Virus record (IMG/VR): IMGVR_UViG_2724679238_000007 | Location: 1-42,109 of that record | Direction: 5' to 3' (one strand) | DNA length: 42,109 nucleotides | Origin: a virus | Taxonomy: Duplodnaviria > Heunggongvirae > Uroviricota > Caudoviricetes | Shown: positions 1 to 42,109 of the stretch, piece by piece | How positions within the stretch are numbered: the stretch's first letter is position 1 | How the letters are laid out: the number at the start of each line of letters is the position of its first letter | Translations under genes and position numbers: made by a program | The notes under the pieces: model-generated | Told to the model about the DNA's origin: nothing | What the model saw: the letters and a program-made list of their open reading frames with translations, nothing else | Database searches by the model: none

Positions 1-1804
<1,804 letters not shown>

Positions 1805-1847
1805 TGGTGCGAGGATTGGTTGATACCCTCCACCTCCTGAAGAAATT

Positions 1848-1874
1848 ATGCCCGGCATCAACCGGGCATTTTCC
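1848..1874. terminator. bidirectional intrinsic terminator between convergent baseplate and ant genes
   Basis: ATGCCCGG-catcaa-CCGGGCAT hairpin followed by TTTTCC on the plus strand and flanked by an A/T-rich stretch on the other side. Confidence 0.55.
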
Positions 1875-1875
1875 A

Positions 1876-2988
1876 TTATTCAGCCGCCACCGGTTTTAAC
1901 AAGCCAGCATCGAGCAGTTTACGCGTCAACCACTGCTGGCCTTTCCCCGTTAATTGAGGCGTCAGCCGTATCTGGTAGCCATCTTCATCATCCAGCACCA
2001 CTTCTTTCACTGTGAAATATCCGGCGTTTATGTACTGCTGAAACGGTACATTTTTACGTCCGCCGGACGCAATCAGGATGCCGTTCTCCCGTAACCAGGC
2101 AAACAGCGCATTTTGCTTAAGTCCAACAACCTTTGCAAAATTCCCAATCAGGATCCCCTTCGCCACTGATACCCGATCGGCAAAATCGACTTTGGGTGCT
2201 GCGGCCACCAGTTGTTGATTTAGCTGGTGGGCCTTCTGTTCCAGTAGCTGCTTTTGTTCAGCCAGCTCGGCAGCCAGACGCAGAGCTTCTGGAAGCGTCT
2301 GGGGGATTGCGATCGGTTGCTGTTCTTTTTGTCGGAAGTAGCTGTCTTCCAGTTTTTCAAAGAATGCCCATGCTTCATTTGTGTCCACGATCTTAGACAT
2401 GCGTGCAGCGCCGCGCTCTGTCCAGAGTGTAAGGCTTCTGGCGTTCTTACCAACAGAGTAACTTCCGGTTACTCTGTTCTTAAATTCTCTTAATTTTAAA
2501 CCAGTTAGAAGAAAGTAATGCTTACCTTCTTCAAAGCGGTCAAGGTTGCGAGACAAATTGTTGCGAATATTGGCTTCATCGACCCCATACCCTCTAGCAA
2601 GAGTTTCGGTTGTCACGACACGTACTCCCTGCCATTCCAGAACGGGAATTTCATCCGGCTGATTCTGAACAACCACCAGTTCCGATTCCTGAACTGAAGG
2701 TGCATAAATTTTTTCTGATTTAACGTTAGTTGCTTTCATTCTGTGTGCCTCCTTGCGTGCTTCGGCTGCGACGGTTGCATAATTCAGATGCCCCTGTTCG
2801 AGCAGGTATTCACGAATATCAGACAGCAGAATGCGGTGAACCGCGTTCTTGTCCTTTCTCCGGTAAAGTTGTTTGGTGATCATGAAGTAGTTGGCAATCA
2901 CGCCCGGTATATCCCTGGTACTGATACAGGCTGTGTGCTGTTCAATTGCCTCGATCATCTCTTCACGGGTGACTAATGACGTTCTCAT
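1876..2988 (-). CDS. ant: phage antirepressor Ant (N-terminal ORF6N/Bro-N-like plus C-terminal KilA-C/ANT domain), copy 1
   Basis: 370 aa; C-terminus (AKVVGLKQNALFAWLRENGIL...YINAGYFTVKEVV...TGKGQQWL) is the KilA-C/ANT signature; start overlaps the icd-like stop by 4 nt; lies downstream of a C1 operator and a c4-like region, as in the P1 immI layout. Confidence 0.8.
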   Translation of the reverse strand: MRTSLVTREEMIEAIEQHTACISTRDIPGVIANYFMITKQLYRRKDKNAVHRILLSDIREYLLEQGHLNYATVAAEARKEAHRMKATNVKSEKIYAPSVQESELVVVQNQPDEIPVLEWQGVRVVTTETLARGYGVDEANIRNNLSRNLDRFEEGKHYFLLTGLKLREFKNRVTGSYSVGKNARSLTLWTERGAARMSKIVDTNEAWAFFEKLEDSYFRQKEQQPIAIPQTLPEALRLAAELAEQKQLLEQKAHQLNQQLVAAAPKVDFADRVSVAKGILIGNFAKVVGLKQNALFAWLRENGILIASGGRKNVPFQQYINAGYFTVKEVVLDDEDGYQIRLTPQLTGKGQQWLTRKLLDAGLLKPVAAE

Positions 2989-3206
2989 AGCCCCTCCTGA
3001 GCAGAAGCGTTAACAGTGAGGCACCAGTAACTGAGAGAATTGCGCAAATCGGTAGAAAAGCGAGCAGAGAAAATACAGGGAGCATCCGGAAGCTGAGAAC
3101 GTGCCTCATCTTCTGTTGGTGCGATAACGAAGTGATAGTGACGTTTTTGACAAGAATAGAAACGCCAGATGAATTCTTGGCGTGCGCAAGGATTGGCATT
3201 AACCAT
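2985..3206 (-). CDS. icd: Icd-like small protein (host cell-division inhibitor family by position), copy 1
   Basis: 73 codons starting at the internal ATG (MVNANPCARQEF...); same length and position as P1 icd; translationally coupled to ant; RBS overlaps a c4 target octamer. The 139-aa extension in the ORF track is not supported by the paralogue. Confidence 0.6.
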   Translation of the reverse strand: MVNANPCARQEFIWRFYSCQKRHYHFVIAPTEDEARSQLPDAPCIFSARFSTDLRNSLSYWCLTVNASAQEGL

Positions 3207-3242
3207 AGTTACGGCCTCATTCGTAGGTTTAACAACCTGCGA

Positions 3243-3330
3243 CCCGCTGCTAAACGGGTGGCAGGACGTGACGGGGTTAGCAGACTGGCACGAATGAAAC
3301 CAGCAGGCCGAAGCCTCCCCACCACGCCCC
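3243..3330 (-). ncRNA. c4: c4-type antisense RNA, copy 1 (boundaries approximate)
   Basis: Non-coding stretch between the operator/promoter and icd. It contains CACGAATG (3289-3296) presented between a CTGG/CCAG stem, complementary to CATTCGTA present both upstream (3402-3409) and at the icd RBS (3218-3225). It also contains a UUCG hairpin and a 7-bp CTGCTAA/TTAGCAG stem. Confidence 0.45.
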
Positions 3331-3507
3331 ACCATAATTTGGGCGTAACGCGGTTTTACGGACATAAAAATACCGCAATATCGGAAATCTGCGGTTGTCC
3401 GCATTCGTATTCAGGCTGCTAAACCCGGTCGCAGAATTTGCTACGACGGCGGAACTATAAGCCTGAACAACAGGAAGATCAATAGTCTGGCGTTCGATGG
3501 TAGTTTA

Positions 3508-3540
3508 TTTGCTCTAATAAATCAAATTTATTAGAGCAAT
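3508..3540. promoter_or_regulatory. pair of abutting, inverted C1-repressor operators controlling the c4-icd-ant (copy 1) promoter
   Basis: 3524-3540 is a perfect reverse match to ATTGCTCTAATAAATTT; 3508-3524 is a 14/17 forward match. Confidence 0.75.
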
Positions 3541-3586
3541 AAGCGGTGTCGTAAAAATCAATACAATCACAATCATATGAATAGAA

Positions 3587-4585
3587 TCAATCATTACCGC
3601 GCGACGGTTTCTGCGTGATAAACGTATCAAGCATCTTTTCCGCAATTGCCGACCAGGTGTGACACTGGACCTTTTCAGCATTTTTCACGCGATCAATGCG
3701 AGCAATAACCTCATCCCAATCAATCCGCGACTTGATAACCATATGGTTCACCAAAGCCAGGCGATCCGGCGGAAGACAATCGGGCGGCGTTAATATCAAC
3801 GCCCCACACATTGCCGCCTCAAGAACAGTTAATCCAAGGCTTTCGGGATGCGTAACGATAAAAACGTCACTCTTACGCAATTCAGCTGCAAATTCGGTTG
3901 CTGGTACCGGCGTCCGTCTGTATGGGGTTACCGATATATTCCCTGGATCAATGGTAATCAATCCGTCATCGGTCAACGTTCTGGCCTCATACGGAACGGT
4001 CAGACGCTGAAGGTTCATAAGGATACTTAAGGAGTGATCAAAACCACTAACATCAAATGCAGCGTGGTCTACAAAAATACGCAGAACATCGTCTGTTTTG
4101 GTTTCCAGATGGAACAGCTCCTGATTCGCTGCCCATCCAACATGTTTGTTAAAACGATTATGGCGCTCTAACCTGCCGGGATTATCCAGGTACCGCCAAG
4201 TATCATCGCGGACAGTAAAAGTAATATCGACTGGTGCCGAATCCAGCATAGAACCGTCGTATACCTGGGCTACCCATCCAGTGAATCGAAGACGCAGTTG
4301 CACGCCTATTTCCCTGGGCACCGTAGTAAAATACCGCAATCCTGGCGCTAAAATGGCTTTCGCAGAACACGAGGTCGCAGCGGTCAACACAGCTTCAACA
4401 TAATCCTCCGGGCTTTCGACGCCGGGGGAATATGGACGATGGTATTGCAATGTTACCCCAGCCTCACTAAAGGCGCAGGCCAGGTTATAAGCCCACATTT
4501 CCGTATATGTTTTCACATCACTGATGGCTTCAAATTTTCGCCCAATGATCAGGATGTTCATCGGCTTTTCCTCATTCCATTGCAT
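3587..4585 (-). CDS. Dbn-like protein with a GT-B glycosyltransferase-like C-terminal motif
   Basis: 332 aa; start overlaps the ban stop (TAATG); motif HPESLGLTVLEAAMCGALIL resembles the GT4 donor-binding E-x7-E region; position matches P1 dbn. An alternative start at 4561 has a better SD. Confidence 0.55.
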   Translation of the reverse strand: MQWNEEKPMNILIIGRKFEAISDVKTYTEMWAYNLACAFSEAGVTLQYHRPYSPGVESPEDYVEAVLTAATSCSAKAILAPGLRYFTTVPREIGVQLRLRFTGWVAQVYDGSMLDSAPVDITFTVRDDTWRYLDNPGRLERHNRFNKHVGWAANQELFHLETKTDDVLRIFVDHAAFDVSGFDHSLSILMNLQRLTVPYEARTLTDDGLITIDPGNISVTPYRRTPVPATEFAAELRKSDVFIVTHPESLGLTVLEAAMCGALILTPPDCLPPDRLALVNHMVIKSRIDWDEVIARIDRVKNAEKVQCHTWSAIAEKMLDTFITQKPSRGND

Positions 4586-5955
4586 TAATAATCCTCTTGC
4601 CAGTCAGCACCAGCATAGTTATCAAATCGTGAATACTGGCCGTTAAAAGCCAATCTCACCGTGCCAATCGGGCCATTTCGTTGCTTACCAATAATCACCT
4701 CGGCAATGCCCTTCATTTCGCTATCCGGGTGATAAACCTCGTCGCGATACAGAAACATGATCAGGTCTGCGTCCTGTTCAATTGCTCCAGATTCACGCAA
4801 ATCTGAATTTACCGGTCGTTTGTCCGCACGCTGTTCAAGCGAGCGATTAAGTTGTGACAATGCCACCACCGGCACCTGTAATTCCTTCGCCAACGCCTTA
4901 AGTGAGCGAGAAATCTCGGCAATTTCCAGCGTTCGGTTGTCTTGCAGCTCGGGGACGCGCATAAGTTGCAGGTAGTCGATCATGATCATGCTCAATCCGC
5001 CATTTTCTTTATAAACACGACGAGCACGGGAACGAAGCTCTGTAGGTGTCAGGGCGCTTGAGTCATCAATAAAAATATTCTGCTTGTCCAACAGAATCCC
5101 CATTGCACCAGAAACACGCGCCCAATCCTCGTCGTTAAGTTGCCCCGTTCTAATACGAGTCTGATCAACACGTGCAAGAGAGGCCAGTGAGCGCATCATC
5201 AGCTGGTGGCTTGGCATCTCAAGGCTAAAAACCAATACAGGCTTATCGCTACGGACTGCGGCATTTTCGACAAGATTCATCGCAAACGTAGTCTTTCCCA
5301 TAGATGGGCGGGCGGCGACAATAATGAGATCGGATGGCTGAAGCCCTGCCGTCTTCTTATTGAGATCGGTAAATCCGGTATCAAGCCCCGTTACACCATC
5401 ATGCGGTCGCTGAAACAACTCTTCTATGCGAGATACCGTTGCATCGAGAATGCTGGCGATATCTTTTGGACCACTACCGCTCTTTTGTCGTTTTTCAGCT
5501 ATTTCAAAAACGCGGCGCTCGGCCATATCCAGCAATTCATTGCTGCTCCGGCCATCCTGCGCATATCCAGCTTCGGCTATTTCATTTGCGACGGAAATCA
5601 TTTCACGAACAACCGCACGTTCACGAACGATATCCGCATAAGCACAAATATTTGCCGCGCTGGGCGTGTTCTTTGACATCTCCGCAAGGTACGCAAAACC
5701 ACCGGCGCGTTCTAATTTACCGTTCTGTTCAAGTGCTTCAGCAAGTGTTATCAAATCAATCGGTTTGCCATGACTTAATAACCTCTCCATCTCACTGAAA
5801 ATTTCACGATGAGCACTGGTATAAAAATCATCAGCAACTATACGATCTGCAACTTCATCCCAGCGGCAGTTATCAAGCATTAAGCCACCAAGCACAGCTT
5901 GTTCTGCACTAAGGGAATTTGGCATGGATTCAAGAGGGGATGCAGACATTAACAC
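4585..5955 (-). CDS. ban: replicative DNA helicase, DnaB family (phage Ban-type)
   Basis: 456 aa with Walker A (ARPSMGKTTF) and other DnaB motifs; close to but clearly diverged from E. coli DnaB as recalled; sits in phage context. Confidence 0.9.
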   Translation of the reverse strand: MLMSASPLESMPNSLSAEQAVLGGLMLDNCRWDEVADRIVADDFYTSAHREIFSEMERLLSHGKPIDLITLAEALEQNGKLERAGGFAYLAEMSKNTPSAANICAYADIVRERAVVREMISVANEIAEAGYAQDGRSSNELLDMAERRVFEIAEKRQKSGSGPKDIASILDATVSRIEELFQRPHDGVTGLDTGFTDLNKKTAGLQPSDLIIVAARPSMGKTTFAMNLVENAAVRSDKPVLVFSLEMPSHQLMMRSLASLARVDQTRIRTGQLNDEDWARVSGAMGILLDKQNIFIDDSSALTPTELRSRARRVYKENGGLSMIMIDYLQLMRVPELQDNRTLEIAEISRSLKALAKELQVPVVALSQLNRSLEQRADKRPVNSDLRESGAIEQDADLIMFLYRDEVYHPDSEMKGIAEVIIGKQRNGPIGTVRLAFNGQYSRFDNYAGADWQEDY

Positions 5956-6230
5956 TCCACCCTGGTGTGTTGAATGTCAGATATAATCGGCATACTCAAA
6001 TCACTCCTAACGATATGAGTCATCACCAGAAAATCAGGATTAATGCGCCGGACTCTTCCCGGCTGTCACACCGAATCGCCAGGATGGTGAATCCGCAGTC
6101 CGACGCTATGAACGGGGCTTGCACATTCCGGCTACCTGGTTTGTTGCCTGAGCTAGGGGAAAAGGTAACCCCTTTAACGTCACCAGACCGCTAACGACGC
6201 ATGTGCCAGACGCCGTGTTACAACCAAATG

Positions 6231-6306
6231 TGGTGACCCCTACCGGACTTGAACCGGTGACCGTGCGATTATGAGTCGCCAGCTCTAACCACTGAGCTAA
6301 AGGGCC
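6231..6306 (-). tRNA. tRNA-Ile2 (anticodon CAU, ileX-like; Met not excluded from sequence alone)
   Basis: 76 nt cloverleaf read by hand: acceptor GGCCCTT/AGGGGTC, D-arm TAGCTCAGTGGTTAGAGC, anticodon loop CTCATAA, T-loop GGTTCAAGTCC, encoded CCA; very similar to E. coli ileX as recalled. Confidence 0.75.
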
Positions 6307-6309
6307 GGA

Positions 6310-6417
6310 TTACTGTTTCCTGAGTGCTTCTATGACGCCAGCAATACCGCCTACAACTATGCCAGCAATGACAACGAGAACAATTGGATGCTTGTCAGCA
6401 AAATCCCAGAAGCCCAT
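6310..6417 (-). CDS. small hydrophobic membrane peptide (about 35 aa), tciC-like by position
   Basis: MGFWDFADKHPIVLVVIAGIVVGGIAGVIEALRKQ; start overlaps the upstream stop (TGATG); below the ORF-track size cutoff. Confidence 0.35.
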   Translation of the reverse strand: MGFWDFADKHPIVLVVIAGIVVGGIAGVIEALRKQ

Positions 6418-6581
6418 CACTGTTCCTTCGAGGCTGTATTAAATATCGGCCATACCAATGTTACAGCTACTGCTACCAACGCCCCGTCGGATAAAATCGA
6501 CAGGATTGTGCTGGTGAAATCCACCAGCACAGATAGCACGAGAAAGACAAAAGCTAGAATTAAACGTGCTTTTATAACCAT
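6417..6581 (-). CDS. small membrane protein (54 aa), tciB-like by position
   Basis: MVIKARLILAFVFLVLSVLVDF...; start overlaps the TerB-like stop (TGATG), so three genes are translationally coupled in series. Confidence 0.35.
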   Translation of the reverse strand: MVIKARLILAFVFLVLSVLVDFTSTILSILSDGALVAVAVTLVWPIFNTASKEQ

Positions 6582-7006
6582 CAGATATACTGTTCCAGTG
6601 GCAATTGAAGAGCCTGGGCAATTTTCTTCAATTGCTCCTGTTCTTCAGCCCCAATGCCATCCTGGTCGGCAATATCAATACATAGGCACAGAACATCTAC
6701 CGCATCATTAGTCCCGGCCACATCAGCCAGCTCACGTAAAGCCTGGGCATTAGCTCGGCGCGGCGAGGCTTCATATTGAGCGCGAATATTGGCGCTCATC
6801 TGGGCAATTTCACCGGAGAACGGCGCAAAGGCAGGAAGCGCTGCAATGGTTTTTTCCAATACTGCAATTTCTTTCGCATCGCAGGTGCCGTCAGAGTATG
6901 CAATGGAATATGCGCCCCAGACGGTCGCTTCCACCGCATCACGGTTTTCCATCTTCTTGACTCCGCCAGCCGCTTTGCGGAATTTCTTTTTGAGAATGCC
7001 GAGCAT
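6581..7006 (-). CDS. TerB-domain protein (tellurite-resistance TerB family; P1 TciA-like)
   Basis: 141 aa with TerB-like helical pattern (AVLEKTIAALPAF...DVLCLCIDIADQDG...EEQEQLKKIAQAL). Confidence 0.65.
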   Translation of the reverse strand: MLGILKKKFRKAAGGVKKMENRDAVEATVWGAYSIAYSDGTCDAKEIAVLEKTIAALPAFAPFSGEIAQMSANIRAQYEASPRRANAQALRELADVAGTNDAVDVLCLCIDIADQDGIGAEEQEQLKKIAQALQLPLEQYI

Positions 7007-7267
7007 TTATTAACCTCATTACTGGTTGGGAAATAAGGTTGCGGTGCCGGGTGCCTCCCGGTGTCCTTTGGCTGGTTATCCACCGTGGACGGGGAAAAGG
7101 AGAAATTAATGGACTGATATAACCATTTCCCCGCGTGCGCTTAGCCGCATTCACCGCAATGGTAAGAGCACTTGGCTGGCTGGGCGGCGATGACGCCTGT
7201 ACGCATTTGGTGATCCGGTTCTGCTTCCGGCATTCGCTTAATTAGCCAAATACTCTTAACGTTGCGC

Positions 7268-7354
7268 TGGTGGAGAGTAATGGAATCGAACCATCATCGC
7301 TTGCGCAATGGGACGGTTTTCAAGACCGTTTGAGCACCATGCTCCCTACTCTCC
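7268..7354 (-). tRNA. class II tRNA-Ser (anticodon UGA), candidate
   Basis: 87 nt: perfect 7-bp acceptor GGAGAGT/ACTCTCC, anticodon arm ACGGT-CTTGAAA-ACCGT, 17-nt variable arm with a 5-bp stem, T-loop TTCGATT, encoded CCA; D-arm is atypical (4-bp stem, 5-nt loop). Confidence 0.5.
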
Positions 7355-7586
7355 GGCCGTTGTGGTGACCGGTACTGAATCTCCGGCATACGGTGCAGCC
7401 AATTAGGACTACGGACGATCACCGCTCGCGAAAGGGAAGATTTGCGGCCGCATTTCCCTAACATCCAAGAAAGCTATCGCATCAGTCTGCGAATCCACCA
7501 CAACGGAAAGAGCATTTATGGCTCGCATCGCGGGAAAAAGCCCACGGTAGAGAGTCGAACTCTACAAATACTCTTACCTGTTGTGC

Positions 7587-7719
7587 TGGTGCCGGTTAAC
7601 GGATTCGAACCGCTGACCTCTGGCCTAACATCGAATCGTTGTCATTTGACCAGCAAGGCTGTCTACCGAAGTAGAAACGATGCTTTGGCTCTCGTGCTCT
7701 CCCACTGAGCTAAACCGGC
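7587..7719 (-). tRNA. atypical 133-nt tRNA-like gene with Thr-like acceptor, D and T arms but about 57 extra nt in place of a canonical anticodon arm (intervening sequence or pseudogene)
   Basis: Perfect acceptor GCCGGTT/AACCGGC plus A-CCA, D-arm TAGCTCAGTGGGAGAGC, T-arm AGCGG-TTCGAAT-CCGTT; the middle contains a UUCG-capped hairpin (TCTAC-TTCG-GTAGA) and no canonical 5-bp/7-nt anticodon stem-loop; 2 nt from tRNA-Asn. Confidence 0.4.
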
Positions 7720-7721
7720 AT

Positions 7722-7797
7722 TGGCGATGGTGGGTGGATTCGAACCACCGACCAGTTAGTTAACAGCCAACTGCTCTAACCGCTGAGCTACACCATC
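7722..7797 (-). tRNA. tRNA-Asn (anticodon GUU)
   Basis: 76 nt: perfect acceptor GATGGTG/CACCATC, D-arm TAGCTCAGCGGTTAGAGC, anticodon arm GTTGG-CTGTTAA-CTAAC, T-arm GGTGG-TTCGAAT-CCACC, discriminator G plus CCA. Confidence 0.8.
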
Positions 7798-8459
7798 ACT
7801 TGCCGGGTACGTCTCCGGCGAGGGCTTCCACCTCCGTATGCTTTTCGGCGCACCGCGCCCTGGCTGCAATTCGGTAACAGGGGATGCATAACCCTGGCTT
7901 CCAGCGTGATTAGCGCTTTCAGCATGACGGGATATACCCGTGATTGAAACTTTAATGGACCAATGTGAAACACATATGCTGTTACGCCGAATGAAAAAGG
8001 ACGTAACAGGAAAGGGCACTGACCAAAAGATGGCCCCCTTCTCGCTCATCTGGTTAATCGAACCAGCGCCCTTGCCTGTTATGCCTCCCCGTTCCCTAAT
8101 ACACAGACGGGGACACTCTGCGGTCGATTTTTTGACGGGGGACGACTCATACCCCGTGGCGTCTGGCTTCTTAGGCCGCAGCCATCATCAGATCATCGTT
8201 TGCATTTACTTTAATGGTCAGTTTCTAAACCGCCGCAAAGTCGCTAACCATGACGAAAACCCTGAAAAAACGCCCACCCGAAGATGGGCAAACAGGATGT
8301 AAGCTCGTTACGCATTTCGGTATTGCCACTTAGGCGTATGGTCAACCTGGCAACTCGGCGTCATGAGGGGGAAGGAGTCACTACCCCGCCATACTTGCCG
8401 CCGCGCCTGTCGCGGCTAACAGCTAAATCGCTCTATAAATCTCGATTTATCAAGCCCAT

Positions 8460-8487
8460 ATTACACTAATAAATTTATTAGAGCAAT
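8460..8487. promoter_or_regulatory. overlapping inverted pair of C1 operators (palindromic bipartite operator) at the 3' end of dmt
   Basis: 8471-8487 is a perfect reverse match to the C1 consensus; 8460-8476 is a 15/17 forward match; the two overlap on AAATTT; positioned to control leftward transcription into the tRNA-tci-ban-dbn region. Confidence 0.7.
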
Positions 8488-11400
8488 ACAGCAATAACGT
8501 CATGAGCTACACCACGAGTGTTTCCCTTACAAGACACAGAACGTCTGGCAAAAAGAGGTTCCACTCTGAAGCCACTGTCTTGGTAAAGCTCCCTGATGTT
8601 TGGCGCACCACTATTAGTAATGAGGATCTTTGCACCTCGGCGATGAGCATCCATTAGCAGAGATACCAGGCGTTTTTGCTCTTCAAACTTAAAGTCATGA
8701 CCGGAATAGTTTGTGAACCCCTCTGTATTGGGGAGCGGTTCATACGGAGGATCGCAAAAGATGACATCTCCTTCTCCGGCAGCTTCAATCACCGCTGAAA
8801 AATCACCACATACAAACTCAGAACGCCCTTCAGCACCGAGGAAGGCTTCCATCTCCTGTAATGGGAAATACGGAGTTTTATACTTCCCATAACCAACATT
8901 AAACTCACCGGCCTGGTTGTAACGCGTCAATCCGTTAAAACAATGTCGGTTCAGGAACAAAAACGCTGCTGCACGATGTAAATCATCATAGGCTTGTTTG
9001 TTAAACGAATTCCGTACTGCCAGGTATCCTTCCTGTGTGTTGTAGTCCTGGAAAAACCGATGCGCCAGAGTGATAAGTGAATGTCCCTCACGTTGCAGAG
9101 TCCTGTAAAAGTTAATCAGGTCAGCATTCACATCATTTAGCAGATTTTCTTGATATCCGGCATTTATGAAGACAGCTCCGCCACCAACGAAAGGCTCGAT
9201 CAGGCGCTTTCCGTCAGGTAAATGCCTAAAGATTTGTTCAAGAACACCAAATTTTCCGCCGACCCATTTAAATATGGGACGGTCAAATTCTGCCGTTAGC
9301 TTAACTCTCCGTTCTGTTGCTTCATGATTTTTTGCCTGCTGATATGCAGCCTTAATAATCCGCTCACCAATCCATCGCATTACTGGTATCGCCATGCTAT
9401 TGCCGATCGCTTTGTAACGCGGTCCGTCAGCTGCAAGCATCGCGGCCTCTTCTTCGCTTAAATCTGGATAGTGATTGCGAAGGTATGCCAGTTCATCTGA
9501 AGTAACTTTTTTACGCTTTTCCGTCGGGATCAACGTATGCCCATCAGGAAAACCTTGCAGTCTTTCACATTCGACAGGGGTTAGACGGCGCATACTACCG
9601 TCGCCGAGCAATACAATTGGTGCTTCATGGTTACATGTCAAAGTTGGTGCCGAATTATCGGTTTTTATCTCAGCCCCTCCTTGCCCATGTGCCATGGCTA
9701 TTATGTTTGTATCATCGCAAGATCTGATAGCGATGTTTGAAGTATATCTGGTAGTTTCCTTCCCCTCGCCTCTGCTCGGCGCAATATCCCGACGCACGCC
9801 TTCGAACTCAAAAAGTACCGTTGCGGGATCGAGGTCTGTTCGAGCACTTGCGACAACAAACACGCGTCGGCGTCGTTGTGCCACTCCGAAGTATTGGGCA
9901 TCAAGGATTCTCCAGGCCACCTTTCGCTGCGGTCCATAAATACAACCACACTGCGGCCACTTTGGAGCATGGCAACCGGTTTTGACATCCCACCGCCAGA
10001 ACGCGTTACTTTTTCGTGATTCAGGTCGATCACCTGGTTCGAATGGCGCATCTTCTCCAGCCAATCCGGCAAGGAAACATCCAAAGGCGTTATCTGCCGA
10101 TGACAAGACTCCTGGGACATTTTCCCAGACGATAACGGCTGGTTTGAGAAATGACTCAGCCCGTTTGTCGTCAATTGCATTTGCAAGCTCCACATACTTT
10201 AAAGTTAGCGCGCCACGCTCATCATCAAGCCCACCACGTAATCCCGCGATACTGAATGCCTGACAGTTATGGACCACCGCACCATTGAGGATATAGGAAT
10301 GATCACCTTCGACTTCTATGTTGTATACAGTATCTAGGCCTACCGATTTAAACTCTTTGACTGTTCGTAAAAGCATTCCATGAGCCAATCTTGATTTACG
10401 TGACAATTTCTGCGGGCAGATTGTTACCTGATAATAATTCCGTTGATTTACCACGCGATCCTCGATCACTTTTTTGGGCTCAACTTCAATAAAGCTGACC
10501 GAAGAAACATAACCACAAGTCTGTGACACCCCCGCAACGCCCCAAGCAAGCGCAGGACTAACACTATTAATTCTAAATCCCGCTTTACCACTTGGTGTCC
10601 CATCAGTATCAAGATAGCCTTGTAAAAACACATGACGCAATGGATGCGACATCACCCATGCAGGGATACGCTTAGCATGGCTTAACTCGCCAAAATGTTC
10701 ATTAAGCCAATTGGCATAACACGTATCATTCAAGGTTACTTTGATGCTCCCTCGGATTTCTCTTGCCACGGAAAATATGTTTTCTGGTATGCGACAATGA
10801 AACTTTCTCAATTTCTGGCAATTTATGCCAAAAACAACCGCCTTCTTAGATTTACCTCTCCATCTCCTAATATATCCATCGCCAACATAAGCGCCCGCAA
10901 GATACATAGCCTGTTCTTCAGACAAGAACCGAGAACAAATATCTGGAGATGCAATATTGAAATTAGTTAGAGCGCACCATTGATATCCTGGCATATCACA
11001 TGCTGCTCGCCATTCCGGTTCAGACAACAACTCTCTCTTAAAATATGTGCCATTTTTCCGGGTGTTTTGGGCTTTCCACCGAACAGCTAGGAAGGGATGG
11101 TCATTGGTTGTTCTTATACCTAAAGGCTGCCCAACGGCATTAAGTAACCCCGTATTAGCTATTTTTGAACCAACTCTTTTTACTTGTTGTAACCGCCCGA
11201 GATGACTGACTACGTAATCGCCAGGGCAAACATCTTCTATTGGTTTATAACCATTTTTACAAAGAACCATATGCCCCGCGGTAAAACATGGTGTTCCCCC
11301 GACGAGCACGTCAGGGGATTCGATTTCCCCAGCCAGGACTTTTTTGGCAAGTTTAGTCATGTCGCCAAGGTTGGCGACATGGGGCCAGCGGTGCGCAAGA

Positions 11401-11519
11401 ACGGCAGATGGAAAAGGCTCGATTTCAGCAAACCAAGCCGGACGCATACCCAACGGTTCCCAGGCAATACTCGCAGCTTCTATTCCACTGCAAACAGATC
11501 CATAGCACAGCTCTTTCAC
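8478..11519 (-). CDS. dmt: bifunctional DNA methyltransferase: N-terminal C5-cytosine MTase fused to C-terminal Dam-like N6-adenine MTase, interrupted in-frame by an intein
   Basis: GTG start with GGAGAGG SD, overlapping the hrdC stop. C5-MTase motifs include ENV (VWENVPG), QRRRRVFVV and AIGNSM; the PCQ motif is split as GGTP|intein|CQAFSIAG. Dam-like half has FKWVGGK and DPPY and is alignable to E. coli Dam as recalled. Confidence 0.9.
10266..11288 (-). mobile_element. intein (341 aa) with Hint splicing blocks and a LAGLIDADG homing-endonuclease domain, inserted at the catalytic Cys of the C5-MTase PCQ motif
   Basis: Begins with Cys ([10 protein letters not shown]...), block B-like TNDHPF, two LAGLIDADG motifs ([12 protein letters not shown] and [11 protein letters not shown]), ends ...ILNGAVVHN followed by +1 Cys; in-silico excision restores [12 protein letters not shown]. 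Confidence 0.8.
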
Positions 11520-12421
11520 AGCTTAGCCTCTCCACCAAGGGCATTTACCAGAGCATCAACCAGGCACGAAATTTCACTGGTCAACAGGAAGAAATCTGCG
11601 TCCAGTCGCTGCGCAACATCTTCACTATCGATATCAGAGTTCTGCTCAAGCAATTCATCCGCAAATTTGACGCTGGTAAGGCTGAAGTTATGGTCCAGTG
11701 TAAATTTAATGCGGTTCTGCCAGTCGAGTGCCAACTTAGTGACGAGCTTGCCAGCTTCCAGGTGTGTGGAAATTTCATCGCTTCCCAAATCCTGCTTTTT
11801 CACTCGGGCAATACCGCCATCCTCAAGCACTGCCTTAAGTTCTGCCGCATCCCCCATTTGAAATCCCTGTGGAGCACTACCATCACGTACCCAGTCGGTC
11901 AGCGTTAATTCAATGGGATTTTCAACACTTAGGGGAACAACAGGAAGAGAACCCAGAGACTTACGCATAAGTGCGAGCATATCCTCTGCCTGCCGCGCGC
12001 TGGCATTGATATAGATACGTTTAGTTGAACCGTCGTAGATCGCCTGGATAACAGAAAACTTTGAAAAAGCCCGTGGCAGAAGAGAATGCAGAACTTCGTC
12101 TTTCAGGGAGTCCTTCTCTGTTTTCTTCAGTTTACGCGCTTGTTCTTGCTCAAGTTTTTCAATTTTTTCTTGAATAGCTCGCTGGATAACCGGCGGGGGA
12201 AGAATTTTTGTTTCGCGCTTTGCTTCAACAAGGATAAAACCATTTCCATGCATAGCGATAACTTCGGAATTATCACCAAATGGCGATACAAAACCGAACT
12301 TGGCCATATCCTGACTACCGCATGGCGTGAAAAGGATCATTTTCTTTTTATCTTCTAAGTCGGTCAGATCCGCCTCACGAGAAAGTTTATAAATAGTAAT
12401 GTTTTTCCAGTGCTTAAACAT
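11516..12421 (-). CDS. hrdC: recombination-associated protein RdgC homologue
   Basis: 301 aa from the internal ATG ([16 protein letters not shown]...), alignable along its length to E. coli RdgC as recalled ([11 protein letters not shown]..., [25 protein letters not shown]..., [12 protein letters not shown]...). The first 38 codons of the tracked ORF are probably not translated. Confidence 0.85.
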
Positions 12422-12698
12422 GTTGTAACCCTTGAATATCAACCACAGAAAGCTCGTCTTTGTAGAAAAAGGCCAGGTTGTGGCACCCCCTCGTTTGAGC
12501 GTATGAGCTGGGACCAATTTCGTTCTTCCAGACAAATGGCTTCAAATCCGTACGGCGAAGCATAAAAACGCGATTTGTTCCGCTCTGATTCCCAATGAGG
12601 CAAAAGCCTTCTTTCACCTTGATAGCCTGCAAGTTGTCGAGTTCACCGCTGGTTACACGGCTATCGAACTCCTTGCGGCTTATTAGCTCCATCTGCAT
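12414..12698 (-). CDS. hypothetical protein (first gene of the C1-controlled operon containing hrdC and dmt)
   Basis: Internal ATG at 12698 has a GGAG SD 7 nt upstream; the longer ORF would start inside the operator/promoter. Confidence 0.4.
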
Positions 12699-12769
12699 CT
12701 GACGACTCCAAACAAATGCCCATTGAAGGACGATGGCTGAATGGTACCGAAAACACGACATAAAAAACA

Positions 12770-12786
12770 ATATTTATTAGAGCAAT
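12770..12786. promoter_or_regulatory. C1-repressor operator upstream of the hrdC-dmt operon
   Basis: ATATTTATTAGAGCAAT is a 16/17 reverse match to the C1 consensus. Confidence 0.65.
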
Positions 12787-12867
12787 TTTACAATAGATAA
12801 ACGCCATGTAGCCCACAAACAACCTAAGTTAAAATAACGAAAATCAGAGCAAATAATTGGTGATGAC

Positions 12868-13152
12868 GTGGCAAGTATTGCAACAAAAGACAGCATTTGT
12901 TCGGGGCACGGAGGATTCCCATCCAGGCCTCCTGTAGAGAGTGAACCACTACTTAAAGTCAACGGAGTCGAAGTGTTAGTTGATGGTAAGCAATATGCAC
13001 AGCATACCGATGGAAACAGTACGCACGGTGGGCAAGCTATATCAACCCGGGCATGGTTTACCGTCAATGGTAAAGGGATCGTATGCGTTGGTGACCCTGT
13101 TTCATGCGGCTCTACCGTAGCGTCAGGAGACGGCCTGGTTCAGGTAAGTTAG
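12868..13152 (+). CDS. PAAR-like domain protein (candidate spike-tip protein)
   Basis: 94 aa, GTG start; motifs DSICSGHGG, VNGVEVLVDG and VNGKGIVCVGDPVSCGSTVASGDGLV resemble PAAR repeats with Cys/His metal ligands. Confidence 0.45.
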   Translation: MASIATKDSICSGHGGFPSRPPVESEPLLKVNGVEVLVDGKQYAQHTDGNSTHGGQAISTRAWFTVNGKGIVCVGDPVSCGSTVASGDGLVQVS

Positions 13153-13160
13153 GAGACATC

Positions 13161-13949
13161 ATGCTGGAAAAAGACTACCAGTTATCCGCATATAAAAAAT
13201 TGGCCGCCGCCGGTGGGATGAAAACACCTGGTGCCATAACATCGGCACGAAACAGTGCTAACACAGCAAAACTGCTTGCAGAAGAATTGACCGGATTAAT
13301 TCTGGATACAATTGTCTATCCCGACACTATTACCAGCTATGTTTCAACGATCAGAACAACCACAACCGGCTTAACGAACATTGGAGAACTGGCAACTAAG
13401 CACGCGGACCTGTTGGCTGGTTATGCAGATCTGTCAATGCTGCTTCAACTCGATATTGGTTGGGATGTTTACTGCCGTGCTAATGAGCGAGAAGTTTCAG
13501 AACTGCCGATCTCTATTGCCATTGGTGATGTGACTATTACTAAATCGCTTGAGGACGCTGTAAACGCGCTTAATACATCAAGTTTAGTTGCTGCTATGGG
13601 GGAGATTAACAAGACCCTTAACACTGGCTCAGGAAGCTCGTCAGGCTCTAATTCAGGCGGTGGGATTGCCACTCCCCCACCAGCACTAACAGAAAAGCAA
13701 ATTGAAGCTCTGAAAGTAGCAACTGAACAGTTTGGGGTAGTTTTCAACCAAACAACAGCGCCCACAACTGCGTTGCAACAGCAGTATGAACGGGCGAAGG
13801 AAAGCGCAAGCATAGCCATAACTGCTTATAACCGTGCTATTGGTACCGCGCTTGCGGAAGCATCAGCAAATAAGGCCAGCACAGCCAGCGCAGTCGCAGC
13901 TTTAGTTCCTGATTCTGTTCTTGATGAATTAAATAAGGCTGCACAGTAA
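13161..13949 (+). CDS. hypothetical protein (Ser/Thr/Ala-rich)
   Basis: ATG at 13161 preceded by AGGAGA SD; 262 aa; no recognisable motif. Confidence 0.5.
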   Translation: MLEKDYQLSAYKKLAAAGGMKTPGAITSARNSANTAKLLAEELTGLILDTIVYPDTITSYVSTIRTTTTGLTNIGELATKHADLLAGYADLSMLLQLDIGWDVYCRANEREVSELPISIAIGDVTITKSLEDAVNALNTSSLVAAMGEINKTLNTGSGSSSGSNSGGGIATPPPALTEKQIEALKVATEQFGVVFNQTTAPTTALQQQYERAKESASIAITAYNRAIGTALAEASANKASTASAVAALVPDSVLDELNKAAQ

Positions 13950-13987
13950 CAAAGGACTTCACAGATAATTTTCTTCAGGAGGAAGGC

Positions 13988-14410
13988 ATGTCATTCTTTT
14001 CTACGTTAAAAACAGCTTTGTCTTTGAAGGAGAAACTTGCTGCTACTGGTGTTCTTGTTCTGATTTGCGCACTCGCTGGTGCAGGGTTTGCATGGGAGCA
14101 TTATCAGTTAAAGCAAGCCTTAGAGAAAATTGGCAGTCTTGATCAAGCTGTTAAGGAACGAGATAAGTCAATCAGCGAGCTTAATCAGACCATTGAGACT
14201 ATGAACAAAGCAGATCAACATTTTCACAGCCAGGAAGTGAAAAATGAATTAGAACAAGCCAAGTATGCTGACAGGCAAATGGAACGAAAAGCAGAAGTTC
14301 AGAAACAACTGGTTGCGGTGGGTAATGTTCGCCAGCGCATTCCTGCTGACACTCAGCGGTTGCTCCGGGAGTCGATCAGCGAATTTAACTCCGACGCCGA
14401 CAAAGGTTAA
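13988..14410 (+). CDS. i-spanin-like protein (Rz-type: N-terminal transmembrane helix plus coiled-coil periplasmic domain)
   Basis: 140 aa; hydrophobic segment VLVLICALAGAGFAW followed by a charged heptad-like region; overlaps the next lipoprotein gene in another frame. Confidence 0.5.
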   Translation: MSFFSTLKTALSLKEKLAATGVLVLICALAGAGFAWEHYQLKQALEKIGSLDQAVKERDKSISELNQTIETMNKADQHFHSQEVKNELEQAKYADRQMERKAEVQKQLVAVGNVRQRIPADTQRLLRESISEFNSDADKG

Positions 14411-14576
14411 CTACCCTGCCCCAAAAAGTGCATTTATGTGCAGGATGCCTGAGTTTAGCAGTGAATATTTTGATGATCTGCCAGCCTATATCCTCGATAC
14501 AGAAACGATGCTGATGGGGATTAACAGGAAGAATCGCAACGTCAATGATTACAACCGCGCTATCAGCGGTAACTAA
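14325..14576 (+). CDS. o-spanin-like outer-membrane lipoprotein (Rz1-type), overlapping the i-spanin gene
   Basis: Lipobox LTLSGC; start inside the preceding gene in the +1 frame with a GGTGGG SD; Pro-rich mature region. An alternative start at 14265 is possible. Confidence 0.5.
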   Translation: MFASAFLLTLSGCSGSRSANLTPTPTKVNYPAPKSAFMCRMPEFSSEYFDDLPAYILDTETMLMGINRKNRNVNDYNRAISGN

Positions 14577-14587
14577 AAGGGATTTTT

Positions 14588-14980
14588 ATGTCTGATAAAG
14601 TAACAGTAAAGCAAACTATCAACAAAGCGACTTCGATCTACAAAATTGAACGAATCACTGTTGGTAAGCCAGGGTCTGAACAGTTCCGTCATGCCTTCGA
14701 ACTTGCTGATCAGCTGGGTTTAAAGCACCCGGATTGTATTGAGCATGTATTCCCAACTTATACTGATGCGGAATGCACTCAAGTGCTTACTGAAGAGGAT
14801 TTCTTTAGCACTGAAGAACGAGAAAATGTCGAGCGTTGCATAGGTGTGATTTGCTCTTCGGTGAGCAGTGAGTTATTCCCTGATGTTCCAGAATCTTGTG
14901 GTATTGGATACCAATTCTTGTATGAGGGCGATGAGCTTAAATGTTATGAACATGGTCTTCTTATCGAAAGCGTAGAATAA
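14588..14980 (+). CDS. hypothetical protein (Cys-rich, acidic)
   Basis: 130-aa ORF with AAGGGA SD; followed by a terminator hairpin. Confidence 0.5.
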   Translation: MSDKVTVKQTINKATSIYKIERITVGKPGSEQFRHAFELADQLGLKHPDCIEHVFPTYTDAECTQVLTEEDFFSTEERENVERCIGVICSSVSSELFPDVPESCGIGYQFLYEGDELKCYEHGLLIESVE

Positions 14981-14994
14981 TACGGCTTCCTTCC

Positions 14995-15020
14995 AACCGG
15001 CTTTGTTGGCCGGTTTATTC
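14995..15020 (+). terminator. intrinsic terminator
   Basis: AACCGGC-tttgttg-GCCGGTT hairpin followed by TATT. Confidence 0.45.
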
Positions 15021-15023
15021 AAC

Positions 15024-15094
15024 TTATCCACAGCATAGATCCAATAAACAGATCCAAAAGAGACCCCTAGAAGATCCAAATAAGATCCCGGATC
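15024..15094. promoter_or_regulatory. plasmid origin core: consensus DnaA box plus a cluster of five GATC (Dam) sites
   Basis: TTATCCACA at 15024-15032; AGATCCA/AGATCCC heptamers and a GATC between 15037 and 15094; lies immediately upstream of the iterons and repA, as in P1 oriR. Confidence 0.65.
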
Positions 15095-15135
15095 GCTGCA
15101 GGCCGCGCCATGTCTGGCCTGAAACGTGATCAACA

Positions 15136-15239
15136 TTGACTATATGCGATTTTATGTTGACTGTACACGATTTATTGTTGACTACACGCGATTTTATGTT
15201 GACTATACGCGATATAAACATTGACTGTACGCGATTTTA
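15136..15239 (+). repeat. five direct 19-bp iterons at 21-22 bp spacing (incC-like), upstream of repA
   Basis: TTGACTATATGCGATTTTA, TTGACTGTACACGATTTAT, TTGACTACACGCGATTTTA, TTGACTATACGCGATATAA, TTGACTGTACGCGATTTTA at 15136, 15157, 15178, 15199, 15221. Confidence 0.8.
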
Positions 15240-15315
15240 AAGCCTGAATATTCACAGCTGTTGATAACAGCCATCCAAATTGACGTCAGGCCGCGCCACA
15301 CATGGAGAAACCACG

Positions 15316-16200
15316 ATGCCGGAAGAAAGTAAAGGCTTCCTTAGCGTTGAAGAAGTTGCAGGAAATACAGGAGAAATCCACAGCCTGAAACCCAATAACA
15401 ACAGCACTATACAACCCATCGCTTTGTTGCGCTTAGGTGTGTTTGTGCCAACCTTAAAATCTACCAATGTGGCACTACGTCGCGGATCGTCAGTTACTAC
15501 AAACACAACGAACGCAACCGAAGAACTATCAAGCCTCAAAATTGTTGAGCAGGAAGGCTATGAGGGAATTGAAATTCATGGTCCACGCCTGGATATGGAT
15601 ACTGATTTTAAGGTGTGGGTTGGCATAACCTCCGCGTTGTTTGACTATGCACCTGATGATGACGGTATAATTACCCTGCCATTCTCCGAGTTTGCCGATC
15701 GATGCGGCTATCCACGTAAGCGCCTTTCAAAGGCGTTCCGTAAAAGTATTGATGACTCTCTGACACGCATTCAGCAGACAGTTGTCAAATTCCGCTTCCC
15801 GGCGGCAAAAGGTCATCTCAATAACATTAACGTCAACTTGTTGGCATATAGCAGCCTGAATACCGAGCTTGATGTTATCGAGATCCAGCCGCAGAAACAG
15901 CTATCTGAACTTTACTATGTTGACTATAAGCGAATCCTGAAGCTGAAGATGCTGGATAAGCTCGGGCGCAAAGAGACGGCCAAGGTACTGTATACATTCT
16001 TTGAGGCTCTACCCGCCAACCCAGCACCTGTCAGCATTGAGCGCCTTAGAGCAAGGCTTAACCTCAAATCATCCGTTAGCGTGCAAAATAGCGTTATCAG
16101 AAAAGCCATGAAAGATTTGGAAGCTATTGAATATCTTAAATTTTCAGAGATAAAAAACGGCAGGAAAATCGGCTTCCAGATCCATAAGCGCAATCCATAA
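15316..16200 (+). CDS. repA: iteron-binding plasmid replication initiator RepA
   Basis: ATG at 15316 with GGAGAAA SD; 294 aa; conserved blocks (ALLRLGVFVP, GPRLDMDTDFKVW, LPFSEFADRCGYPRKRL, C-terminal HKRNP) match the P1/RepFIB RepA family as recalled; flanked by iterons on both sides. Confidence 0.8.
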   Translation: MPEESKGFLSVEEVAGNTGEIHSLKPNNNSTIQPIALLRLGVFVPTLKSTNVALRRGSSVTTNTTNATEELSSLKIVEQEGYEGIEIHGPRLDMDTDFKVWVGITSALFDYAPDDDGIITLPFSEFADRCGYPRKRLSKAFRKSIDDSLTRIQQTVVKFRFPAAKGHLNNINVNLLAYSSLNTELDVIEIQPQKQLSELYYVDYKRILKLKMLDKLGRKETAKVLYTFFEALPANPAPVSIERLRARLNLKSSVSVQNSVIRKAMKDLEAIEYLKFSEIKNGRKIGFQIHKRNP

Positions 16201-16202
16201 TA

Positions 16203-16458
16203 TTGACTATATGCGATAGCGAGAAGTTGACTATAGGCGACATTCGTTGACGCTGGTGGATTTTTGCTGGCGTCAATATTCTGTAAGTCGCTATTGAGAT
16301 GGATTTTAGGGTCATTTCATCGCGTATAGTCAACGTTTCTCCCGACAATATCTTACATAGTCGATCTTTGGTGGAGTTAAATCGACTACAGTCAACTTTT
16401 GACTGTGGTCATATCGCGCATAGTCAACTATTCACATTAACCTTCGCGCATAGTCAAC
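16203..16458. repeat. iteron array downstream of repA (incA-like), about 8 copies in both orientations
   Basis: TTGACTATATGCGAT (16203), TTGACTATAGGCGAC (16227), and inverted copies such as CGCGTATAGTCAA (16321), ATCGACTACAGTCAA (16381), ATCGCGCATAGTCAA (about 16414), CGCGCATAGTCAA (16446). Confidence 0.7.
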
Positions 16459-16492
16459 ATTTGCGCGGTTCTCATCAAGCAGTGGTATTGAT

Positions 16493-17302
16493 ATGCAAGA
16501 AGAGAAACAACACTACCTCTACGTTCTGGTGCCGGAGAACGGAGATACTTTTAAAATCGGCATTTCATGTGGTCCATTGGCACGGTTTAAAGGGCTACAA
16601 GTGAGTCCCGATTTTGCGCTTTCACGGGTCTATCGTGGTACGCGTTTGGCAATGGTTAATCTTGAGCGGGCTTTACACGCAACCTTTTTCCCCTGGAATG
16701 CGCCGTGGGAGAAAAGCGCCGGTGGCGGGCATACTGAATGGTTTACACGAGAGTGTCTTGATAAGGTTTTGGCTCATATCGAATATCTAAATGATATGTG
16801 GGGAGGGATTCTCGAGCGCATTAAGTCGAATGATTTACTTCAGCGTCCAGTAGATGCTGCTCGCTCTTTCGAAAAAGAACTGGATGTTACTTCTATCGTG
16901 ACTTTCAAAGATGACGCAGGAATGAGGGACGTGGCTTATGTCTCCATATCTGGCTATGACCCGGACGCGATCCGCGCTCAATGTGAATTGCTGAAAGCAA
17001 TGTTTATGCTTCGGACTAAATATCCCTGGGAGACAGGGCGGGTGTGCTTCCCTATGGAAGAGTTAACCGCCACCATTGATTCCCAGCTTTACCACGATAA
17101 TCCAGAGAAGTTTTTTAGCCTTTTAACCGGTAATGGGCTTAACTGTGTGTCCGGGCTGGGGCGAAGTAGAATCCAACATGCCTCGCTCTTCGGTCCCTTC
17201 TTTTACGATCGACACGGGTACTTTGAGGCTGAACTTCCGGCGCTTACGCGTGCTATAGATACTATCGATTTCGAACGATTATTCGCTGCTCTTAGCAAAT
17301 AA
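16493..17302 (+). CDS. T5orf172 (GIY-YIG-like, MUG113) domain protein with a C-terminal domain of unknown function
   Basis: 269 aa; N-terminus YLYVLVPENGDTFKIGIS...RVYRGTR...LERALHATF...GHTEWF matches the T5orf172 pattern as recalled; inserted between the downstream iterons and the par operon. Confidence 0.55.
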   Translation: MQEEKQHYLYVLVPENGDTFKIGISCGPLARFKGLQVSPDFALSRVYRGTRLAMVNLERALHATFFPWNAPWEKSAGGGHTEWFTRECLDKVLAHIEYLNDMWGGILERIKSNDLLQRPVDAARSFEKELDVTSIVTFKDDAGMRDVAYVSISGYDPDAIRAQCELLKAMFMLRTKYPWETGRVCFPMEELTATIDSQLYHDNPEKFFSLLTGNGLNCVSGLGRSRIQHASLFGPFFYDRHGYFEAELPALTRAIDTIDFERLFAALSK

Positions 17303-17309
17303 CACTGAT

Positions 17310-17330
17310 GCCCCTGAACGGGGCTTTTTT
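17310..17330 (+). terminator. intrinsic terminator
   Basis: GCCCC-tgaac-GGGGC hairpin followed by TTTTTTG. Confidence 0.7.
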
Positions 17331-17470
17331 GTGCCCTCCTTGCAACGCTCAATCGTGCAAAATGAACCAAACATGCAGAGAATGCTATGTACAAGCATCT
17401 GCGCATACATTATTATTTTATGTAGCATTTTTAATTAAATTCAAAAATACAGCATAAAGGATGACTTTCG

Positions 17471-18667
17471 ATGAGTGATTCCAGCCAGCTTCACAAGGTT
17501 GCTCAAAGAGCAAACAGAATGCTCAATGTTCTGACTGAACAAGTACAGTTGCAAAAGGATGAGCTACACGCGAACGAGTTTTACCAAGTCTATGCGAAAG
17601 CGGCACTGGCAAAATTGCCTCTACTGACTCGAGCGAACGTTGACTATGCCGTAAGTGAAATGGAAGAAAAGGGTTATGTTTTCGATAAACGCCCTGCTGG
17701 CTCTTCAATGAAATATGCGATGTCAATTCAGAACATCATTGACATATATGAACATCGCGGAGTGCCAAAATACCGGGATCGCTACAGCGAAGCGTATGTG
17801 ATTTTCATCTCCAATCTTAAAGGCGGTGTGTCAAAAACTGTATCGACGGTTTCTCTGGCGCATGCAATGCGTGCTCACCCTCATCTTCTGATGGAAGATT
17901 TAAGGATTCTGGTTATTGACCTTGATCCGCAATCTTCAGCAACGATGTTTTTAAGCCATAAACACTCTATTGGTATCGTAAACGCAACATCTGCACAGGC
18001 TATGTTGCAGAATGTAAGCCGTGAAGAGCTGTTAGAGGAGTTTATTGTTCCTTCTGTTGTACCTGGGGTTGACGTTATGCCTGCGTCGATTGACGATGCC
18101 TTTATTGCATCCGATTGGAGAGAGCTGTGCAATGAGCATCTACCGGGTCAGAACATCCATGCTGTCCTGAAAGAAAATGTGATTGATAAGCTGAAGAGCG
18201 ATTATGATTTTATCCTCGTTGATAGTGGTCCTCACCTTGACGCCTTCCTGAAAAATGCTTTGGCCTCGGCCAATATACTGTTTACACCTCTGCCACCAGC
18301 AACGGTCGATTTCCACTCATCGCTTAAATACGTTGCCCGCCTTCCTGAGTTGGTGAAACTCATTTCGGATGAAGGCTGCGAGTGCCAGCTTGCGACTAAC
18401 ATTGGTTTTATGTCCAAGTTGAGTAACAAGGCAGACCATAAGTATTGCCATAGCCTGGCGAAAGAAGTTTTCGGTGGGGATATGCTCGATGTCGTCCTCC
18501 CTCGCCTTGATGGTTTCGAACGCTGCGGCGAGTCCTTTGACACTGTTATTTCTGCTAATCCGGCAACGTATGTTGGTAGTGCTGACGCACTGAAGAACGC
18601 GCGTATCGCCGCTGAAGATTTTGCAAAAGCAGTTTTTGACCGTATTGAATTTATCAGATCTAACTAA
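17471..18667 (+). CDS. parA: partition ATPase ParA (Walker-type, large N-terminal HTH form)
   Basis: 398 aa; deviant Walker A (NLKGGVSKTVS); N-terminus MSDSSQLHKVAQRANRMLNVL... matches P1 ParA as recalled. Confidence 0.95.
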   Translation: MSDSSQLHKVAQRANRMLNVLTEQVQLQKDELHANEFYQVYAKAALAKLPLLTRANVDYAVSEMEEKGYVFDKRPAGSSMKYAMSIQNIIDIYEHRGVPKYRDRYSEAYVIFISNLKGGVSKTVSTVSLAHAMRAHPHLLMEDLRILVIDLDPQSSATMFLSHKHSIGIVNATSAQAMLQNVSREELLEEFIVPSVVPGVDVMPASIDDAFIASDWRELCNEHLPGQNIHAVLKENVIDKLKSDYDFILVDSGPHLDAFLKNALASANILFTPLPPATVDFHSSLKYVARLPELVKLISDEGCECQLATNIGFMSKLSNKADHKYCHSLAKEVFGGDMLDVVLPRLDGFERCGESFDTVISANPATYVGSADALKNARIAAEDFAKAVFDRIEFIRSN

Positions 18668-18683
18668 GGAGTAAGAAAACGCC

Positions 18684-19685
18684 ATGTCAAAGAAAAACAG
18701 ACCAACAATTGGGCGAACCCTTAATCCTTCAGTATTAAGCGCATTTGATAGTTCCTCTGCCTCTGGTGATCGGGTTGAGCAGGTATTCAAGTTATCAACA
18801 GGTCGCCAGGCCACATTCATTGAGGAGGTAATCCCTCCGAACCGGGTAGAAGATGATACCTTTGTTGATCAGCATAACAACGGACGTGATCAGGCAGCTC
18901 TTACACCAAAATCATTAAAAAGCATCAGAAGCACCATTAAACATCAGCAATTTTACCCTGCAATAGGTGTTAGACGGACTACAGGGAAAATTGAAATTTT
19001 GGATGGTTCCCGGCGTCGAGCTTCTGCCATCTTAGAGAACGTAGGGTTGCGGGTTTTAGTCACGGACCAGGAGATCAGCGTTCAGGAAGCGCAAAATTTA
19101 GCGAAAGACGTTCAGACAGCATTGCAGCACAGCATTCGAGAAATAGGTCTGCGTTTGATGCGAATGAAAAATGATGGAATGAGTCAGAAGGATATTGCCG
19201 CTAAAGAAGGGCTATCTCAGGCGAAGGTCACGCGTGCTCTTCAGGCTGCGAGCGCTCCGGAAGAATTAGTCGCTCTTTTCCCTGTGCAGTCGGAATTAAC
19301 CTTTTCGGACTACAAAACGCTTTGCGCTGTTGGCGATGAAATGGGGAATAAGGATTTAGAGTTTGATCAGCTTATTCAAAACATATCCCAGGAAATAAAC
19401 GACATCTTATCCATTGAAGAAATGGCCGAAGATGAAGTGAAAAATAAAATCCTTCGCCTGATAACAAAGGAAGCCTCGTTACTCACGGATAAAGGCTCTA
19501 AAGATAAGTCTGTAGTTACTGAATTATGGAAATTTGAGGATAAAGATCGTTTCGCAAGGAAGCGTGTGAAAGGCCGTACCTTTTCCTATGAGTTTAATCG
19601 TCTCTCCAAAGAGTTACAGGAAGAACTTGACAGGATGATTGGGCATATCCTTAGAAAGAGCCTCGATAAAAAGCCGAAGCCTTAA
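18684..19685 (+). CDS. parB: partition protein ParB (centromere-binding)
   Basis: 333 aa; MSKKNRPTIGRTLNPS..., HTH region and C-terminal dimerisation region match P1 ParB as recalled; immediately followed by parS. Confidence 0.95.
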   Translation: MSKKNRPTIGRTLNPSVLSAFDSSSASGDRVEQVFKLSTGRQATFIEEVIPPNRVEDDTFVDQHNNGRDQAALTPKSLKSIRSTIKHQQFYPAIGVRRTTGKIEILDGSRRRASAILENVGLRVLVTDQEISVQEAQNLAKDVQTALQHSIREIGLRLMRMKNDGMSQKDIAAKEGLSQAKVTRALQAASAPEELVALFPVQSELTFSDYKTLCAVGDEMGNKDLEFDQLIQNISQEINDILSIEEMAEDEVKNKILRLITKEASLLTDKGSKDKSVVTELWKFEDKDRFARKRVKGRTFSYEFNRLSKELQEELDRMIGHILRKSLDKKPKP

Positions 19686-19687
19686 AC

Positions 19688-19775
19688 TTTCGCCATTGAA
19701 ATTTCATTTGTAACCATCTGTTTTTAAAGTAAATTCATCTAAAATTTCAAGGTGAAATCGCCACGATTTCACCTT
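19688..19775. promoter_or_regulatory. parS: parS centromere site (box B TCGCCA and box A ATTTCAC motifs flanking an A/T-rich IHF-type core)
   Basis: TCGCCA at 19690-19695 and 19758-19763; ATTTCAAGGTGAAATCGCCACGATTTCAC at 19744-19772, which I recall as the P1 parS right arm. Confidence 0.85.
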
Positions 19776-19830
19776 GGATTTTACCCTCCTCCCCTATCCC
19801 TACAAAAAATAAAAAATTACTTTTCGCGAG

Positions 19831-19858
19831 AAAGTCAACAAGTGACTTTTAATAAAAT
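19831..19858 (+). promoter_or_regulatory. candidate late promoter upstream of the head gene
   Basis: Inverted repeat AAAGTCA-acaag-TGACTTT followed by TTAATAAAAT with no recognisable -35; fits the general Lpa-type late promoter layout as recalled. Confidence 0.3.
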
Positions 19859-19908
19859 CTCTTCCGAAAAGGGATTCACACAAGTGCCTTGTGTTTAAGG
19901 AAGAGTAA

Positions 19909-21616
19909 CTTGAGTAACTTACGCGAATACCAGAATCGTATTGCAGATATCGCAAAACGCTCTAAAGCCGTTCTTGGCTGGGCAAGTACAGCACAGTTCG
20001 GTACTGATAACCAATTCATCAAAGATGATGCCGCGCGTGCCGCATCTATCCTTGAAGCTGCACGCAAAGACCCGATTTTTGCAGGTATCTCTGATAATGC
20101 CACTGCTCAAATCGCTACAGCGTGGGCAAGTGCACTGGCTGACTATGCCGCAGCACATAAATCTATGCCGCGTCCGGAAATTCTGGCCTCCTGCCACCAG
20201 ACGCTGGAAAACTGCCTGATTGAGTCCACCCGAAATCGCATGGATGCCACTAATAAAGCGATGCTGGAATCCGTCGCAGCAGAGATGATGAGCGTTTCTG
20301 ACGGTGTTATGCGTCTGCCTTTATTCCTCGCGATGATCCTGCCTGTTCAGTTGGGGGCAGCTACCGCTGATGCGTGTACCTTCATTCCGGTTACGCGTGA
20401 CAAGTCCGAAATCTATGAAATCTTTAACGTAGCGGGTTCCTCTTTTGGTTCTTATGCTTCGGGTGATGTTCTGGATATGCAATCTGTTGGTGTGTACAGC
20501 CAACTGCGCCGCCGCTATGTGCTGGTGGCAAGTTCCGATGGCACCAGCAAAACCGCAACCTTCAAGATGGAAGACTTTGAAGGCCAGAATGTCCCGATCC
20601 GCAAAGGCCGTACAAATATCTACGTAAACCGTATTAAGTCTGTTGTTGATAACGGCTCCGGTACTCTGCTTCACACATTCAATAACAAAGCTGGCGAACA
20701 AATCACTGTTACCTGCTCTCTGAATTACAACATTGGACAGATTGCCCTGTCGTTCTCCAAAGCGCCTGATAAAGGTACAGAGATCGCCATTGAGGCGGAG
20801 ATCAATATTGAAGCCGCTCCTGAACTGATCCCACTTATCAACCACGAAATGAAGAGTTACACCCTGTTCCCAAGCCAGTTCGTCATCGCGGCTGAGCACA
20901 CGGTACAGGCGGCGTATGAAGCACAGCGTGAATTTGGTCTTGACCTCGGTTCCCTACAGTTCCGCACCCTGAAGGAATATCTGTCCCATGAACAGGATAT
21001 GCTTCGTCTTCGTATCATGATCTGGCGAACTCTGGCTACCGACTCCTTTGACATTGCGCTGCCGGTTAACCAGTCCTTTGATGTGTGGGCAACCATCATT
21101 CGCGGCAAATTCCAGACGGTATATCGCGGCATTATTGAGCGCGTTCGATCTTCTGGTGCGATGGGTATGTATGCCGGTGCTGATGCGGCATCTTTCTTCA
21201 AACAGTTGCCGAAGGATTTCTTCCAGCCAGCAGAAGATTATATCCAGACACCATACGTTCACTACATTGGCACTCTGTTCGGTAACGTCAAAGTGTTCGA
21301 AGTACCAGAAGGTATTTGCACGAACCTGACCGCCGAAGGTATTCAGTTCAGCCCGATGGATGTGCTGTGCTACGTCCGTGATGAAAATCCGGGCAAAGCG
21401 GGCTTTGTGACTGGTGATGCAGTTCCAGCTATCCCATTCCAGCATCCAACCACCCCGGCACTGGTCAACCGAACCACTCTGTGGGGTTCGGCTATCAACG
21501 ATATGCATCCACGCAACGGTGCTGACTACTTCACCCGTGTAACTCTGACTATGGCCAAAAATGGCGGAATTAACTTCCTGACCGGTAACACGATTGATGC
21601 TGGTGACTCTGAGTAA
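19909..21616 (+). CDS. phage structural protein, probably the major head (capsid) protein
   Basis: TTG start preceded by AAGGAAG SD (the tracked ORF starts 20 nt earlier); about 569 aa; position next to par and before a sheath-like gene matches P1 gene 23. Functional call is positional. Confidence 0.5.
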
Positions 21617-21676
21617 TCAGAGGAAGCTCTCCGTTTAACATAGCGCCCCTGCGCGGGGCGCATAACAGGGAAAGTT

Positions 21677-23266
21677 ATGTCTCAATATTCAATTCAACAG
21701 TCATTAGGTAATGCATCCGGTGTCGCGGTTAGCCCGATCAATGCCGATGCGACGTTATCTACCGGTGCTACATTGAATAGCAGCTTATGGGCTGGTATTG
21801 GTGTATTTGCGCGTGGCAAGCCGTTTACTGTTCTTCCTGTTAATGAGTCCAATTACGAGGATGTTCTCGGCGAACCGCTGAAGCCATCTTCAGGCTCACA
21901 GTTCGAACCAATTCGTCATGTGTACGAAGCTATTCAGCAAACGTCTGGTTATGTTGTCCGTGCTGTTCCGGATGATGCAAAGTTCCCGATTATTATGTTC
22001 GATGAATCAGGCGAACCGGCTAATAGCGCGTTGCCATACGGTTCTGAAATTGAACTTGATAGCGGCGAAGCCTTTGCAATCTACGTTGATGATGGCGACC
22101 CATGCGTTTCACCTACGCGTGAGTTAACTATCGAAACGGCAACTGCGGACAGCGCAGGTAATGAACGCTTCCTTCTGAAACTGACCCAGACGACTTCGCT
22201 TGGTGTGGTTACGACTCTGGAGACACATATTTTATCTTTGGCGGAAGAAGCGAAAGATGATATGGGCCGCTTGTGTTACCTGCCTACGGCTCTGGAAGCC
22301 CGTTCTAAATATCTGCGTGCGGTTGTTAATGAAGAGCTGATTTCGACAGCGAAAGTAGCCAATAAAAAATCGCTGGCATTCACTGGCGGTACCAACGGCG
22401 ATCAGTCGAAAATCTCCACCGAAGCCTACCTTCGCGCGGTTAAAGTGCTGAACAATGCGCCGTACATGTACACCGCTGTTCTCGGTTTGGGTTGCTATGA
22501 CAATGCGGCGATTACCGCGTTAGGTAATATCTGCTCTGATCGCCTGATTGATGGCTTCTTTGATGTTAAACCGACATTGACATACACGGAAGCGCTGTCT
22601 GCTGTTGAAGATACCGGTTTACTTGGTACCGATTATGTAAGCTGTTCTTTCTATCACTATCCGTTCTCCTGCAAAGACAAATGGACCCAATCCCGTGTGG
22701 TCTTCGGTCTGTCTGGCGTGGCATATGCGGCGAAAGCTCGTGGCGTTAAGAAAAACTCCGATGTCGGTGGTTGGCATTATTCTCCTGCTGGAGAAGAACG
22801 CGCCATCATCGCTCGTGCATCAATTCAACCGCTGTATCCGGAAGATACCCCGGACGAAGAAGCAATGGTTAAGGGCCGCCTCAATAAAGTATCTGTCGGC
22901 ACCTCTGGCCAGATGATTATCGACGATGCTTTAACTTGCTGCACGCAGGATAACTATCTGCACTTCCAGCACGTCCCATCTCTGATGAATGCAATCAGCC
23001 GTTTCTTTGTCCAGTTAGCCCGACAGATGAAACACAATCCGGACGGAATTACTGAGTCTGGCCTGACTAAAGGTATGACCAAGCTTTTAGATCGCTTTGT
23101 CGCAGCCGGTGCTCTGGTGGCTCCTCGTGATCCGGATGCTGACGGTACAGAACCGTATGTGCTGAAAGTTACGCAGGCGGAATTCGATAAATGGGAAGTG
23201 GTCTGGGCCTGCTGCCCGACAGGTGTCGCCCGTCGTATCCAGGGCATACCGCTGCTTATTAAGTAA
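21677..23266 (+). CDS. phage structural protein, probably the contractile tail sheath
   Basis: 529 aa, good SD; size and position consistent with P1 gene 22. Confidence 0.5.
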   Translation: MSQYSIQQSLGNASGVAVSPINADATLSTGATLNSSLWAGIGVFARGKPFTVLPVNESNYEDVLGEPLKPSSGSQFEPIRHVYEAIQQTSGYVVRAVPDDAKFPIIMFDESGEPANSALPYGSEIELDSGEAFAIYVDDGDPCVSPTRELTIETATADSAGNERFLLKLTQTTSLGVVTTLETHILSLAEEAKDDMGRLCYLPTALEARSKYLRAVVNEELISTAKVANKKSLAFTGGTNGDQSKISTEAYLRAVKVLNNAPYMYTAVLGLGCYDNAAITALGNICSDRLIDGFFDVKPTLTYTEALSAVEDTGLLGTDYVSCSFYHYPFSCKDKWTQSRVVFGLSGVAYAAKARGVKKNSDVGGWHYSPAGEERAIIARASIQPLYPEDTPDEEAMVKGRLNKVSVGTSGQMIIDDALTCCTQDNYLHFQHVPSLMNAISRFFVQLARQMKHNPDGITESGLTKGMTKLLDRFVAAGALVAPRDPDADGTEPYVLKVTQAEFDKWEVVWACCPTGVARRIQGIPLLIK

Positions 23267-23275
23267 GGGAATACA

Positions 23276-24091
23276 ATGAGCAAAAACTTTTTTCAATCCG
23301 GGGCATTTTTGGGGAATGGCCTGTCCCGTTTCGCTTTAAACGCTGATCCGGTACAGCTGATGGAATCTGCCCGTGCAAGTGCCCAACCGCCAGTAGAACC
23401 GGAGATTAATAATAATCCGGAACCGGCGGCACAGATTAACGAGAATGTTCAATCTGACCCGGCCCCTGATCAAATCCTGGAGGGGAAAGACGGTAAAGAA
23501 TGGACTGTCGAACAGGCGCACCAGATGATTCTGGAAGCGGCAAATCGAAGTGCTATGCAGAATGCGTTGAGTAATGCGGCTGATGCCGTTTTCGCCTGGG
23601 CTGATAGCGGTGATCTGACTTTCGACTCTCTCGATGGTTTTGTTCAGGCTATCGCTGGCATCTCTGATGATGACGACTCCGAAGTTACAGAAGAACAGGA
23701 TGATGCCTATAACGAAGCATGGGCAAATGTTGCTGACTTCCTCGCAGCATGTGGTGTAGATGATGACCTGATCGAAGCATTGGCTGACGATGAAGACGAC
23801 GACGCAGCTGCTGATGTCGGTTCCGCTATTGCTGGTTTGGATAGCGATGACCGCGACGAACTGGAAGCTGCGTTTGTTGTTGCTGGCACTTCTGATGAAA
23901 TGCTAACCGAAGCATTTAAGAAAGTTGTTCGTAACGGTGAGATCAAACTTATCCGTAAACGCCTGCGTAAAAAACGTCTGACAGCGGCTCAAAAATCGGC
24001 GCTGAAAAAAGCGCGTCGTAAAGCCCAGACCGGTGCGGCAAAACTGGCCCGCAAAAAGTCAATGAAACTGCGCCGTAAGCGCCTCGGCTAA
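23276..24091 (+). CDS. hypothetical acidic protein with a strongly basic C-terminal tail
   Basis: 271 aa; Asp/Glu-rich middle (DDDDSEVTEEQDD..., DDEDDDAAADV...) then KRLRKKRL...RRKRLG; followed by a terminator. Confidence 0.5.
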   Translation: MSKNFFQSGAFLGNGLSRFALNADPVQLMESARASAQPPVEPEINNNPEPAAQINENVQSDPAPDQILEGKDGKEWTVEQAHQMILEAANRSAMQNALSNAADAVFAWADSGDLTFDSLDGFVQAIAGISDDDDSEVTEEQDDAYNEAWANVADFLAACGVDDDLIEALADDEDDDAAADVGSAIAGLDSDDRDELEAAFVVAGTSDEMLTEAFKKVVRNGEIKLIRKRLRKKRLTAAQKSALKKARRKAQTGAAKLARKKSMKLRRKRLG

Positions 24092-24098
24092 AGGAGGA

Positions 24099-24125
24099 GG
24101 CCGGAGAGCTCCGGCCTTTATCTTG
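24099..24125 (+). terminator. intrinsic terminator
   Basis: GGCCGGAG-agct-CTCCGGCC hairpin followed by TTTAT. Confidence 0.6.
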
Positions 24126-24126
24126 A

Positions 24127-24708
24127 ATGGCACCTATACCTTTTGGAGTTCACGGCCAGGCTGATGGTGTATCACCATGCCTGAAAGTTACTCTGACTAA
24201 CTCTAAGTATCAGGTTACTGGATATATCAGCCAGGGGGCGGCAATGAACATGGCCCAGAATTGGGAGGCTCCTTTTACTGGTATGTCCATGGGTTCTGTT
24301 GCTGGTGCCTTCAGTGGTTTTGCGCAGGTTGGTACTGAAACAACGTCGGTTGCCCGTTGGAACAGCTTAATGGTTTGGGAAGGGGGTACTCCGCCGACGT
24401 TCACGCTGCCAGTAACTTTCATTGCTTTATTTGACCCGTTTACGGAGGTTTCAGGAGCTATCGCCGCGTTGTCAGCGATGATTAGCCCGGAACTTAAAGA
24501 TGCCAGTATTGGTGGTCGTATCCCGGAGCGTGTGACGTTAAATATTGGTCGCCGGATCAACATCATTGATGTTGCTATCCAGGACCTAAGTTTCGATCTC
24601 GATGCGCCCAGGGACAGCAACGGGCATTTCCTGAAAAATACAGTCAACCTCCAGTTGACAGGTTCTTCGATATATAACAGCTCCGATATCATTCGGGCGT
24701 TCCAGTAA
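24127..24708 (+). CDS. hypothetical phage structural protein
   Basis: 193-aa ORF in the late structural cluster; an internal start (MNMAQNW...) is possible. Confidence 0.4.
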   Translation: MAPIPFGVHGQADGVSPCLKVTLTNSKYQVTGYISQGAAMNMAQNWEAPFTGMSMGSVAGAFSGFAQVGTETTSVARWNSLMVWEGGTPPTFTLPVTFIALFDPFTEVSGAIAALSAMISPELKDASIGGRIPERVTLNIGRRINIIDVAIQDLSFDLDAPRDSNGHFLKNTVNLQLTGSSIYNSSDIIRAFQ

Positions 24709-24719
24709 AAGGATTTTAT

Positions 24720-25229
24720 ATGGGACACAATAACACTAAGGGAAACCGTAAATTTATTAAGGGCCGCTATACTGCCAACGCGGCCAAAGGCGAACGACTG
24801 GTATCGTCTGAATTCCAGCTCACTTTTGCAGGCCATGAAGATATCAGCGTACTGGTTCGCACATCGCAAATCCCTGAAATGACCCGAGAGGATGTGGAAG
24901 ACTATGGTCCGAATGGTGTGAAGTTCAACCAGCACGGACCAATCCGTAACTCCGGGGAAATCCAGGTCCAGTGCGTGGAGACTATCGAAGGTGATATTCT
25001 TCAATTCATTAAAGATCGCATTGCGGCGAAGGACTATGTTGATATCACGATGGCTGCAACTCCTGAATCCAAATCCTCAGGGGTTAAAGCTGTGACAAAA
25101 GCTGCTACAACAATTGAAATGTTGGACTGCAAAATCTACAGTGATGCAATCGACTTTAGTACCGAAGATGTGACTGCCGCTGTGCGCCCGTCACTTCGTA
25201 TCGTCTACAACTGGATTGATTGGGATTAA
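24720..25229 (+). CDS. hypothetical phage structural protein (possibly tail tube-like)
   Basis: 169 aa, SD AAGGA; followed by a strong terminator; function is a guess from size and context. Confidence 0.4.
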   Translation: MGHNNTKGNRKFIKGRYTANAAKGERLVSSEFQLTFAGHEDISVLVRTSQIPEMTREDVEDYGPNGVKFNQHGPIRNSGEIQVQCVETIEGDILQFIKDRIAAKDYVDITMAATPESKSSGVKAVTKAATTIEMLDCKIYSDAIDFSTEDVTAAVRPSLRIVYNWIDWD

Positions 25230-25250
25230 GAGTCATCCCTTGTATTTTAA

Positions 25251-25275
25251 AGCTCCTTCGGGAGCTTTTTTTATA
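25251..25275 (+). terminator. intrinsic terminator
   Basis: AAAGCTCC-ttcg-GGAGCTTT hairpin followed by TTTTTTTA. Confidence 0.75.
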
Positions 25276-25400
25276 ACTATTTTATATAAAAATGCATCGA
25301 TAACATTGTCTGGAGTTTTATGTTAGATTATTAATGTTCTAATAAACTACAATTATTGAGGTAGATGTTTGTGCCTGTACTGTTAAAGGGGGACTCTAAA

Positions 25401-25997
25401 ATGGCTGTGATTCCAATGTCGTACTCCCCGGGCACTGTCGCTCGTCGATTTTCGATCCTGGACGGTGTAATCATCCAGGGGGTGCTTTACCAGGTTATAT
25501 GGGATTCCAAAACCCCATTTGCGGCTGTAATAGAGGCTGCGCCTTCTGTTATCGATGGTGATATGCGGCATAAGGTTGTCGCTACTCTTGAACTTCAACG
25601 TCGCCCGCAACTTGAAGGCGTACTGGTAAGGAAGTTCTGGGAGGATAGCGATGTTGCCCAGATTGAAGGTATCGTGGTTGATGGAACTGTCCGGGATGTC
25701 GGTTTAGCTACTTTTGTTTACGAAACCGTAGCCTCAAAAGCTGGTGTTGTTTTGCTCAGTGATAATGAGCAATACGAAGGTGGAAAAGCTCTTTGGCAAC
25801 ACATCGCCCGTCGCTCTTCCGAGCTAAAAGTGTTTATCCTCGACACCGATGCCGCTCAGTATTACCCGTTTGACGGCGAACGTGTTTGCTATGACGGGGT
25901 AAGTATTCCTGAATCCGAGATATGGAGTGAACACCCAGATCGAAGTAAGCATGGGGTTGTTCTGGTTGCTGAATCTATAACTGGAAAGGCGGCATAG
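25401..25997 (+). CDS. hypothetical protein
   Basis: ATG at 25401 with a G-rich SD; 198 aa; preceded by an AT-rich region containing a degenerate C1-operator-like core (TTCTAATAAA). Confidence 0.45.
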   Translation: MAVIPMSYSPGTVARRFSILDGVIIQGVLYQVIWDSKTPFAAVIEAAPSVIDGDMRHKVVATLELQRRPQLEGVLVRKFWEDSDVAQIEGIVVDGTVRDVGLATFVYETVASKAGVVLLSDNEQYEGGKALWQHIARRSSELKVFILDTDAAQYYPFDGERVCYDGVSIPESEIWSEHPDRSKHGVVLVAESITGKAA

Positions 25998-26184
25998 CAG
26001 TGCAGTAAAAAATTCCTTGCTCCTTGACAGAGGAGAGGATTAATCTAAGTACGCTAAGCATAGGTATGGCCCCGGTTAATGTTAAGCGTTGTGCGGGACG
26101 CATAATGTTTACTGGGGCTTTCTTCTATCTGCTTTTCGGGTAATACCTGAAGCTGATAGCCTCAAGCACACCGCAGCGGGTGTA

Positions 26185-26436
26185 TCAATGTCTGGTTTTT
26201 TTTCTATAGAAATCACCTGGAAGGGTGAATATCCACATCAGAAGACATGTTGCAGCAAACATGATCCCTAATGGCCAGAAGATGCCAAAAAAAATCATTA
26301 TCCAAAAACGAACCCACCAGGCCATTTCTGCATTGGCTCGCAAAATATATCGACTTAATGCGTATATCAGTCCACCAATTAGTATATAGATGGGAATAGA
26401 TGCCAGGATAGTCATCGCGTTAGTCTCAATGAGCAT
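26185..26436 (-). CDS. small Trp-rich integral membrane protein (hypothetical)
   Basis: 83 aa, two or three predicted TM segments; lies downstream of the lom-like terminator and would need its own promoter. Confidence 0.3.
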   Translation of the reverse strand: MLIETNAMTILASIPIYILIGGLIYALSRYILRANAEMAWWVRFWIMIFFGIFWPLGIMFAATCLLMWIFTLPGDFYRKKTRH

Positions 26437-26454
26437 AACGAATATCGCCAGAGC

Positions 26455-26486
26455 AATGTATAAATCCCTCTGCGCCGGGCAGAGGG
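26455..26486 (-). terminator. intrinsic terminator of the lom-like gene
   Basis: Perfect 8-bp stem CCCTCTGC/GCAGAGGG with a 5-nt loop, followed on the minus strand by ATTTATACATT; 9 nt after the stop. Confidence 0.6.
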
Positions 26487-26495
26487 ACTAAATAG

Positions 26496-27011
26496 TTAAA
26501 ATCGGTAACCGACACCAAGCATCCAAATGCTATTGCTTAGATCACCTGGTTTAGAACGTTCATACGAGAGATCAACAGCAAACTGCGGAGCTGGGTTAAA
26601 TTGAAGCCCAAGTCCATAAGCAAAATCGGTTCCAAAGCCAGCATATGACTGTCCATTCAGTTTTGCTGTTGCATCCGCATGGCTTAAACCCACCAAACCG
26701 TATGCACTCAGCAATTCATTGAATCTGTATGATGGACCAAAAGTAAATGAGGCATACTCAACCTTGGCTTTGGCGGCATTCCATAGGTTTGTGTTTGACT
26801 TTTCGTAAGTGACCGAAGCTAATCCACCCCACGTAGAATCCATTTCGTAGCGATATTTAATATTCACGCCTTTTGGATCTTTTATATCTCCGCCTTTAAC
26901 CGTTGCGCTTCCTTGGGCAAAGTCTAAGGAGAGTGTGTGCTGATATGCGGAGGCAGTCCCAGCAACCCCCAAGGCACATGCCAGAAGGGCCGTTAAAACT
27001 ACTTTTTTCAT
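26496..27011 (-). CDS. Ail/Lom/OmpX/PagC-family 8-stranded outer-membrane beta-barrel protein
   Basis: 171 aa; signal peptide MKKVVLTALLACALGVAGTASA; alternating amphipathic strands; C-terminal ...LGVGYRF ending in aromatic Phe. Confidence 0.8.
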   Translation of the reverse strand: MKKVVLTALLACALGVAGTASAYQHTLSLDFAQGSATVKGGDIKDPKGVNIKYRYEMDSTWGGLASVTYEKSNTNLWNAAKAKVEYASFTFGPSYRFNELLSAYGLVGLSHADATAKLNGQSYAGFGTDFAYGLGLQFNPAPQFAVDLSYERSKPGDLSNSIWMLGVGYRF

Positions 27012-27106
27012 GGAAAAAGTTACCTATAAAAACGTTAAAAATAATACTGGTGACAAAATAGTGTGTATTGAGCGTTAAATACACGTAAAGATTCTATCAT
27101 TCGCGA

Positions 27107-27949
27107 TCATCCGCGAAAACCAGTTGGAATATAAAATTCCTTTTCTTTTCTTGTAGATAGGACCATATCCAGAGCTTCGTTTACCGTCATGCAATGCGGC
27201 AGATTATCGAAGTTTGATATCCCGCCCATATCAGGAGAACGCTTGTTCTTCAGGTAAGCATATTTCCGCGCTGCCGCCTCTACTTTCTGCTTGAACTCAT
27301 GTTTTTGAGAGCGTTTTTTGGATAACCGCAGATTGTCAGCCTTTGCTTTTGCCTCAGCGATCCATGAAGTCAATTTTTTGAGTCTGGTCGTTCCGGCATC
27401 GCCGGAAACTGATCTTTTTGTTTTTTTAATTTGTGACTTCTTATTCTTTATTGCCACGTCATCCTGACAGGGGGAGTGGGTATCATTTTGACATGGGGGT
27501 GTGGATAAAAAATCAAATAAAGCCAATGTCTTAGCGAGAACGGCTTTAACCTTGGTTGCGGCTGAAGAGATCTTTAATTTGCTTTCAATTAGCGCATTTT
27601 TGGCTTGTTGTGCGAAGGCCAAAAAGGATGGTGTAAACCGGTACAGGTTAGCGCGGCGTTCACGGTGATCGCCGATAACAATCTCTACCGACAGGATTCC
27701 TTTGTTTACAGCTTCACGGAATGCGCGAACGACGGTTGATTGGCTATAACCAGTTTCTGCCGCGATCATGCGGTGAGGCTTGTGAATGAAGTATTCACTG
27801 GTTGTTGCCGCGAGATTTGCACATTGCGACAGGATATGCCCGGCGCTACGGGATAGACCGGAGTGTGTTACAAAGCAGGCCAATTCATAGCCAGAAAAAG
27901 TAAAATCGCTCATCGTTATACAGCTCAGGAAAGTGACTTTAGCCAGCAT
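27107..27949 (-). CDS. repL: RepL-like lytic replication protein (candidate)
   Basis: 280 aa; HTH-like segment (MIAAETGYSQSTVVRAFREAVNKGIL) and basic C-terminal half; immediately downstream of kilA under a C1 operator, the arrangement of the P1 kilA-repL lytic replicon. Confidence 0.5.
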   Translation of the reverse strand: MLAKVTFLSCITMSDFTFSGYELACFVTHSGLSRSAGHILSQCANLAATTSEYFIHKPHRMIAAETGYSQSTVVRAFREAVNKGILSVEIVIGDHRERRANLYRFTPSFLAFAQQAKNALIESKLKISSAATKVKAVLAKTLALFDFLSTPPCQNDTHSPCQDDVAIKNKKSQIKKTKRSVSGDAGTTRLKKLTSWIAEAKAKADNLRLSKKRSQKHEFKQKVEAAARKYAYLKNKRSPDMGGISNFDNLPHCMTVNEALDMVLSTRKEKEFYIPTGFRG

Positions 27950-27978
27950 TACAATGCTGGTGGTTCTTACTACGTCTG

Positions 27979-28779
27979 TTAGCGCGTTGCCGCGACAGGT
28001 ACCAGCACACCAGCATCAAGCAATCGCTTCATTAGCCACTGCTGACCTTTGCCGGTTATACGAGTCGTGAAAGAAATCCTGCTTCCATTGCTTGTATCGA
28101 TCACGGTTTCTTTGAGGGTGAAATACCCACGGGATATGTATTCTTGTTTTGGGACGTTCCTGCGTTCACCGGTTGCGATCAGAATTCCGTTATCACGCAA
28201 CCAGGTGAAGAGATAGTTTTGGCCCAGGCCGAGCACTTTGGCATAGTTGCCGATTAGAACCCCGCTGGCGGTAGCAACGCGTTCGGCGAATTCGACTTTA
28301 GGTGCATCCATCAGCATTTTTTGCTCCAGCCGTTGCTTTTGCTCTGCCAGGTCGGCAGCCAAACGGAGAGCTTCTGGGAGGCTCTGCGGAATAGCAGGTT
28401 GTAATCTTCCAGCTCGATAGTCGATAAATGTCTGGTTTACCTTCAGCCGAAACGCGGGAGAAATCCAACCAGCGTACTCCACTGCGAGCAATTCATGGGC
28501 AAAAGTGCCGCCGCCACGGCCTTCGAACGAAACTATGCAATTCTGCATAGTTTCTTTTTCAAGCTCTTCGATGAGCTGTTTAGCTGACAGCGTTCTTAGC
28601 CATTGAGCTGGCGCTTTATGGGCACCGAGTCCGCTCGCTCTGTGTAGAGCATTAAGGTTGTAACGGCCAGCGCGGTCGGTCGTAATTTCAACACCACAAA
28701 TAACAGGCAGAGTGGTTGAAGGATCGACATTTTGATGAAGGTTTGATATATTCATATCCGCATTGAATGTTTGTTGCAT
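27979..28779 (-). CDS. kilA: KilA protein (KilA-N plus KilA-C domains)
   Basis: 266 aa; N-terminal KilA-N-like region (GRYNLNALHRASG...AQWLR) and C-terminal KilA-C region shared with both Ant copies. Confidence 0.75.
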   Translation of the reverse strand: MQQTFNADMNISNLHQNVDPSTTLPVICGVEITTDRAGRYNLNALHRASGLGAHKAPAQWLRTLSAKQLIEELEKETMQNCIVSFEGRGGGTFAHELLAVEYAGWISPAFRLKVNQTFIDYRAGRLQPAIPQSLPEALRLAADLAEQKQRLEQKMLMDAPKVEFAERVATASGVLIGNYAKVLGLGQNYLFTWLRDNGILIATGERRNVPKQEYISRGYFTLKETVIDTSNGSRISFTTRITGKGQQWLMKRLLDAGVLVPVAATR

Positions 28780-28848
28780 TTTTTCTCCAAATTTGCATCA
28801 ACCTTCAATCACCAGCTCGAAATGGTGATTCTTTGCACTTAGAAAACG

Positions 28849-28865
28849 AAATTTATTAGAGCAAA
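28849..28865. promoter_or_regulatory. C1-repressor operator upstream of kilA-repL
   Basis: AAATTTATTAGAGCAAA is a 16/17 reverse match to the C1 consensus. Confidence 0.7.
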
Positions 28866-28942
28866 TTTTTCTGGCTCGATCCAGATCGGGTTGGTCGATC
28901 TGCTCAGAAACCTGCCAGTTTGCTGGCAGGTTTTTTCTTTTG

Positions 28943-29986
28943 TTAACCTATTGCTACTGGTTTTAACAAACCAGCATCAAGTAGCTTGCGAGTTAACCAC
29001 TGCTGGCCTTTACCCGTTAATTGGGGCGTCAGCCGTATCTGGTAGCCATTTTCATCATCCAGCACCACTTCTTTCACCGTGAAATACCCGGCGTTAATGT
29101 ACTGCTGGCGCGGTACGTTTTTGCGCGCACCAAAAGCCATGAGAATGCCGTTCTGGCGCAACCATGAGAAAAGGGCGTTTTGCTTAAGTCCAACGACCTT
29201 TGCAAAGTTCCCGATCAGGATTCCATTAGCCGCTGATACCCGGTCGGCAAAATCGACTTTAGGGGCTGCGGCCACCAGCTGTTGTTCCAACTGCATTTTC
29301 TGTTCTGCCAACTCGGCAGCCAGGCGTAGAGCGTCTGGTAATGTTTGGGGGATCGATGGGGCAGGGGAGTTTGCCTGCTGCAATTCTTCCAGTTTGTCGA
29401 TCAGCGAACGGCGGACTGCTTTTGACTCGCGCGCGGCGACTCGCAGGGCTTGTTTGTAGGTCATGGTTATGACAACCATAGGCGTACCGCCACCTGGCGG
29501 CACGGTTGCACTTTTTGTGTAACCGTCCTCACCTTCTAATTCGTCGAGTATTTTTTTGATGAATTTGTTGTTCCGAACCTCTGGTTCCCCACATAACTTA
29601 CGCGCTTCATTGACCATCTTTAACAGCGTCTGGCTGTCGATTGTGTCTCCAGTGTTGGAGATAACATTCACAGCTGGTGATGGCGTAGCTGAAGCAACAG
29701 GTGCTGGTTTTTCAACATTCAAATTATTACCGGTCATTCTGCGCGCCTCCTTTCTCATTTCTGCTGCCACTGTTGCGTAACGTAGACGTCCTTGTTCAAT
29801 CAAATAATCCCTGATCTCGGCTATCAGTAGCTTGTTGATCACAGCCTTATCTGTTCGGGTATAAAAACGTCTGGTTATCATGAAATAGTTGGCAATTGCG
29901 CCGGGGATCTCCCGTGTCGGCATACAGGTTGTATGCAGGGCGATCGCTTCGGCTATTTCATTACGGGTGACGAGAGGTTTTTTCAT
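28943..29986 (-). CDS. ant: phage antirepressor Ant, copy 2
   Basis: 347 aa; N- and C-termini near-identical to copy 1 with a divergent middle; overlaps the icd-like stop by 4 nt. Confidence 0.8.
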   Translation of the reverse strand: MKKPLVTRNEIAEAIALHTTCMPTREIPGAIANYFMITRRFYTRTDKAVINKLLIAEIRDYLIEQGRLRYATVAAEMRKEARRMTGNNLNVEKPAPVASATPSPAVNVISNTGDTIDSQTLLKMVNEARKLCGEPEVRNNKFIKKILDELEGEDGYTKSATVPPGGGTPMVVITMTYKQALRVAARESKAVRRSLIDKLEELQQANSPAPSIPQTLPDALRLAAELAEQKMQLEQQLVAAAPKVDFADRVSAANGILIGNFAKVVGLKQNALFSWLRQNGILMAFGARKNVPRQQYINAGYFTVKEVVLDDENGYQIRLTPQLTGKGQQWLTRKLLDAGLLKPVAIG

Positions 29987-30204
29987 AAATCCCCCTGAAC
30001 GTCGGCAGAGAAGGGGAGGTTCCAGTAACTAAGTGAATTGCGCGAGTTAGTTGAAAAACGGGCAGTAAAAATGCAGGGGCCATCAGGCAATTGAGAGCGT
30101 GCTTCGTCTTCTGTTGCTGCGATGACGAAGTGATAGTGGTGTTTTTTACAGGAATAGAAACGCCAGATGAATTCTTGGCGTGCGCAAGGATTGGCATTAA
30201 CCAT
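29983..30204 (-). CDS. icd: Icd-like small protein, copy 2
   Basis: 73 aa (MVNANPCARQEFIWRFYSCKKHHYHF...), paralogue of 2985..3206. Confidence 0.6.
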   Translation of the reverse strand: MVNANPCARQEFIWRFYSCKKHHYHFVIAATEDEARSQLPDGPCIFTARFSTNSRNSLSYWNLPFSADVQGDL

Positions 30205-30240
30205 AGTTACGGCCTCACAATCAGGTTTAACAACCTGCTA

Positions 30241-30328
30241 CCCGCTGCTAAACAGGTGGCAGGACGTGACGGGGTTAGCAGACTGGCGATTGTGAAACCA
30301 GCAGGCCGAAGCCTCCCCATCACGCCCC
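30241..30328 (-). ncRNA. c4: c4-type antisense RNA, copy 2, with an altered recognition octamer (boundaries approximate)
   Basis: Same architecture as copy 1, but the loop octamer is CGATTGTG (30287-30294), complementary to CACAATCA at 30216-30223 (icd RBS) and 30400-30407. Confidence 0.45.
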
Positions 30329-30518
30329 ACCATAATTTGGGCGTAACGCGGTTTTACGGACACAAAAATACCGCAATATCGGATATCTGCGGCTGTCCGC
30401 ACAATCATTCAGGCTGCTAAACCCGGTCGCAGAATTTGCTACGACGGCGAAACTATAAGCCTGAACGATTAAAAGGTCAATATGATGCGAAAAGATAGCA
30501 TTCGCGACTTAAAAATAC

Positions 30519-30535
30519 AAATTTATTAGAGCAGA
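30519..30535. promoter_or_regulatory. C1-repressor operator upstream of c4-icd-ant copy 2
   Basis: AAATTTATTAGAGCAGA is a 15/17 reverse match to the C1 consensus. Confidence 0.65.
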
Positions 30536-30816
30536 TGAGTGTCGTGCAATAGATGTATTATTTGTGATGAAAAATAATGCAGAGGGATATTGTTACTTTA
30601 AGATGGATATCAATAGTCGATACATAAATTAAGTTAGCAATAAACTATTAACTTAAGAAATAATGCAGATGGTGAACTTATCTCTGACTTTTCAGCTATA
30701 CACAATAAGTTAGGGATAGCTTATAAAAAGTTGATTAATTGATATAAGTCAATGGGAGTATTCTTGTTTACTTTCCGTTCTCGTGGTAACTTCTCGCCGG
30801 TTTTTGTTTTTCTGGG

Positions 30817-31338
30817 ATGATTCTTATGTCTAAAAAGTATACTTTATGCGCTCTTGTTGTATCTGCAATTCTTCTTTCTGGGTGTCAATCTAGCGGTGCT
30901 GATTATGCTGCCGATGTTTATGATACCGCTCAATTGAATTCGAAGCAGGAAACAAAGACAGTCAATATTATCTCTGTGCTTCCAGCTAAAGTGAAAGTTG
31001 ATAATAAAGCTAATAAAGAAGCGGCACAGACATTTGGTGCGGTACTGGGAGCTGTTGCTGGGGGCGTTGCCGGTTATAATGTTAAAGGCACATCGACACT
31101 GGGTGCTGTAGCTGGCGGTACTGGTGGTGCGGCTCTTGGTGCAGCGGCTGGTTCTTTGGTTAGTGATAAAACAATTGTTGAAGGTGTTTCACTGACTTAT
31201 AAAGAAGGAACTAAGGTGTTCACTTCAACTCAAGTTGGTAAAGCATGCCAGTTTACAACGGGGCTTGCTGTGCTTATTTCAACTAAAGATAATGAAACTC
31301 GAATTCAGCCAAATGCTACTTGTCCAGAAAAGAAATAA
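30817..31338 (+). CDS. lipoprotein with a glycine-zipper (GxxxG-rich) segment
   Basis: 173 aa; lipobox LLSGC; segment GAVLGAVAGGVAGY...GAVAGGTGGAALGAAAGS; AT-rich codon usage. Confidence 0.6.
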   Translation: MILMSKKYTLCALVVSAILLSGCQSSGADYAADVYDTAQLNSKQETKTVNIISVLPAKVKVDNKANKEAAQTFGAVLGAVAGGVAGYNVKGTSTLGAVAGGTGGAALGAAAGSLVSDKTIVEGVSLTYKEGTKVFTSTQVGKACQFTTGLAVLISTKDNETRIQPNATCPEKK

Positions 31339-31341
31339 TTT

Positions 31342-31881
31342 ATGAATAAAATTATTTTATTTCTAATCTTTTCTACGTTTAGTGTAGGCACTGCCTTGGC
31401 TAACTCGTTGCAAAGTCAAATTGCTGCTATTGCTCAAGCGGAAAATGAAGGGCGAGCTAAAGAGCAGCAAGCTGAGGATGCCAGAAAAGAACTTATTCGC
31501 CAACAAGCACAAGCTGAACGTATTAGAAGAGAAAAAGCAGCATCTGCCGCTGCTGCACGCGAAAAACAGCGTGTTGCTGCAGAAAATGAACGTAGAGCGA
31601 AACGAGAAGCCGAGCTAGCAAATGACAAGAAGCGAGATCAAGCTTATGAGGATGAGCTTCGCAAGCTGCAACTCGAAAGCATGAAACTCGAACTGCAAGC
31701 AAAAGCGGCTCGTGTCCAGCGAGAAAACGATTTTATAGAGCAGGAGTTGAAGGAGAGAGCAGCTAAGACAGATGTAATTCAGTCTGAGGCTGATGCAAAT
31801 AGAAATATTTCTACAGGAAGTAAAGATTTACTGCAAAGCGAAGGAAAAGCTAGAGAGAAGAAAGCTAGCAGTTGGTGGTAG
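31342..31881 (+). CDS. secreted, highly charged coiled-coil protein
   Basis: 179 aa; signal peptide ending ALA-NS; long Glu/Arg/Lys/Ala/Gln-rich helical region; starts 3 nt after the lipoprotein gene. Confidence 0.55.
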   Translation: MNKIILFLIFSTFSVGTALANSLQSQIAAIAQAENEGRAKEQQAEDARKELIRQQAQAERIRREKAASAAAAREKQRVAAENERRAKREAELANDKKRDQAYEDELRKLQLESMKLELQAKAARVQRENDFIEQELKERAAKTDVIQSEADANRNISTGSKDLLQSEGKAREKKASSWW

Positions 31882-31920
31882 TAATCACTACGATTGCGAG
31901 CATACTGTCACAAATGACAA

Positions 31921-32528
<608 letters not shown>

Positions 32529-32538
32529 GGGAGCTGAT

Positions 32539-33150
32539 ATGGGGCTTAATGTTGCTTCAGTAAAGTCTTATGTATCTTCGGCATTAACGACGACATTATT
32601 TGGCTCCGGCGTTGGTGAGCGGGAAGTTGGTAAGCTGACGTCAATCATCATGAACAAAATGCTGTTCGCGCAAGGATGGCAGTTCTCTGTCGAAGTTGAT
32701 GGTCTGGAGGGGGCAGACTTCTTTGCTAAAGACATTACCTACCACGATTACAGCATCGAATATGAAACGATTAAAATCGGCGGAGGGAATATCCTTCAGC
32801 CAACGGAGCGTTCGCCTGGGCAGATAACAATGATGGTCAGGGATACCGTTGATGGCCTCGTTTTGGACTGGTTTAAGACGGCAAAAAGTCGGGTGATCAA
32901 TCCGGACGGTACCGGGAATATACCGTCTAAATATTTGCTCAATGTGCGTATTTATCGGTTGCTGTCCTCCGGTTTAACCAAACTGGAAAATGAGATGACG
33001 GTATTCCCGGTCACTACCGGCGATGTCACCTATGCGCGGGATCAGGTTACGGAATTTAAGTCATTCCCAATGACCTTCGCATTGCACAGCACGTTTAACC
33101 AATCCTCAAGTTCTTTAGCTTCCCTTCTGGGCTTTAGTTTTTCGCTTTAA
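32539..33150 (+). CDS. hypothetical phage structural protein
   Basis: 203 aa; GAGGGAG SD upstream. Confidence 0.5.
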   Translation: MGLNVASVKSYVSSALTTTLFGSGVGEREVGKLTSIIMNKMLFAQGWQFSVEVDGLEGADFFAKDITYHDYSIEYETIKIGGGNILQPTERSPGQITMMVRDTVDGLVLDWFKTAKSRVINPDGTGNIPSKYLLNVRIYRLLSSGLTKLENEMTVFPVTTGDVTYARDQVTEFKSFPMTFALHSTFNQSSSSLASLLGFSFSL

Positions 33151-33164
33151 ATTAAGGAGCAAGG

Positions 33165-34046
33165 ATGCTTTTACCCCTTTTCCCGCTACCATCGCGGCCA
33201 ACTGAATTAATCCAGTTCCGTCAGCCAAATATTGCTGATGCGATGCGTTTCAACTCGATAACACCGGAGGAACAAGAACAGCAGACAACGGCGTATTTAA
33301 AAGCCTTGCTGGCTGAACCTGCGAAACATGATCCACTGAAATGGACGGCACAGGACCGGATTACCGCGTTATGGTGGATATTTACCGGCTCCCGTGAAAC
33401 ACCGGTCGAGACATTCACCTACACCTGTAAACATTGCGGTAAAGAGCATTATTACGATTGCGATATGAATGCTCTGGCTGAAGATATCCAGGTCCTGGAA
33501 GTGGAACCTTTCATTGACGATATTGAGGTGTCTATAGAGGGAGTACCTTATCAATGGCGTATCGTGCCGCTTGATGGTTGGGCAATGGAAATGCTGGAGA
33601 TGCGCCGTGCAGCATTGCCACCTGAAGACGACGCGGAATTCAAAGAAGCGATCGTTGATTTGCGTTTTTGGGAATTCGCTTATCAGTGTGAGCTTTATAA
33701 CGATGTTAGCGGTACTCGTGAAGATCAGGCTGAGCGTCGTTATGAAACGATTAAACGGATGGCCATTGATACTGAATTTATGAAGCTGGCGGCACACATC
33801 CGACTGGCTCATGAAAAGCTCGAACATGGTTTACCGTGCTACATCGATAAAGGTGAAATGCGTCTTCGTCTCCCGCCGCATAAATGCCCAAATCAGGATA
33901 AAAAGGAGTCCACAGAGGGTGCGTATACCCGTCTGTGGGTGCCCTTTCGGGCTACCGACTTCATTCCACAGGTGGGGATTGAAAAGCTATCAGACCTTAG
34001 TGTCCAACCTGGTTTTGTATGGGGGTATACCGATTCAGGACGCTGA
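33165..34046 (+). CDS. hypothetical protein with a Cys cluster
   Basis: 293 aa; AAGGAG SD; TYTCKHCGKEHYYDCD suggests a zinc-binding site. Confidence 0.5.
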   Translation: MLLPLFPLPSRPTELIQFRQPNIADAMRFNSITPEEQEQQTTAYLKALLAEPAKHDPLKWTAQDRITALWWIFTGSRETPVETFTYTCKHCGKEHYYDCDMNALAEDIQVLEVEPFIDDIEVSIEGVPYQWRIVPLDGWAMEMLEMRRAALPPEDDAEFKEAIVDLRFWEFAYQCELYNDVSGTREDQAERRYETIKRMAIDTEFMKLAAHIRLAHEKLEHGLPCYIDKGEMRLRLPPHKCPNQDKKESTEGAYTRLWVPFRATDFIPQVGIEKLSDLSVQPGFVWGYTDSGR

Positions 34047-34127
34047 AAGGCTTACTGAATCCTATGCGTTTTTCCTGTTGGAGAAACTGGAAGAAAAACT
34101 TAAACCGAAACGGTAGGCGATAAGATC

Positions 34128-37100
34128 ATGGAAAGAAAAAGCGCCAACATTGACGATGTTATAAGGACAGTTGAAATCGCCAGCGCAAAAGAGCTGGAAG
34201 AGCTTGCAGGTATCCGGGAAGCTGTTGAAGATTTGAAAGGGGGACGCGTTGCAACTGTTGATCCTGTCTCTCGCAGTGTGTCGGCATTAAATCGCACAAT
34301 CGAAAATTCCCGGCCAGACTTTGTGGCCAATGCGCCATCCGTAGACCCTATTGTTGAGGCAATGAAACGGCTTAATTTAGGGGACGTTTCTCGTGTAGTT
34401 CAGGAGGATGTTGCTCTACAGGAACCGCAGGCCAAATCAACTACGCGAAAGGGTAAAAAACGACGCAAGAAGGCTATAACAGAAGATGTAAAGGCGCAAC
34501 GGACCGAAGCAGCCGAACACGCTCGCGAAATGTTCGGTCAAAAAGGCGGTGCGCAAAAAAGCCAAAACCAACGCGATGCGCGTGGTCGTTTTATTGGAAA
34601 GTCAGGGAGTAAGGCCGCAGCGGAAGATGCCCGTGCTGAACGTGCTGAAAAGGCCAGGCGCAAAGATGATGATGAGCGTCTAAATGCTGAATCAGGTTTA
34701 TTAAAAAAACTGTCAAAAGTAGCTGAAGGCATAGGTAACCCTTCAGAGACTCGTGCCGTCGATGCGTTAGGTTATGCCGTTGCTGGTCCATTGTGGGCAG
34801 CAGGGAAGGAGCTTGGCGGGATATCAAAAGAAGTTGGTGGATCGCTTAATGGTGCCAGAAAGTCTATTGCCGATGTGATTCGTGGCAATGACGATAACAG
34901 CCGTAAAAAAGGTTTTTTTAGGCGTAAATCGCAAAGTAGTGCCGATGTCGTTCAGGTTAACACCCAAAAACGGACGGTTCAGGAACTTCAGGATCAGACC
35001 AGCGAAATTAAAGAGGGCAATGATAAGATTCTCAGCGCCCTTGAGCAGATAGCCAAAAACACCGGGAAAAAGAAGGGCGGCTTGCTGTCCAAATTATTTA
35101 GCCTGTTAGGGAAGGGGGCCGGAGGTGTCGCGTCGTTATTAATGGGGCGTGGCATGCTGAAAAAAGCGGGAGCACTCGCTTTTGGCGCTCTGGGGGCAAA
35201 GAGACTCGTAGGAATGCTACGCGGTGGGGGCAAGAAGACTCTCGCCCATGAAGGCGGAGATTTGGCTGCCCGGGCAGCAGGTAAACTTGGATTAAAGGCA
35301 GTTGGTAAAGGGGCGTTACGCGCAATTCCCCTAGTCGGCACAGTGGCTGGAGGTATTTATGATGCGGTAACCGGTTGGAATGATACAGAAGCGCAACGTC
35401 GAGCGTTTGGGCTTAAATCAGGACAAGATCCATCATTCCAGCAAAAAGCCGCTTATACGTTAGCCAATGTTCTTGATTTGGGAGGACTGGTATCTGGTAT
35501 TAGCAATGTCATTGGTAGTGTTCTCAAATCACTTGGATTTGAGGATATCGGCAATATGTTGCAATCATTTTCGACGGAAAGTATTGCACAGGCCATTGAT
35601 AGTGGAATTACCAATTTAGAAACATATATTTCTAACCTTGGTGATACTATATCCACGACATTTAGTGATTATACCGCAAAGATTGGTGATGCTATTTCAG
35701 GATGGTTCAGTGACACAACAAAGAACTTGAACGAAAAATTAGACGCCATCAAAAACTTCTTTACTGTCGATAACCTGAAACAGGTTTTTAGTGATGCAAT
35801 TGATAGTGCAATTGATTTCATTAAGAACCCAAGGAAACACATTAAAGAGGCTGGCAGTAATCTATGGAGTGCCGCAAAAGAGCTTTCAGGTGAGATTGCA
35901 GATGCTGCTGTTCAGAGCACTCCTGTGGCCTGGGTTGCATCAAAGCTAGTCAATAAAGCGGATGCGAAAGAGGTTACACCTGAATTAAAAATACCTGCTA
36001 AAGAACGTCAGGAGGGCAATGCTCCTAAGACTGAATATATCCCTAAAAAGGCTAATATTGTCACTCGTGTTGTAAATGCATCCCTGGATACAGCGAAAGA
36101 TAGCAATAAAACAGTTAAAGAAACTGCCAATCAGATAATCAATGCAAATGCTGTAGAAACGGGCAATAGCGCGTTGCAGAAAATTGATAAAGCTATTGGT
36201 CAAAATAGCTCGTCATCATCCTCGCTTAATACCACTGGCACCAGGAATGACATTCAGAAAGCTGCGGATACCTACAATAATGGCAACTTGGATGTAAAAG
36301 TCGGAAGTCTTGGAGCTGAAGGTAAGGCAAATCTCGATAAGTTGGCTCCGTATTTTGCTGAACTAGAGAATAAATATGGCCTTCCTGAAGGTACTCTTTA
36401 CGCGATCGCTGCAACTGAATCTGGTGGTGATCCTAACGCAAAATCTACGCTTACAAGATCACCAAATGGAAAGCTAAGTGGTGGCGCTCTCGGAATGTTC
36501 CAGTTTACGAGCGTTGCTCGTGAGGAAACTGGATTATCCCGGGAAGATTCTTTTAATCCGGAAAAATCGGCAGAAGCTGCGGCTCTTCTCATGAGCAAGT
36601 ATCTGAAGCAAGCCAATGGAGACTTAAACGAGGCCATCACTGCATATAACGCTGGGTTTGGCACTATCAATAAGTGGAAAAAAGGCACAGGTGACTTATC
36701 GAAAGAAAACCGTGAGTACGCGATCAAGGTCAATACTCATCGTGCTCGCTATTTAGGTGGTGAAATCTATACACCTGGAGCAGGAGCACAGGGTGGGGCG
36801 CAATATGGAGTGAGGGGACCACTGCCTGATAACGCTGTTATCGATCAGTCTACTGGCCTAGCGTTTACCCCTGGTGATAGCCCGTTTGAGAAAGGCGGTC
36901 TGGTAGACAAAATCGGCAATGCTGTTGGCGTTAACGATCTGGTCAACAAATTCATGAATGGCCGGGGTATGCGTCGGGAAGTCGTTCAGGGAACGCTCGA
37001 AGAACGTGCACGAGGGAAGGGGACCGCAACAGCAGCTGGCAATGTGTATGTTGATACTCCGATGCCAGTTGAAGAGGCGCGTCCGGTGGCCAGCAACTCA

Positions 37101-37532
37101 AGTTACTTTGACCAACTCGGCGCACAAATGGGGATTGATGGGCTATTCGATAAACTCCGCAATGCGCCGGGGATGCGGAAAAGTAATGCGCCTGAACCAG
37201 CCACTACGTCCCAGGTGACGACTGCCGCCAACGATTTGCAGCAACCAACTGGTCGTATGCAGATAGATGGGCAGGTTATTAGTGACCTTGGCGGCTCCGG
37301 TGCCAAGCCGACAATGCAGTTGGCTGATAATACCGTTTCACTTGATGGTGAAACGAAGCGGCTGTTTGCGCAGATGACCTCATTGCTTGCCAGGATTGAA
37401 GAGCACACTAAAGACTCGGCGAAAGGCCAGGGAACTGTCGTAAAGGTCAGCACGCCTCAACCGGGCGTTATGCGCACGGTGCCACTGTCAATTGATGATC
37501 CGTTGATGAATGACTACGCGAGAGTTGATTGA
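34128..37532 (+). CDS. sit: tail tape-measure/injection protein with a C-terminal soluble lytic transglycosylase (SLT) domain (P1 Sit-like)
   Basis: 1134 aa; long Gly/Lys/Ala-rich N-terminal two-thirds; SLT motifs near the C-terminus (AIAATESGGDP, GALGMFQF, AYNAGFG). Confidence 0.85.
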   Translation: MERKSANIDDVIRTVEIASAKELEELAGIREAVEDLKGGRVATVDPVSRSVSALNRTIENSRPDFVANAPSVDPIVEAMKRLNLGDVSRVVQEDVALQEPQAKSTTRKGKKRRKKAITEDVKAQRTEAAEHAREMFGQKGGAQKSQNQRDARGRFIGKSGSKAAAEDARAERAEKARRKDDDERLNAESGLLKKLSKVAEGIGNPSETRAVDALGYAVAGPLWAAGKELGGISKEVGGSLNGARKSIADVIRGNDDNSRKKGFFRRKSQSSADVVQVNTQKRTVQELQDQTSEIKEGNDKILSALEQIAKNTGKKKGGLLSKLFSLLGKGAGGVASLLMGRGMLKKAGALAFGALGAKRLVGMLRGGGKKTLAHEGGDLAARAAGKLGLKAVGKGALRAIPLVGTVAGGIYDAVTGWNDTEAQRRAFGLKSGQDPSFQQKAAYTLANVLDLGGLVSGISNVIGSVLKSLGFEDIGNMLQSFSTESIAQAIDSGITNLETYISNLGDTISTTFSDYTAKIGDAISGWFSDTTKNLNEKLDAIKNFFTVDNLKQVFSDAIDSAIDFIKNPRKHIKEAGSNLWSAAKELSGEIADAAVQSTPVAWVASKLVNKADAKEVTPELKIPAKERQEGNAPKTEYIPKKANIVTRVVNASLDTAKDSNKTVKETANQIINANAVETGNSALQKIDKAIGQNSSSSSSLNTTGTRNDIQKAADTYNNGNLDVKVGSLGAEGKANLDKLAPYFAELENKYGLPEGTLYAIAATESGGDPNAKSTLTRSPNGKLSGGALGMFQFTSVAREETGLSREDSFNPEKSAEAAALLMSKYLKQANGDLNEAITAYNAGFGTINKWKKGTGDLSKENREYAIKVNTHRARYLGGEIYTPGAGAQGGAQYGVRGPLPDNAVIDQSTGLAFTPGDSPFEKGGLVDKIGNAVGVNDLVNKFMNGRGMRREVVQGTLEERARGKGTATAAGNVYVDTPMPVEEARPVASNSSYFDQLGAQMGIDGLFDKLRNAPGMRKSNAPEPATTSQVTTAANDLQQPTGRMQIDGQVISDLGGSGAKPTMQLADNTVSLDGETKRLFAQMTSLLARIEEHTKDSAKGQGTVVKVSTPQPGVMRTVPLSIDDPLMNDYARVD

Positions 37533-37888
37533 TGGCCAACAATAACGAAATTGATCCTTTACTGACGCTGGAGTTATCCGGCGTAAAAACGTATGAGTCC
37601 CAGGAGGAGGCCTGGGGCGCTCGTTTATATGAGTGGCTAAACACTTATCAGGGTGAGGTATACGGCGATCCGTCATGGGGCAATGTTTTACCGCAGTTTA
37701 AACACGAACCGACCAACTTGTCGCATGTTCAAATTGCGGTTGAGGCCATGCTTTTGCAAAAGTTGACGGTGGATTTACCCGACATACCTATTTCTGGCTT
37801 GTCAGTAGCCGAGGGAGATGCTTTTGATAAGTTGAAAATATCCATTCGTATCAGGGATATAACTATCACACAGGACGTGGTGCTATGA
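37529..37888 (+). CDS. baseplate wedge protein, gpW/gp25-like (candidate)
   Basis: 119 aa; size and position (directly after the tape-measure gene, overlapping both neighbours by 4 nt) typical of gpW/gp25. Confidence 0.4.
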   Translation: MMANNNEIDPLLTLELSGVKTYESQEEAWGARLYEWLNTYQGEVYGDPSWGNVLPQFKHEPTNLSHVQIAVEAMLLQKLTVDLPDIPISGLSVAEGDAFDKLKISIRIRDITITQDVVL

Positions 37889-39318
37889 ATAAAACAACAC
37901 CAACTAAAGACAGTATTCGTGCAGAGTTTGAAGAGCTTGTCGAGAAAGATTCATTCTGGTCTAAGTTTGTCGGCTCTCAATTTGTCTCGATGCTGACATT
38001 GTTTATTACCCAGATTGTCTACAGGTGCTTTCAGTATGCCGATGCGGCGCTGGCTGAAGGCTTTATATCGACCGCGACGCGGCGTTCCTCTATCCTGGCA
38101 GCGGCAGAAACGAATAGTTACGTTGGTACCAAGCCAACACCATCATCGGGGATGATTGAGATCACCGCCACAAGTGAAGATGCCCCAGTGGTAATCCCCA
38201 AAAACATGCCTTTAATATCTGACGACCAGTACCCTTACATGACTATGGATGTATGCAGGTTGGTTGACGGCACCGGTACGGTAGAAGTGGCACAGTTGGA
38301 AATCCAGGAGGTGACATATACCGTTACGGCAGCCAAAGAATTTCTGGAAGTCGTGTTATCAAAGGCTCTCACTGCTGTCTGCTATAAGCTGGAAGTATTC
38401 GTGACGACCGATGGTAAGACCACGCAGTGGTCTTCCAGCACTATGTTCCGGTTAGCCGGTAGTAAAAGCCAGGTCTACGTTGAGTTTTATAAACCATCCG
38501 AGCAGTTGGGGGTTCGATTCGGCGATGGGCTAATTGGGCAAATACCGCCAGAAGGCTCGACAATTACGCTTAAGGTATGGTGCACCAACGGCGATATAAC
38601 CCTGGTTGCTGGCCAAAACCTGACGCCTGTCGATTCTGCGGCTAATTTAGCTAATTTGATTTCAGTTAAGACAACGACACCTATAACCGCAGGTACCGAT
38701 GCCGAAACAACGGAGATCACACGTAACCGTGCACAATATTACCTTGCATATGATGATCAGGTCGTATGGGGCGGGGACTATACGTATTTTCTGGTGCGTA
38801 ACATCCCGGGACTGTCCTGGGTAAAGGCATGGGGCGAGGGTCAGCAAGAAAAATTAGATGGTGCTTATAATGTTCAGAATATCAATAAGATATTTATTTC
38901 AGGATGGCATCCGAATAAAAGTCAGTCAGAGCTTGAAGAAATGATCCTGGCCGCCTTTAAGAAGGTGCCGAATGAGTTGAACAAGAAATTCTCGTATAAA
39001 GAGGTCAGAAAACTACCCTTTAAGATCACCATCACCGGGCGGATATCGGCAAGCCTGACCATTGAGAACGTAACCGATGAGCTGAAGTCGGCACTGGAAA
39101 CAAAATTTGGGCGCGACTCAACTTTCTTTGATCCGAACCGCGTCGGAAAGTACATCCTGATTAAGAAAAAAGATGTTTGGGCGTTTATCGAAACGCTAGG
39201 TTATTTCCGCGACTTTTATCTGGAATTTGTCGAGTGGAATGAGTCCAACGGCTTTTACGATTTCGTTTATCTGGATACAGAAAACTCCACCTTTAATATT
39301 TCGTATGAGGAGGAGTGA
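37885..39318 (+). CDS. baseplate protein, gpJ/gp6-like (candidate)
   Basis: 477 aa; follows the gp25-like gene with a 4-nt overlap. Confidence 0.4.
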   Translation: MNKTTPTKDSIRAEFEELVEKDSFWSKFVGSQFVSMLTLFITQIVYRCFQYADAALAEGFISTATRRSSILAAAETNSYVGTKPTPSSGMIEITATSEDAPVVIPKNMPLISDDQYPYMTMDVCRLVDGTGTVEVAQLEIQEVTYTVTAAKEFLEVVLSKALTAVCYKLEVFVTTDGKTTQWSSSTMFRLAGSKSQVYVEFYKPSEQLGVRFGDGLIGQIPPEGSTITLKVWCTNGDITLVAGQNLTPVDSAANLANLISVKTTTPITAGTDAETTEITRNRAQYYLAYDDQVVWGGDYTYFLVRNIPGLSWVKAWGEGQQEKLDGAYNVQNINKIFISGWHPNKSQSELEEMILAAFKKVPNELNKKFSYKEVRKLPFKITITGRISASLTIENVTDELKSALETKFGRDSTFFDPNRVGKYILIKKKDVWAFIETLGYFRDFYLEFVEWNESNGFYDFVYLDTENSTFNISYEEE

Positions 39319-40154
39319 TGCAACGTTCCTGGTTTAATAACCGACTTACATCAGCTAAGCAAAAGTCATTGCTCTATAAATCATTGGCTGATTTGGTTCA
39401 GTCAATGATAGACACCTTTGTTGACCCATGGTTGGAGCGAATTACCAACCGGAAGTCTATTTTCTCCATGAGCAAGGAGGATCTGGAGACCAGGACAAAT
39501 GAACTTGGCCAGTTCTTTACTATCAGAACTTCGAACTCATCTTCCGTTCCGATGTTGTTACAACAGCGGCTTGATGAGATCCACTTTAAGGGAACTGAAC
39601 GCCCTATAAACCAGACAATTTACCGCGAATTTAACGGTATTTCTGTTTTATGGGATCCGATATATGCACCGGTGGACCTTGAGCGTCATCCCTACGGCAC
39701 AGTTCTAATACCAGAAAGCACACTGGAGACTACCGGCGGCACATTCGGTGAGATGTTTCTGACTTCCAGAGGGATGATCAGTATTCCCATAAACGACCTG
39801 GCCCGGACAATGGGAATTACTGGCACGATAGATCAGTCCGCAATTACAGAAGAAATTCTCAGAAAGTTTAATCAGTTCGTAAAGCCTCTACTGCCACTGC
39901 ATATAGTGTTTGATGGGCTTACGCTCTATTTGTCGGTTGTTGTAAATGAACAGGCCGACATGATCACTTTGAACGAGATTTCTGATACCGAAAAAGCGTA
40001 CTGCTGGTTTGAAACTTCGGATACAACTTCGCTTACTGGAGTTACGTCGATTAGCGCCCCGATCACCGCAACGCCGGGCGGCACTATTGTGAAAGCCACA
40101 CCTACGTTTGATCGCACCCGTGCAGATGATTTGTTGCTGGATAGCGATGTCTGA
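39315..40154 (+). CDS. hypothetical baseplate/tail protein
   Basis: 279 aa; overlapping start; between baseplate and tail-fibre genes. Confidence 0.4.
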   Translation: MMQRSWFNNRLTSAKQKSLLYKSLADLVQSMIDTFVDPWLERITNRKSIFSMSKEDLETRTNELGQFFTIRTSNSSSVPMLLQQRLDEIHFKGTERPINQTIYREFNGISVLWDPIYAPVDLERHPYGTVLIPESTLETTGGTFGEMFLTSRGMISIPINDLARTMGITGTIDQSAITEEILRKFNQFVKPLLPLHIVFDGLTLYLSVVVNEQADMITLNEISDTEKAYCWFETSDTTSLTGVTSISAPITATPGGTIVKATPTFDRTRADDLLLDSDV

Positions 40155-40232
40155 TAACAACCCCGTCCGCAGGGCGGGGTGACAAGTTACTTCTCTTACA
40201 ATGAGGCTTCACAACATTGATTAGGGAAAATC

Positions 40233-40667
40233 ATGTCTGACGTCTCAACAAACCTCTATAAGAGTCAGTTGTTGGACTATTACTATCAGCGGCGCGCTGA
40301 ATCGTCCATTAACAAAGGCTCTCGATTTTTAATCAGCAAGGCCGTTTTCGGTACCAGTTCACTGGTTACTAAGAAAGGAGATGGCACTTATGAGATTGGA
40401 GAACTGCCAAAGGCTTTCGATCTGGCAGAACTGACCAGTCAATTTTGCACCATCAACCTCGTGCCAACCTACTCAGGTGGGATAATTACTGTCCGGATGG
40501 ACCTTGATCAAAGCCAGTTGCAGGAAGGGAAAAACTACCCATTCAACACTCTGGTTGTTCTGGATAACGAGAACAAGCCAATCGCCATTATTTGTGTCCA
40601 GGAAGACTCGCTGTATGTGGGCAAAACATATACCGCAGTTATGGCCATAAACACGACTACAGCATAA
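40233..40667 (+). CDS. hypothetical tail protein
   Basis: 144 aa; SD GGGAAAA; immediately upstream of the tail-fibre gene. Confidence 0.4.
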   Translation: MSDVSTNLYKSQLLDYYYQRRAESSINKGSRFLISKAVFGTSSLVTKKGDGTYEIGELPKAFDLAELTSQFCTINLVPTYSGGIITVRMDLDQSQLQEGKNYPFNTLVVLDNENKPIAIICVQEDSLYVGKTYTAVMAINTTTA

Positions 40668-40678
40668 GGATATGCTTG

Positions 40679-42109
40679 ATGAATGACGTTACAGTTGTCA
40701 CATCGGTTACTTACCCATCACCCGAGTCGTTGGCTCTGGTGGCTGATGTGCAATACCACGAACCATATCTGTCAGCCGCGCTAAACCGAAAATTCAGGGG
40801 GATTGTTGACCCGGGATTTTATGCCGGTTTCTTACCTAAGCCTGGCGGTGGGATGAACCTGTTAATCACCTCAGTGGATGGTGATAAAACTGCTGGCGCT
40901 GCGTCAGTGGATATTGGTGAATTCTACCAGGTAACTATTCAGCAACTTAAGGATATTTCTCTTGCACTTAGTGCAGGCAAGAAATATGCAATCGTTTTGA
41001 AGGGAAGATATATCCTTGGAGAAGATACCTATCAGGTTAATACCGCGTCACATATTCATGCGGCTGAATTTATTGCCAGAATCTATACCGATTCATATCA
41101 GTTGGGAGATGGGGAGCTACTTGTTTGTACGGTAAATATCCCTGCTGGCGTATCTGCCATTACCCAGGAAATGATTGATACATCTGAGCGTATCAACCGC
41201 ACGATCGGCATTGAAATATCAGACTCTGTAACCAGCACCAGAAGTGATGTTGCGGCAAGTTCGCTGGCAGTTAAAAAAGCCTACGATCTGGCGAAAAGTA
41301 AGTATACGGCGCAGGATGCAAGCACAACGCAAAAGGGATTAGTTCAGCTCAGTAGCACAATTGACAGCGACAGCGAAACAATGGCGGCCACCCCTAAAGC
41401 CGTTAAGTCTGTAAAAGAACTGGCTGATACCAAAGCGCCAATAGAAAGCCCGAATCTGACAGGGAAACCAGGTGCCCCGACTGCGGCCCCAGGTACAAAC
41501 AGTAATCAGATCGCGAATACAGCATTTGTTCATGCAGCTATAAGCGCGCTTATCAACGGCGCCCCGGGAACACTGGATACGCTGAAAGAAATTGCTGCTG
41601 CTATCAACAACGATCCGAAGTTCAGCACGACTATCAATAATGCGCTGAATCTTAAGGCTCCTTTAGCAAGCCCTGCATTCACCGGAATACCTACCGCGCC
41701 TACAGCACCGCAGGGTACAAATAATACACAGATAGCAACGACTGCTTATGTTAGGGCGGCTATTTCCGCATTGGTCGGTTCATCTCCTGAAGCTCTGGAT
41801 ACTCTGAATGAGTTAGCTGCGGCGCTTGGCAATGACCCGAACTTTGCGACAACCATGACCAATGCACTGGCAGGGAAACAGCCTCTTGATGCAACCTTAA
41901 CCGCGCTCGCTGCCCTTGCGACTGGTGCAAATAAACTGCCTTATTTCACCGGTAAGGATACGGTAGCGCAGACTGATTTAACGTCAGTCGGTCGCGATAT
42001 TCTGGCTAAAACAAGCACACTGGCCGTTATCCAATACCTTGGTTTAAGAGAACTTGGCACAAGCGGTGAAAAGATCCCCCTGTTGAGCACGGCTAACACA
42101 TGGAGTGCA
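40679..42109 (+). CDS. tail fibre protein, N-terminal part (3'-truncated by the window edge)
   Basis: ATG at 40679 with TAAGGA SD; repeated tail-fibre motifs (...TGxPxAPTAPxGTNxxQIAxTAxV...AAISAL...); open to the window end. Confidence 0.8.
   Translation, partial: MNDVTVVTSVTYPSPESLALVADVQYHEPYLSAALNRKFRGIVDPGFYAGFLPKPGGGMNLLITSVDGDKTAGAASVDIGEFYQVTIQQLKDISLALSAGKKYAIVLKGRYILGEDTYQVNTASHIHAAEFIARIYTDSYQLGDGELLVCTVNIPAGVSAITQEMIDTSERINRTIGIEISDSVTSTRSDVAASSLAVKKAYDLAKSKYTAQDASTTQKGLVQLSSTIDSDSETMAATPKAVKSVKELADTKAPIESPNLTGKPGAPTAAPGTNSNQIANTAFVHAAISALINGAPGTLDTLKEIAAAINNDPKFSTTINNALNLKAPLASPAFTGIPTAPTAPQGTNNTQIATTAYVRAAISALVGSSPEALDTLNELAAALGNDPNFATTMTNALAGKQPLDATLTALAALATGANKLPYFTGKDTVAQTDLTSVGRDILAKTSTLAVIQYLGLRELGTSGEKIPLLSTANTWSA

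Follow-up and report, generated by a model that had tools for sequence, protein, structure and literature searches.

The window, a stretch of 42,109 nucleotides that comprises positions 1 to 42,109 of the viral record IMGVR_UViG_2724679238_000007, contains two complete immI-type modules, at 1876-3540 and 28943-30535, and every element assigned to them in the initial annotation was identified at these positions (Table 1). The first, designated module A, is a complete immI-type operon encoded on the minus strand of the interval 1845-3545, in the order C1 operator, promoter, a1/b1, 77-nt c4 RNA, a2/b2, icd, ant1/ant2 and terminator. It stands in place of the 46-bp intergenic terminator found between dbn and gene 5 of P1. 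The canonical position adjacent to kilA-repL is held not by module A but by the second copy, module B, as had been proposed from its P1-like place.

Table 1. Features of the two immI-type modules and of the genes that flank module A (window coordinates)
Feature	Position	Strand	Remarks
Gene 5 (baseplate)	1172..1804	+	Right flank of module A
Terminator-like hairpin, bidirectional	1848..1869	both	Common to ant (-) and gene 5 (+)
ant1	1876..2988	-	370-aa antirepressor homologue; Ant1-like N-terminus, ORF6N, KilAC
ant2, predicted, in frame	1876..2739	-	Internal ATG 2739-2737; AAGGAGG 2754-2748 (N8 spacing)
icd	2985..3206	-	73 aa, homologue of Icd cell-division inhibitor
Downstream target in icd leader	3215..3253	-	a2 TTAGCAG 3247-3253; b2 ACGAATGA 3217-3224
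c4 antisense RNA, 77 nt	3257..3333	-	Length by homology to annotated P1 c4
c4 elements of module A		-	b' loop TCATTCGT 3290-3297; a' CTGCTAA 3277-3283
Upstream target region	3402..3460	-	a1 TTAGCAG 3416-3422; b1 ACGAATG 3402-3408
Sigma-70 promoter-like TTGATC-17-TATAGT	3454..3482	-	9/12
Weak promoter-like TTGATT-17-TACCAT	3497..3525	-	Overlaps both operator halves; read from sequence
Second operator half-site, inverted, TTTGCTCTAATAAATCA	3508..3524	+	3 mismatches
Predicted C1 repressor operator ATTGCTCTAATAAATTT	3524..3540	-	0 mismatches to 17-bp consensus
dbn	3587..4585	-	Left flank of module A
Module B, canonical immI	28943..30535	-	Followed by kilA-repL
Parts of module B		-	Operator 30519-30535; c4 30255-30331; icd 29983-30204; ant1 28943-29986

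The predicted C1 operator of module A is one of seven operator-like sites in the window, compared with 0.27 expected by chance. Together with the inverted second half-site, it forms a bivalent palindromic operator, the 14-nt arms of which (3509-3522 and 3526-3539) are 100% complementary. Of the two promoter-like elements that follow, TTGATC-17-TATAGT aligns with the annotated -35 and -10 hexamers of the P1 promoter P1c4 (formerly P51b). The weaker element, TTGATT-17-TACCAT, which at 8/12 scores below the threshold of the promoter scanner, may occupy the position of the C1-controlled P1 promoter P51a, judging from its placement against the P1 annotation.

Searches against Rfam models returned c4-a1b1 (RF03163) at 3408-3460, with 56.2 bits against a threshold of 46.7, and C4 (RF01695) at 3254-3339, with 71.1 bits against a threshold of 45; the coordinates of the 77-nt c4 RNA itself were taken from the alignment. 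The predicted fold of this RNA (-42.1 kcal/mol) is that of P1 and P7 c4, with a conserved stem and two hairpins, and places b' in a hairpin loop and a' in a single-stranded segment. The a' and b' elements are perfectly complementary to both a1/b1 and a2/b2, with b' and b2 forming eight Watson-Crick pairs, and b2 overlaps the icd Shine-Dalgarno motif GAGG (3215-3218).

The Icd polypeptide of module A matches the NCBIfam family phage_ICD_like (NF033153, 2.3e-13), with no Pfam family found for it, and is 79% identical to that of module B. The icd stop codon overlaps the ant start codon (ATGA, 2985-2988), an arrangement that would couple icd and ant. The predicted ant2 start coincides with the annotated ant2 start of P1, and the motif RKEA(H/R)RM is kept in the alignment with P1 Ant1. 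The antirepressor homologue of module A (AntA) contains an ORF6N domain (PF10543, 2.5e-18) and, at residues 258-359, a KilAC domain (PF03374, 1.6e-31, 109.3 bits compared with a cut-off of 25.3). It is 99% identical to the JL22 protein annotated as ‘Roi’ and 57% identical overall to Ant1 of module B. The two Ant proteins had been described as alike at their termini and unlike in the middle; in agreement with this, conservation extends over the N-terminal ∼90 residues and the C-terminal KilAC domain, and the ORF6N middle is present in AntA only. Given that this middle domain is unlike that of P1 Ant1, binding of C1 by AntA is an assumption.

Module B is 97.7% identical to P7, matches the Rfam C4 model at 30252-30337, and has a c4 identical to P7 c4, with a' CTGCTAA and b' TCACAATC. 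The regulatory regions of the two modules were 89-94% identical, consistent with their earlier description as near-identical save for short blocks, and the blocks that differ were found to be exactly b1, b' and b2. The main biological point of the locus, which the initial annotation had passed over, is that these blocks are the coordinated elements of antisense specificity. In module A, b1, b' and b2 have changed together, to ACGAAT/ATTCGT in place of the P7 pair GATTGT/ACAATC, such that 5 of the 8 positions in its b' loop do not match the resident P7-type c4. The a element, by contrast with b, is of the P7 type and common to both modules of the window.

The same coordination was observed across the wider c4 family. 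Among ∼200 c4 copies, a sample biased toward close relatives because the scan pattern kept the bases on either side of b' and a' constant, 12 b' types and two a' types were recognized, with 98-99% complementarity to their targets: for the 199 copies, complementarity to b' was found for b2 in 134 of 135 cases and for b1 in 172 of 174. After collapse of the set to 57 distinct sequences, paired cells made up 99.1% and 98.5%, with ∼200 double-sided changes, compared with 28-49% paired in a control in which the partner was slid by one to three columns. Sequence variation within c4 peaked in b' (0.9-1.6 bits) and in a' (1.0 bit). Sustained three-way covariation of this kind implies selection on pairing.

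Cognate b duplexes were calculated at about -19 kcal/mol, compared with -9 to -13 kcal/mol for non-cognate combinations; the corresponding values for the a segment were contaminated by flanking bases. Whole-molecule RNAcofold energies, dominated by intramolecular structure, were uninformative, with a gain of ∼0 for each c4/target pair. Since b' differs between the modules and b1 and b2 have changed with it, a full match is to be expected only between each c4 and its own target, and the covariation suggests that the two c4 types are orthogonal. The shared a element would leave room for partial cross-talk between them, and in the full plasmid the module at the cra site shares its b element with module B; strict orthogonality is therefore not guaranteed.

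Intact modules related to module A occur in dozens of elements, spread over several locations; the sites occupied are cra, pro/lyz and dbn. The bivalent operator is characteristic of them: 26 of the 28 cassettes at accessory sites have it, compared with only 2 of the 80 copies of canonical immI. The E. albertii plasmid pEA32_2, which is 99.8% identical to the window, carries four such modules; the isrK-type module of that plasmid lies beyond the window. Nine elements contained more than one module, and in none of them was an (a',b') pair repeated, a result that is not significant (∼0.17 by chance among ∼15 within-genome pairs), nine genomes having no statistical power. Only 2 of 72,556 PLSDB plasmids have the end-to-end arrangement found at the gene 5/dbn site, and an exact 38-mer spanning b2 of module A was found in 73 PLSDB plasmids. 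An Icd-based search of genome contigs returned six loci. P1 and P7 each have a single immI region, as had been stated for P1, and in the suggested comparison with P1-like genomes all 18 P1-like phage records with matches to both flanks lacked an insert between gene 5 and dbn.

That most P1-like elements are without module A indicates that accessory modules are dispensable, and the module could on that basis be a decaying or silent relic, a non-functional leftover of recombination with no regulatory role. This is improbable given that its open reading frames are intact, its operator is a perfect match to the consensus, and its b1, b' and b2 are perfectly complementary. In addition, an independent plasmid has the module at 99.8% identity, cassettes of the family are kept intact at several sites across dozens of elements, and the covariation described above points to selection.

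The two modules had been interpreted as a duplication with divergence. The part of that interpretation describing a second complete module with a predicted C1 operator beside dbn-ban stands, but copying of the resident immI within this genome does not. In such a scheme, module B would have been copied to the dbn/gene 5 intergenic region in this lineage and would then have diverged, which would account for the identical gene order, the 89-94% identity of the regulatory core, and the shared Ant termini. Nevertheless, other elements contain, for each segment of module A, a relative much closer than module B. The operator/promoter segment is 87-92% identical to accessory cassettes at other sites but 72% identical to module B. 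For the c4 segment, the canonical immI of NZ_CP027133.1 (locus L015) gives 94-99% identity. The 3' half of icd together with ant is 96-100% identical to cassettes at the cra site (L005) and to JL22 ant, compared with 28-66% for the middle region of module B. Both the bivalent operator and ORF6N characterize the lineage of accessory cassettes, and the binned identities already point away from a grouping of module A with module B of the same plasmid. In-place duplication is accordingly very unlikely.

On sequence comparison, module A is instead a mosaic accessory cassette, belonging to a family found at several intergenic sites of P1-like plasmids. The terminator-like hairpin is its right end, at which homology to other cassettes stops. 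A cassette of the transposon or insertion-sequence type was considered and rejected because no terminal inverted or direct repeats around 1845-3545, and no transposase open reading frame, were found.

A host-directed or plasmid-maintenance device, in which c4 would act as antidote and Icd as toxin in addiction or abortive infection rather than in C1 immunity, was also considered. The Icd family is annotated as cell-division inhibitors, the c4/icd layout resembles an RNA-antitoxin system, and the plasmids on which the modules accumulate already have phd/doc and a sok-like RNA. There is little probability that this is the function of module A, however, since a C1 operator and a full-length Ant are always retained in the cassette family, and the established role of the P1 operon is antirepression, with Ant1/Ant2 as the antirepressor and c4 as the repressor of Ant synthesis (PMC8546580). 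An assembly artefact, the possibility raised earlier that a collapsed or misjoined repeat had placed an immI copy beside dbn, is extremely improbable, for although ant and c4 cassettes are repeated and can cause assembly errors, and cassette-mediated joins occur in some draft contigs (L128 and L074), the same junctions and arrangement are shared by two E. albertii plasmids that were closed independently and come from different continents (NZ_CP117602.1, 99.8%; CP045689.1, 97.8%), a third element (L093) has the order ban-dbn-module-gene 5 with the module at the same site, and module A, at 28-94% identity to module B, is too diverged for repeat collapse.

Taken as a whole, the locus is best explained by an intact ∼1.7-kb accessory immI cassette that was acquired or assembled by recombination, not by duplication in place, and that would operate by a mechanism like that of P1 and P7; this explanation is held with good, though not high, confidence. 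In P1 and P7, c4 is cut from the transcript and acts by translational repression, followed by premature termination. Module A probably works in the same way, self-repressed by its own c4. By analogy, a promoter without C1 control would transcribe a1/b1, c4, a2/b2, icd and ant, the 77-nt c4 RNA would be excised from the transcript, and its a' and b' elements would pair with a2 and b2. Such pairing is proposed to mask the icd ribosome-binding site and so leave icd untranslated; ant1 and ant2 would then be silent too because ant is translationally coupled to icd. Control by C1 would be added by the second, weak promoter under the bivalent C1 operator.

A lysogen making several types of c4 would be expected to silence ant of more kinds of incoming P1-like phages. 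Conversely, on infection of a lysogen without a matching c4, at least one Ant would escape repression and inactivate the resident C1. We infer from these analogies that module A would widen both the immunity and the anti-immunity range of the element that carries it.

Heteroimmunity between P1 and P7 is a textbook case of immunity specificity determined by antisense RNA and is treated as two alleles at one locus. The window and its relatives contain many more specificities than two alleles, built from two independently assorting recognition elements, and several intact, differently keyed modules can reside in a single genome. A broader and more tentative reading, for which the odds appear somewhat less than even, is that these elements make up a two-site antisense ‘immunity code’ of at least 12 b and two a types that recombine freely, carried by moving cassettes and stacked in an arms race to as many as four keyed modules per genome. 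If so, cassettes extending from operator to terminator would move between intergenic terminator sites, each extra c4 would widen the range of superinfecting relatives that a lysogen silences, and each extra Ant would widen the range of lysogens that the phage overcomes. The b loop would then be under diversifying selection and would constitute a natural library of orthogonal RNA-target pairs. P1-like phage-plasmids are common in E. coli, E. albertii and Salmonella, sometimes with resistance genes. Were the modules orthogonal, this would help to explain the coexistence or exclusion of such elements and the behavior of their immunity regions as hot spots of variation and rearrangement, and it would offer a ready set of short, natural antisense/target pairs for synthetic regulation.

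Among the known systems closest to module A is the ant module between pacB and c1 of RCS47, JL22 and pTZ20_1P, noted previously as an inserted ant (PMC6906374), which encodes an Ant 99% identical to AntA and has an icd-like open reading frame before ant. That module differs in having a divergent C4-family RNA and an isrK-like RNA (RF01695 and RF01394) without P1-type a/b elements, whereas the c4 of module A is of the P1 type and no Rfam match to isrK-like RNA was obtained in the window. The cassettes at cre-cra/mat (NZ_CP027590.1 and RD-1 of pSvP1) and at pro/lyz (pEA18_2) share with module A the bivalent operator, the P1-type c4, an ORF6N-KilAC Ant that is 96-100% identical, and the same cassette limits; they differ in insertion site and usually in b type (GTACAT at the cra site). 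RD-1 of pSvP1 had been noted to contain icd-ant homologues (Venturini et al. 2019, PMC6906374), and no analysis of the specificity elements of accessory cassettes was found in the literature searched. The canonical immI of the ACGAAT type (NZ_CP027133.1, L015) has a and b elements identical to those of module A, but there it is the only or canonical immI, with an operator that is monovalent and a 1044-nt ant of the Ant1 type, followed by kilA-repL.

With immI of P1 and P7 themselves, module A shares the order of elements, the 17-bp C1 operator, the aligned promoter, a 77-nt c4 with the same predicted fold, two-site recognition through a and b, the location of b2 at the icd ribosome-binding site, a 73-aa icd coupled to ant through ATGA and, as read from the sequence, nested ant1/ant2. 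By contrast, its b element (ACGAAT/ATTCGT) is neither that of P1 (GTTAGT) nor that of P7 (GATTGT), its operator is bivalent and palindromic where those of P1 and P7 are monovalent, the middle of its Ant is an ORF6N domain, and it lies between dbn and gene 5, co-resident with a canonical immI.

The window is a P1/P7-like phage-plasmid, and the E. albertii BIA_32 plasmid pEA32_2 (NZ_CP117602.1) is 99.8% identical to it over the 2 kb tested. Both complete c4-icd-ant modules proposed in the initial annotation were recovered, in full agreement with the observation made there. Every element of module A, the copy beside dbn, was located, and module B (28943-30535), which is followed by kilA-repL in the P1-like position expected of it, is the canonical immI, with 97.7% identity to P7 and a c4 identical to that of P7. 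The - strand carries ban, dbn, and module A in that order, and beyond them lie the convergent late genes 6 and 5 on the + strand. The two operator copies of module A form a palindrome with arms of 14 nt each. Its c4 RNA, whose a' and b' elements are complementary to the targets a1/b1 and a2/b2, is predicted to fold as P1 and P7 c4 do, with b' placed in the loop of a hairpin and a' left single-stranded. The Icd proteins of the two modules share 79% identity. The Rfam families C4 and c4-a1b1 originate in Weinberg et al. 2010 (PMC2864571).

Module A and its flanks, in window coordinates
Feature	Position	Strand	Remarks
ban	5955-4585	-	
dbn	4585-3587	-	between ban and module A
C1 operator, 17 bp	3524-3540	-	perfect
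Inverted operator copy	3508-3524		3 mismatches; abuts perfect operator
Promoter-like TTGATC-17-TATAGT	3482-3454	-	aligned with P1 promoter P1c4/P51b
a1	3416-3422	-	within Rfam c4-a1b1 match
b1	3402-3408	-	within Rfam c4-a1b1 match
c4 homologue, 77 nt	3333-3257	-	Rfam C4, 71.1 bits
a2	3247-3253	-	
b2	3217-3224	-	overlaps icd Shine-Dalgarno
icd, 73 aa	3206-2985	-	NCBIfam phage_ICD_like match
ant1, 370 aa	2988-1876	-	ATGA overlap with icd
ant2 start (predicted)	2754-2737	-	conserved Shine-Dalgarno and ATG inside ant1
Bidirectional terminator hairpin	1848-1869		
Late genes 6 and 5	163-1804	+	convergent with module A

Alignment of modules A and B with P1 and P7 showed regulatory regions that are near-identical, as first described, except for three 6-nt blocks (b1, b', and b2) that have changed jointly; these short blocks are the c4 specificity elements. 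Module A carries ACGAAT in b1/b2 and ATTCGT in b', P7 and module B carry GATTGT and ACAATC, and P1 carries GTTAGT and ACTAAC; in its a elements, module A is of the P7 type (TTAGCAG/CTGCTAA). Cognate b'/b2 elements form 8 Watson-Crick pairs, whereas b' of module A matches b2 of module B at only 3 of 8 positions, and duplex energies were about -19 kcal/mol for cognate pairs versus -9 to -13 for non-cognate pairs. The ACGAAT key is also found outside the window: 73 PLSDB plasmids contain its exact b2 38-mer, and in NZ_CP027133.1 the key sits in the canonical immI, next to kilA-repL.

IMG/VR and metagenome contigs were scanned by pattern, and together with previously collected loci this yielded about 200 P1-type c4 copies, whose sequence variation within c4 lies mostly in b' and a'. 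Twelve types of b' and two of a' are combined in 18 ways, which shows that a and b assort independently. Targets complementary to b' were present at b2 in 134/135 copies and at b1 in 172/174, and those complementary to a' at a2 in 134/135 and at a1 in 171/174. Across an alignment of 57 distinct sequences, b'/b2 plus a'/a2 were 99.1% paired and a1/a' plus b1/b' 98.5% paired, with about 200 double-sided changes; controls in which the partner was slid by 1-3 columns gave 28-49%. A few sets are mismatched. Locus L062 (c4 136 nt into the - strand) has b' ATTCGT but a P1-type b2 (GTTAGT), a' of L176 is unlike a1 and a2, and the a1b1 block of L151, L154, and L173 differs in type from c4. Such sets may mark sites of recombination within the regulatory region, in which case the variants would be derepressed and virulent-like, or they may stem from chimeric assembly. 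More distant modules (L118, L124, L142, L143, L098, and others; alignment A5) have different leaders, b types TTGAAC, TTTGTC, TCTGAC, and CTTTTC, and another first ORF (MAK...) in place of P1-type icd. Their c4 core is retained, as is perfect covariation of the a and b elements, and the two-site code thus reaches beyond close P1 relatives.

The proposal that module A arose by local duplication of immI was not upheld, as binned identities revealed a mosaic with closer relatives elsewhere than module B. The operator/promoter segment is 87-92% identical to accessory cassettes at other sites and 72% to module B (72-74% across canonical modules), and the c4 segment 94-99% to the canonical ACGAAT-type immI of NZ_CP027133.1 and 89-94% to module B. 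The 3' half of icd together with ant is 96-100% identical to the JL22 ant and to cassettes at the cra site, as against 28-66% to module B in the middle of ant. The Ant protein of module A is 99% identical to JL22 'Roi' (encoded between pacB and c1) and 57% to module B Ant1; it contains an ORF6N domain, and Ant1 does not. Members of this cassette family lie after cre-cra, between pro and lyz, and after dbn (the window and locus L093), and the bivalent operator is present in 26/28 accessory copies versus 2/80 canonical copies. Transposition is disfavoured because no terminal repeats were found at the cassette, which indicates recombination instead.

Between dbn and gene 5, the cassette stands in place of the 46-bp P1 intergenic terminator. 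As a result, there is no evident terminator between the dbn stop and the module A operator (3541-3586), and transcripts of the C1-controlled ban-dbn operon could therefore run on into c4-icd-ant of module A. The end-to-end dbn-module-gene 5 arrangement was found in only 2 of 72,556 PLSDB plasmids, both from E. albertii of wild birds on two continents, and in none of 5,426 complete E. coli genomes or 18 P1-like phage records matching both flanks. Dbn-site modules are joined directly to c1-cre in L128 (2549-9655) and to cra in L074 (1-5127), which suggests genome rearrangements, or draft misassemblies, via repeated ant/c4 cassettes.

The window contains other C1 operator matches: two overlapping ones at 8460-8487 form a bivalent pair that lies upstream of the tRNA/ban region and is probably the operator of the ban operon, one stands alone at 12770-12786, and the kilA operator is at 28849-28865. 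Two tRNA genes (6234-6306 and 7725-7797, both - strand), downstream of ban's upstream region, match the known P1 tRNA cluster. An Rfam sok antitoxin RNA match at 26003-26171 (- strand; 62.5 bits, threshold 59) suggests a hok/sok-type post-segregational killing locus.

As a whole, pEA32_2 carries four modules. One, of the isrK/C4 type, lies between pacB and c1; another, at the cra site, combines P1-type a with P7-type b; the remaining two are module A and the P7-keyed module B. The two outside the window occupy 12566-14160 and 17839-19720 of NZ_CP117602.1. The isrK module, with a divergent C4, has an intact ant ORF that is missing from the PLSDB gene table. The 465-aa cra-site Ant combines an Ant1-like middle with an ORF6N domain, and the Icd proteins of the cra-site module and module A are listed under one protein accession. 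Co-resident modules never shared an identical (a',b') pair in nine multi-module elements assembled from the loci, a result that is not statistically significant (about 15 within-genome pairs).

By analogy, module A should work like P1 immI. Work from the Schuster laboratory reportedly describes c4 RNA processing and translational repression followed by premature termination. In P1, Ant1 and Ant2 inactivate C1, and Ant synthesis is blocked by c4 RNA (PMC8546580); Ant1 and Ant2 of module A would likewise inactivate C1, and their synthesis would be blocked by its own c4. Because neither c4 fully matches any leader but its own, the two modules are both expected to silence themselves in a lysogen. 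Cross-talk may nevertheless occur, as judged from a elements common to modules A and B and b elements common to module B and the cra-site module. With several modules of different keys stacked together, ant would be silenced in a broader range of incoming relatives, and one Ant or more would escape in a wider range of lysogens.

Earlier work mentions in passing that RCS47 and pTZ20_1P have an additional ant between pacB and c1, and that pSvP1 has homologues of icd-ant in its RD-1 (PMC6906374). No description was found in the literature searched of further c4 specificities, of a and b assorting independently, of the cassette family with the bivalent operator, of dbn/gene 5 as a site for it, or of genomes with four modules. 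The mechanism itself is familiar, unlike the multiplicity and combinatorial keying of the modules, both of which are open to direct testing.

What the first reader, a model, noticed from the sequence alone, without database searches (positions are those of the whole stretch)
7587..7719. 133-nt tRNA-like gene with intact acceptor, D and T arms but an insertion replacing the anticodon arm
Immediately next to tRNA-Asn is a sequence with a perfect 7-bp acceptor stem (GCCGGTT/AACCGGC), discriminator plus CCA, and canonical D and T arms resembling tRNA-Thr. However about 80 nt lie between D and T arms instead of about 22, including a UUCG-capped hairpin, and I could not fold a canonical anticodon stem-loop. 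Bacterial tRNA introns are normally group I introns of more than 200 nt, so a 57-nt insertion is unusual; alternatives are a pseudogene or a tRNA-derived regulatory RNA.
Basis: seen in the sequence. Interest (0 to 1): 0.6.

Follow-up and report, generated by a model that had tools for sequence, protein, structure and literature searches.

The report
tRNA-shaped phage RNA without an anticodon
A P1-like phage-plasmid carries, where phage P1 has its threonine tRNA, a conserved 133-nt RNA gene with a normal tRNA body but a nearly invariant four-helix domain instead of the anticodon arm. The same domain sits in differently sequenced tRNA bodies in unrelated phages, so it looks like an undescribed tRNA-like RNA family of unknown function.

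Summary
Window 7587-7719 (- strand) has a 7-bp acceptor stem, D arm, AGGUC variable loop, T arm and ACCA, but 75 nt where a 17-nt anticodon stem-loop belongs. ARAGORN and Rfam call no tRNA there; RefSeq annotates the SSU5-like plasmid copy (97.7% identical) as 'tRNA-OTHER'. P1, P7 and D6 have an ordinary tRNA-Thr(UGU) at this site.

It is not a pseudogene or a simple intron. I found 15 distinct versions (131-135 nt), always co-oriented in or beside phage tRNA arrays: P1-like and SSU5-like plasmids, an N4-like phage, contigs of up to 866 kb. Acceptor and T stems differ between lineages with compensatory changes. The core (three hairpins plus junctions) is 100% identical and only its loops vary. 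No canonical anticodon loop exists in any member.

Best reading: a non-decoding, tRNA-scaffolded structured RNA that is matured like a tRNA and acts through its invariant module. It may act in the conflict over tRNA-Thr/Asn/Lys cleaved by the OLD and PARIS nucleases. That role is inference only. Nothing matched in Rfam 15 or in the literature I could search.

The parts
7587..7719 (-). Whole 133-nt tRNA-like RNA gene (tRNA body plus module)
   Evidence: Sequence. The covariance model built from 15 family members matches over its full length. A 97.7%-identical 133-nt copy in the SSU5-like plasmid pTHO-010-2 is annotated 'tRNA-OTHER' in RefSeq.
7713..7719 (-). Acceptor stem, 5' strand GCCGGUU. 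It pairs with 7591-7597 (AACCGGC).
   Evidence: Six of the 7 pairs show compensatory double changes across the family.
7696..7710 (-). D arm GCUC-AGUGGGA-GAGC
   Evidence: G18 and G19 are kept.
7690..7694 (-). 5' connector C27-GAGA. C27 can pair with G43 (7620); the remaining bases face only C and A (7621-7622), so there is no Watson-Crick anticodon stem.
   Evidence: Alignment A3. In lineage L008 the same segment forms a regular AAGGG/CCUUU stem.
7687..7689 (-). P1, 5' strand GCC. It pairs with 7623-7625 (GGC).
   Evidence: Covaries: GGG/CCC in L156 and GGC/GCC in L008.
7678..7683 (-). P2, 5' strand GCAUCG. It pairs with 7628-7633 (CGAUGU). The internal loop AAA (7684-7686) / UA (7626-7627) lies below it.
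   Evidence: The pair at A3 columns 40:94 occurs as C-G, G-C, U-A and A-U. RNAalifold predicts the same helix.
7662..7675 (-). P3 hairpin UCUAC-UUCG-GUAGA
   Evidence: The stem is invariant in all 15 sequences; the loop is CUCG in L156.
7651..7661 (-). P4 hairpin CAGC-CUU-GCUG
   Evidence: The stem is invariant. The loop varies in sequence and length (3-4 nt), with identity 0.32.
7641..7650 (-). P5 hairpin GUC-AAAU-GAC
   Evidence: The stem is invariant and the loop varies.
7634..7640 (-). Conserved junction strand AACGAUU (J5/2). It can alternatively pair with AUCGUU (7676-7681) to give a linker-free four-way junction.
   Evidence: Identity 0.96.
7615..7619 (-). Variable loop AGGUC
7598..7614 (-). 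T arm AGCGG-UUCGAAU-CCGUU
   Evidence: Three of the 5 stem pairs show compensatory changes.
7587..7597 (-). Acceptor stem 3' strand AACCGGC, discriminator A and CCA
   Evidence: Nearly all family members encode N-CC followed by A, C or U.
7722..7797 (-). tRNA-Asn(GUU), immediately upstream in the same transcription direction
   Evidence: ARAGORN and Rfam.
7268..7354 (-). tRNA-Ser(UGA), downstream in the same direction
   Evidence: ARAGORN.
8460..8487 (.). Bivalent C1 operator like Op(ban)/Op72 of P1 and P7, upstream of the tRNA cluster
   Evidence: Exact and 2-mismatch matches to ATTGCTCTAATAAATTT.

Best explanation
This is a real, selectively maintained gene for a non-decoding tRNA-like RNA. 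It joins a complete tRNA 'upper body' (acceptor stem, D arm, variable loop, T arm, encoded CCA) to a 73-nt structured module that replaces the anticodon stem-loop. The module has a short irregular connector, helices P1 and P2, three abutting hairpins P3-P5 and a conserved 7-nt junction strand. Inferred steps: it is transcribed with the phage tRNA genes, which in this P1-like element means from the C1-repressed ban-operon promoter, so mainly during lytic growth. It is then cut out by RNase P and the 3' tRNA-processing and CCA enzymes like its neighbours, and it is stable because of the tRNA fold. The nearly invariant module is the working part and most likely binds a conserved macromolecule. 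It replaces tRNA-Thr(UGU) next to tRNA-Asn(GUU), and these tRNAs are targets of the OLD and PARIS Toprim nucleases. My preferred specific guess is therefore a tRNA-shaped decoy or inhibitor in the phage-host conflict over tRNAs. What is shown: the anatomy, the conservation, the covariation, the genomic context and the allelism with tRNA-Thr. What is inferred: processing, stability, lack of decoding, and above all the molecular target.
For: Searches show tRNA body features but no tRNA call. Searches show P1, P7 and D6 carry a plain tRNA-Thr at the same site with the same acceptor and T arms. (H6) shows SSU5-like Cyrano has Ser-Thr-Asn, while SSU5-like pTHO-010-2 has Asn-Tyr-OTHER-Ser. The element is full length in 11 plasmids, in phage Jgk1, in 11 IMG/VR contigs and in 10 metagenome contigs. 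It is always co-oriented with phage tRNAs, inside the arrays or up to about 1 kb from them. One carrier is N4-like, identified by its virion RNA polymerase. In the covariation test, 98.8% of cells are paired, 13 pairs have double changes, 0 of 500 shuffles reach this, and slid controls reach at most 43% paired. RNAalifold independently finds the same helices. Pairwise identity is 1.00 in the P3-P5 stems and 0.96-1.00 in the junction strands, against 0.45 in the acceptor stem and 0.32 in the P4 loop. A C1 operator pair lies upstream. Literature: tRNA-Thr(UGU) is the prime target of P2 OLD (PMC12445682). PARIS AriB cleaves Lys(UUU), Thr(UGU) and Asn(GUU), and phage tRNA variants counter it (PMC12409363).
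Against: There are no expression, processing or binding data. The single-sequence minimum-energy fold (-49.3 kcal/mol) is not the cloverleaf-plus-module fold (-41.2 kcal/mol). P3-P5 are supported by invariance and loop variability only, not by covariation. No protein gene is consistently linked to the element. No tRNA-nuclease or other relevant defence gene was seen among the 10 window ORFs tested. In the OLD study, rescue by phage tRNA-Thr was by replacement, not by competitive inhibition, so a decoy mechanism has no precedent there. The family is rare: 6 of 5426 complete E. coli genomes and 11 of 2.9 million IMG/VR contigs.
Confidence: 0.55

Rival explanations
1. It is a tRNA-scaffolded regulatory RNA or ligand or protein sponge unrelated to tRNA nucleases. 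The tRNA body only provides processing and stability, like the engineered 'tRNA scaffold'. The module binds some other host factor or small molecule, or is released as a small RNA.
For: The anatomical evidence is the same as for the best explanation. Acceptor sequence and discriminator base are not conserved (A, U, C or G), as expected if the body is only a chassis. The same P1 operon also carries a dicF-like small-RNA region.
Against: The module is almost fully base-paired, leaving little for antisense pairing. No complementarity above chance was found to the window or to E. coli genomes. No Rfam aptamer or ribozyme matches.
Confidence: 0.22
2. It is a tRNA-Thr(UGU) gene interrupted by a new kind of small intron or intervening sequence that is removed to give a working tRNA.
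For: It occupies the tRNA-Thr slot with the Thr-type acceptor and T arm. A UGU triplet lies in the P2 3' strand (7628-7630). Lineage L008 keeps a regular 5-bp stem in the anticodon-stem position.
Against: In the window type, the bases flanking the module (CGAGA / CAG) cannot form an anticodon stem. No member has a 7-nt loop with U33 and a purine at 37. No cut-and-join of the conserved helices leaves a loop around UGU. There is no group I intron signal. No bacterial pathway for such splicing is known (my own knowledge).
Confidence: 0.05
3. It is a dead tRNA-Thr gene disrupted by junk DNA or a small mobile insertion (a pseudogene).
For: No tRNA predictor calls it. It is rare among P1-like plasmids.
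Against: A length of 131-135 nt and all helices are kept across more than six scaffold lineages, with compensatory changes. The module never occurs outside a tRNA body or as a dispersed repeat.
Confidence: 0.03
4. It is an aminoacylated tRNA mimic that works on the ribosome without a normal anticodon loop (tmRNA-like), or it uses the conserved 5'-RNA-3'/5'-UNU-3' triplet duplex in P2 as a built-in codon:anticodon helix.
For: The CC(A) end and the tRNA core are conserved. The only freely covarying P2 pair is the middle of GCA/UGU, ACA/UGU, AGA/UCU, AUA/UAU and AAA/UUU. UGU is the anticodon of the tRNA it replaces.
Against: There is no G3-U70 or any other conserved identity set. ARAGORN finds no tmRNA. 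The GCA-UAG reading frame is not conserved. The bulky four-way junction lies beyond the triplet, where a decoding tRNA has no room (inference).
Confidence: 0.05
5. The invariant core is a DNA-level site, such as a recombination or homing target, that happens to lie in a tRNA gene.
For: The stems are 100% identical rather than covarying. A cassette of tRNA-Asn, the element and tRNA-Ser is shared between P1-like and SSU5-like plasmids.
Against: Variation is confined exactly to the hairpin loops, and the surrounding tRNA stems covary, which is an RNA-level signature. No associated nuclease or recombinase gene was found.
Confidence: 0.05

Closest known systems
Phage tRNA-Thr(UGU) of P1, P7, D6 and T4-like phages
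   Same: Same genomic slot right after tRNA-Asn. The acceptor stem is identical to P7 and one base different from P1 and D6. The T arm is nearly identical. The D arm and variable loop are of the same type. It is the best-scoring ordinary tRNA for the family model, at 52-56 bits.
   Different: Positions 28-42 (anticodon stem and loop) are replaced by 73 nt. There is no canonical anticodon loop, and tRNA finders do not call it.
T4 'species 1' and 'species 2' stable RNAs (rnaC 139 nt, rnaD 119 nt)
   Same: They are stable RNAs of tRNA-like size class encoded inside a phage tRNA cluster. rnaC has a canonical T arm and a terminal stem. Their function is not given in the record annotation and, to my knowledge, is still unknown.
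   Different: There is no sequence or model similarity: model R1 does not hit rnaC or rnaD. rnaC lacks a canonical D arm and a perfect acceptor stem, and its inner domains are different.
tmRNA tRNA-like domain
   Same: An acceptor/T-arm tRNA mimic whose anticodon arm is replaced by other RNA; it is matured like a tRNA.
   Different: tmRNA has G3-U70, no D stem, pseudoknots and a tag reading frame. None of these is present here.
Bacterial and phage Y RNA-like RNAs (YrlA, RF02553)
   Same: A non-coding RNA with tRNA-like D and T arms that is sometimes phage-encoded.
   Different: In YrlA the 5' and 3' ends form the Ro-binding stem and the tRNA-like part is distal. Here the ends form the acceptor stem. 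The Rfam score is 21.4 against a gathering score of 69, and that match comes from the neighbouring tRNA parts.
Engineered 'tRNA scaffold' for recombinant RNA (anticodon arm replaced by a cargo RNA; recalled from my own knowledge, Ponchon and Dardel)
   Same: Identical design principle: tRNA body plus a foreign structured RNA in place of the anticodon stem-loop, giving correct processing and stability.
   Different: That scaffold is artificial. This would be a natural, evolutionarily conserved counterpart.

Membership tests
Canonical elongator tRNA (tRNA-Thr) | 7-bp acceptor stem, D arm, T arm with conserved tertiary bases, discriminator and CCA | tested here: met
   Sequence. Covariation in the acceptor and T stems.
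Canonical elongator tRNA (tRNA-Thr) | 5-bp anticodon stem and 7-nt loop with U33, anticodon and purine 37 | tested here: not met
   75 nt lie between position 26 and the variable loop, and no such loop exists in any of the 15 members.
Canonical elongator tRNA (tRNA-Thr) | Recognised by tRNA gene finders or Rfam RF00005 at or above the gathering score | tested here: not met
   ARAGORN gives no call. RF00005 scores 13.5 bits against 29 in the window. A relative in L149 reaches 43.6 bits with the module treated as an insert. PGAP labels a 97.7%-identical plasmid copy 'tRNA-OTHER'.
Canonical elongator tRNA (tRNA-Thr) | Aminoacylation and decoding | not testable with these tools
   Needs acid-gel or tRNA-seq charging assays.
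tRNA gene with group I intron | Intron of about 200 nt or more with a group I core, in the anticodon loop; exons restore the anticodon stem-loop | tested here: not met
   No Intron_gpI hit. The extra length is only 57 nt. The flanks do not restore a stem-loop.
tmRNA | tRNA-like domain with G3-U70, tag reading frame with resume and stop codons, pseudoknots | tested here: not met
   ARAGORN finds no tmRNA. Position 3:70 is C-G or U-A. The GCA...UAG frame is not conserved.
YrlA / Y RNA-like (RF02553) | Rfam score at or above 69 bits; termini form the Ro-binding helix | tested here: not met
   21.4 bits, spanning the tRNA-Asn T arm and this D arm. The topology is the reverse.
Known small self-cleaving ribozymes and riboswitch aptamers (Rfam 15) | Match to a family covariance model | tested here: not met
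   No hit with E of 10 or below in the module.
T4 rnaC/rnaD stable RNAs | Sequence or structure homology to T4 species 1 or 2 RNA | tested here: not met
   Model R1 finds the T4 tRNAs but not rnaC or rnaD. The folds differ. Only the genomic setting is shared.
tRNA pseudogene | No constraint: decay of stems, no conservation outside close relatives | tested here: not met
   Compensatory changes and an invariant module across lineages.

The most novel reading that the evidence does not exclude
The RNA is an RNA-based anti-defence factor: a tRNA-Thr-shaped pseudo-substrate. Its uncleavable, invariant 'anticodon-arm' module may include the built-in ANA:UNU triplet helix and the paired CAG/CUG in P4. 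The module would trap or inhibit tRNA-targeting immune nucleases such as OLD-family or PARIS Toprim enzymes, or another tRNA-binding host factor. That would be a natural use of the tRNA scaffold by several phage families.
Probability: 0.15. Interest if true: 0.85.

Novelty: new variant of a known kind. Interest (0 to 1): 0.62.

Why it matters
Phage tRNA genes are now understood as weapons against host nucleases that cut tRNAs, and tRNA-Thr(UGU), tRNA-Asn and tRNA-Lys are the main battleground. A conserved RNA that keeps the tRNA body, discards the anticodon arm for an invariant structured domain, and sits in the tRNA-Thr slot would be a new kind of player in that conflict. At the least it is a new structured RNA family with a natural 'tRNA scaffold' design. 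It is small, well defined and directly testable in P1-like plasmids. It also explains 'tRNA-OTHER' annotations in RefSeq phage-plasmids. Together with the T4 species 1 and 2 RNAs and the nested double tRNA-like gene seen here in a large contig, it suggests that phage tRNA arrays hide several non-decoding RNAs.

Tried and rejected
1. A canonical tRNA under other boundaries. ARAGORN and Rfam, both at gathering score and at E up to 10, found none.

2. A known RNA family, ribozyme or riboswitch. There were no hits.

3. More divergent relatives by pattern scans. One pattern was mistyped and wasted. One was too loose and returned only chance hits. Three other patterns, each freeing a different part of the core, returned the same 11 IMG/VR contigs. 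A flank-only pattern allowing any module gave 19 extra loci, none of which matched the model. The genome-contig scan gave only chance hits.

4. A linked protein gene. All-against-all comparison of neighbouring ORFs found only a Gp49-like phage protein shared by some lineages at variable distance. A PADLOC scan of 10 window ORFs found only the Dmt methyltransferase.

5. An antisense target. No complementarity above chance in the window. In E. coli genomes there is only a 20-nt same-sense match in the ylaC-pdeB spacer.

6. A tmRNA-like tag frame (GCA UCG UUU CUA CUU CGG UAG). It is not conserved.

7. K-turn or loop-E motifs in the connector. Hand comparison gave no consistent match, so I dropped it.

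8. Literature. Seven full-text searches, including searches for the core sequence itself, found no description.

Full report
**Observation.** On the - strand, window 7719..7587 reads GCCGGUU UA GCUC AGUGGGA GAGC A [75 nt] AGGUC AGCGG UUCGAAU CCGUU AACCGGC A CCA. The gene begins 2 nt after tRNA-Asn(GUU) (7722-7797). ARAGORN finds only tRNA-Met(CAU), tRNA-Ser(UGA) and tRNA-Asn in the window. Rfam finds no tRNA or any other family here, either at gathering score or at E up to 10; the best match is a partial 13.5-bit tRNA alignment. So the refutation 'a canonical tRNA with other boundaries' does not apply.

**Setting.** The window is a P1/P7/D6-like phage-plasmid, shown by C4 antisense RNAs, a sok-like RNA and close DNA matches to P7 and D6. 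The gene order on the - strand is as follows:
- dmt (8478-11519)
- a bivalent C1 operator like Op(ban) (8460-8487)
- tRNA-Asn
- the element
- a spacer of about 230 nt
- tRNA-Ser
- tciA, tciB and tciC
- tRNA-Ile2(CAU)
- ban

This is the C1-controlled ban operon of P1 and P7. P1, P7 and D6 carry an ordinary 73-76 nt tRNA-Thr(UGU) exactly where the element lies. Its acceptor stem is identical in P7 and one base different in P1 and D6, and its T arm is nearly identical. Only positions 28-42 differ (alignment A1). The element is therefore allelic to tRNA-Thr. It is a substitution of the whole anticodon stem-loop, not a clean insertion.

**Distribution.**
- The 133-nt sequence is full length in 11 of 72,556 plasmids: E. 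albertii P1-like at 100%, E. coli SSU5-like at 97.7%, and Salmonella pSTM_Phi-type at 92-93%.
- It is present in E. coli phage Jgk1 at 89%.
- It is present in 6 of 5426 complete E. coli genomes. In pTHO-010-2, RefSeq annotates it as a 133-nt 'tRNA-OTHER' between tRNA-Tyr and tRNA-Ser.
- Exact-pattern scans for the core found 11 IMG/VR contigs and 10 metagenome contigs.
- Together these give 15 distinct sequences of 131-135 nt.
- Carriers include an N4-like phage, identified by its virion RNA polymerase, and contigs of 135-866 kb.
- In every case the element is co-oriented with phage tRNA genes, inside the arrays or up to about 1 kb from them.
- SSU5-like relatives without the module have a plain tRNA-Thr in the same cluster (H6). 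Both alleles therefore exist in two phage-plasmid families.

**Structure.** A MAFFT alignment (A3) was tested against a hand-derived structure. In that test 98.8% of cells are paired and 13 pairs show changes on both sides. None of 500 shuffles reaches the observed values, and slid controls reach only 29-43% paired. RNAalifold independently predicts the same helices. The helices behave as follows:
- **Acceptor stem.** Six of 7 pairs covary: GCCGGUU, GUCCGUU, GGUUUUU, GUUCACU, (A)GUCGGG and (A)GCUUGU, each with its complement.
- **T stem.** Three of 5 pairs covary.
- **P1.** It occurs as GCC/GGC, GGG/CCC and GGC/GCC.
- **P2.** One pair occurs as C-G, G-C, U-A and A-U.
- **P3, P4 and P5.** P3 is UCUAC-UUCG-GUAGA, P4 is CAGC-loop-GCUG and P5 is GUC-loop-GAC. 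With the junction strands UU and AACGAUU they never or hardly vary, while the P4 and P5 loops vary in sequence and length.

Pairwise identity between seven lineage representatives is 1.00 for the P3-P5 stems and 0.96-1.00 for the junctions. It is 0.45 for the acceptor stem and 0.32 for the P4 loop. Between the tRNA core and P1, the window type has only C27-G43 and a purine-rich asymmetric loop (GAGA against CA). Lineage L008 has a regular stem there.

Two limits apply. P3-P5 rest on invariance plus loop variability, not on covariation. The single-sequence minimum free energy fold (-49.3 kcal/mol, z = -3.3) differs from the family structure (-41.2 kcal/mol).

**What it is not.**
- **Not a pseudogene.** Length, helices and core are maintained across lineages whose tRNA stems have been completely rewritten.
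- **Not a group I or any simple intron.** The flanks do not re-form an anticodon stem-loop, and no member has a canonical 7-nt anticodon loop with U33 and a purine at 37.
- **Not tmRNA.** There is no G3-U70, the tag frame is not conserved, and ARAGORN is negative.
- **Not YrlA.** The score is 21.4 against 69 bits, and the topology is the reverse.
- **Not a dispersed repeat.** The module never occurs outside this tRNA body, and the body's conserved flanks never carry another module.
- **Not homologous to T4 rnaC/rnaD.** These are the known stable RNAs in a phage tRNA cluster. They are the closest analogue by setting but show no homology.

**Likely mechanism.** The intact tRNA core and the conserved N-CC(A/C/U) 3' end argue that the RNA is excised and finished by the tRNA-processing machinery and folds into an L-shape. 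In that fold the long arm ends in a compact four-helix domain. Non-conserved acceptor identity and a variable discriminator argue against a fixed aminoacylation identity. The invariant, mostly base-paired module points to recognition by a conserved macromolecule rather than antisense pairing. No target complementarity was found.

[quoted passage not shown] Phage tRNA variants counter both. P1's plain tRNA-Thr carries C28U29G30/C40A41G42. The element has no Watson-Crick anticodon stem. I therefore favour a tRNA-shaped decoy or inhibitor, or another tRNA-scaffolded binder. This is inference: the descriptive claim is strong and the specific target is a guess at roughly 0.15-0.2.

**Unexplained details.**
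1. The freely covarying P2 pair is the centre of a triplet duplex: GCA/UGU (window, SSU5-like, Jgk1), ACA/UGU (N4-like), AGA/UCU, AUA/UAU and AAA/UUU. This looks like a built-in codon:anticodon helix, and UGU is the anticodon of the tRNA it replaces.
2. AUCGUU can pair either with the P2 3' strand or with AACGAU of the junction. The second pairing gives a linker-free four-way junction only 4-5 kcal/mol less stable, and the CGAU..CGAU repeat is conserved. This suggests a possible two-state switch.
3. P4 is itself a paired CAG/CUG.

**Novelty.** No Rfam 15 family matched. No paper in the searchable library describes the element, including searches for the core sequence itself. The only trace found in public annotation is 'tRNA-OTHER'. 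I rate it a new variant of a known kind (tRNA-like non-coding RNAs), with moderate to high interest.

Noticed in passing
window 7355-7530 (- strand): A block of about 170 nt directly upstream of tRNA-Ser is conserved in the window, SSU5-like pDETEC87, D6 and P7. It is closed by a perfect 12-bp long-range inverted repeat, CCGUUGUGGUGG...CCACCACAACGG (alignment A4). The fold z-score is only -1.7 and there is no Rfam hit. It may be a processing element or another non-coding RNA.
   Followed up: partly
window 7561-7586 and 7245-7267 (- strand): Both the element and tRNA-Ser are followed by a similar 3' trailer: GCACAACAGGUAAGAGUAUUUG after the element and GCGCAACGUUAAGAGUAUUUGG after tRNA-Ser. A T-arm-like hairpin, GUAGAG-UUCGACU-CUCUAC, lies at about 7545-7563.
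   Followed up: no
L149 5212-5434 (= L011 677-899; also L147): In the large contigs that carry the GGUUUUU-type element, the gene just upstream looks like one nested 'double tRNA-like' RNA of about 223 nt. It has an outer acceptor stem (GUCUCCC/AGGGGAC plus ACCA), two D arms, two T arms and an internal closed acceptor-like hairpin (AAGGCU/AGCCUU). ARAGORN does not call it. Model R1 and Rfam tRNA and YrlA hit it weakly. An odd 77-nt tRNA-like gene follows at L149 5437-5513.
   Followed up: partly
L145 2501-2520 (E. coli ylaC-pdeB intergenic region): A 20-nt exact same-sense match to module bases CUGGUCAAAUGACAACGAUU occurs in about 560 E. coli chromosomes, just after the ylaC terminator-like hairpin. 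There is no flanking similarity. By my rough estimate this is unlikely by chance in a non-redundant pan-genome, but it remains unexplained.
   Followed up: partly
window 8478-11519 (- strand): The Dmt (Dam/Dcm-type) methyltransferase ORF is 1013 aa, far longer than the gene lengths annotated in P1 (2265 nt) and P7 (2019 nt). It contains a segment ending ...[15 protein letters not shown], which looks like an intein or Hint insertion. This was not verified.
   Followed up: no
window 3254-3460 and 30252-30458 (- strand): There are two separate copies of the C4 antisense RNA with its a1/b1 targets (immI-type immunity modules), each near a C1 operator match (3508-3540; 30519-30535).
   Followed up: no
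window 7722-7797 compared with P1/P7/D6: The tRNA-Asn next to the element is also a different allele from that of P1, P7 and D6, with changes in the anticodon stem and T stem. The Salmonella SSU5-like plasmids have the same Asn-element junction, and the spacer block plus tRNA-Ser is shared with pDETEC87. The tRNA region therefore appears to have been exchanged between phage-plasmid families.
   Followed up: partly
window 8271-8296 (- strand): A strong terminator-like hairpin with a UUCG loop lies between the ban-type operator and tRNA-Asn, where P1 annotates a dicF-like region. Rfam did not call DicF at gathering score.
   Followed up: no

Follow-up and report, generated by a model that had tools for sequence, protein, structure and literature searches.

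Phages and prophages produce base-pairing RNAs that target host noncoding RNAs, for example, the anti-sRNA "sponges" of EHEC prophages. In phage P1, the Op72ab/Oban site, Pban, and the ban operon were reportedly described by Heisig, Lurz, Schuster, and co-workers in 1987-89, and Op72ab/Oban with Pban is said to be covered in the P1 genome paper of Lobocka et al. from 2004; C1 binding and repression at Oban and a transcript that reaches ban are likewise said to hold for P1. A further set of described systems is formed by the beta-type permuted (two-piece) tmRNAs (Rfam RF01850 and RF04321), to which the present analysis adds phage-borne copies from IMG/VR contigs. Finally, mycobacteriophage DS6A carries an RNA that consists of a tRNA-like domain only and has been reported to inhibit tmRNA (PMC4131195), and this DS6A "tmRNA" is thought to interfere with host trans-translation (PMC4131195, PMC11915505). 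Here we describe an RNA element in the leader of the ban operon of a P1-like phage that shares features with several of these systems.

The window, that is, the whole stretch of 42,109 nt that was analyzed (IMG/VR record IMGVR_UViG_2724679238_000007), has the same gene order as P1 (GenBank AF234172), with dmt, leader, tRNAs, tci, tRNA-Ile, ban, and dbn, and is approximately 89 to 91% identical to P1 and P7 across the region; it differs from P1 in that a tRNA-Ser and a disrupted tRNA-Thr replace the Thr/plp/upl segment. A scan of the window with the asymmetric 17-bp C1 operator consensus ATTGCTCTAATAAATTT, allowing up to three mismatches, yielded 7 matches versus 0.27 expected from shuffles. 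Two operators, Oban-a (formerly Op72a; positions 8471 to 8487, minus strand; no mismatches) and Oban-b (formerly Op72b; 8460 to 8476, plus strand; two mismatches), overlap by 6 bp and form a palindromic divalent pair at 8460 to 8487. Oban-a is the homolog of the annotated P1 operator at 68667 to 68683, and the same arrangement with Oban-b is annotated in P1 and P7. The dmt ORF ends at 8478, with its stop codon (8480 to 8478) inside Oban-a, as the first-pass annotation had proposed in placing a palindromic C1 operator pair over the 3' end of dmt. The promoter P1ban (8458 to 8486, minus strand) was read from the sequence as a -35 element TTGCTC (8486 to 8481), a 17-nt spacer, and a -10 element TAATAT (8463 to 8458), both elements being located inside the operators; its predicted start is at about 8451, and its position relative to the operator matches that of the annotated P1ban of phage P1. 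Only three of the six -35 positions agree with the consensus, which explains why P1ban was missing from a generic promoter scan. The GenBank record of P1 lists the homologous site as the divalent operator Obanab (formerly Op72ab), which overlaps the promoters P1ban and P2ban and "controls expression of ban," and the P7 record states that the operator controls the tRNA genes and the genes downstream. With the operator pair over the dmt stop codon and identical promoter geometry, no difference was found between the P1 operator and the present one. The site is the Pban/Oban early promoter/operator of a P1-like phage, predicted to be under C1 repression; this part of the first-pass reading is correct and was already known, and that reading is partly supported overall.

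The consensus scan detected no C1 operator between 3540 and 8460 and hence none directly upstream of ban, in agreement with the earlier claim, and promoter prediction gave no sigma-70-like site upstream of ban at the threshold used. Expression of ban-dbn by read-through from the operator-controlled promoter, as had been suggested, fits this lack of a separate operator and sigma-70-like site. The suggestion had, however, overlooked an intrinsic-terminator-like hairpin, GCCCAUC-UUCG-GGUGGGC followed by U6 (8265 to 8294, minus strand), which was identified in a terminator scan. It lies approximately 160 to 185 nt downstream of the predicted P1ban start, so any read-through transcript must cross it. 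The hairpin is within a highly conserved block (column conservation, 0.95) and is retained in phage D6, which is without Pban. The segment at 8323 to 8415 (minus strand), annotated as "dicF-like" in P1, is the homolog of the approximately 90 nt just upstream of DicF in the Qin prophage (82% identity; matching the ydfC-dicB spacer, and present in 4413 of 5426 E. coli genomes), and alignment with Qin showed that the terminator hairpin takes the place of DicF, which is itself absent from the leader. The possibility that this segment is DicF was rejected, as the homology is to the upstream flank and the Rfam DicF model (RF00039) gave no match in the window even at an E value of ≤10, whereas it scored Qin, the positive control, at 76.7 bits; the P1 label "dicF-like region" is therefore misleading. 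The minimum free energy (MFE) fold of the upstream leader was no better than those of shuffles, pseudoknots being outside the model.

The leader extends over approximately 680 bp to the tRNA cluster, as previously described, and the first tRNA gene, tRNA-Asn (GTT; 7722 to 7797, minus strand; called by ARAGORN and scored at 71.7 bits by the Rfam tRNA model), starts at 7797. Its description as a stretch without a convincing ORF held, in that the four longest leader ORFs are intact in only one or two of 52 distinct P1-like relatives and have no PHROG or Pfam match. It is no plain leader, being dense in conserved RNA elements. The idea that it might carry an unrecognized structured RNA is supported by a tmRNA-derived RNA, covariation-backed pseudoknots, a long hairpin, and an ultraconserved block of 144 nt.

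The tmRNA-derived element (8086 to 8261, minus strand) is a structured RNA akin to the coding piece of phage-borne permuted tmRNAs. A 22-nt A-rich spacer (8204 to 8225, minus strand), read from the sequence, ends in UAAAU, a tmRNA resume codon context, and at 8208 to 8201 this UAAAU is followed by the Ala codon GCA, with U at -5 and A at -4. Genuine tmRNAs of Legionella and Oxalobacteraceae share the identical context, UAAAU followed by GCAAACGAUGA; the E. coli context is UAGUC followed by GCA. Sense-orientation alignment of the leader with E. coli ssrA gave nothing significant, and alignment with Legionella and Noviherbaspirillum tmRNAs covered only 16 to 21 nt around the resume codon, a match that is circular because these loci were retrieved with that pattern. 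The tag frame that begins at the resume codon (8171 to 8203, minus strand), GCA AAC GAU GAU CUG AUG AUG GCU GCG GCC UAA, encodes ANDDLMMAAA followed by a stop and is of the tmRNA type, with hydrophobic residues and an Ala-Ala end. It is intact in all 52 P1-like sequences and comprises 10 codons and a stop codon in 104 of 104 distinct relatives. Among these relatives, the last codon specifies Ala in 103, through four synonymous codons; the penultimate residue is Ala or Val; and the stop codon is UAA in 102 and UAG in 2.

A covariation search of the leader in related genomes revealed compensatory changes in five helices, one over the tag and four in two H-type pseudoknots 3' of it; the E. coli tmRNA has three downstream pseudoknots. 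The P5-like helix (8157 to 8184, minus strand; 8184 to 8181 with 8160 to 8157) closes over the stop codon together with the 3' half of the tag, with 100% of alignment cells paired and compensatory changes in all four pairs. Pseudoknot A (8123 to 8156, minus strand) consists of stem 1 (8156 to 8152 with 8140 to 8136), for which the variants GUGAGG/CCUCAU, ACGGGG/CCCCGU, and GCAAGG/CCUUGU keep the pairing, and stem 2 (8146 to 8143 with 8126 to 8123), for which CCGA/UCGG, GUCG/CGAC, CCAG/CUGG, and CCAA/UUGG do so. Pseudoknot B (8086 to 8122, minus strand) likewise consists of stem 1 (8122 to 8117 with 8107 to 8102; variants CGCACU/GGUGUG, CGCAGA/UCUGUG, and CGUGGU/ACCAUG) and stem 2 (8113 to 8108 with 8091 to 8086; variants GCCC/GGGC, UCCCCG/CGGGGA, and GCCCUGA/UCAGGGC), and in a Kuttervirus it contains GACGGGAG/CUCCCGUC. 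In the five-helix alignment, 94.4% of cells were paired versus 37 to 45% with the partners slid, and 15 of 23 pairs showed compensatory changes; none of 500 shuffles reached the observed values. Single-sequence shuffle tests of each 4-bp pseudoknot stem 2 were not significant; it is covariation between sequences that supports these stems. The MFE fold of the element core, with pseudoknots outside the model, was no better than those of shuffles. The 60 nt upstream of the resume codon are nearly invariant, making covariation uninformative there, and no pseudoknot 1 was evident; for P1-like sequences, UUUGCGGCGGUUU is alternatively predicted to pair internally with AAAUCGACCGCAGAG. A helix that would close the core by joining the sequences 5' and 3' of it was considered and rejected, being possible in T1-like phages, because the arms of the hairpin modules described below repeat, and impossible in N4-like phages.

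The 5' part of the element is a 36-nt antisense domain, G GUUUUCGUC AUG GUUAGCGAC UUUGCGGC GG UUUA (8226 to 8261, minus strand), that is complementary to nt 68 to 104 of E. coli tmRNA, the host tmRNA to which the complementarity figures refer. The complementary span includes the pseudoknot 1 loop and the 3' strand of its stem 2, the spacer, the resume codon (confirmed at nt 90), and codons 1 to 5. Among 16,826 windows of 45 nt from both strands of the whole 42-kb window, this domain was the best antisense match to ssrA, with a score of 35 (mean, 15.5; standard deviation, 2.6; next unrelated match, 30). A plain duplex energy scan in 40-nt windows without composition control did not single it out (z = -1.7) and was replaced by shuffle-controlled and alignment-based tests. 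In these, the predicted duplex energy with host tmRNA was -25 to -34 kcal/mol for 14 distinct versions of the domain, and for each of the 14 at most 2 of 200 dinucleotide shuffles (range, 0 to 2) reached the observed value. Pairing was much weaker with the element's own tag region (-10 to -24 kcal/mol) and with two other tmRNAs (-19 and -24 kcal/mol). The domain sequence differs between lineages while complementarity to the host is kept. In Aeromonas phage pIS4-A, the domain has UUUGCGCUUUUUUA where others have UUUGCGGCUUUUUA. This extended complementarity to a defined target, above chance and conserved among relatives, is as expected of a trans-acting antisense RNA, and it may account for the sequence upstream of the resume codon. 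In 74 of 104 relatives, the distance from the duplex end (host U68) to the phage resume codon is 22 nt, equal to the host spacing U68-C89. The duplex would end beside host pseudoknot 1. Pairing must compete with stem 2 of that pseudoknot, and the ribosome would have to accept a tmRNA bearing a side duplex of approximately 31 bp.

The kinship of the element to permuted tmRNAs was apparent from Rfam, in which permuted-tmRNA models gave the best non-tRNA matches both for the window and for all six unrelated phage loci. All of these matches were below threshold, with 21 bits for the window and 20.5 to 33.4 bits for the relatives versus gathering scores of 47 to 84, whereas genuine permuted phage tmRNAs scored 95 to 165 bits (three checked). 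Like the beta-type permuted tmRNAs, the element has the context AUAAAU followed by GCAAACGA, a 10-codon tag of the form AND[DEN]x[FYM][LA][AMV][AV]A, and a stop codon in the closing helix, followed by an H-type pseudoknot that aligns to the beta_tmRNA model; the tag ANDNAFLMAA is identical in one permuted phage tmRNA (L259) and Serratia phage 3M. Unlike them, it is without an acceptor piece, T-arm, CCA, or acceptor 5' strand, and the 36-nt host-antisense stretch stands where their coding piece has a 5' part of approximately 88 nt. In the Rfam tmRNA_permuted alignment, the 113-nt block of the tRNA domain is reduced to 13 to 17 nt. As judged from these alignments, the element evidently lacks a tRNA-like domain (G3:U70 acceptor stem, T-arm, and 3' CCA). 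A scan for the tag context alone separated two mutually exclusive classes: 76 distinct elements with the antisense domain, with no ARAGORN tmRNA in any scanned locus, and 13 elements without the antisense domain but with an ARAGORN tmRNA, permuted in 12 of the 13. A 16-mer scan of genome contigs was unspecific, the matches listed including genuine tmRNAs and random coding matches; no enterobacterial prophage copies were among the matches listed, leaving no host tmRNAs for a covariation comparison. Compared with DS6A, in which the phage likewise carries only one half of a tmRNA, the element is the opposite half, since DS6A keeps the tRNA-like domain and has no tag frame, and it additionally has the antisense domain. 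It resembles the anti-sRNA sponges in that the 5' end of a phage RNA is complementary to an abundant host regulatory RNA, and it differs from them in that the target would be tmRNA and the antisense RNA bears a replacement copy of the region that it masks.

The element is carried, unannotated, in approximately 290 phage records (P1-, T1-, N4-, and ViI-like). Its carriers fall into at least 36 clusters from unrelated families of phages, and the enterobacterial ones represent four or more families: P1-like, T1-like Drexlerviridae, N4-like Schitoviridae, and ViI-like Ackermannviridae. Of 5426 complete E. coli genomes, 562 (about 10%) contain a P1-like plasmid. Column conservation is 0.94 to 0.999 across 8305 to 8006, above that of the neighboring coding sequence (0.80 to 0.86 at the dmt coding end in 52 P1-like sequences). 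In eight clusters and in Aeromonas phage pIS4-A, a promoter of the form TTGACA-17-TAGATT is located 5 to 8 nt upstream of the antisense domain, so the RNA would start a few nucleotides before it. In P1-like genomes, the element lies just downstream of the terminator-like hairpin, and no promoter of its own was recognizable.

Downstream of the element, the leader contains a long hairpin, module A (7999 to 8085, minus strand), with arms AACAGGCAAGGGCGCUG and CAGUGCCCUUUCCUGUU around a variable insert; its MFE is -38.5 kcal/mol (z = -3.8; none of 200 shuffles as good). These arms are shared by hairpins on the flanks of the element in T1-like and Aeromonas phages, and such a hairpin is found once more in the window at 7582 to 7498. 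At 7946 to 8009 (minus strand), two short hairpins, CUGUUACG...CGUAACAG and AUGUG-UUU-CACAU, vary in sequence and keep their pairing: AUGUG-UUU-CACAU in the window corresponds to GUGCU-UAAC-AGCAC in P1 and to GCCAUU-GCUU-AAUGGC in D6. Conservation in the downstream leader is lowest here (0.85 to 0.88). The ultraconserved 144-nt block (7798 to 7941, minus strand) abuts tRNA-Asn and has three variable positions among the window, P1, P7, and D6. Its column conservation in the 52 P1-like sequences is 0.96 to 0.997, versus 0.80 to 0.86 for the dmt coding end. Approximately 560 E. coli genomes contain the block at 98 to 100% identity, and it is confined to P1/D6-like elements. It had no Rfam match and no significant fold (z = -0.6).

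The reading that we prefer, to which we give about an even chance, is that Pban/Oban is followed by a processed, RNA-rich ban operon leader in which the element would descend from the coding piece of a phage-borne permuted tmRNA, having lost the tRNA-like domain and bearing at its 5' end an antisense domain that would dock on host tmRNA. When C1 repression is lifted, the element RNA would be made from Pban, and in virulent relatives it would be made from its own sigma-70 promoter. The 5' domain would pair with nt 68 to 104 of host tmRNA, covering the resume codon plus tag codons 1 to 5 and opening stem 2 of pseudoknot 1, and the host tag template would be blocked as a result. The phage strand would exit the duplex next to stem 1 of pseudoknot 1, leaving 22 nt up to its own resume codon, the distance that the host has as well; this shared spacing may allow the tRNA-like domain of the host, together with SmpB, to present the phage tag template ANDDLMM[A/V]AA and not ANDENYALAA. 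In this last step the element would act as a "parasitic coding piece" that uses the whole host tmRNA-SmpB as its acceptor piece, and in infected cells the rescue of stalled ribosomes would add tags ending in LMMVAA, VVLMAA, or FLAVA and not the ClpXP degron ending in YALAA; we regard this outcome as a tentative possibility, less likely than not.

An alternative is that the RNA is solely an antisense inhibitor that shuts down tagging or trans-translation, the tag frame and pseudoknots being a scaffold or an inheritance that is never decoded. It draws on the same complementarity as the preferred mechanism and has a precedent in the tRNA-like-domain-only RNA of DS6A, the reported tmRNA inhibitor (PMC4131195), but an inhibitor needs neither a 10-codon frame kept in 104 of 104 relatives nor a C-terminal Ala preserved through four synonymous codons, an invariant stop codon, the U(-5)A(-4) context, or the exact 22-nt spacing. 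We therefore consider inhibition alone unlikely.

It is less probable that the element acts without pairing to tmRNA, either as a decoy for proteins that bind the message-like or pseudoknot part of tmRNA or as an element that stabilizes or processes the tRNA/ban transcript. Conservation of the structure does not depend on any target, and the element often sits amid tRNA genes and long hairpins, although in many T1-like loci there is no tRNA close by. In addition, a portion of the 5' domain is similar to the conserved UUCGAC...UUGCGA motif found in the 5' half of tRNA-like domains, and inheritance rather than selection could therefore account for some of the complementarity; under this alternative, the complementarity would be a by-product of descent. 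Against such a by-product, the antisense similarity scores of genuine permuted phage tmRNAs that carry this tag type are only 10 to 16 versus 29 to 44 for the elements without the tRNA-like domain, and the 5' part of E. coli tmRNA itself reaches only -16 kcal/mol against the same region.

Despite the relationship to permuted tmRNAs, it is improbable that the element belongs, as the coding piece, to a complete two-piece phage tmRNA with an acceptor piece that is encoded elsewhere or is too divergent to be recognized. ARAGORN called no tmRNA in the window, P1, P7, ECBP1, 3M, CS01, Pollock, the D6-type loci, or 60 viral loci, whereas it called E. coli ssrA and the 13 phage tmRNAs of the control set, which were obtained with the same tag pattern. 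Some of the flanking modules (L024 and module A) contain tRNA-like hairpins with T-loop-like sequences, and these long hairpins were considered as a hidden or permuted tRNA-like domain; this was rejected as a general explanation, since their arms are conserved while their inserts are hypervariable, a T-loop is found in some only, most have no T-arm or CCA (the latter being confined to the 5' modules of T1-like phages), and they offer no G3:U70 acceptor helix. A tRNA-like gene is, moreover, entirely absent from small T1-like loci.

A decaying phage tmRNA pseudogene, or a plain untranslated leader without a function of its own, would account for the scores below every Rfam gathering threshold and for the absence of any annotation, but it is very improbable for an element that is more conserved than the adjacent coding sequence, shows compensatory changes in five helices, keeps its frame in all 104 relatives, and recurs in 36 or more clusters from unrelated families of phages. 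Hardly credible is a small protein encoded by the leader, such as that of the 61-codon frame at 7973 to 7788 through the ultraconserved block: the frame is open for 63 codons in 35 of 52 relatives and is annotated as a "hypothetical protein" in SJ46, JL22, and some PGAP records, but it has a GTG start, no Shine-Dalgarno sequence, a stop codon 10 nt inside tRNA-Asn, no PHROG or Pfam match, and three substitutions of which one is synonymous and two are nonsynonymous, and the other long leader ORFs are broken in at least 50 of 52 relatives.

No described example of a phage tmRNA-like or anti-tmRNA RNA of this kind was found in the literature searched, and no phage names appear in the supplements of the 2025 tmRNA database paper. 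P1 is among the most studied phages, yet this stretch is unannotated or mislabeled as "dicF-like," and the carriers of this unannotated RNA gene include therapeutic candidates against Klebsiella, Salmonella, and E. coli. Current tmRNA finders reject the element as truncated, and the existing alignments would make it easy to construct a covariance model specific to it. We know of no natural antisense regulator of tmRNA so far, and if the RNA pairs with tmRNA, it would to our knowledge be the first. Such pairing could explain why a tmRNA-like tag frame is retained in phages without a single tRNA gene, and, if true, it would represent a new viral route for taking over the ribosome rescue system by which the host exerts quality control.

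The first-pass annotation had placed a C1 operator pair across the stop codon of dmt, and matching to the operator consensus (ATTGCTCTAATAAATTT) bore this out: a perfect match at 8471-8487 on the minus strand and a match with two mismatches at 8460-8476 on the plus strand were found, and the dmt stop codon (8480-8478; minus strand, 3' end of the gene at 8478) lay inside the first operator. The whole window held seven matches with up to three mismatches, against 0.27 expected by chance, and at this threshold none lay between 3540 and 8460, so that ban (5955-4585), located with the tci genes downstream of the tRNAs, is without an operator of its own, as had been proposed. The tRNA genes were those for tRNA-Asn (7797-7722), tRNA-Ser (7354-7268), and a CAU-anticodon tRNA (6306-6231), each on the minus strand. 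Around this region, P1, P7, and SJ46 were 89 to 91% identical to the window, in reverse orientation. The P1 record annotates its homolog of this site as the divalent operator Obanab (formerly Op72ab), lying over promoters P1ban and P2ban, and states that it "controls expression of ban"; for P7, the homologous operator is given the same role toward the tRNA genes. The Pban promoter, TTGCTC-17-TAATAT, could be read in the window at 8486-8458. The operator, the promoter, and the suggested operon-level read-through into ban are already established knowledge. What the suggestion had overlooked was a hairpin at 8294-8265, rich in GC, with UUCG as its loop and U6 at its tail; it resembles an intrinsic terminator, and a transcript can reach the tRNAs and ban only by reading through it.

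The leader between the operators and tRNA-Asn was, as claimed, without a convincing ORF. Its four longest ORFs were intact in only one or two of 52 distinct P1-like relatives and had no match in PHROGs or Pfam. No CDS is annotated there in the P1, P7, and D6 records, and in the 562 of 5,426 complete E. coli genomes that contained the region, PGAP annotated either nothing or a sporadic "hypothetical protein." Column conservation over 52 P1-like sequences was 0.80 to 0.86 at the 3' coding end of dmt, 0.71 to 0.87 in the "dicF-like" part, 0.94 to 0.999 at 8305-8006, 0.85 to 0.88 at 8005-7946, and 0.96 to 0.997 at 7945-7796; by these values, two blocks of the leader were conserved above the neighboring gene and tRNA.

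The first block contained a tmRNA-like element (8261-8086, minus strand). A BLAST search with 8040-8300 gave matches beyond the P1 group in 291 phage records, including ViI-like Ackermannviridae, N4-like Schitoviridae, T1-like Drexlerviridae, and one Aeromonas phage, nearly all in unannotated spacers and in the same orientation as the flanking genes. Alignment of the relatives revealed an invariant ...AUAAAU GCA AAC GAU... leading into a short frame, which in the window (8203-8171, minus strand) was GCA AAC GAU GAU CUG AUG AUG GCU GCG GCC UAA, encoding ANDDLMMAAA*, a typical kind of tmRNA tag (the E. coli tag is ANDENYALAA). An IMG/VR pattern scan yielded 127 loci, which formed 36 clusters below 90% identity, every locus having a frame of 10 codons. 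The frame was 10 codons long in 104 of 104 distinct elements, among which the stop codon was UAA in 102 and UAG in 2, position 7 was Leu or Met, position 9 was Ala or Val, and the last codon specified Ala in 103, through GCC, GCG, GCU, or GCA; that four synonymous codons serve for the final Ala is a sign of selection acting on the tag peptide. The best non-tRNA Rfam matches of the window and six unrelated loci were permuted-tmRNA models, with scores (20.5 to 33 bits) below the gathering scores of 47 to 84 at all loci, and the P1, P7, D6, and PGAP records carry no annotation of the element.

That the leader might hide a structured RNA had been suspected, and comparative evidence supported it. 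Five helices were tested in an alignment of 36 cluster representatives. One closes over the stop codon together with the 3' half of the tag; the other four are the stems, two apiece, of the H-type pseudoknots A (8156-8123) and B (8122-8086), on the minus strand. Standard pairs were present in 94.4% of cells, compared with 37 to 45% when partners were slid by 1 to 3 columns; 15 of 23 pairs showed compensatory changes, and none of 500 shuffles reached these values. For stem 2 of pseudoknot A, the P1-like and N4-like phages had GUCG/CGAC, and the T1-like phages CCGA/UCGG, CCAG/CUGG, or CCAA/UUGG; stem 2 of pseudoknot B spanned GCCC/GGGC to GACGGGAG/CUCCCGUC.

ARAGORN called no tmRNA in the window, P1, P7, ECBP1, 3M, CS01, Pollock, or 60 viral loci, and many T1-like loci had no tRNA gene whatever within several kilobases. 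As a positive control, a second IMG/VR scan requiring the tag context alone returned 95 distinct matches, which split cleanly into two classes. The first comprised 76 matches (plus 3 borderline) with an antisense 5' domain, none of which carried the 5' motif of the tRNA-like domain; the second comprised 13 matches without the antisense domain, all called as tmRNA by ARAGORN, 12 of them permuted, and with Rfam scores of 95 to 165 bits in the three checked. The tag ANDNAFLMAA was identical in one permuted phage tmRNA and in the element of Serratia phage 3M, which has no tRNA-like domain. By the two-class split, the shared tag, and the missing domain, the element is kin to the coding piece of the beta-type two-piece tmRNAs borne by phages, its tRNA-like domain having been lost. 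Genuine beta-type permuted tmRNA genes lay on viral contigs (extracted loci L259, 301-772; L305, 3012-3368; L280, 341-748; and some 10 others from IMG/VR), with tags including ANDNAFLMAA, ANDEKFALAA, and ANDEAFALAA; such genes are the likely ancestors of the enterobacterial-phage element.

The near-invariant sequence before the spacer, 8261-8226, aligned with E. coli ssrA nt 68-104 in antisense orientation, the phage antisense strand being GUUUUCGUC[AUG]GUUAGCGAC UUUGCGGCGGUUUA and the host reverse complement over the same stretch GUUUUCGUC GUUUGCGAC[UAUUU]UUUGCGGCUUUUUA. Among 16,826 45-nt windows from both strands of the 42 kb, it was the top antisense match to ssrA, scoring 35 against a mean of 15.5 (standard deviation, 2.6), with the next unrelated match at 30. 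For 14 distinct versions of the domain, duplexes with tmRNA nt 56-130 had energies of -25 to -34 kcal/mol, matched by only 0 to 2 of 200 dinucleotide shuffles; paired with their own tag regions, the same domains gave weaker energies of -10 to -24. Values against the Legionella and Noviherbaspirillum tmRNAs were -24 and -19, respectively, and the 5' part of E. coli tmRNA itself gave -16. The domain did not stand out in a simpler duplex-energy scan that lacked a control for composition. Lineages varied in the domain (UAGUUUUCGU...GCGAUUAU in N4-like phages, ...CUUGCGACU in Kuttervirus, and CGUCGUAGCGAUUAU in Serratia phage 3M), yet complementarity to the host tmRNA was kept. Antisense scores were 29 to 44 in elements without a tRNA-like domain, compared with 10 to 16 in genuine permuted phage tmRNAs of the same tag type.

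The predicted duplex covers the host spacer, the resume codon (G90), codons 1 to 5, and the 3' strand of pseudoknot-1 stem 2, and it ends at host U68, adjoining G67, which, by complementarity within ssrA and the published model, closes pseudoknot-1 stem 1. From the duplex end to its own GCA, the phage spacer is 22 nt (8225-8204, ending UAAAU), as is the host spacer before G90 (U68-C89); end point and spacing were identical in 74 of 104 relatives, and the resume context, U at -5 and A at -4, was kept. Within E. coli tmRNA itself (L127), the 5' strand UUUGCGA (nt 27-33) is perfectly complementary to UCGCAAA (nt 88-94), which spans the resume codon; this may be chance, and it bears on a possible origin of the antisense domain from the 5' half of the tRNA-like domain.

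A near-consensus promoter, TTGACA-17-TAGATT, ended 21 nt before AGCGAC in eight clusters and in Aeromonas phage pIS4-A, a placement from which the RNA would start a few nucleotides before the antisense domain. A start close to the seed region is usual for base-pairing RNAs. No promoter of this type was present in P1-like genomes, where the element is 3' of the terminator hairpin; its expression there has to come from Pban read-through, from processing, or from a promoter that escaped recognition. In D6, the hairpin and everything 3' of it were kept in a different upstream context.

Positions 8415-8323 were ~82% identical to a chromosomal sequence found in 4,413 of 5,426 E. coli genomes (81%), whose K-12 copy lies in the ydfC-dicB spacer of the Qin prophage (L249, 1501-1592). 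In the alignment, homology to Qin spanned ~90 nt upstream of DicF, and the terminator hairpin occupied DicF's place in the phage; the Rfam DicF model scored 76.7 bits on Qin and had no match in the window. This segment, common to Qin-type prophages and the P1 Pban leader with different 3' modules (DicF and the terminator hairpin, respectively), suggests a shared functional RNA piece or processing signal.

Module A (8085-7999) was a long hairpin (z = -3.8) with the arms AACAGGYAAGRGC... and ...GCYCUUUCCNGUU. Arms of this type, with hypervariable inserts, flanked the element on both sides in T1-like and Aeromonas phages and occurred twice more in the window downstream of tRNAs (7582-7498; 3' arm at 7170-7154, minus strand). 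The hairpin family (arms ACAACAGGYAAGRGCAYU ... AGUGCUCUUUCCGUUGUGGUG) was common to P1-like, T1-like, and Aeromonas phages, was also seen in the comparison loci L007, L024, L065, and L251, and is not in Rfam; some inserts contained T-arm-like hairpins, and the trailing motif GUGGUGAAUGCG... was also present 3' of DicF in Qin. Processing or RNase cleavage may take place at these hairpins. Two small hairpins at 8009-7946 kept their pairing despite sequence change; CUGUUACG (8009-8002) can pair either with AACAGG (8080-8075), closing module A, or with CGUAACAG (7986-7979), forming the next hairpin, the two pairings being mutually exclusive. Directly 5' of tRNA-Asn, a GC-rich 144-nt block (7941-7798, minus strand) varied at 3 positions in a comparison of the window with P1, P7, and D6, was 98 to 100% identical in ~560 E. 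coli genomes, and was restricted to P1/D6-like elements; it had no Rfam match, no significant fold by minimum free energy, and no convincing ORF.

Further RNA features were noted in the window. At 7722-7585 (minus strand), a homolog of the P1/P7 tRNA-Thr (TGT) kept the acceptor/D-arm 5' part and the T-arm/acceptor 3' part, with the anticodon region replaced or expanded by ~57 nt; ARAGORN made no call on it. Possible readings are a tRNA that has been disrupted, an insertion resembling an intron, and a tRNA-like RNA. Between tRNA-Ser and tciA (7158-7040, minus strand), a match to the Rfam family STnc100 scored 36.4 bits, below the gathering score of 47, and a weaker match occupied the corresponding place in the N4-like phage ECBP1 (L003, 2702-2785); P1-like and N4-like phages may share more of the RNA island. 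The usual account of P1 gives it one immI region. The window held two complete immI-type RNA loci (3254-3460 and 30252-30458, minus strand), one just downstream of ban-dbn, each with a C4 antisense RNA (70 to 71 bits), c4-a1b1 targets, and an isrK-like match, and with C1 operators ahead of them (3508-3540 and 30519-30535). A sok antitoxin RNA of the hok/sok type (26003-26171, minus strand) scored 62.5 bits, above the Rfam gathering score of 59.

In a 2014 survey, phage ssrA was listed only for mycobacteriophages and Bacillus phage G (PMC4131195); a 2025 survey added 79 phage sequences without giving names (PMC11915505). The pipelines of both surveys discard sequences without a tRNA-like domain (PMC4131195, PMC11915505), and the full-text literature searched contained no account of a phage tmRNA-like RNA lacking that domain, or of an anti-tmRNA RNA.

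With an operator-controlled promoter, a conserved structured RNA having a tag frame and no tRNA-like domain, and the complementarity and spacing in hand, the following mechanism is proposed. Upon derepression or infection, the phage RNA would pair with host tmRNA and mask the host tag template. The main alternative is that matters end there, with the phage frame never decoded; masking of this kind is compatible with the antisense evidence but not with the strict conservation of the frame, stop codon, terminal Ala, and spacing. In the favored reading, the phage template would be offered at the equivalent position, so that the host tRNA-like domain and SmpB would serve the phage tag. Some P1-like plasmids, such as E. 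coli NZ_JBVWFV010000002.1 (H125), matched the leader over no more than its first ~243 nt, and the features annotated under the match were a Dam-family methyltransferase and a DnaB-like (ban) helicase. Such plasmids may therefore be without the element, the tRNAs, and the tci genes and, if so, would be natural deletion variants of use for testing function.

Follow-up and report, generated by a model that had tools for sequence, protein, structure and literature searches.

A putative homing intein at the catalytic cysteine of the Dmt methyltransferase of P1-like phage-plasmids

A DNA methyltransferase gene of a P1-like phage-plasmid carries an in-frame insert of 341 codons exactly in front of the cysteine of its conserved PCQ motif, and this raises the question of what the insert is, how the enzyme could work with it, and whether the insert moves between genomes. 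The window, that is, the whole stretch of DNA that was analysed, comprises the 42,109 nucleotides of the viral record IMGVR_UViG_2724679238_000007. We conclude that the insert is very probably a canonical class-1 intein with an intact LAGLIDADG homing endonuclease, placed between Pro77 and the catalytic Cys of Dmt, with protein splicing and DNA cleavage both being predicted here from the sequence.

The interrupted dmt gene

The only long open reading frame of this region runs on the minus strand (8478..11519) and, according to the ORF list, encodes a dmt precursor of 1013 aa with a calculated mass of 113.0 kDa, its GTG start overlapping the stop codon of hrdC. The intein resides in dmt of a P1-like phage-plasmid from Escherichia albertii; the gene shares 96% nucleotide identity with the annotated dmt of the P1 isolate OP279344 and of RCS47, and the identical protein in the databases is WP_059257149.1 of E. 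albertii. Judged by its profile matches, the product is a C5-cytosine methyltransferase domain (PF00145, E 3.9e-30) split by the intein and fused to a C-terminal Dam domain (PF02086, E 3.7e-57, 194 bits), with TIGR00571 matching over its full length at 252.5 bits against a cut-off of 114.85.

The coding sequence can be followed along the minus strand, starting with the N-extein (aa 1-77, 11289..11519), which holds C5-MTase motif I and the GGTP that makes up the front half of motif IV. Beyond the intein, the C5-MTase part of the C-extein (9345..10265) continues with the remainder of motif IV (CQAFS), motif VI (ENVPG), motif VIII (QRRRRVF), and motif X, and includes a variable target-recognition region at about 9591-9773. 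Motifs I, IV (PCQ), VI (ENV), VIII (QxRxR), and X (GNS) are thus all intact and in order. The Dam domain, a GATC N6-adenine methyltransferase of the D12 class recognized by PF02086 and TIGR00571, occupies 8490..9281, with its DPPY motif at 8742-8753.

The insert, its profiles, and its predicted fold

The intein itself has 341 aa and 38.3 kDa, corresponds to Dmt residues 78-418, and lies at 10266..11288 on the minus strand, with its N-terminus at 11288 and its C-terminus at 10266, exactly to the base where the original prediction had placed it. Its peptide runs from CFTAGHMV to NGAVVHN between the flanks DVLVGGTP and CQAFSIAG, and it splits C5-MTase motif IV in frame as GGTP/C...HN/CQAFS (a slash marks a splice or insertion point here and below); its GC content is 42.7%, against 48.7% in the remainder of the gene. 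All the motifs that had been noted in it were found: Cys1 of block A, the predicted nucleophile of the N-S acyl shift (11286..11288); a TxxH block B reading T-N-D-H at intein residues 61-64 (11097..11108); a first LAGLIDADG motif, LAGAYVGDG, at residues 130-138 with the catalytic Asp137 (10875..10901); a second one, LQGYLDTDG, at residues 222-230 with the catalytic Asp229 (10599..10625); and the C-terminal blocks, including block F, that end with the penultimate His and the terminal Asn (10266..10328) and are matched by TIGR01443. These minus-strand blocks are followed directly by the +1 Cys (10263..10265), the first residue of the C-extein and the Cys of the motif IV PCQ, which we take from established C5-MTase chemistry to be the catalytic nucleophile of such enzymes. 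Going by the PF00145 alignment together with that chemistry, the +1 Cys of splicing would therefore be the catalytic nucleophile of the methyltransferase, and the profiles and alignments uphold both this and the Dcm-Dam fusion interrupted at its PCQ cysteine that had been proposed originally. Block F has an Asn (VYN) in place of the Asp of many inteins; this Asn is common to most homologues and is therefore probably tolerated for splicing. The antisense ORFs inside the intein (e.g., 10695-10970 on the plus strand, 91 aa) lie opposite a conserved coding sequence and were rejected as unsupported.

The profile search that the original prediction had proposed for the insert gave significant matches to LAGLIDADG_3 (PF14528, E 6e-08, 33.2 bits with a gathering score of 22.5, a match above threshold that supports the first LAGLIDADG motif and whose best stretch, intein residues 221-284, covers the second), to Hint_2 (E 2e-06, 28.5-29.4 bits, barely at its gathering score of 28.4), and to the C-terminal intein profile TIGR01443, intein_Cterm (E 8e-06, 25.9-28.9 bits with a cut-off of 15.6), while the Intein_splicing profile PF14890 stayed at 18-22 bits, under its gathering score of 35.8. 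As a set, the profile results are positive, with the Pfam models of the splicing domain being borderline. A sequence search of solved structures was marginal, with the Spl DnaX mini-intein at E 0.0013, to whose C-terminus the C-terminal segment of our intein aligns, and PI-PkoII at 0.012; because of this, a fold comparison was needed to establish the architecture. The AF2 (AlphaFold) model of the intein reached a pLDDT of 92.8 and a pTM of 0.89, and in it the Hint N and C lobes are arranged around a LAGLIDADG (DOD) homing endonuclease domain. The top Foldseek matches of this predicted fold were the full-length intein endonucleases PI-SceI (E 1.5e-16), TliVMA, PI-PfuI, and PI-PkoII, in a range from 1e-16 to 1e-9, and there were also matches to I-SceI, I-AniI, I-OnuI, and mini-inteins. 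The set of motifs, with its profile and structural matches, goes far past anything that chance would produce.

Removal of the insert restores a continuous enzyme on paper. The residues of the insert are precisely what is missing from two empty alleles, P7 Dam and the reference P1 Dmt, which read GGTP/CQAF and align with a single clean gap of 341 residues; upon in-silico excision the PF00145 match rises from 105.8 bits in four stretches to 126.7 bits (E 1.8e-36) and becomes contiguous, with residues 8-135 spanning the junction as profile positions 5-119. Conservation points the same way: across 12 homologues with 24-52% identity, Cys1, T61, H64, and N341 never vary and D137, D229, D329, and the +1 Cys hardly do, and the conserved Lys206 is intact. 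The 48 P1-type copies are likewise all intact, with unchanged splicing and LAGLIDADG residues and not a single stop or frameshift, a result that is weak evidence on selection within the clade because these copies are only 0.6% diverse; among them, 14 codons have synonymous changes only and 15 have replacements, mostly within the endonuclease domain.

Distribution, proposed mechanism, and competing readings

The insert is far from being a fixed part of Dmt. It was found in 152 of about 491 complete E. coli genomes bearing dmt (about 31%), the other alleles, about 69%, being empty with a precise junction (...GTCGGGGGTACGCCTTGTCAGGCATTCAGTATC...), and in 126-133 of 503 PLSDB plasmids; it occurs in exteins of three size classes (672, 754, and 807 aa), and empty alleles exist in every one of these classes. 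The intein also has a history different from that of its surroundings, its diversity being 0.0058 where the N-extein of these alleles reaches 0.034, and in a mafft alignment divided by parts, the window intein is 99-99.5% identical to the inteins of P1 OP279344 and RCS47, with about 91.5% identity for the Dam part. RCS47 differs from two empty alleles (L049 and L078) at only 7 of 2262 extein positions, 5 of which fall at positions 128-252, around the insertion point between 231 and 232 (binomial P about 1e-5). Across alleles, the association of SNPs with the intein peaks at extein position 231 (20/20 vs. 0/54) and has died away at distances of about 120 nt upstream and about 160 nt downstream, as homing co-conversion predicts. 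The linked upstream extein flank (positions 114-231), together with the adjoining start of the intein, maps to 11169..11405 on the minus strand, and the putative co-conversion tract would consist of this flank of about 120 nt and of 10105-10265 downstream. The sequence of the homing site in empty alleles is ...GGTACGCCT/TGTCAGGCATTC..., and the population pattern as a whole is typical of homing and suggests the behaviour of a mobile element, while the SNP pattern of the flanks would also come from endonuclease-free homologous recombination moving the intein with short flanks.

In the mechanism that we propose, the 113-kDa precursor would be translated first and Cys1 would perform the N-S acyl shift, after which the thioester would be attacked by the +1 Cys, the future catalytic Cys of the enzyme; the cyclisation of Asn341, helped by His340, and a final S-N shift would then yield Dmt at 74.7 kDa, its GGTPCQAFS motif now intact, plus the free 38.3-kDa intein. 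Until splicing has taken place, no activity is expected of the C5 domain, given that its active-site loop is split and its nucleophile occupied. The Dam domain at the C-terminus may be able to fold by itself. The free intein is predicted to cut the empty dmt around ...ACGCCT/TGTCAGG... when two P1-like elements share a cell, and during recombinational repair the intein would be copied along with about 100-160 nt of the extein next to it. From the point of view of the phage, the intein would most likely be a selfish, almost neutral parasite that exploits a conserved active-site motif.

We regard as quite improbable a more active role in which splicing would be conditional, for instance on redox state or stress, and would time 5mC self-protection, with the endonuclease serving as a weapon, so that the intein would be more than a parasite. 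Conditional splicing is conceivable here because the +1 nucleophile is the catalytic Cys and has Cys1, Cys10, and Cys21 in its vicinity; redox- or stress-sensitive conditional splicing occurs in some other inteins. If this were true, the targets of the weapon would be incompatible intein-less P1-like plasmids and superinfecting phages, and either effect would favour the intein-plus elements and could help explain the allele frequency of about 30%.

The parasitic, splicing-competent homing intein that we prefer has to be weighed against readings in which splicing, cleavage, or the intein nature itself is denied. That the intein might be splicing-dead or decaying, leaving the C5 domain permanently disrupted and Dmt serving P1 through Dam alone, is very improbable in our view. 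This reading draws on the fact that P1 needs GATC methylation alone, supplied by Dmt or by the host Dam, and that the C5 activity of Dmt is annotated merely as “perhaps”; if P1 can do without the C5 domain, an insert unable to splice could therefore be maintained. Such genes can certainly decay, the allele of Mannheimia phage 587AP2 being frameshifted about 20 aa past its intein, and the Asn that replaces the common Asp of block F and the PF14890 score under threshold could be taken as further signs of decay. Against this, every splicing residue is present in 48/48 copies and retained even by homologues of only 24% identity, no P1-type copy has a stop or a frameshift, the extein keeps C5 motifs I, IV, VI, VIII, and X and reaches 126.7 bits on PF00145, and the block F Asn is common in the family, including in otherwise intact methyltransferases.

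An intein that splices while its endonuclease is inactive, with the patchy distribution arising from general homologous recombination and occasional loss, is unlikely but has to be taken seriously. P1-like dmt genes are mosaic, with swapped TRD cassettes and, in the window, a divergent Dam segment; the short flank tracts could be ordinary recombination patches, and the replacement polymorphisms are mostly found in the endonuclease domain. On the other side, the Asp residues of the two LAGLIDADG motifs are intact, as is Lys206, and all three are conserved; the linkage peaks exactly at the insertion point with a symmetrical decay over about 100-160 nt; and diversity is several times lower in the intein than in its flanks, as would be the case after a recent homing sweep. 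The idea that the insert is no intein at all, being instead a fixed accessory domain of the enzyme (a BIL/Hint or nuclease module), can point to a weak similarity to the BIL structure 2lwy (E 0.86) and to phage methylases that contain inserted elements whose nature is unclear (PMC9957025, PMC11855218), and its probability is nonetheless negligible. The possibility had been raised at the outset that related Dmt proteins share these residues as a conserved non-splicing domain; the 341 residues turned out to be absent from most of them, about 69% of the dmt alleles being empty with a precise junction, and these empty alleles effectively refute this reading already. In addition, Cys1, TxxH, HN, and the +1 Cys are all present, the best structural matches are true endonuclease-containing inteins while the BIL match is not significant, and a BIL domain identity is ruled out by the endonuclease domain, the HN/C ending, and the empty alleles.

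Related inteins and significance for P1-like elements

The homing intein that we favour for Dmt is not alone at its insertion point, which is shared by homologous inteins in the cytosine methyltransferases of many phages and bacterial phyla. Inteins in C5-MTase motif IV are present in Mannheimia phage vB_MhS_587AP2, Propionibacterium phage B22 (gp50), Lactobacillus phage Nyseid, and the Escherichia jumbo phages A4/ph0011/UE-S1, and also in at least 30 GTDB species, this figure being a conservative hand count (at least 30 of 80), given that regular-expression junction calling missed or mis-started some loci. These relatives share the insertion point (..P/C...HN/CQxxSxAG, or SPD or SPE followed by /C.../CTHxS), the Hint plus LAGLIDADG architecture, and a length of about 330-360 aa, with 27-52% identity over the full length, and one of them (P0023) is a mini-intein version at the same C5-MTase site. 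The P1-type intein forms a clade of its own, at most 52% identical to any non-P1 relative, and differs from the others in residing in a Dcm-Dam fusion and on a phage-plasmid of Escherichia, Salmonella, and Shigella. None of the inspected records of the motif IV relatives has an intein annotation, and some related phage genes are mislabelled “anaerobic ribonucleoside reductase”. More distantly, PI-SceI (the Sce VMA1 intein) and the archaeal PI-PfuI, PI-PkoII, and TliVMA are class-1 inteins too, starting with Cys1 and ending in an Asn that precedes a Cys, and have the same predicted fold and domain order as the P1-type intein, but they are only 11-16% identical to it, have 454-537 aa instead of 341, and sit in unrelated exteins.

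The original prediction had suggested that inteins were undescribed in P1 Dmt and in DNA methyltransferases generally, and only the former part has held up in the literature search. Cluster E/F mycobacteriophages have N4/N6 DNA methylases that harbour the DNMT-1 and DNMT-2 inteins (Kelley et al. 2016, PMC5050341), a methylase intein has been published in mycobacteriophages (PMC9957025), and C-5 methylases appear, in the available part of a preprint (bioRxiv 10.1101/2025.01.02.630785), among the actinophage hosts “previously reported as containing inteins”, the C-5 cases being given there by host family only; to these are added the same-site homologues described above. The actinophage methylase inteins resemble the P1-type one in having a LAGLIDADG endonuclease and a phage DNA methylase as host and in being patchy and horizontally transferred, and the intein of Pacc40 gp60 is 27% identical to it over the full length. 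The DNMT-1/DNMT-2 site differs, however (..MHV/C...KN/CPLQ), as do the N4/N6 class of the methylases and the actinobacterial hosts. In the case of P1 or Dmt, a search confined to full-text papers found no description of an intein: PMC11437467, PMC6266608, PMC8594841, and PMC12282955 contain the search terms only in unrelated contexts, and methylases go unmentioned in the main text of Novikova et al. 2016 (PMC4760082). The same search found no usable statement that E. coli lacks inteins.

The Dmt intein is therefore neither a new kind of element nor a new mechanism, and with 133 PLSDB plasmids and 152 complete E. coli genomes carrying it, it is unremarked rather than rare. The intein-bearing protein is named in databases just “Dam family methyltransferase”, and some pipelines split dmt or call its product a “LAGLIDADG family homing endonuclease”; this annotation should be corrected to a C5/Dam fusion with an intein. 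E. coli is generally regarded as a host free of inteins. P1 has long served as a model phage and as an everyday tool of E. coli genetics, and P1-like phage-plasmids matter as vehicles of resistance genes. Roughly one in three P1-like dmt genes, among them that of the laboratory P1 isolate OP279344, codes for a homing intein that is apparently intact. It offers a clean case in which the nucleophile of the splice junction doubles as the catalytic residue of the enzyme, and the intein of OP279344 would provide a native and genetically tractable E. coli system for studying homing between plasmids or phages as well as conditional splicing.

An intein at the catalytic cysteine of Dmt

The dmt gene, which is the dmt/dam gene of P1-like phages and lies between hrdC upstream and tRNA genes downstream, is the sole long open reading frame over its region, occupying 11519 down to 8478 of the minus strand (1013 codons) with a GTG start that overlaps the stop codon of the upstream hrdC/rdgC homologue. 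Its translation contains an in-frame insert of 341 residues, from the first Cys through Asn, at 10266-11288 (minus strand; Dmt residues 78-418), exactly where the original prediction had placed it; the orientation of dmt puts the intein N-terminus at 11288. The precursor reads ...[16 protein letters not shown]...[15 protein letters not shown]... around the junctions, and the G+C content is 42.7% in the intein versus 48.7% in the remaining dmt. Several antisense or out-of-frame ORFs of 90-219 codons also lie within dmt, at 9475-10263 (+), 10695-11908 (+) and 9701-10195 (-), and we take them to be by-products of the dmt coding sequence. The tRNA genes 3' of dmt (6231-7797, minus strand) are Asn(gtt), Ser(tga) and Met(cat), and for the equivalent regions of phages P1, P7, RCS47 and OP279344 the annotation gives tRNA-Asn and tRNA-Thr.

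The exteins join a C5-cytosine methyltransferase domain to a Dam-family N6-adenine methyltransferase (PF00145, PF02086 and TIGR00571), and alignment with the intein-free P7 Dam (672 aa) and reference P1 Dmt (754 aa) leaves one clean gap of 341 residues, reading GGTP|CQAF. In-silico removal of 10266-11288 raised the PF00145 match from 105.8 bits, spread over four pieces, to 126.7 bits, with spliced residues 8-135 matching PF00145 positions 5-119 in a single stretch over the junction, and thus the insert splits motif IV (PCQ) directly before its Cys. By established enzymology, C5 methyltransferases use this Cys as their catalytic nucleophile; motifs I, VI (ENVPG), VIII (QRRRRVF) and X (GNS) are intact. 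Separately, the exteins fall into at least four length classes (672, 754, 807 and 862 aa; window 9591-9773, minus strand, and loci L036-L115 of the compared database records), distinguished solely by the variable target-recognition region that separates C5 motif VIII from motif IX. The window type of this region, also found in P7, and the P1-reference type, also found in RCS47, share ~60% nucleotide identity, and this suggests that cytosine-methylation specificity may be swapped cassette-like among P1-like phages.

All the hallmark residues of an intein with a LAGLIDADG endonuclease were found in the insert: Cys1 as the first residue, block B (T61-N-D-H64), both endonuclease motifs, each with its acidic residue (LAGAYVGD137G and LQGYLDTD229G), Lys206, block F ([12 protein letters not shown]), which has Asn where Asp is common, as do most relatives, and the terminal His340-Asn341 followed by Cys. 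The Pfam splicing-domain scores are borderline, with Hint matching the first 49 residues at 28.5 bits (gathering score 28.4), and Intein_splicing covering both insert ends below threshold; Hom_end matches weakly, LAGLIDADG_3 scores 33.2 bits against a gathering score of 22.5, and the NCBIfam intein C-terminal model TIGR01443 is well over its cut-off, the other weak NCBIfam matches all being intein-containing proteins (RNR, GyrA, RFC, DnaB and DnaE). Searching the PDB by sequence alone gave marginal matches. A confident AlphaFold2 model built with 12 homologues (mean pLDDT 92.8, pTM 0.89) predicts beta-rich N- and C-terminal lobes enclosing an alpha/beta core, and its top PDB fold matches are full-length intein endonucleases, namely PI-SceI (E 1.5e-16), then TliVMA, PhoVMA, PI-PfuI and PI-PkoII, with free-standing LAGLIDADG enzymes and mini-inteins ranked lower.

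Relatives and annotation of the Dmt intein

Database homologues of 47-52% identity, from metagenomes, Mannheimia haemolytica prophages and Metarhizobium, occupy the same GGTP|C...HN|CQ site in homologous C5 methyltransferases, and those of ~30% identity interrupt actinobacterial enzymes at the corresponding position, SPE|C...|CTNHS; the same C5 site also holds one mini-intein without an endonuclease. Phages carrying an intein there include Propionibacterium phage B22 (gp50), the Escherichia jumbo phages A4, ph0011 and UE-S1, and Lactobacillus phage Nyseid. In GTDB, taken at one genome per species, the 80 best relatives include at least 30 that interrupt C5-methyltransferase motif IV, by a conservative hand count on junction sequences; by the record organism names, among them are Clostridia and Lachnospiraceae, Actinobacteria (Pseudoscardovia, Bifidobacterium, Arthrobacter), Alpha-, Beta- and Gammaproteobacteria, Chloroflexota, the cyanobacterium Stenomitos, Bacteroidia families, a Parcubacteria-group genome, Chthoniobacterales and Polyangiaceae. 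Mannheimia phage vB_MhS_587AP2 (locus L009, 1264-3584) has a homologous intein of 47% identity, likewise inserted at PC|Q, but the reading frame is broken ~20 residues past it, with the rest of the methyltransferase annotated as a separate gene. This looks like a decaying allele; an HNH endonuclease ORF follows the remainder, and the upstream ORF (906 nt) equals hrdC in length.

The suggestion that inteins might be new to DNA methyltransferases generally was wrong, since inteins in phage DNA methylases are already published (PMC5050341; PMC9957025) and C-5 methylases (IPR001525) figure in a 2025 actinophage survey (bioRxiv 10.1101/2025.01.02.630785) as hosts "previously reported as containing inteins". 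The cluster-F mycobacteriophage DNMT-1 intein (Pacc40 gp60; PMC5050341) is 27% identical to the Dmt intein but interrupts an N4/N6 methylase at another site. A full-text literature search, with InBase and most subscription literature outside its scope, found no paper on an intein in P1 or Dmt.

The intein is unannotated in all P1-type records and protein clusters inspected; the protein identical to the window Dmt (WP_059257149.1, Escherichia albertii) is named only "Dam family site-specific DNA-(adenine-N6)-methyltransferase", one PGAP call labels the intein stretch "LAGLIDADG family homing endonuclease", and fragments are called "Hint domain-containing protein". The window intein (10266-11288, minus strand) is matched end to end by phrog_26446, a PHROG family that carries the label 'anaerobic ribonucleoside reductase large subunit', and several cluster-F mycobacteriophage DNA methylases bear the same name in RefSeq and, in GenBank, some are called 'DNA helicase'; such names look like they have spread via the shared intein and not via the host protein. 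The Dmt intein is an unremarked yet common intein allele in a famous phage family.

Distribution, mobility and constraint in P1-like elements

Intein DNA at 95% identity or more occurs in 133 PLSDB plasmids from Escherichia, Salmonella and Shigella, where 126 of 503 dmt matches cover the intein-containing query. Among 5426 complete E. coli genomes the intein is present in 152 and the dmt N-extein in 491, so that ~31% of dmt alleles carry it. Phages RCS47, vB_EcoM-Ro157c2YLVW and the laboratory P1 isolate OP279344 have the intein; P7, SJ46 and reference P1 do not. Across 83 complete dmt alleles (IMG/VR loci, the window and four phage records), the 672-, 754- and 807-aa extein classes each include intein-plus and empty alleles. 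OP279344.1 (locus L001; P1 isolate 'del res del mod', host MG1655 Z1; dmt at 1501-4542) is a laboratory derivative with an intein-containing dmt and a short P7-like recognition region, whereas reference P1 c1-100 has an intein-free dmt and a long recognition region; laboratory 'P1' stocks are therefore not uniform at dmt.

Diversity among intein-plus alleles is 0.0058 in the intein versus 0.034 in the adjoining N-extein, and the window intein shares 99.0-99.5% identity with the OP279344 and RCS47 inteins. The N-terminal part of the window dmt together with the intein is 97-99.5% identical to its P1, P7, RCS47 and OP279344 counterparts, whereas the linker and Dam part (8478-9558, minus strand) is only ~90-92% identical to them at the nucleotide level (Dam segment alone ~91.5% to OP279344 and RCS47), and those four share 96-99.9% among themselves there; the window dmt is thus a recombinant mosaic, with Escherichia albertii plasmids as its best full-length matches (97.9%).

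Between RCS47 and two empty alleles only 7 of 2262 extein positions differ, and five of these (128, 184, 210, 231 and 252) surround the insertion point 231|232, a clustering with a binomial P of ~1e-5 for a 125-nt window that was picked post hoc. Over 74 distinct alleles, the association of extein SNPs with the intein peaks at position 231, where all 20 intein-plus alleles have CCA as the Pro codon and all 54 empty ones have CCT, and it fades within ~120 nt upstream and ~160 nt downstream. Such a pattern is expected of endonuclease-initiated gene conversion with short co-conversion tracts, although ordinary recombination patches may also have left it. The Pro77 codon (11289-11291, minus strand), which abuts the insertion point upstream, is the single flank marker in perfect linkage with the intein (CCA in 22/22 intein alleles, CCT in 61/61 empty ones); it may be the innermost co-converted base, or be relevant to endonuclease recognition or immunity. 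All 48 P1-type intein copies examined are intact with every key residue unchanged, and their polymorphic codons (14 synonymous-only versus 15 with replacement) suggest moderate constraint, the ratio being roughly 0.3 by a rule-of-thumb estimate.

Proposed splicing and its meaning for P1-like phages

The comparisons establish the position, motifs and architecture of the intein, its empty alleles, profile restoration on excision and population signs of mobility. Splicing would follow the standard four-step class-1 route, turning a 113.0-kDa precursor into a 74.7-kDa Dmt and a 38.3-kDa intein (calculated masses); the C5 domain would be inactive until then, the Dam domain would be independent of splicing, and the released endonuclease would cut the empty dmt junction. 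The original observation is confirmed and its interpretation supported, apart from the broad novelty claim. The P1 annotation treats C5 activity of Dmt as a presumption, and GATC methylation is all that P1 is known to require, so that selection for splicing in the P1-type clade may be weak; the frameshifted Mannheimia phage allele shows that such intein/methyltransferase alleles can decay. The Dmt intein has an ordinary mechanism but an interesting and experimentally convenient location, with the OP279344 laboratory P1 derivative as a system ready for intein work.

Follow-up and report, generated by a model that had tools for sequence, protein, structure and literature searches.

UpfC, a PAAR-type spike-tip protein encoded 11 kb from the spike gene in a P1-like phage

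The upfC locus

The DNA analysed here, hereafter the window, is the whole 42,109-nucleotide stretch of a tailed virus of the Caudoviricetes (IMG/VR record IMGVR_UViG_2724679238_000007). It contains a short gene, upfC, which has the divergent uhr-hrdC-dmt operon directly upstream on the other strand. The gene is the first of a co-oriented series, upfC-upfB-ppfA-mlp-upfA, that combines tail-tip and lysis functions. The features needed below are as follows.

163..1179, plus strand: gene 6, baseplate hub carrying the spike (PDB 9vzk_1 'Gp6', E 3e-225)
1172..1804, plus strand: gene 5, trimeric beta-helical tail spike and partner of UpfC (PDB 9vzk_q 'Gp5', E 1.2e-134, 210/210 residues)
12770..12786, minus strand: C1 operator Odmt with Pdmt of the divergent early uhr-hrdC-dmt operon (P1 annotation, by position)
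12859..12863, plus strand: GGTGA, likely Shine-Dalgarno sequence of upfC by its position 4 nt before the GTG
12868..13152, plus strand: upfC, 94-aa PAAR-type spike-tip protein, with a GTG start and a TAG stop at 13150-13152
13151..13155, plus strand: AGGAG, Shine-Dalgarno sequence of upfB, overlapping the upfC stop codon
13161..13949, plus strand: upfB, 262 aa, proposed trimeric 'tripod' at the spike tip (P1 annotation; PHROG 1559 at 3.5e-135)
13988..14410, plus strand: ppfA, Rz-like spanin family (PHROGs)
14265..14576, plus strand: mlp, Rz-like spanin family (PHROGs), embedded in ppfA as Rz1 is in Rz

Odmt was placed by transfer from positions 6771-6787 of locus L001 (offset 5999), and its sequence, atatttattagagcaat, was seen in the window. 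The P1 reference record still labels ppfA 'possible periplasmic function'.

The product of upfC, MASIATKDSICSGHGGFPSRPPVESEPLLKVNGVEVLVDGKQYAQHTDGNSTHGGQAISTRAWFTVNGKGIVCVGDPVSCGSTVASGDGLVQVS, is Gly-rich and has three His and three Cys residues. When the window was compared with P1, RCS47 and Ro157c2YLVW, the upfC frame showed 4 to 14 synonymous and 0 to 1 non-synonymous codon differences; the figures against P1 and RCS47 were 13 to 14 and 1. A large protein collection yielded 71 homologues, nearly all of exactly 94 aa, on contigs that are mostly 80-100 kb long, a size typical of P1-like phage-plasmids. The ORF at 12868..13152 is a genuine coding sequence and not a chance one.

The start of upfB calls for comment. 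The P1 and RCS47 records place it at the equivalent of window position 13104, where it overlaps upfC by 49 nt. The alignment of PHROG 1559 (263 positions) with the 13161 product begins at profile position 1, a UpfB homologue from Serratia aligns from M1 to the Met encoded by ATG 13161, and the record MH160767 annotates the 13161 start. In the extension, 13104-13160, substitutions among P1-like phages are mostly non-synonymous in the upfB frame, yet synonymous in the upfC frame. The P1 and RCS47 start is thus probably 57 nt too far upstream and the true start ATG 13161. In favour of this ATG there is also the strong AGGAG site 5 nt before it, whose overlap with the upfC stop codon implies that translation of upfB may be coupled to that of upfC.

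UpfB itself had no sequence match in the PDB and no Pfam or NCBIfam family, so its 'tripod' role rests on an AlphaFold3 model fitted to a medium-resolution map (PMC12810830). The Serratia homologue is 24% identical to UpfB (pairwise BLASTP, E 2e-18), and a tblastn search with it against the window gave no match. The UpfB family is fast-evolving. The pairing of upfC with upfB is kept in the Serratia P1-like elements.

Identity with UpfC of phage P1

Over 2.5 kb (window positions 12000-14500) the DNA shares 95-97% identity with Punavirus genomes, among them P1, P7 and RCS47. The reference entry for P1 calls the gene upfC (P1_gp066); its depositors note 31% identity of the product to that of T4 ORF 5.4, and RefSeq names the product 'PAAR motif of membran proteins'. 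A search of PDB sequences returned chain A of 9vyi, 'UpfC', identical at 93 of the 94 positions; the sole substitution relative to reference P1 UpfC is S86 here for A86 there. Entry 9vyi, released on 2025-10-22, is 'Cryo-EM structure of bacteriophage P1 baseplate in C1'. Both near-identity and synteny (the same flanking genes, in P1-group phages) place the gene in the P1 upfC orthologue group. As in P1, uhr-hrdC-dmt diverges upstream and upfB-ppfA-mlp-upfA follows downstream, each oriented as in that phage; the dmt gene differs in that it contains an intein here and none in reference P1.

Much is already published on this protein. Gonzales et al. 2022 matched UpfC to the T4 spike tip gp5.4 by HHpred (PMC9024508). 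In the same study, deletion of upfC left plaquing unaffected and UpfC was undetected by LC-MS/MS of P1 virions, which the authors attributed to its small size and single copy per virion (PMC9024508). A genome-wide CRISPRi screen found both upfC and upfB non-essential (PMC10695390). A 2025 preprint described UpfC as the tip of the P1 needle and placed an unrefined AlphaFold multimer in the map (bioRxiv 2025.07.21.665459). A 2026 paper in PLoS Pathogens then gave the P1 baseplate at 3.2 A and included atomic models of the 'spike proteins (gp5 and UpfC)' (PMC12810830). Its authors found trimeric gp5 with monomeric UpfC strikingly similar to T4 gp5/gp5.4, and proposed a 'tripod' of three UpfB trimers with its anchor at the spike tip (PMC12810830).

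UpfC as a spike tip is therefore already known, annotated and characterised, and the finding is not new. It amounts to little as a discovery, since the likeness to T4 ORF 5.4 stands in the P1 record, the role was predicted in 2022 and the cryo-EM maps appeared in 2025-2026. The preliminary description of this DNA, which was made from the sequence alone, had called a PAAR-like protein of the kind that sharpens the spike of contractile injection systems. That call proved correct, and experiments on P1 UpfC, which is 99% identical, have shown the sharpening role (PDB 9vyi; PMC12810830).

PAAR family membership

Three profile collections were compared with UpfC. The Pfam profile PAAR_motif (PF05488) matched residues 51-91 with E 8.5e-6 and 26.4 bits, 0.6 bit short of the gathering cut-off of 27, and most UpfC homologues have a precomputed PF05488 match. 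PHROG 281, 'PAAR motif', matched residues 1-93 at 2e-30. The NCBIfam profile NF033420 (T6SS_PAAR_dom) aligned with residues 4-93 of 94 at 36.3 bits, and its equivalog cut-off is 124. A Pfam score just under the threshold together with an NCBIfam score far under it marks UpfC as a divergent phage-type member and not a T6SS PAAR protein. The profile search had been proposed beforehand as a check on PAAR membership, and its outcome, a near-threshold match to PF05488 and a strong one to PHROG 281, shows a clear relationship to the family, although the Pfam score falls formally just short. Searches of PDB sequences returned spike-tip and PAAR proteins: T4 gp5.4 (5iv5_ZA, 8.6e-8; 4ku0_D, 1.2e-7), a Klebsiella phage spike tip (9f4b_BA, 4.8e-10) and the Vibrio cholerae PAAR protein VCA0105 (4jiv_D, 3.7e-4).

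Residue conservation was read from an alignment of 24 homologues with 40-84% identity to the query. H14, H46, H53 and C80 are invariant in 24/24, and further invariant columns include G13, N32, G33, G55, D76, P77, S79, G81, S82 and G87. The Gly/Cys/His pattern that had first suggested a PAAR protein is thus real. In a pairwise alignment, H14/H46/H53/C80 stand opposite the His/His/His/Cys of gp5.4, which form a tetrahedral iron site at the hairpin tips of that protein (PMC12407873). By conservation of these ligands, UpfC is predicted to have an apical tetrahedral metal site of three His and one Cys.

The literal tetrapeptide P-A-A-R is absent from all 94 residues of UpfC, as read directly from the sequence. 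By our own reading, the equivalent positions lie after NG and before GD or DG, and are occupied by the hydrophobic strands NGVEVLVDG and NGKGIVCVGD. For T4 gp5.4, only 'a similar sequence' is mentioned where the PAAR motif would stand (PMC12407873). The literal motif appears not to be needed for the fold.

An AlphaFold2 model of UpfC, built from the homologue alignment, is all-beta with a mean pLDDT of 96.7 and a pTM of 0.86. Foldseek against the PDB placed it closest to the P1 baseplate entry 9vyi (TM 0.96, rmsd 0.7) and then to 9f4b_BA (0.93); the T6SS PAAR proteins VCA0105 (4jiv_D) and E. coli c1882 (4jiw_D) gave 0.88 and 0.87, T4 gp5.4 (4ku0_D) 0.86, and phiKZ gp163.1 0.68. The best matches are only spike-tip and PAAR proteins, and all non-PAAR structures lie below them, at TM about 0.3. 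By its confidence and its Foldseek matches, the model has the conical all-beta fold with pseudo-threefold symmetry. Structure prediction, a further check proposed for the PAAR assignment, accordingly gave the PAAR cone; against solved structures of the PAAR and spike-tip type its TM values are 0.86-0.96.

We are highly confident that the ORF is the upfC of a P1-like phage (Punavirus) and that its product, a minimal PAAR-type spike tip consisting of one domain, corresponds to T4 gp5.4.

Comparison with T4 gp5.4 and T6SS PAAR proteins

UpfC resembles T4 gp5.4 (97 aa) in size, in its conical PAAR fold (TM 0.86), in its metal ligands (three His plus one Cys), in sitting singly on the trimeric gp5 beta-helix and in being dispensable for plaques. 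The pair gp5.4/UpfC is the only T4-P1 tail protein pair that BLAST can detect (PMC12407873). Identity between the two is only about 28-31%. The systems differ in other respects. The T4 gene for gp5.4 is located beside gene 5, whereas upfC is 11 kb from gene 5; P1 gp5 has no lysozyme domain, unlike T4 gp5; and the P1 tip is reported to bear the extra UpfB tripod (PMC12810830).

With the T6SS PAAR proteins (VCA0105, 4jiv; c1882, 4jiw; PF05488), UpfC shares the fold (TM 0.87-0.88) and the arrangement of a metal-stabilised cone that sharpens a trimeric spike of the VgrG/gp5 type. Identity to them is 14-22%, and UpfC is without literal PAAR tetrapeptides. UpfC is also a part of a phage virion, with no effector extension, and not a component of a secretion system.

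Genomic position of upfC

Gene 5 and gene 6 are both about 11 kb upstream of upfC. The product of gene 5 also matches PHROG 430, 'baseplate hub subunit and tail lysozyme'. The preliminary description had placed a small PAAR gene away from the spike gene and near hrdC-dmt, and this holds: the spike at 1172..1804 is gp5, and the operon adjoins upfC. It had also assigned the gene to the early region, which stands only in part. The gene does adjoin the early uhr-hrdC-dmt operon, but the co-oriented genes downstream are of late type and the kinetics of upfC itself are late.

Nor is upfC isolated from structural genes, as it directly precedes upfB, the proposed tail-tip tripod. The baseplate and tail genes of the window fall into several separate clusters, so the separation of upfC from gene 5 is unremarkable. 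A distant UpfC homologue (43% identity) belongs to a P2-like baseplate operon, where a gpV spike gene and gpW/gp25 flank it; this is the more usual arrangement. In the Serratia P1-like elements, the gene for the 258-aa UpfB homologue overlaps the end of a PAAR gene (62% identity) by one base and is itself followed by a spanin-like gene; the gp6 and gp5 homologues are about 7 kb away.

An additional gene of 226 aa abuts the PAAR gene in the Serratia-type elements (7321..8001 in both L004 and L005), its end sharing one base with the PAAR start. It matched no Pfam family and has no counterpart in the window; in these elements its product may be one more part of the tail tip.

Expression timing

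Published RNA-seq of P1vir infection allowed the timing of upfC to be compared with that of its neighbours (PMC8201110, Table S1). Between 10 and 30 min, the log fold change rose from 4.86 to 10.63 for upfC and from 4.12 to 11.07 for upfB. The corresponding values were 4.23 and 9.90 for gene 5, 3.60 and 10.81 for gene 6, and 5.44 and 12.07 for gene 23. The adjoining uhr, hrdC and dmt were already at 8.6-9.4 at 10 min and reached 11.1-12.0 at 30 min. By these values upfC behaves like the late structural genes and unlike uhr, hrdC and dmt. The late kinetics of upfC-upfB are shared by ppfA and mlp (PMC8201110). Thus upfC belongs with upfB to a small late tail-tip module and is no orphan in the early region.

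We scanned for late promoters with an Lpa-type box derived from LP23 and the promoter upstream of gene R (AAGTNACTT, then 3-6 nt, then TANNNT), a consensus built on very few examples. The scan recovered the sites at 19840 (LP23) and 40184 (upstream of R). No such box was present on the plus strand between 11000 and 13000 with two mismatches allowed, which is weak evidence given so few examples, and the P1 record annotates no promoter upstream of upfC. A sigma-70-like site at 12829..12857 (9/12), the only one that a generic scan gave, was considered and rejected as uninformative: it leaves no room for a leader with a ribosome-binding site, and such sites are no commoner here than in shuffled sequence.

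Late kinetics of upfC-upfB with no recognisable late promoter support one conjecture, which we regard as unlikely, namely that upfC-upfB-ppfA(Rz)-mlp(Rz1)-upfA forms a self-contained late module of tail-tip and spanin genes, set between the dmt operon and the plasmid replicon and switched on late without a recognisable Lpa-type promoter. If true, it would mean either a late transcription route not yet described in P1 or a horizontally exchangeable tail-tip cassette that tunes envelope penetration.

Alternative readings of the gene

Three other readings of the ORF were weighed against a spike tip. That it is a chance or mis-called ORF, the real gene being the longer upfB frame or an antisense 96-aa ORF at 12777..13067, is suggested by the GTG start, the short length, the overlapping ORFs on both strands and the fact that upfC is unannotated in one deposited P1-like genome (MH160767). 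We give this next to no credence. The 13-14 synonymous differences against one non-synonymous difference to P1 and RCS47, the 71 homologues that keep the invariant His, Cys and Gly columns down to 40% identity, and a very confident predicted fold all speak against it, and UpfC has been built into a cryo-EM map. This reading is already refuted, both by the pattern of conservation and by the structure. The enzymatic reading, that UpfC is an 'alanine racemase', comes from the names of many NCBI homologue records (among them the source names of P0005, P0007, P0009, P0015, P0028 and P0038), and its probability is practically nil. A 94-aa all-beta protein that matched only PAAR families in Pfam, PHROGs and NCBIfam, and only PAAR or spike-tip structures in Foldseek, gave no match to a racemase-family profile or fold, and some of the same or closely related clusters are elsewhere named 'PAAR domain-containing protein'. 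The naming looks like a propagated annotation error.

More can be said for UpfC as a PAAR protein of the moron or host-takeover kind, or one that carries effectors in the T6SS manner, expressed from the early or plasmid region and acting in the cell. The category of PHROG 281 is 'moron, auxiliary metabolic gene and host takeover' and its label 'PAAR motif of membran proteins', upfC has the plasmid replicon and the dmt operon, which is under C1 control, as neighbours, the protein was unseen in virion LC-MS/MS (PMC9024508), and the gene is non-essential (PMC9024508, PMC10695390). We nevertheless consider this very improbable. UpfC is a bare PAAR cone of 94 aa with no N- or C-terminal extension for an effector, and it falls far short of the equivalog cut-off for T6SS PAAR domains. 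Maps of the P1 virion have it modelled on the gp5 spike, its gene follows the late kinetics of structural genes (PMC8201110), and a distant homologue is found inside a baseplate operon. A PAAR-type spike tip remains the reading that we adopt.

The names given to this family are a matter of their own. 'Alanine racemase' was assigned by NCBI or UniRef to P0005, P0007, P0009, P0011, P0015, P0028, P0038 and P0042, and the 'moron' category of PHROG 281 contrasts with a virion role at the spike tip. Annotation pipelines still propagate these two labels, along with the omission of upfC from some genomes and a probably over-extended upfB start.

Proposed role at the spike tip

The UpfC monomer is a small beta-structured cone of pseudo-threefold symmetry that, in the published P1 structure, caps the blunt end of the trimeric gp5 beta-helix (PDB 9vyi; PMC12810830). 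The tetrahedral metal site of H14/H46/H53/C80 would tie the hairpin tips together at the apex and make it rigid, as suggested by conservation and by gp5.4. On contraction of the sheath, the sharpened and stiffened tip would presumably meet the outer membrane first, and tube and spike would be driven through behind it. Three UpfB trimers are reportedly anchored at the P1 tip as well, on the basis of a model fitted to a medium-resolution map (PMC12810830). In T4, the gp5.4 mutant H14A lost binding to the spike (PMC12407873). UpfC is dispensable for plaques in the laboratory; from the analogy with T4 gp5.4, it probably aids fitness or helps the phage to infect hosts whose envelope is altered.

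An intein in Dmt

The methyltransferase ORF dmt (8478..11519, minus strand) encodes 1013 aa here and 754 aa in reference P1. Intein DNA at approximately 10266..11291 splits the C5-cytosine methylase domain of Dmt directly after the catalytic 'GGTPC' motif. The intein contains a LAGLIDADG homing endonuclease (Pfam Hint_2, LAGLIDADG_3 and Intein_splicing). It is polymorphic: in a phage collection it occurred at an identity of at least 99% in only 3 distinct P1-like phages, and it is absent from NC_005856. At the same identity of at least 99%, it is present in 133 plasmid records from E. coli, E. albertii and Salmonella.

Follow-up and report, generated by a model that had tools for sequence, protein, structure and literature searches.

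A p0111-type sister of the P1 replicon, very probably the maintenance replicon of a P1-like phage-plasmid, with its own RepA–iteron pair

The region examined here is very probably the low-copy maintenance replicon of a P1-like phage-plasmid, of the p0111 type, a lineage that is sister to the P1 (IncY) replicon in the P1/RepFIB branch of initiators. The window, by which we mean the whole analysed stretch of 42,109 nucleotides (IMG/VR record IMGVR_UViG_2724679238_000007), carries a repA gene that is 98.8% identical over 885 bp to repA of pO111_2 (NC_013370 = AP010962), with 292 of 294 amino acids shared. AP010962.1 is the p0111 reference gene in PMC11165635, and a repA nearly identical to it is what PlasmidFinder types as p0111; moreover, the replicon sits in a P1-like backbone with upfA on one side and parA on the other, the repA position expected for this type. 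A preliminary description made from the sequence had read the region as P1-type architecture with non-P1 iterons. This interpretation is correct and has already been published, and the replicon is a real, very common and catalogued type. Our additions are an iteron-level map covering both origin and control array of the p0111 type, which appears unpublished (no paper combining "p0111" and "iterons" was found in the searchable literature), the family-wide conservation of the host-factor module but not of the iteron block, and a caveat on compatibility that comes from the P1-type parS.

Layout of the origin, repA and the control iterons

The comparison was made with the fully annotated P1 record and its sequence. 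In the oriR-incC-repA-incA region of P1 and P7, a DnaA box, five GATC 7-mers, a GC spacer, five 19-bp iterons, repA and the control iterons follow one another, and the same order was found in the window. The features are listed by coordinates and strand.

15024–15032, +: single perfect DnaA box TTATCCACA, from the sequence and its alignment with the P1 DnaA site
15037–15096, +: five GATC 7-mers (Dam sites), homologous in alignments to the annotated P1 "Dam methylation sites 1-5"
15097–15119, +: GC-rich spacer CTGCAGGCCGCGCCATGTCTGGC, the final P1-alignable stretch ahead of the iterons
15136–15239, +: five direct 19-bp origin iterons, incC-like, starting at 15136, 15157, 15178, 15199 and 15221
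15259–15267, −: DnaA-box-like TTATCAACA, one mismatch, between the origin iterons and repA
15316–16200, +: repA, 294 aa, p0111-type iteron-binding initiator with two predicted winged-helix domains (Pfam, BLASTP, predicted fold)
16203–16245, +: two direct copies in the incA-like array, first bases at 16203 and 16227
16315–16457, −: five inverted iterons of the downstream array, first bases at 16333, 16364, 16395, 16427 and 16457
16493–17302, +: 269-aa ORF of the T5orf172/GIY-YIG family (Pfam; phrog_2876), between the control iterons and parA
17310–17334, +: terminator-like hairpin and T run, 3' of the 269-aa ORF
17471–18667, +: parA, P1-type
18684–19685, +: parB, P1-type
19690–19772, +: parS, P1-type

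All the elements that the preliminary description had placed in the origin (DnaA box, five GATC heptamers, five direct iterons upstream of repA) were recovered, and repA lies between the two iteron sets as it had stated. The perfect TTATCCACA occurs twice in the whole 42-kb window, and one of the two copies is the box at 15024–15032. P1 has two DnaA boxes in tandem on this side, whereas the window has one perfect box, and the right-hand box of the window is inverted relative to that of P1. Among the GATC 7-mers, three read AGATCCA (15037–15043, 15050–15056 and 15072–15078), one AGATCCC (15083–15089) and one GGATCGC (15090–15096). These five sites lie within 59 bp, a sixth GATC (15128–15131) falling outside the cluster, which is presumed to be the region of opening and sequestration.

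The origin iterons share the core TTGACTRYRYGCGAT and are spaced by 21, 21, 21 and 22 bp, exactly as in P1 incC; five direct 19-bp iterons 5' of repA, set roughly two helical turns apart, are characteristic of the P1 family. The consensus proposed earlier, TTGACTRYAYRCGATWTWA, holds for the origin copies; across all copies, the central two positions are R,Y rather than A,Y. A search with the 15-mer iteron core gave 13 matches at ≤2 mismatches against 0.9 expected, a number reached by none of 100 shuffles, and 12 of the 13 matches fall inside 15136–16457. Downstream of repA, direct copies come first and inverted copies about 31 bp apart follow, in P1 and the window alike. P1 has three direct and six inverted copies (30–31 bp apart) and the window two and five (30–32 bp; successive spacings 31, 31, 32 and 30 bp), that is nine control iterons against seven. 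About eight iterons in both orientations had been described here; both orientations are indeed present, and the count is seven, one copy being degenerate. In layout, the region thus agrees with the annotated P1 oriR/incC-repA-incA even in its spacings. The flanking genes are also shared, and the window has an extra 269-aa ORF before parA that P1 is without.

Three further repeats were observed in this region. An iteron-like site, TTGACTATAAGCGAA, lies inside the repA coding sequence at 15920–15934 (+; codons YVDYKRI) with a PWM score of 17.8, far above background. Its 15-mer is unchanged in six p0111 elements and in the variant replicon L006 described below, though adjacent codons of L006 show synonymous changes; P1 has no iteron at the equivalent position. 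Between the direct and inverted control iterons, an imperfect inverted repeat (TTGACGC...GCGTCAA, 16247–16276) has a left arm resembling the iterons of a Proteus replicon (TTGACGCTAG...), and L006 retains the left arm and lacks the right one. Finally, a 12-nt GC-rich motif, CAGGCCGCGCCA, occurs at 15099–15110 in the origin spacer and at 15287–15298 directly 5' of the repA ribosome-binding site, so that its two copies flank the five origin iterons on either side. The second copy is kept in all P1-like p0111 elements examined and is missing from the P1 and L006 leaders.

Replication specificity and incompatibility with P1

The L006 variant replicon (P0003; L006 3700–5130) encodes a RepA 85% identical to that of the window and occurs in E. 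coli and E. marmotae, on ~90-kb plasmids with phage tail genes. It has the same DnaA box, GATC 7-mers, GC spacer, iteron core (TTGACTRYRYGCGAT) and 21, 21, 21, 22 bp spacing, with a perfect TTATCCACA where the window has TTATCAACA (15259–15267). Its neighbourhood differs, lying between a transglycosylase gene and tail genes with no adjacent upfA, GIY-YIG ORF or par, and it has six control iterons against the seven of the window. This variant probably shares the p0111 replication specificity.

Comparison with P1 gave a different result for the iterons. The P1 iteron ATGTGTGCTGGAGGGAAA had no match in the window at ≤3 mismatches, and no window-type iteron was present in 16 kb of P1 covering its replicon. 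Iteron blocks of the window and P1 are 40% identical (window and L006, 87%; L006 and P1, 37%), and the two RepA proteins are 42% identical (BLASTP, E = 9e-71). The iterons therefore differ from those of P1, as the preliminary description had stated, and the alignment with P1 that it had put forward as a check returned neither identical iterons nor an identical RepA. Over the 96 aligned columns of the DnaA/GATC/GC-spacer module, identity is 79% between the window and P1, 85% between the window and L006, and 73% between L006 and P1. As judged from these alignments, divergence from P1 is concentrated in the RepA–iteron pair, and the host-factor module (DnaA box, GATC 7-mers and GC spacer) and par stay P1-like.

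A left recombination junction inside oriR at 15118, where P1 homology stops on the left in BLAST, was considered and dropped. The DnaA/GATC module accompanies the 85% variant among unrelated genes, and the window module resembles that of the variant (85%) more than that of P1 (79%). It therefore belongs to the conserved equipment of the replicon family, and on this comparison P1 likeness in the left half of the origin is a family feature kept under host-factor constraint rather than a recombination scar.

The mode of action proposed here is taken from established knowledge of P1 plasmid replication, from which the biochemical steps and the incompatibility phenotype are extrapolated. RepA monomers would bind the five phased origin iterons, and, with host DnaA bound at one or more flanking boxes, RepA would open the adjacent A+T-rich region with its Dam-methylated GATC repeats, the methylation state of which would gate initiation. 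The seven downstream iterons would act by titration of RepA and by pairing with the origin ("handcuffing"), holding the copy number near one, and RepA bound at the origin iterons would repress its own gene. Specificity would then reside in the RepA–iteron pair, fully diverged from P1. When the iterons and the + strand beyond them were scanned for a consensus sigma-70 promoter that could serve repA, none was detected, so autorepression by promoter occlusion is put forward by analogy only; every iteron contains a −35-like TTGACT.

The partition functions had been called P1-identical. They are P1-type; strict identity holds for the parS boxes (the A boxes and the two TCGCCA B boxes), and ParA and ParB are 99.7% and 97.3% identical to those of P1 (NC_005856). 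The P1 annotation names three incompatibility determinants, incA and incC for replication control and incB at parS. A P1-type parS and ParB should preserve incompatibility with P1 at the level of partition (incB). Any distinct incompatibility specificity towards P1 would be limited to replication control (incA/incC), and overall compatibility with P1 is not implied by a distinct RepA–iteron pair.

In practice the element may still be incompatible with P1 through its P1-type parS and ParB, and probably through immunity, which would leave "distinct incompatibility" half true; for and against, we find this evenly balanced. It is favoured by the identical parS boxes, by a ParB 97% identical to that of P1 and by the explicit statement of partition-mediated incompatibility (incB) in the P1 annotation. 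Against it, partition incompatibility is weaker than incompatibility of the replication-control type, and published authors regard coexistence of IncY and p0111 elements as possible (PMC7969092, PMC11165635). A distinct replication incompatibility of IncY and p0111 is likewise an already published view, reached by inference (PMC7969092, PMC9603915, PMC11165635); the searchable literature yielded no incompatibility, replication or copy-control experiment on p0111 replicons. Whether two P1-like phage-plasmids can reside together in one cell depends on their replicon types, and since P1-like elements carry ESBL, mcr-1 and virulence genes, replicon type shapes their spread and recombination. Under natural conditions, a parS of the P1 type in both elements should restrict compatibility with P1.

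Two observations concern the par genes of relatives. In the record of a laboratory "P1" isolate, OP279344 (L014 5477–7644), the par operon is ~65% identical in nucleotides both to that of the window and to that of NC_005856, so par and rep modules reassort independently among P1-like genomes. ParA and ParB of RCS47 and SJ46 were described as P7-like and distant from P1 (PMC5241659); contrary to this, ParA of both is 100% identical to that of the window, itself 99.7% identical to ParA of P1 NC_005856.

The non-P1 block, the downstream array and the initiator

In BLAST against P1, homology runs to 15118 and returns at ~17369, so the non-P1 block is 15119–17368, 2250 bp in place of 1491 bp of P1. 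Its 269-aa ORF was found in 401 PLSDB plasmids, all at ≥90% identity, with no relatives elsewhere; this is about as many as carry the p0111 replicon (399), although the two lists were not compared one against the other. The ORF is absent from P1 and the 85% variant, split in pO111_2 and shortened in SJ46, and the last two cases show that replication does not need it. Such an ORF could be selfish, travelling as a passenger, or could drive cassette exchange. In keeping with the latter, the 2.25-kb block (iterons, repA, array and nuclease-family ORF) might be a mobile "specificity cassette" that swaps with the IncY cassette via conserved flanks, an idea that we consider improbable. Recombination would take place in the DnaA/GATC module and upfA at the left end and in the par promoter at the right end, and the linked nuclease might promote conversion in the fashion of a homing endonuclease. 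If this were true, IncY and p0111 siblings would be replication-compatible and partition-incompatible, because parS stays P1-type, and co-infection would favour cassette exchange over stable coexistence.

The downstream repeats could also be decayed remnants or a second origin rather than a copy-control locus. One copy, 16364(−), is degenerate (TCGACTATGTAAGAT), and the number of repeats varies, with seven here, nine in P1 and six in L006. The degenerate copy, however, fits the 30–32-bp register of the inverted copies exactly, is conserved in six related elements, and has a good iteron at the equivalent position of the variant replicon. The position of the array, its direct-then-inverted order and its ~31-bp phasing match P1 incA, iteron positions are the same across six p0111 elements that differ by 2–3% elsewhere, and the array comes without a DnaA/GATC module. 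Remnants or a second origin are thus very unlikely, and a copy-control array is preferred.

For repA, the ATG start of the 294-aa protein has a GGAG 8 nt upstream and is shared with RefSeq in near-identical plasmids. A 306-aa ORF with a TTG start is simply the longest mechanical ORF. RepA scored 27.3 with Pfam Rep3_C (cut-off 21.1) and 22.0 with Rep3_N, just below the cut-off of 22.4, and matched phrog_775 at E = 2.6e-134. NCBIfam gave no match for RepA, the 269-aa ORF or P1 RepA. A PDB sequence search with RepA returned nothing under E = 0.39, so structure prediction and a fold search were used. The AlphaFold model (44 homologues, pLDDT 72, pTM 0.74) has about 80 disordered N-terminal residues, and Foldseek matched it to RctB domains 2-3, RepE, pi and pPS10 RepA at E = 3e-7 to 9e-4 with probability 1.0. 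The model suggests the two-winged-helix fold of RepE (mini-F), pi (R6K), RepA (pPS10) and RctB domains 2-3 (Vibrio chromosome 2), at a sequence identity of just 10–14%. Homology and predicted fold together identify RepA as a Rep_3 iteron-binding initiator and a homologue of P1 RepA.

RepA homologues fall into steps of identity: ~390 plasmids at ≥99%, a few variants at 85–94%, one Proteus lineage at 53% and a very large RepFIB-like group at 44–49%, with none between 53% and 85%. In PLSDB, ~395 records reach ≥95% and three more 80–95%. P1 RepA, at 42%, is no closer to the window RepA than the RepFIB group is. The Proteus plasmid replicon (P0008; L008 3610–5414), whose RepA is 53% identical to that of the window and 39% to that of P1, follows the same origin plan (DnaA box, GATC-like 7-mers, five iterons) with different iterons. 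In place of an inverted array, a tandem array with a 43-bp period and 11.4 copies lies 3' of its repA, built from two iteron-like units that alternate.

Capture of a RepFIB (IncFIB) replicon from an F-type or Klebsiella plasmid would agree with database records that use the name "RepFIB replication protein A" and with the thousands of homologous RepFIB-like plasmid proteins. RepFIB-type replicons of IncF and Klebsiella plasmids do have homologous initiators, with different iterons. The best proteins outside p0111 and its 80–95% variants, however, are 44–49% identical, no nearer than P1 RepA, and the gap from 53% to 85% lies between. PLSDB carriers of the window RepA are mostly ~90–130-kb Escherichia and Salmonella plasmids, P1-like in every context examined. 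The comparison with RepFIB that had been suggested at the outset thus speaks against a RepFIB replicon, and such a capture is very unlikely. The last alternative, a plain P1/P7 (IncY) replicon with an iteron difference that is only apparent, has the layout, the flanking genes and several GenBank records named "phage P1" on its side, and is refuted by a RepA 42% and an iteron block 40% identical to those of P1 and by the reciprocal absence of iterons, an IncY replicon having the P1-type iteron ATGTGTGCTGGAGGGAAA and a near-identical RepA.

Distribution of the p0111 type and the remaining window

The replicon region is 97–99.7% identical in 12 phage records (including SJ46, RCS47, JL22 and phi456) and 399 PLSDB plasmids, the closest matches being Escherichia albertii plasmids such as pEA16-1_1 (99.7%). 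The p0111 elements pO111_2, SJ46, RCS47, JL22 and phi456 have the same iteron positions, the same placement between upfA and parA and the linked GIY-YIG ORF; the window shows no difference of substance from this type, and its 269-aa ORF is intact. The non-P1 block was found in 419 of 5426 complete E. coli genomes, and a genome-contig search returned a single locus, a 100%-identical Escherichia sp. contig.

These results agree with earlier reports. SJ46 RepA was found in 2017 to be just 42% identical to P1 RepA (PMC5241659). Two replicase families at the same position, fitting IncY and p0111, were described in 2021, and joint maintenance was inferred to be possible (PMC7969092). Replacement of repA (IncY) by repA' (p0111) and an unknown gene was reported in 2022, p0111 making up 24 of 55 P1-like elements (PMC9603915), and a 2024 study of Salmonella counted 132 p0111 against 94 IncY elements with ~17 switches on the tree (PMC11165635). 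PMC10879196 is also among the literature cited for identification of the p0111 type. A 2026 preprint on strain UTAK-22 mentions IncY and a "pO111 replicon" on one plasmid, with no usable evidence on compatibility. The distinction between IncY and p0111 flavours of P1-like elements is already routine in typing. Database names of the initiator are wrong or inconsistent ("replication helicase", "RepFIB replication protein A", "RepB family"), and MOB-suite types the closest plasmid as "IncHI1B".

The remaining window is P1-like at 92–97% identity, and P1 homology is absent or weak (~78–80%) at 1886–3593, 6546–7695, 25272–27136 and 30534–31909. Segment 1886–3593 matches the P1 icd/ant region, for which a ~96% match also exists at 27137–30533, and from these matches it looks like a second, diverged copy of that region. 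The other three segments appear to fall in known variable regions of P1-like elements (tci, rlfA-rlfB-pmgF and sim).

Follow-up and report, generated by a model that had tools for sequence, protein, structure and literature searches.

A T5orf172 nuclease gene with a predicted Rep WH1-like domain in the replicon cassette of P1-like phage-plasmids

P1-like phage-plasmids are widespread, carry resistance genes, and come with two main replicon types, IncY and p0111, between which exchange occurs. The window analyzed here, a stretch of 42,109 nucleotides from such an element, carries an ORF of 269 aa (16493 to 17302, + strand, ATG start; herein gene X) at the junction of the replicon and the par operon. 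What does a gene at this site encode, how did it come to be there, and what might it do? A sequence-only reading had described a T5orf172/GIY-YIG-like N terminus and an uncharacterized C-terminal domain and had proposed an accessory insertion into a conserved plasmid-maintenance backbone. Gene X is already known from databases and has appeared once in print, as “unknown”; new here are a syntenic family spanning four replicon variants, a deletion remnant, a homing-endonuclease-like population signature, and a predicted Rep-WH1-like domain. A literature search for a link between Rep3 and T5orf172, or for a T5orf172–Rep-WH1 architecture, found none.

Our preferred reading, to which we assign a probability of roughly 0.45, is that X is a two-domain, free-standing nuclease of selfish or competitive character and the last gene of an exchangeable cassette of iterons, repA, iterons, gene, and terminator; the step from this architecture to a target and a consequence is one that we infer. 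The finding is moderately surprising to specialists in plasmids and phage-plasmids. If X, the constant companion of the p0111 replicon, targets rival replicons or gene-less alleles, it would provide a mechanism for cassette replacement and for competition between co-infecting phage-plasmids; if true, the reading would also extend the principle of the ICP1 protein Odn (a nuclease with an initiator recognition module) from phage-satellite conflict to plasmids and define a T5orf172–Rep-WH1 architecture. Were X a decaying passenger, the gain would be limited to improved annotation of a hypothetical gene that is common.

The replicon cassette and the position of gene X

The window is a P1-like phage-plasmid whose local gene order, dmt-rdgC-PAAR-upfB-ppfA-upfA-repA-X-parA-parB-gp23-sheath, is that of RCS47 and SJ46; its backbone is nearest to P1-like plasmids of Escherichia albertii (∼96% identity). 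A 94-aa ORF with a PAAR motif (12868 to 13152) has the same place in all P1-like loci examined. By blastn, homology to P1 ends at 15118, in oriR just before the incC iterons, and restarts at 17369, 19 nt ahead of the Ppar −35; the 2250 bp in between (15119 to 17368, + strand) stand for 1491 bp of P1. These boundaries indicate that a p0111-type cassette holding origin iterons, repA, control iterons, gene X, and its terminator was exchanged as one piece for the incC iterons, repA, and incA of P1. A paper on JL22 reported repA′ (p0111) and an unknown gene in place of repA (IncY) (PMC9603915).

The cassette begins with five direct origin-side iterons (15132 to 15234, + strand; core TTGACTATACGCGA, spacing 21 to 22 bp), followed by repA (15316 to 16200, + strand), which encodes a Rep3-family initiator of 294 aa (Pfam Rep3_N and Rep3_C) with 42% amino acid identity to P1 RepA. 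A mechanical ORF call places the repA start at TTG 15280 (306 aa), and the SJ46 record has the longer form; alignment with a diverged p0111-like RepA (locus L004) and the RCS47 annotation (885 nt) make ATG 15316 the probable start. An iteron-like sequence, TTGACTATAAGCGA, lies within the repA coding region (15916 to 15933; 94% match to the reference iteron), and there is also such a site at the equivalent place in the diverged repA of L004 (offset 792 of the scanned region). Downstream of repA, an incA-like array with the same iteron core (16199 to 16462; two direct copies at 16199 to 16240 and four inverted at 16320 to 16462) ends 30 nt before the ATG of X; the last iteron and this spacing are kept in L004.

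Gene X is followed by an intrinsic terminator (17310 to 17334, + strand), a hairpin (GCCCC-TGAAC-GGGGC) and TTTTTT, located 8 nt past the stop codon and ∼55 nt upstream of the Ppar −35, with a folding energy of −11.9 kcal/mol (z = −2.5 vs. shuffles). A promoter-like site that aligns with annotated P1 Ppar lies at 17388 to 17416 (+ strand) and leads into the parA-parB operon (17471 to 19685, + strand), whose products are 99.7% (ParA) and 97.3% (ParB) identical to those of P1. The ORF, its terminator, and its site between the downstream iterons and the par promoter were thus as the sequence-only reading had described them. In P1, where that reading had par directly follow incA, there are 213 bp and no gene between incA and Ppar, and P7 has 110 bp and no gene. 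Searches of these two spacers for remnants of X (blastn-short and blastx) gave only chance-level matches. The proposal of an accessory insertion into a conserved backbone is not supported as it was put: X is absent from P1 and P7, and the whole 2250-bp rep cassette around it has been replaced along with it. A foreign origin of X by base composition found no support (GC content 47.8% vs. 47.1% for the window).

A search of the + strand from repA to the ATG of X gave no sigma-70-like site, manual inspection of the iterons gave weak candidates only, and no terminator was found between repA and X. Because X starts 30 nt past the last iteron with neither signal in between, read-through expression is likely, and we infer that co-transcription with repA is plausible. 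An Rfam scan of 14900 to 17600 gave no match. The same arrangement speaks for X as an accessory replication or copy-number factor, whose WH1-like domain would heterodimerize with RepA or bind the origin and modulate initiation or handcuffing, the nuclease domain nicking or being vestigial; so does co-inheritance with repA in ∼390 plasmids. We consider such a role distinctly improbable: P1 and P7, like two Salmonella plasmids described below, replicate without the gene, and invariant nuclease catalytic residues would be needless in a pure regulator.

A nuclease domain and a predicted WH1-like domain

The N-terminal domain of X (aa 1 to 115; 16493 to 16837, + strand) matches Pfam T5orf172 (PF10544) over residues 8 through 85 (E = 4.6e-6; 27.5 bits vs. 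a gathering cutoff of 20), in keeping with the original assignment; 38 of 42 aligned relatives match the same profile. An AlphaFold2 (AF2) model built on this 42-sequence alignment has a mean pLDDT of 80.9, with blocks of the N-domain mostly at 90 or above and the C-domain at 50 to 88; a model from three sequences (pLDDT 63.5) was set aside. The predicted N-domain fold agrees with the profile, being a GIY-YIG α/β fold that matches Slx1/HIGLE, UvrC, and I-TevI. Fold matches in BFVD, which cover the N-domain only, comprise phage T5orf172 proteins, CapR-homology proteins, a Hef-like homing endonuclease, and ICP1 ORF88 (Odn). Residues G23, R31, E58, E82, W83, and F84 are invariant in the 42 relatives, T81 is nearly so, and conservation of Y10, K21, and H62 is 90% or more; the equivalence of the catalytic Tyr, Arg, and Glu to Y6, R27, and E75 of I-TevI is drawn from spacing rather than superposition. 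This conservation of the catalytic residues makes it likely that X is an active nuclease. I-TevI, the T4 Seg proteins, and Slx1/HIGLE belong to another subfamily; X has the T5orf172 “KIG” for the second Tyr and a different targeting domain.

In PHROGs the N-domain matches only phrog_2876 (“unknown function”) and the endonuclease family phrog_681, and an NCBIfam search with X returned nothing. None of the 5027 models of PADLOC-DB 2.0 matched X or its closest full-length homologue, P0004, at E ≤ 1. This result weighs against single-gene anti-phage or anti-plasmid defense cargo, in which the GIY-YIG domain would degrade an invader whose DNA or protein is sensed or bound by the variable C-domain. 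We regard defense as clearly unlikely also because the predicted fold of the second domain points to replicons rather than phages.

That second domain (aa 116 to 269 plus the stop codon; 16838 to 17302, + strand) is indeed uncharacterized: it has no Pfam match at E ≤ 10 in any of four orthologues, hence no Rep3_N profile match; it also has no WH2 and no match among PDB sequences. A search of 1.84 billion representatives with the C-domain found P0004 as the sole match. The predicted fold of the X C-domain is a winged helix, and its best fold matches are WH1 domains of Rep initiators (RepE of F, RepA of pPS10, and MSBI1.176; 2z9o and 1hkq are among the matches), with 99 to 105 residues aligned of WH1 domains of ∼125 to 130. 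The repA that adjoins X belongs to this same Rep3 family; X itself, lacking a Rep3_N match and WH2, is no initiator. Two proteins retrieved through N-domain similarity only, P0076 (256 aa; E = 8.4e-14) and P0057 (E = 8.1e-7), have a genuine Pfam Rep3_N (WH1) domain at the position of the C-domain. Together with the fold matches, they give reasonable support to a T5orf172 plus Rep-WH1-like architecture in X, as modeled.

P0076 is a stand-alone T5orf172 plus Rep3_N protein without WH2 (L061, 754 to 1524; also in L062 and L063), apparently outside a replicon, next to genes for a TacA1-type antitoxin and an oxidoreductase. P0057 is encoded on a 2-kb metagenomic contig (L064, 104 to 1771), where an ORF beginning with Rep3_C (WH2) comes 76 nt after the T5orf172 plus Rep3_N ORF; the arrangement resembles either a fusion of a nuclease domain with a Rep3 initiator that has been divided between WH1 and WH2, or a gene broken by a frameshift. 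In the wider family, genes lie between terS and terL of a P22-like phage, beside a prophage repressor, on a mobilizable plasmid, and in islands that also contain Mrr, WYL, or GmrSD genes; mobile elements are the carriers of this family, whose C-terminal halves are hypervariable. The gene for P0024 (L058, 5001 to 5981) has the genes for the small and large terminase subunits of a P22-like prophage on either side, a location where free-standing homing endonucleases are classically found.

WH1 is the dimerization domain of Rep initiators such as RepE and pPS10 RepA. The C-domain of X is acidic (net −5; pI 5.2 to 5.5 in all four orthologues), as is the WH1 half of the window RepA (net −7, vs. +14 for the rest). 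Both points favor the replication factor described above. More generally, the acidity suggests contact with protein, or contact with DNA of a noncanonical kind, more than it does the usual basic type of DNA-binding domain. Comparison of the C-domain with five P1-type RepA proteins (blastp and hhalign) found nothing; with alignments this shallow the method has no power, and it also failed on a positive control, a true Rep3_N against the RepA family. Odn-style sequence mimicry of RepA, the candidate behind this comparison, gained no support from it.

Related genes at the same site, loss, and constraint

Gene X is common. It occurs in 401 plasmids, in 412 (7.6%) of the 5426 E. coli genomes that are complete, and in 12 phage records, with 97 to 100% conservation in the plasmids and genomes. 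At least 80% of the cassette is present in one piece in 391 PLSDB plasmids, where X is co-inherited with repA; as a P1-like flank is found in ∼735 PLSDB plasmids, roughly half of P1-like plasmids carry the gene. Scans of GTDB genomes and IMG/VR found only p0111-type copies of 91 to 99% identity and one weak match in Flavobacteriaceae. Database names for X include “GIY-YIG nuclease family protein,” “T5orf172 domain-containing protein,” and “hypothetical protein.” A copy in the phi456 record (OR339795.1, 39979 to 40788; 99.3% identical) is labeled “terminase small subunit,” almost certainly a misannotation.

Among 1.84 billion representatives searched with HMMER, many relatives share only the N-domain and one, P0004 (43% identical), is a full-length homologue. 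Its gene lies between a p0111-like repA (84% identity) and parA on L004, a P1-like contig with ∼70% DNA identity to the window. Two more such proteins occupy the site behind other initiators: the gene for P0010 (L005) is between a P1/IncY-like repA (83% to P1 RepA, with P1-type iterons GATGTGTGCTGGAGGGA) and parA, and that for P0011 (L006) is between a third RepA type (41 to 48% to the others) and a P7-like par operon. In L006 the 63 nt upstream of parA (within 6070 to 6140) are 94% identical to the P7 Ppar region (L054, 4432 to 4545); a third RepA type is therefore combined with P7-type partition, a further instance of mosaicism at the rep/par junction. The four proteins align end to end, with 33 to 61% identity in the N-domains and 20 to 31% in the C-domains. 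Between the window and L004, X is 43% identical (N-domain 61%, C-domain 31%), RepA 84%, and ParA 89%. L004 and L005 differ from each other much as the window differs from P1: their flanks are 96 to 99% identical, the block of iterons, repA, iterons, and gene is swapped, and the end points are the same.

The gene is also absent from close relatives of these loci. Relative to L005, P1 lacks exactly the gene (positions 5977 to 6993 of L005 correspond to 213 bp in P1), and none is present in L059, a Salmonella plasmid that shares 90% RepA identity with L005. A second Salmonella plasmid (L060), with a RepA 98.6% identical to that of L006, has 11 bp where L006 has 892 bp; it retains the first 11 codons of the gene (ATGAACCAGACAAACGATCTCTATTTGTATATTCC), followed by TTTTATGCCT, which lies just past the L006 terminator. 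From this remnant, as aligned, L060 demonstrably represents a clean deletion, the gene-less state being derived in that lineage. X stands alone between genes that are conserved, and at this one site it is found in some related genomes and missing from others; across the P1-like elements compared it is not universal there, and it has no known function. The same-site genes behind three other RepA variants, together with the L060 deletion, suggest a gene that has long accompanied the replicon and been lost from it repeatedly, more than one that was inserted recently. Its fixed place in the cassette behind four RepA variants, outside the variable regions of P1-like elements listed in PMC9603915, argues further against defense cargo.

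Population data were drawn from 44 full-length copies of X in IMG/VR and phage records (SJ46 is in the set twice). Premature stops interrupt X in eight of the 44 loci (18%) and trace to three mutations of independent origin: TCG>TAG in codon 112 (pO111_3 among others), CAA>TAA in codon 228 (SJ46), and TGG>TAG in codon 68. For comparison, all 45 loci have an intact parB, and 28 of 29 have an intact repA. The pN/pS of X is 0.33 (N-domain 0.24, C-domain 0.37), 5 to 8 times that of repA (0.04) and parB (0.06), and a collection of 15 billion proteins holds truncated X clusters of 205 and 229 members against 1241 full-length members. Given its 97 to 100% conserved copies, the 43% identical homologue at the same site, and this pN/pS, X is a real gene and no chance ORF. 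The pN/pS values and nonsense alleles show that it is under purifying selection, much weaker than that on its neighbors, and is dispensable for maintenance; its evolution is relaxed and homing-endonuclease-like.

These data bear on each alternative. Nonsense alleles in 18% of loci count against defense. A replication factor is hard to reconcile with the elevated pN/pS, with nonsense alleles in pO111_3 and SJ46, with the existence of L059 and L060, and with a C-domain that has fallen to 31% identity while RepA stays at 84% and the iteron core is unchanged. The recurrent nonsense mutations, the clean deletion, and the relaxed constraint would instead suit a functionless, decaying passenger from an old fusion or insertion, hitchhiking with the replicon. 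We think this highly unlikely, because the pN/pS is well under 1, 36 of the 44 loci are intact, and the ORF, the domain order, and the catalytic residues persist where neighboring sequence has fallen to ∼70% nucleotide identity.

Proposed function and probable recent movement of the cassette

A selfish or competitive nuclease is favored over a maintenance gene because X has its own terminator, is exchanged with the cassette, is present or absent at one site, decays or is deleted, and has a fast-evolving second domain with an initiator-like fold. As we envisage it, the WH1-like domain would steer X to a target associated with the replicon of a related P1-like element in the same cell, one without the gene or with a rival replicon; the target could be origin or iteron DNA, or iteron-bound RepA reached through WH1–WH1 contact. 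Cutting would either destroy the competitor or, through resection and repair from the nuclease-bearing copy, convert its rep-par interval, so that X would spread together with the linked replicon. Expression would be low, by read-through from the RepA-repressed repA promoter, and X, dispensable for replication and partition, would decay or be deleted after fixation.

Some observations stand against this selfish-nuclease reading. Typical homing endonucleases bind DNA through basic domains, and the C-domain of X is acidic. L004 has the iteron core of the window, yet the C-domains of the two are only 31% identical, and so the C-domain does not track its own iterons. A tblastn search of PLSDB with the IncY-linked variant found nothing; by this search the gene never accompanies IncY replicons in E. 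coli, which leaves no direct sign of ongoing invasion. Nor was a promoter for X identified.

The literature describes T5orf172 genes as homing endonucleases and states that they “occupy boundaries of genetic exchange” (PMC10448857). Like those of ICP1, T5-like, and other phages, X is a small, free-standing gene between essential genes that encodes the same nuclease domain, is associated with exchange boundaries or tracts, has a modular, fast-changing second domain, and decays recurrently. However, 87% of the phage set have CapR, DUF723, or DUF4397 zinc-finger DNA-binding domains (PMC10448857), which X lacks, and those genes are in lytic phage genomes whereas X is in a plasmid-maintenance module; homing is a putative property of X. 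CapR, from the PLE satellite of V. cholerae, is likewise a T5orf172-family protein on a mobile element. It has been domesticated to a nonhoming role, acting as a repressor through its zinc-finger domain, whereas X keeps the catalytic residues and has an unrelated second domain.

The nearest parallel is Odn (gp88/ORF88) of Vibrio phage ICP1, which joins a T5orf172 nuclease to a RepA-like initiator DNA-binding domain, cuts the iterons of a rival, and selects for swapping of replicon modules (PMC8263062). Odn and X share the nuclease and a module derived from or, by prediction in X, resembling the origin-recognition domain of an initiator (PMC8263062), and Odn, itself among the fold matches of the X N-domain, acts in a conflict of mobile elements with modular, swappable replicons. 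The differences are considerable: the initiator-like domain of Odn is N-terminal, of RepA_N type, and 42% identical to the target RepA, whereas that of X is at the C terminus, is acidic, resembles Rep3 WH1 in predicted fold only, and shows no sequence similarity to the RepA proteins compared; Odn is used by a lytic phage against a satellite, whereas X lies inside a plasmid replicon cassette. By this analogy X could be an initiator-mimicking weapon, a plasmid-borne counterpart of Odn that docks on the RepA–iteron complex or origin of a rival or gene-less replicon and cuts, giving a nuclease-based incompatibility with replicon-specific exclusion or replicon replacement. We hold this narrower proposal to be unlikely.

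Divergence along the window suggests that the cassette has moved recently. Over ∼15.33 to 18.3 kb (repA, iterons, X, and the 5′ two-thirds of parA) the window differs by 0.4 to 2.2% from E. coli p0111 elements, a level that matches the diversity found among E. coli copies themselves, whereas the flanks (upfA; parB-gp23) differ by 4 to 13%. Such low divergence in a diverged backbone points to recent interlineage recombination of a tract of ∼3 kb, by which the cassette and its flanks moved between diverged backbones. Exchange of the cassette could also result from ordinary homologous recombination without any nuclease, a point that counts against the selfish-nuclease reading. In an alignment of 38 p0111 loci, single loci have insertions of ∼1.2 kb at window positions ∼13820 and ∼14568 (columns with 97% gaps), which may be IS elements in upfB/ppfA-upfA.
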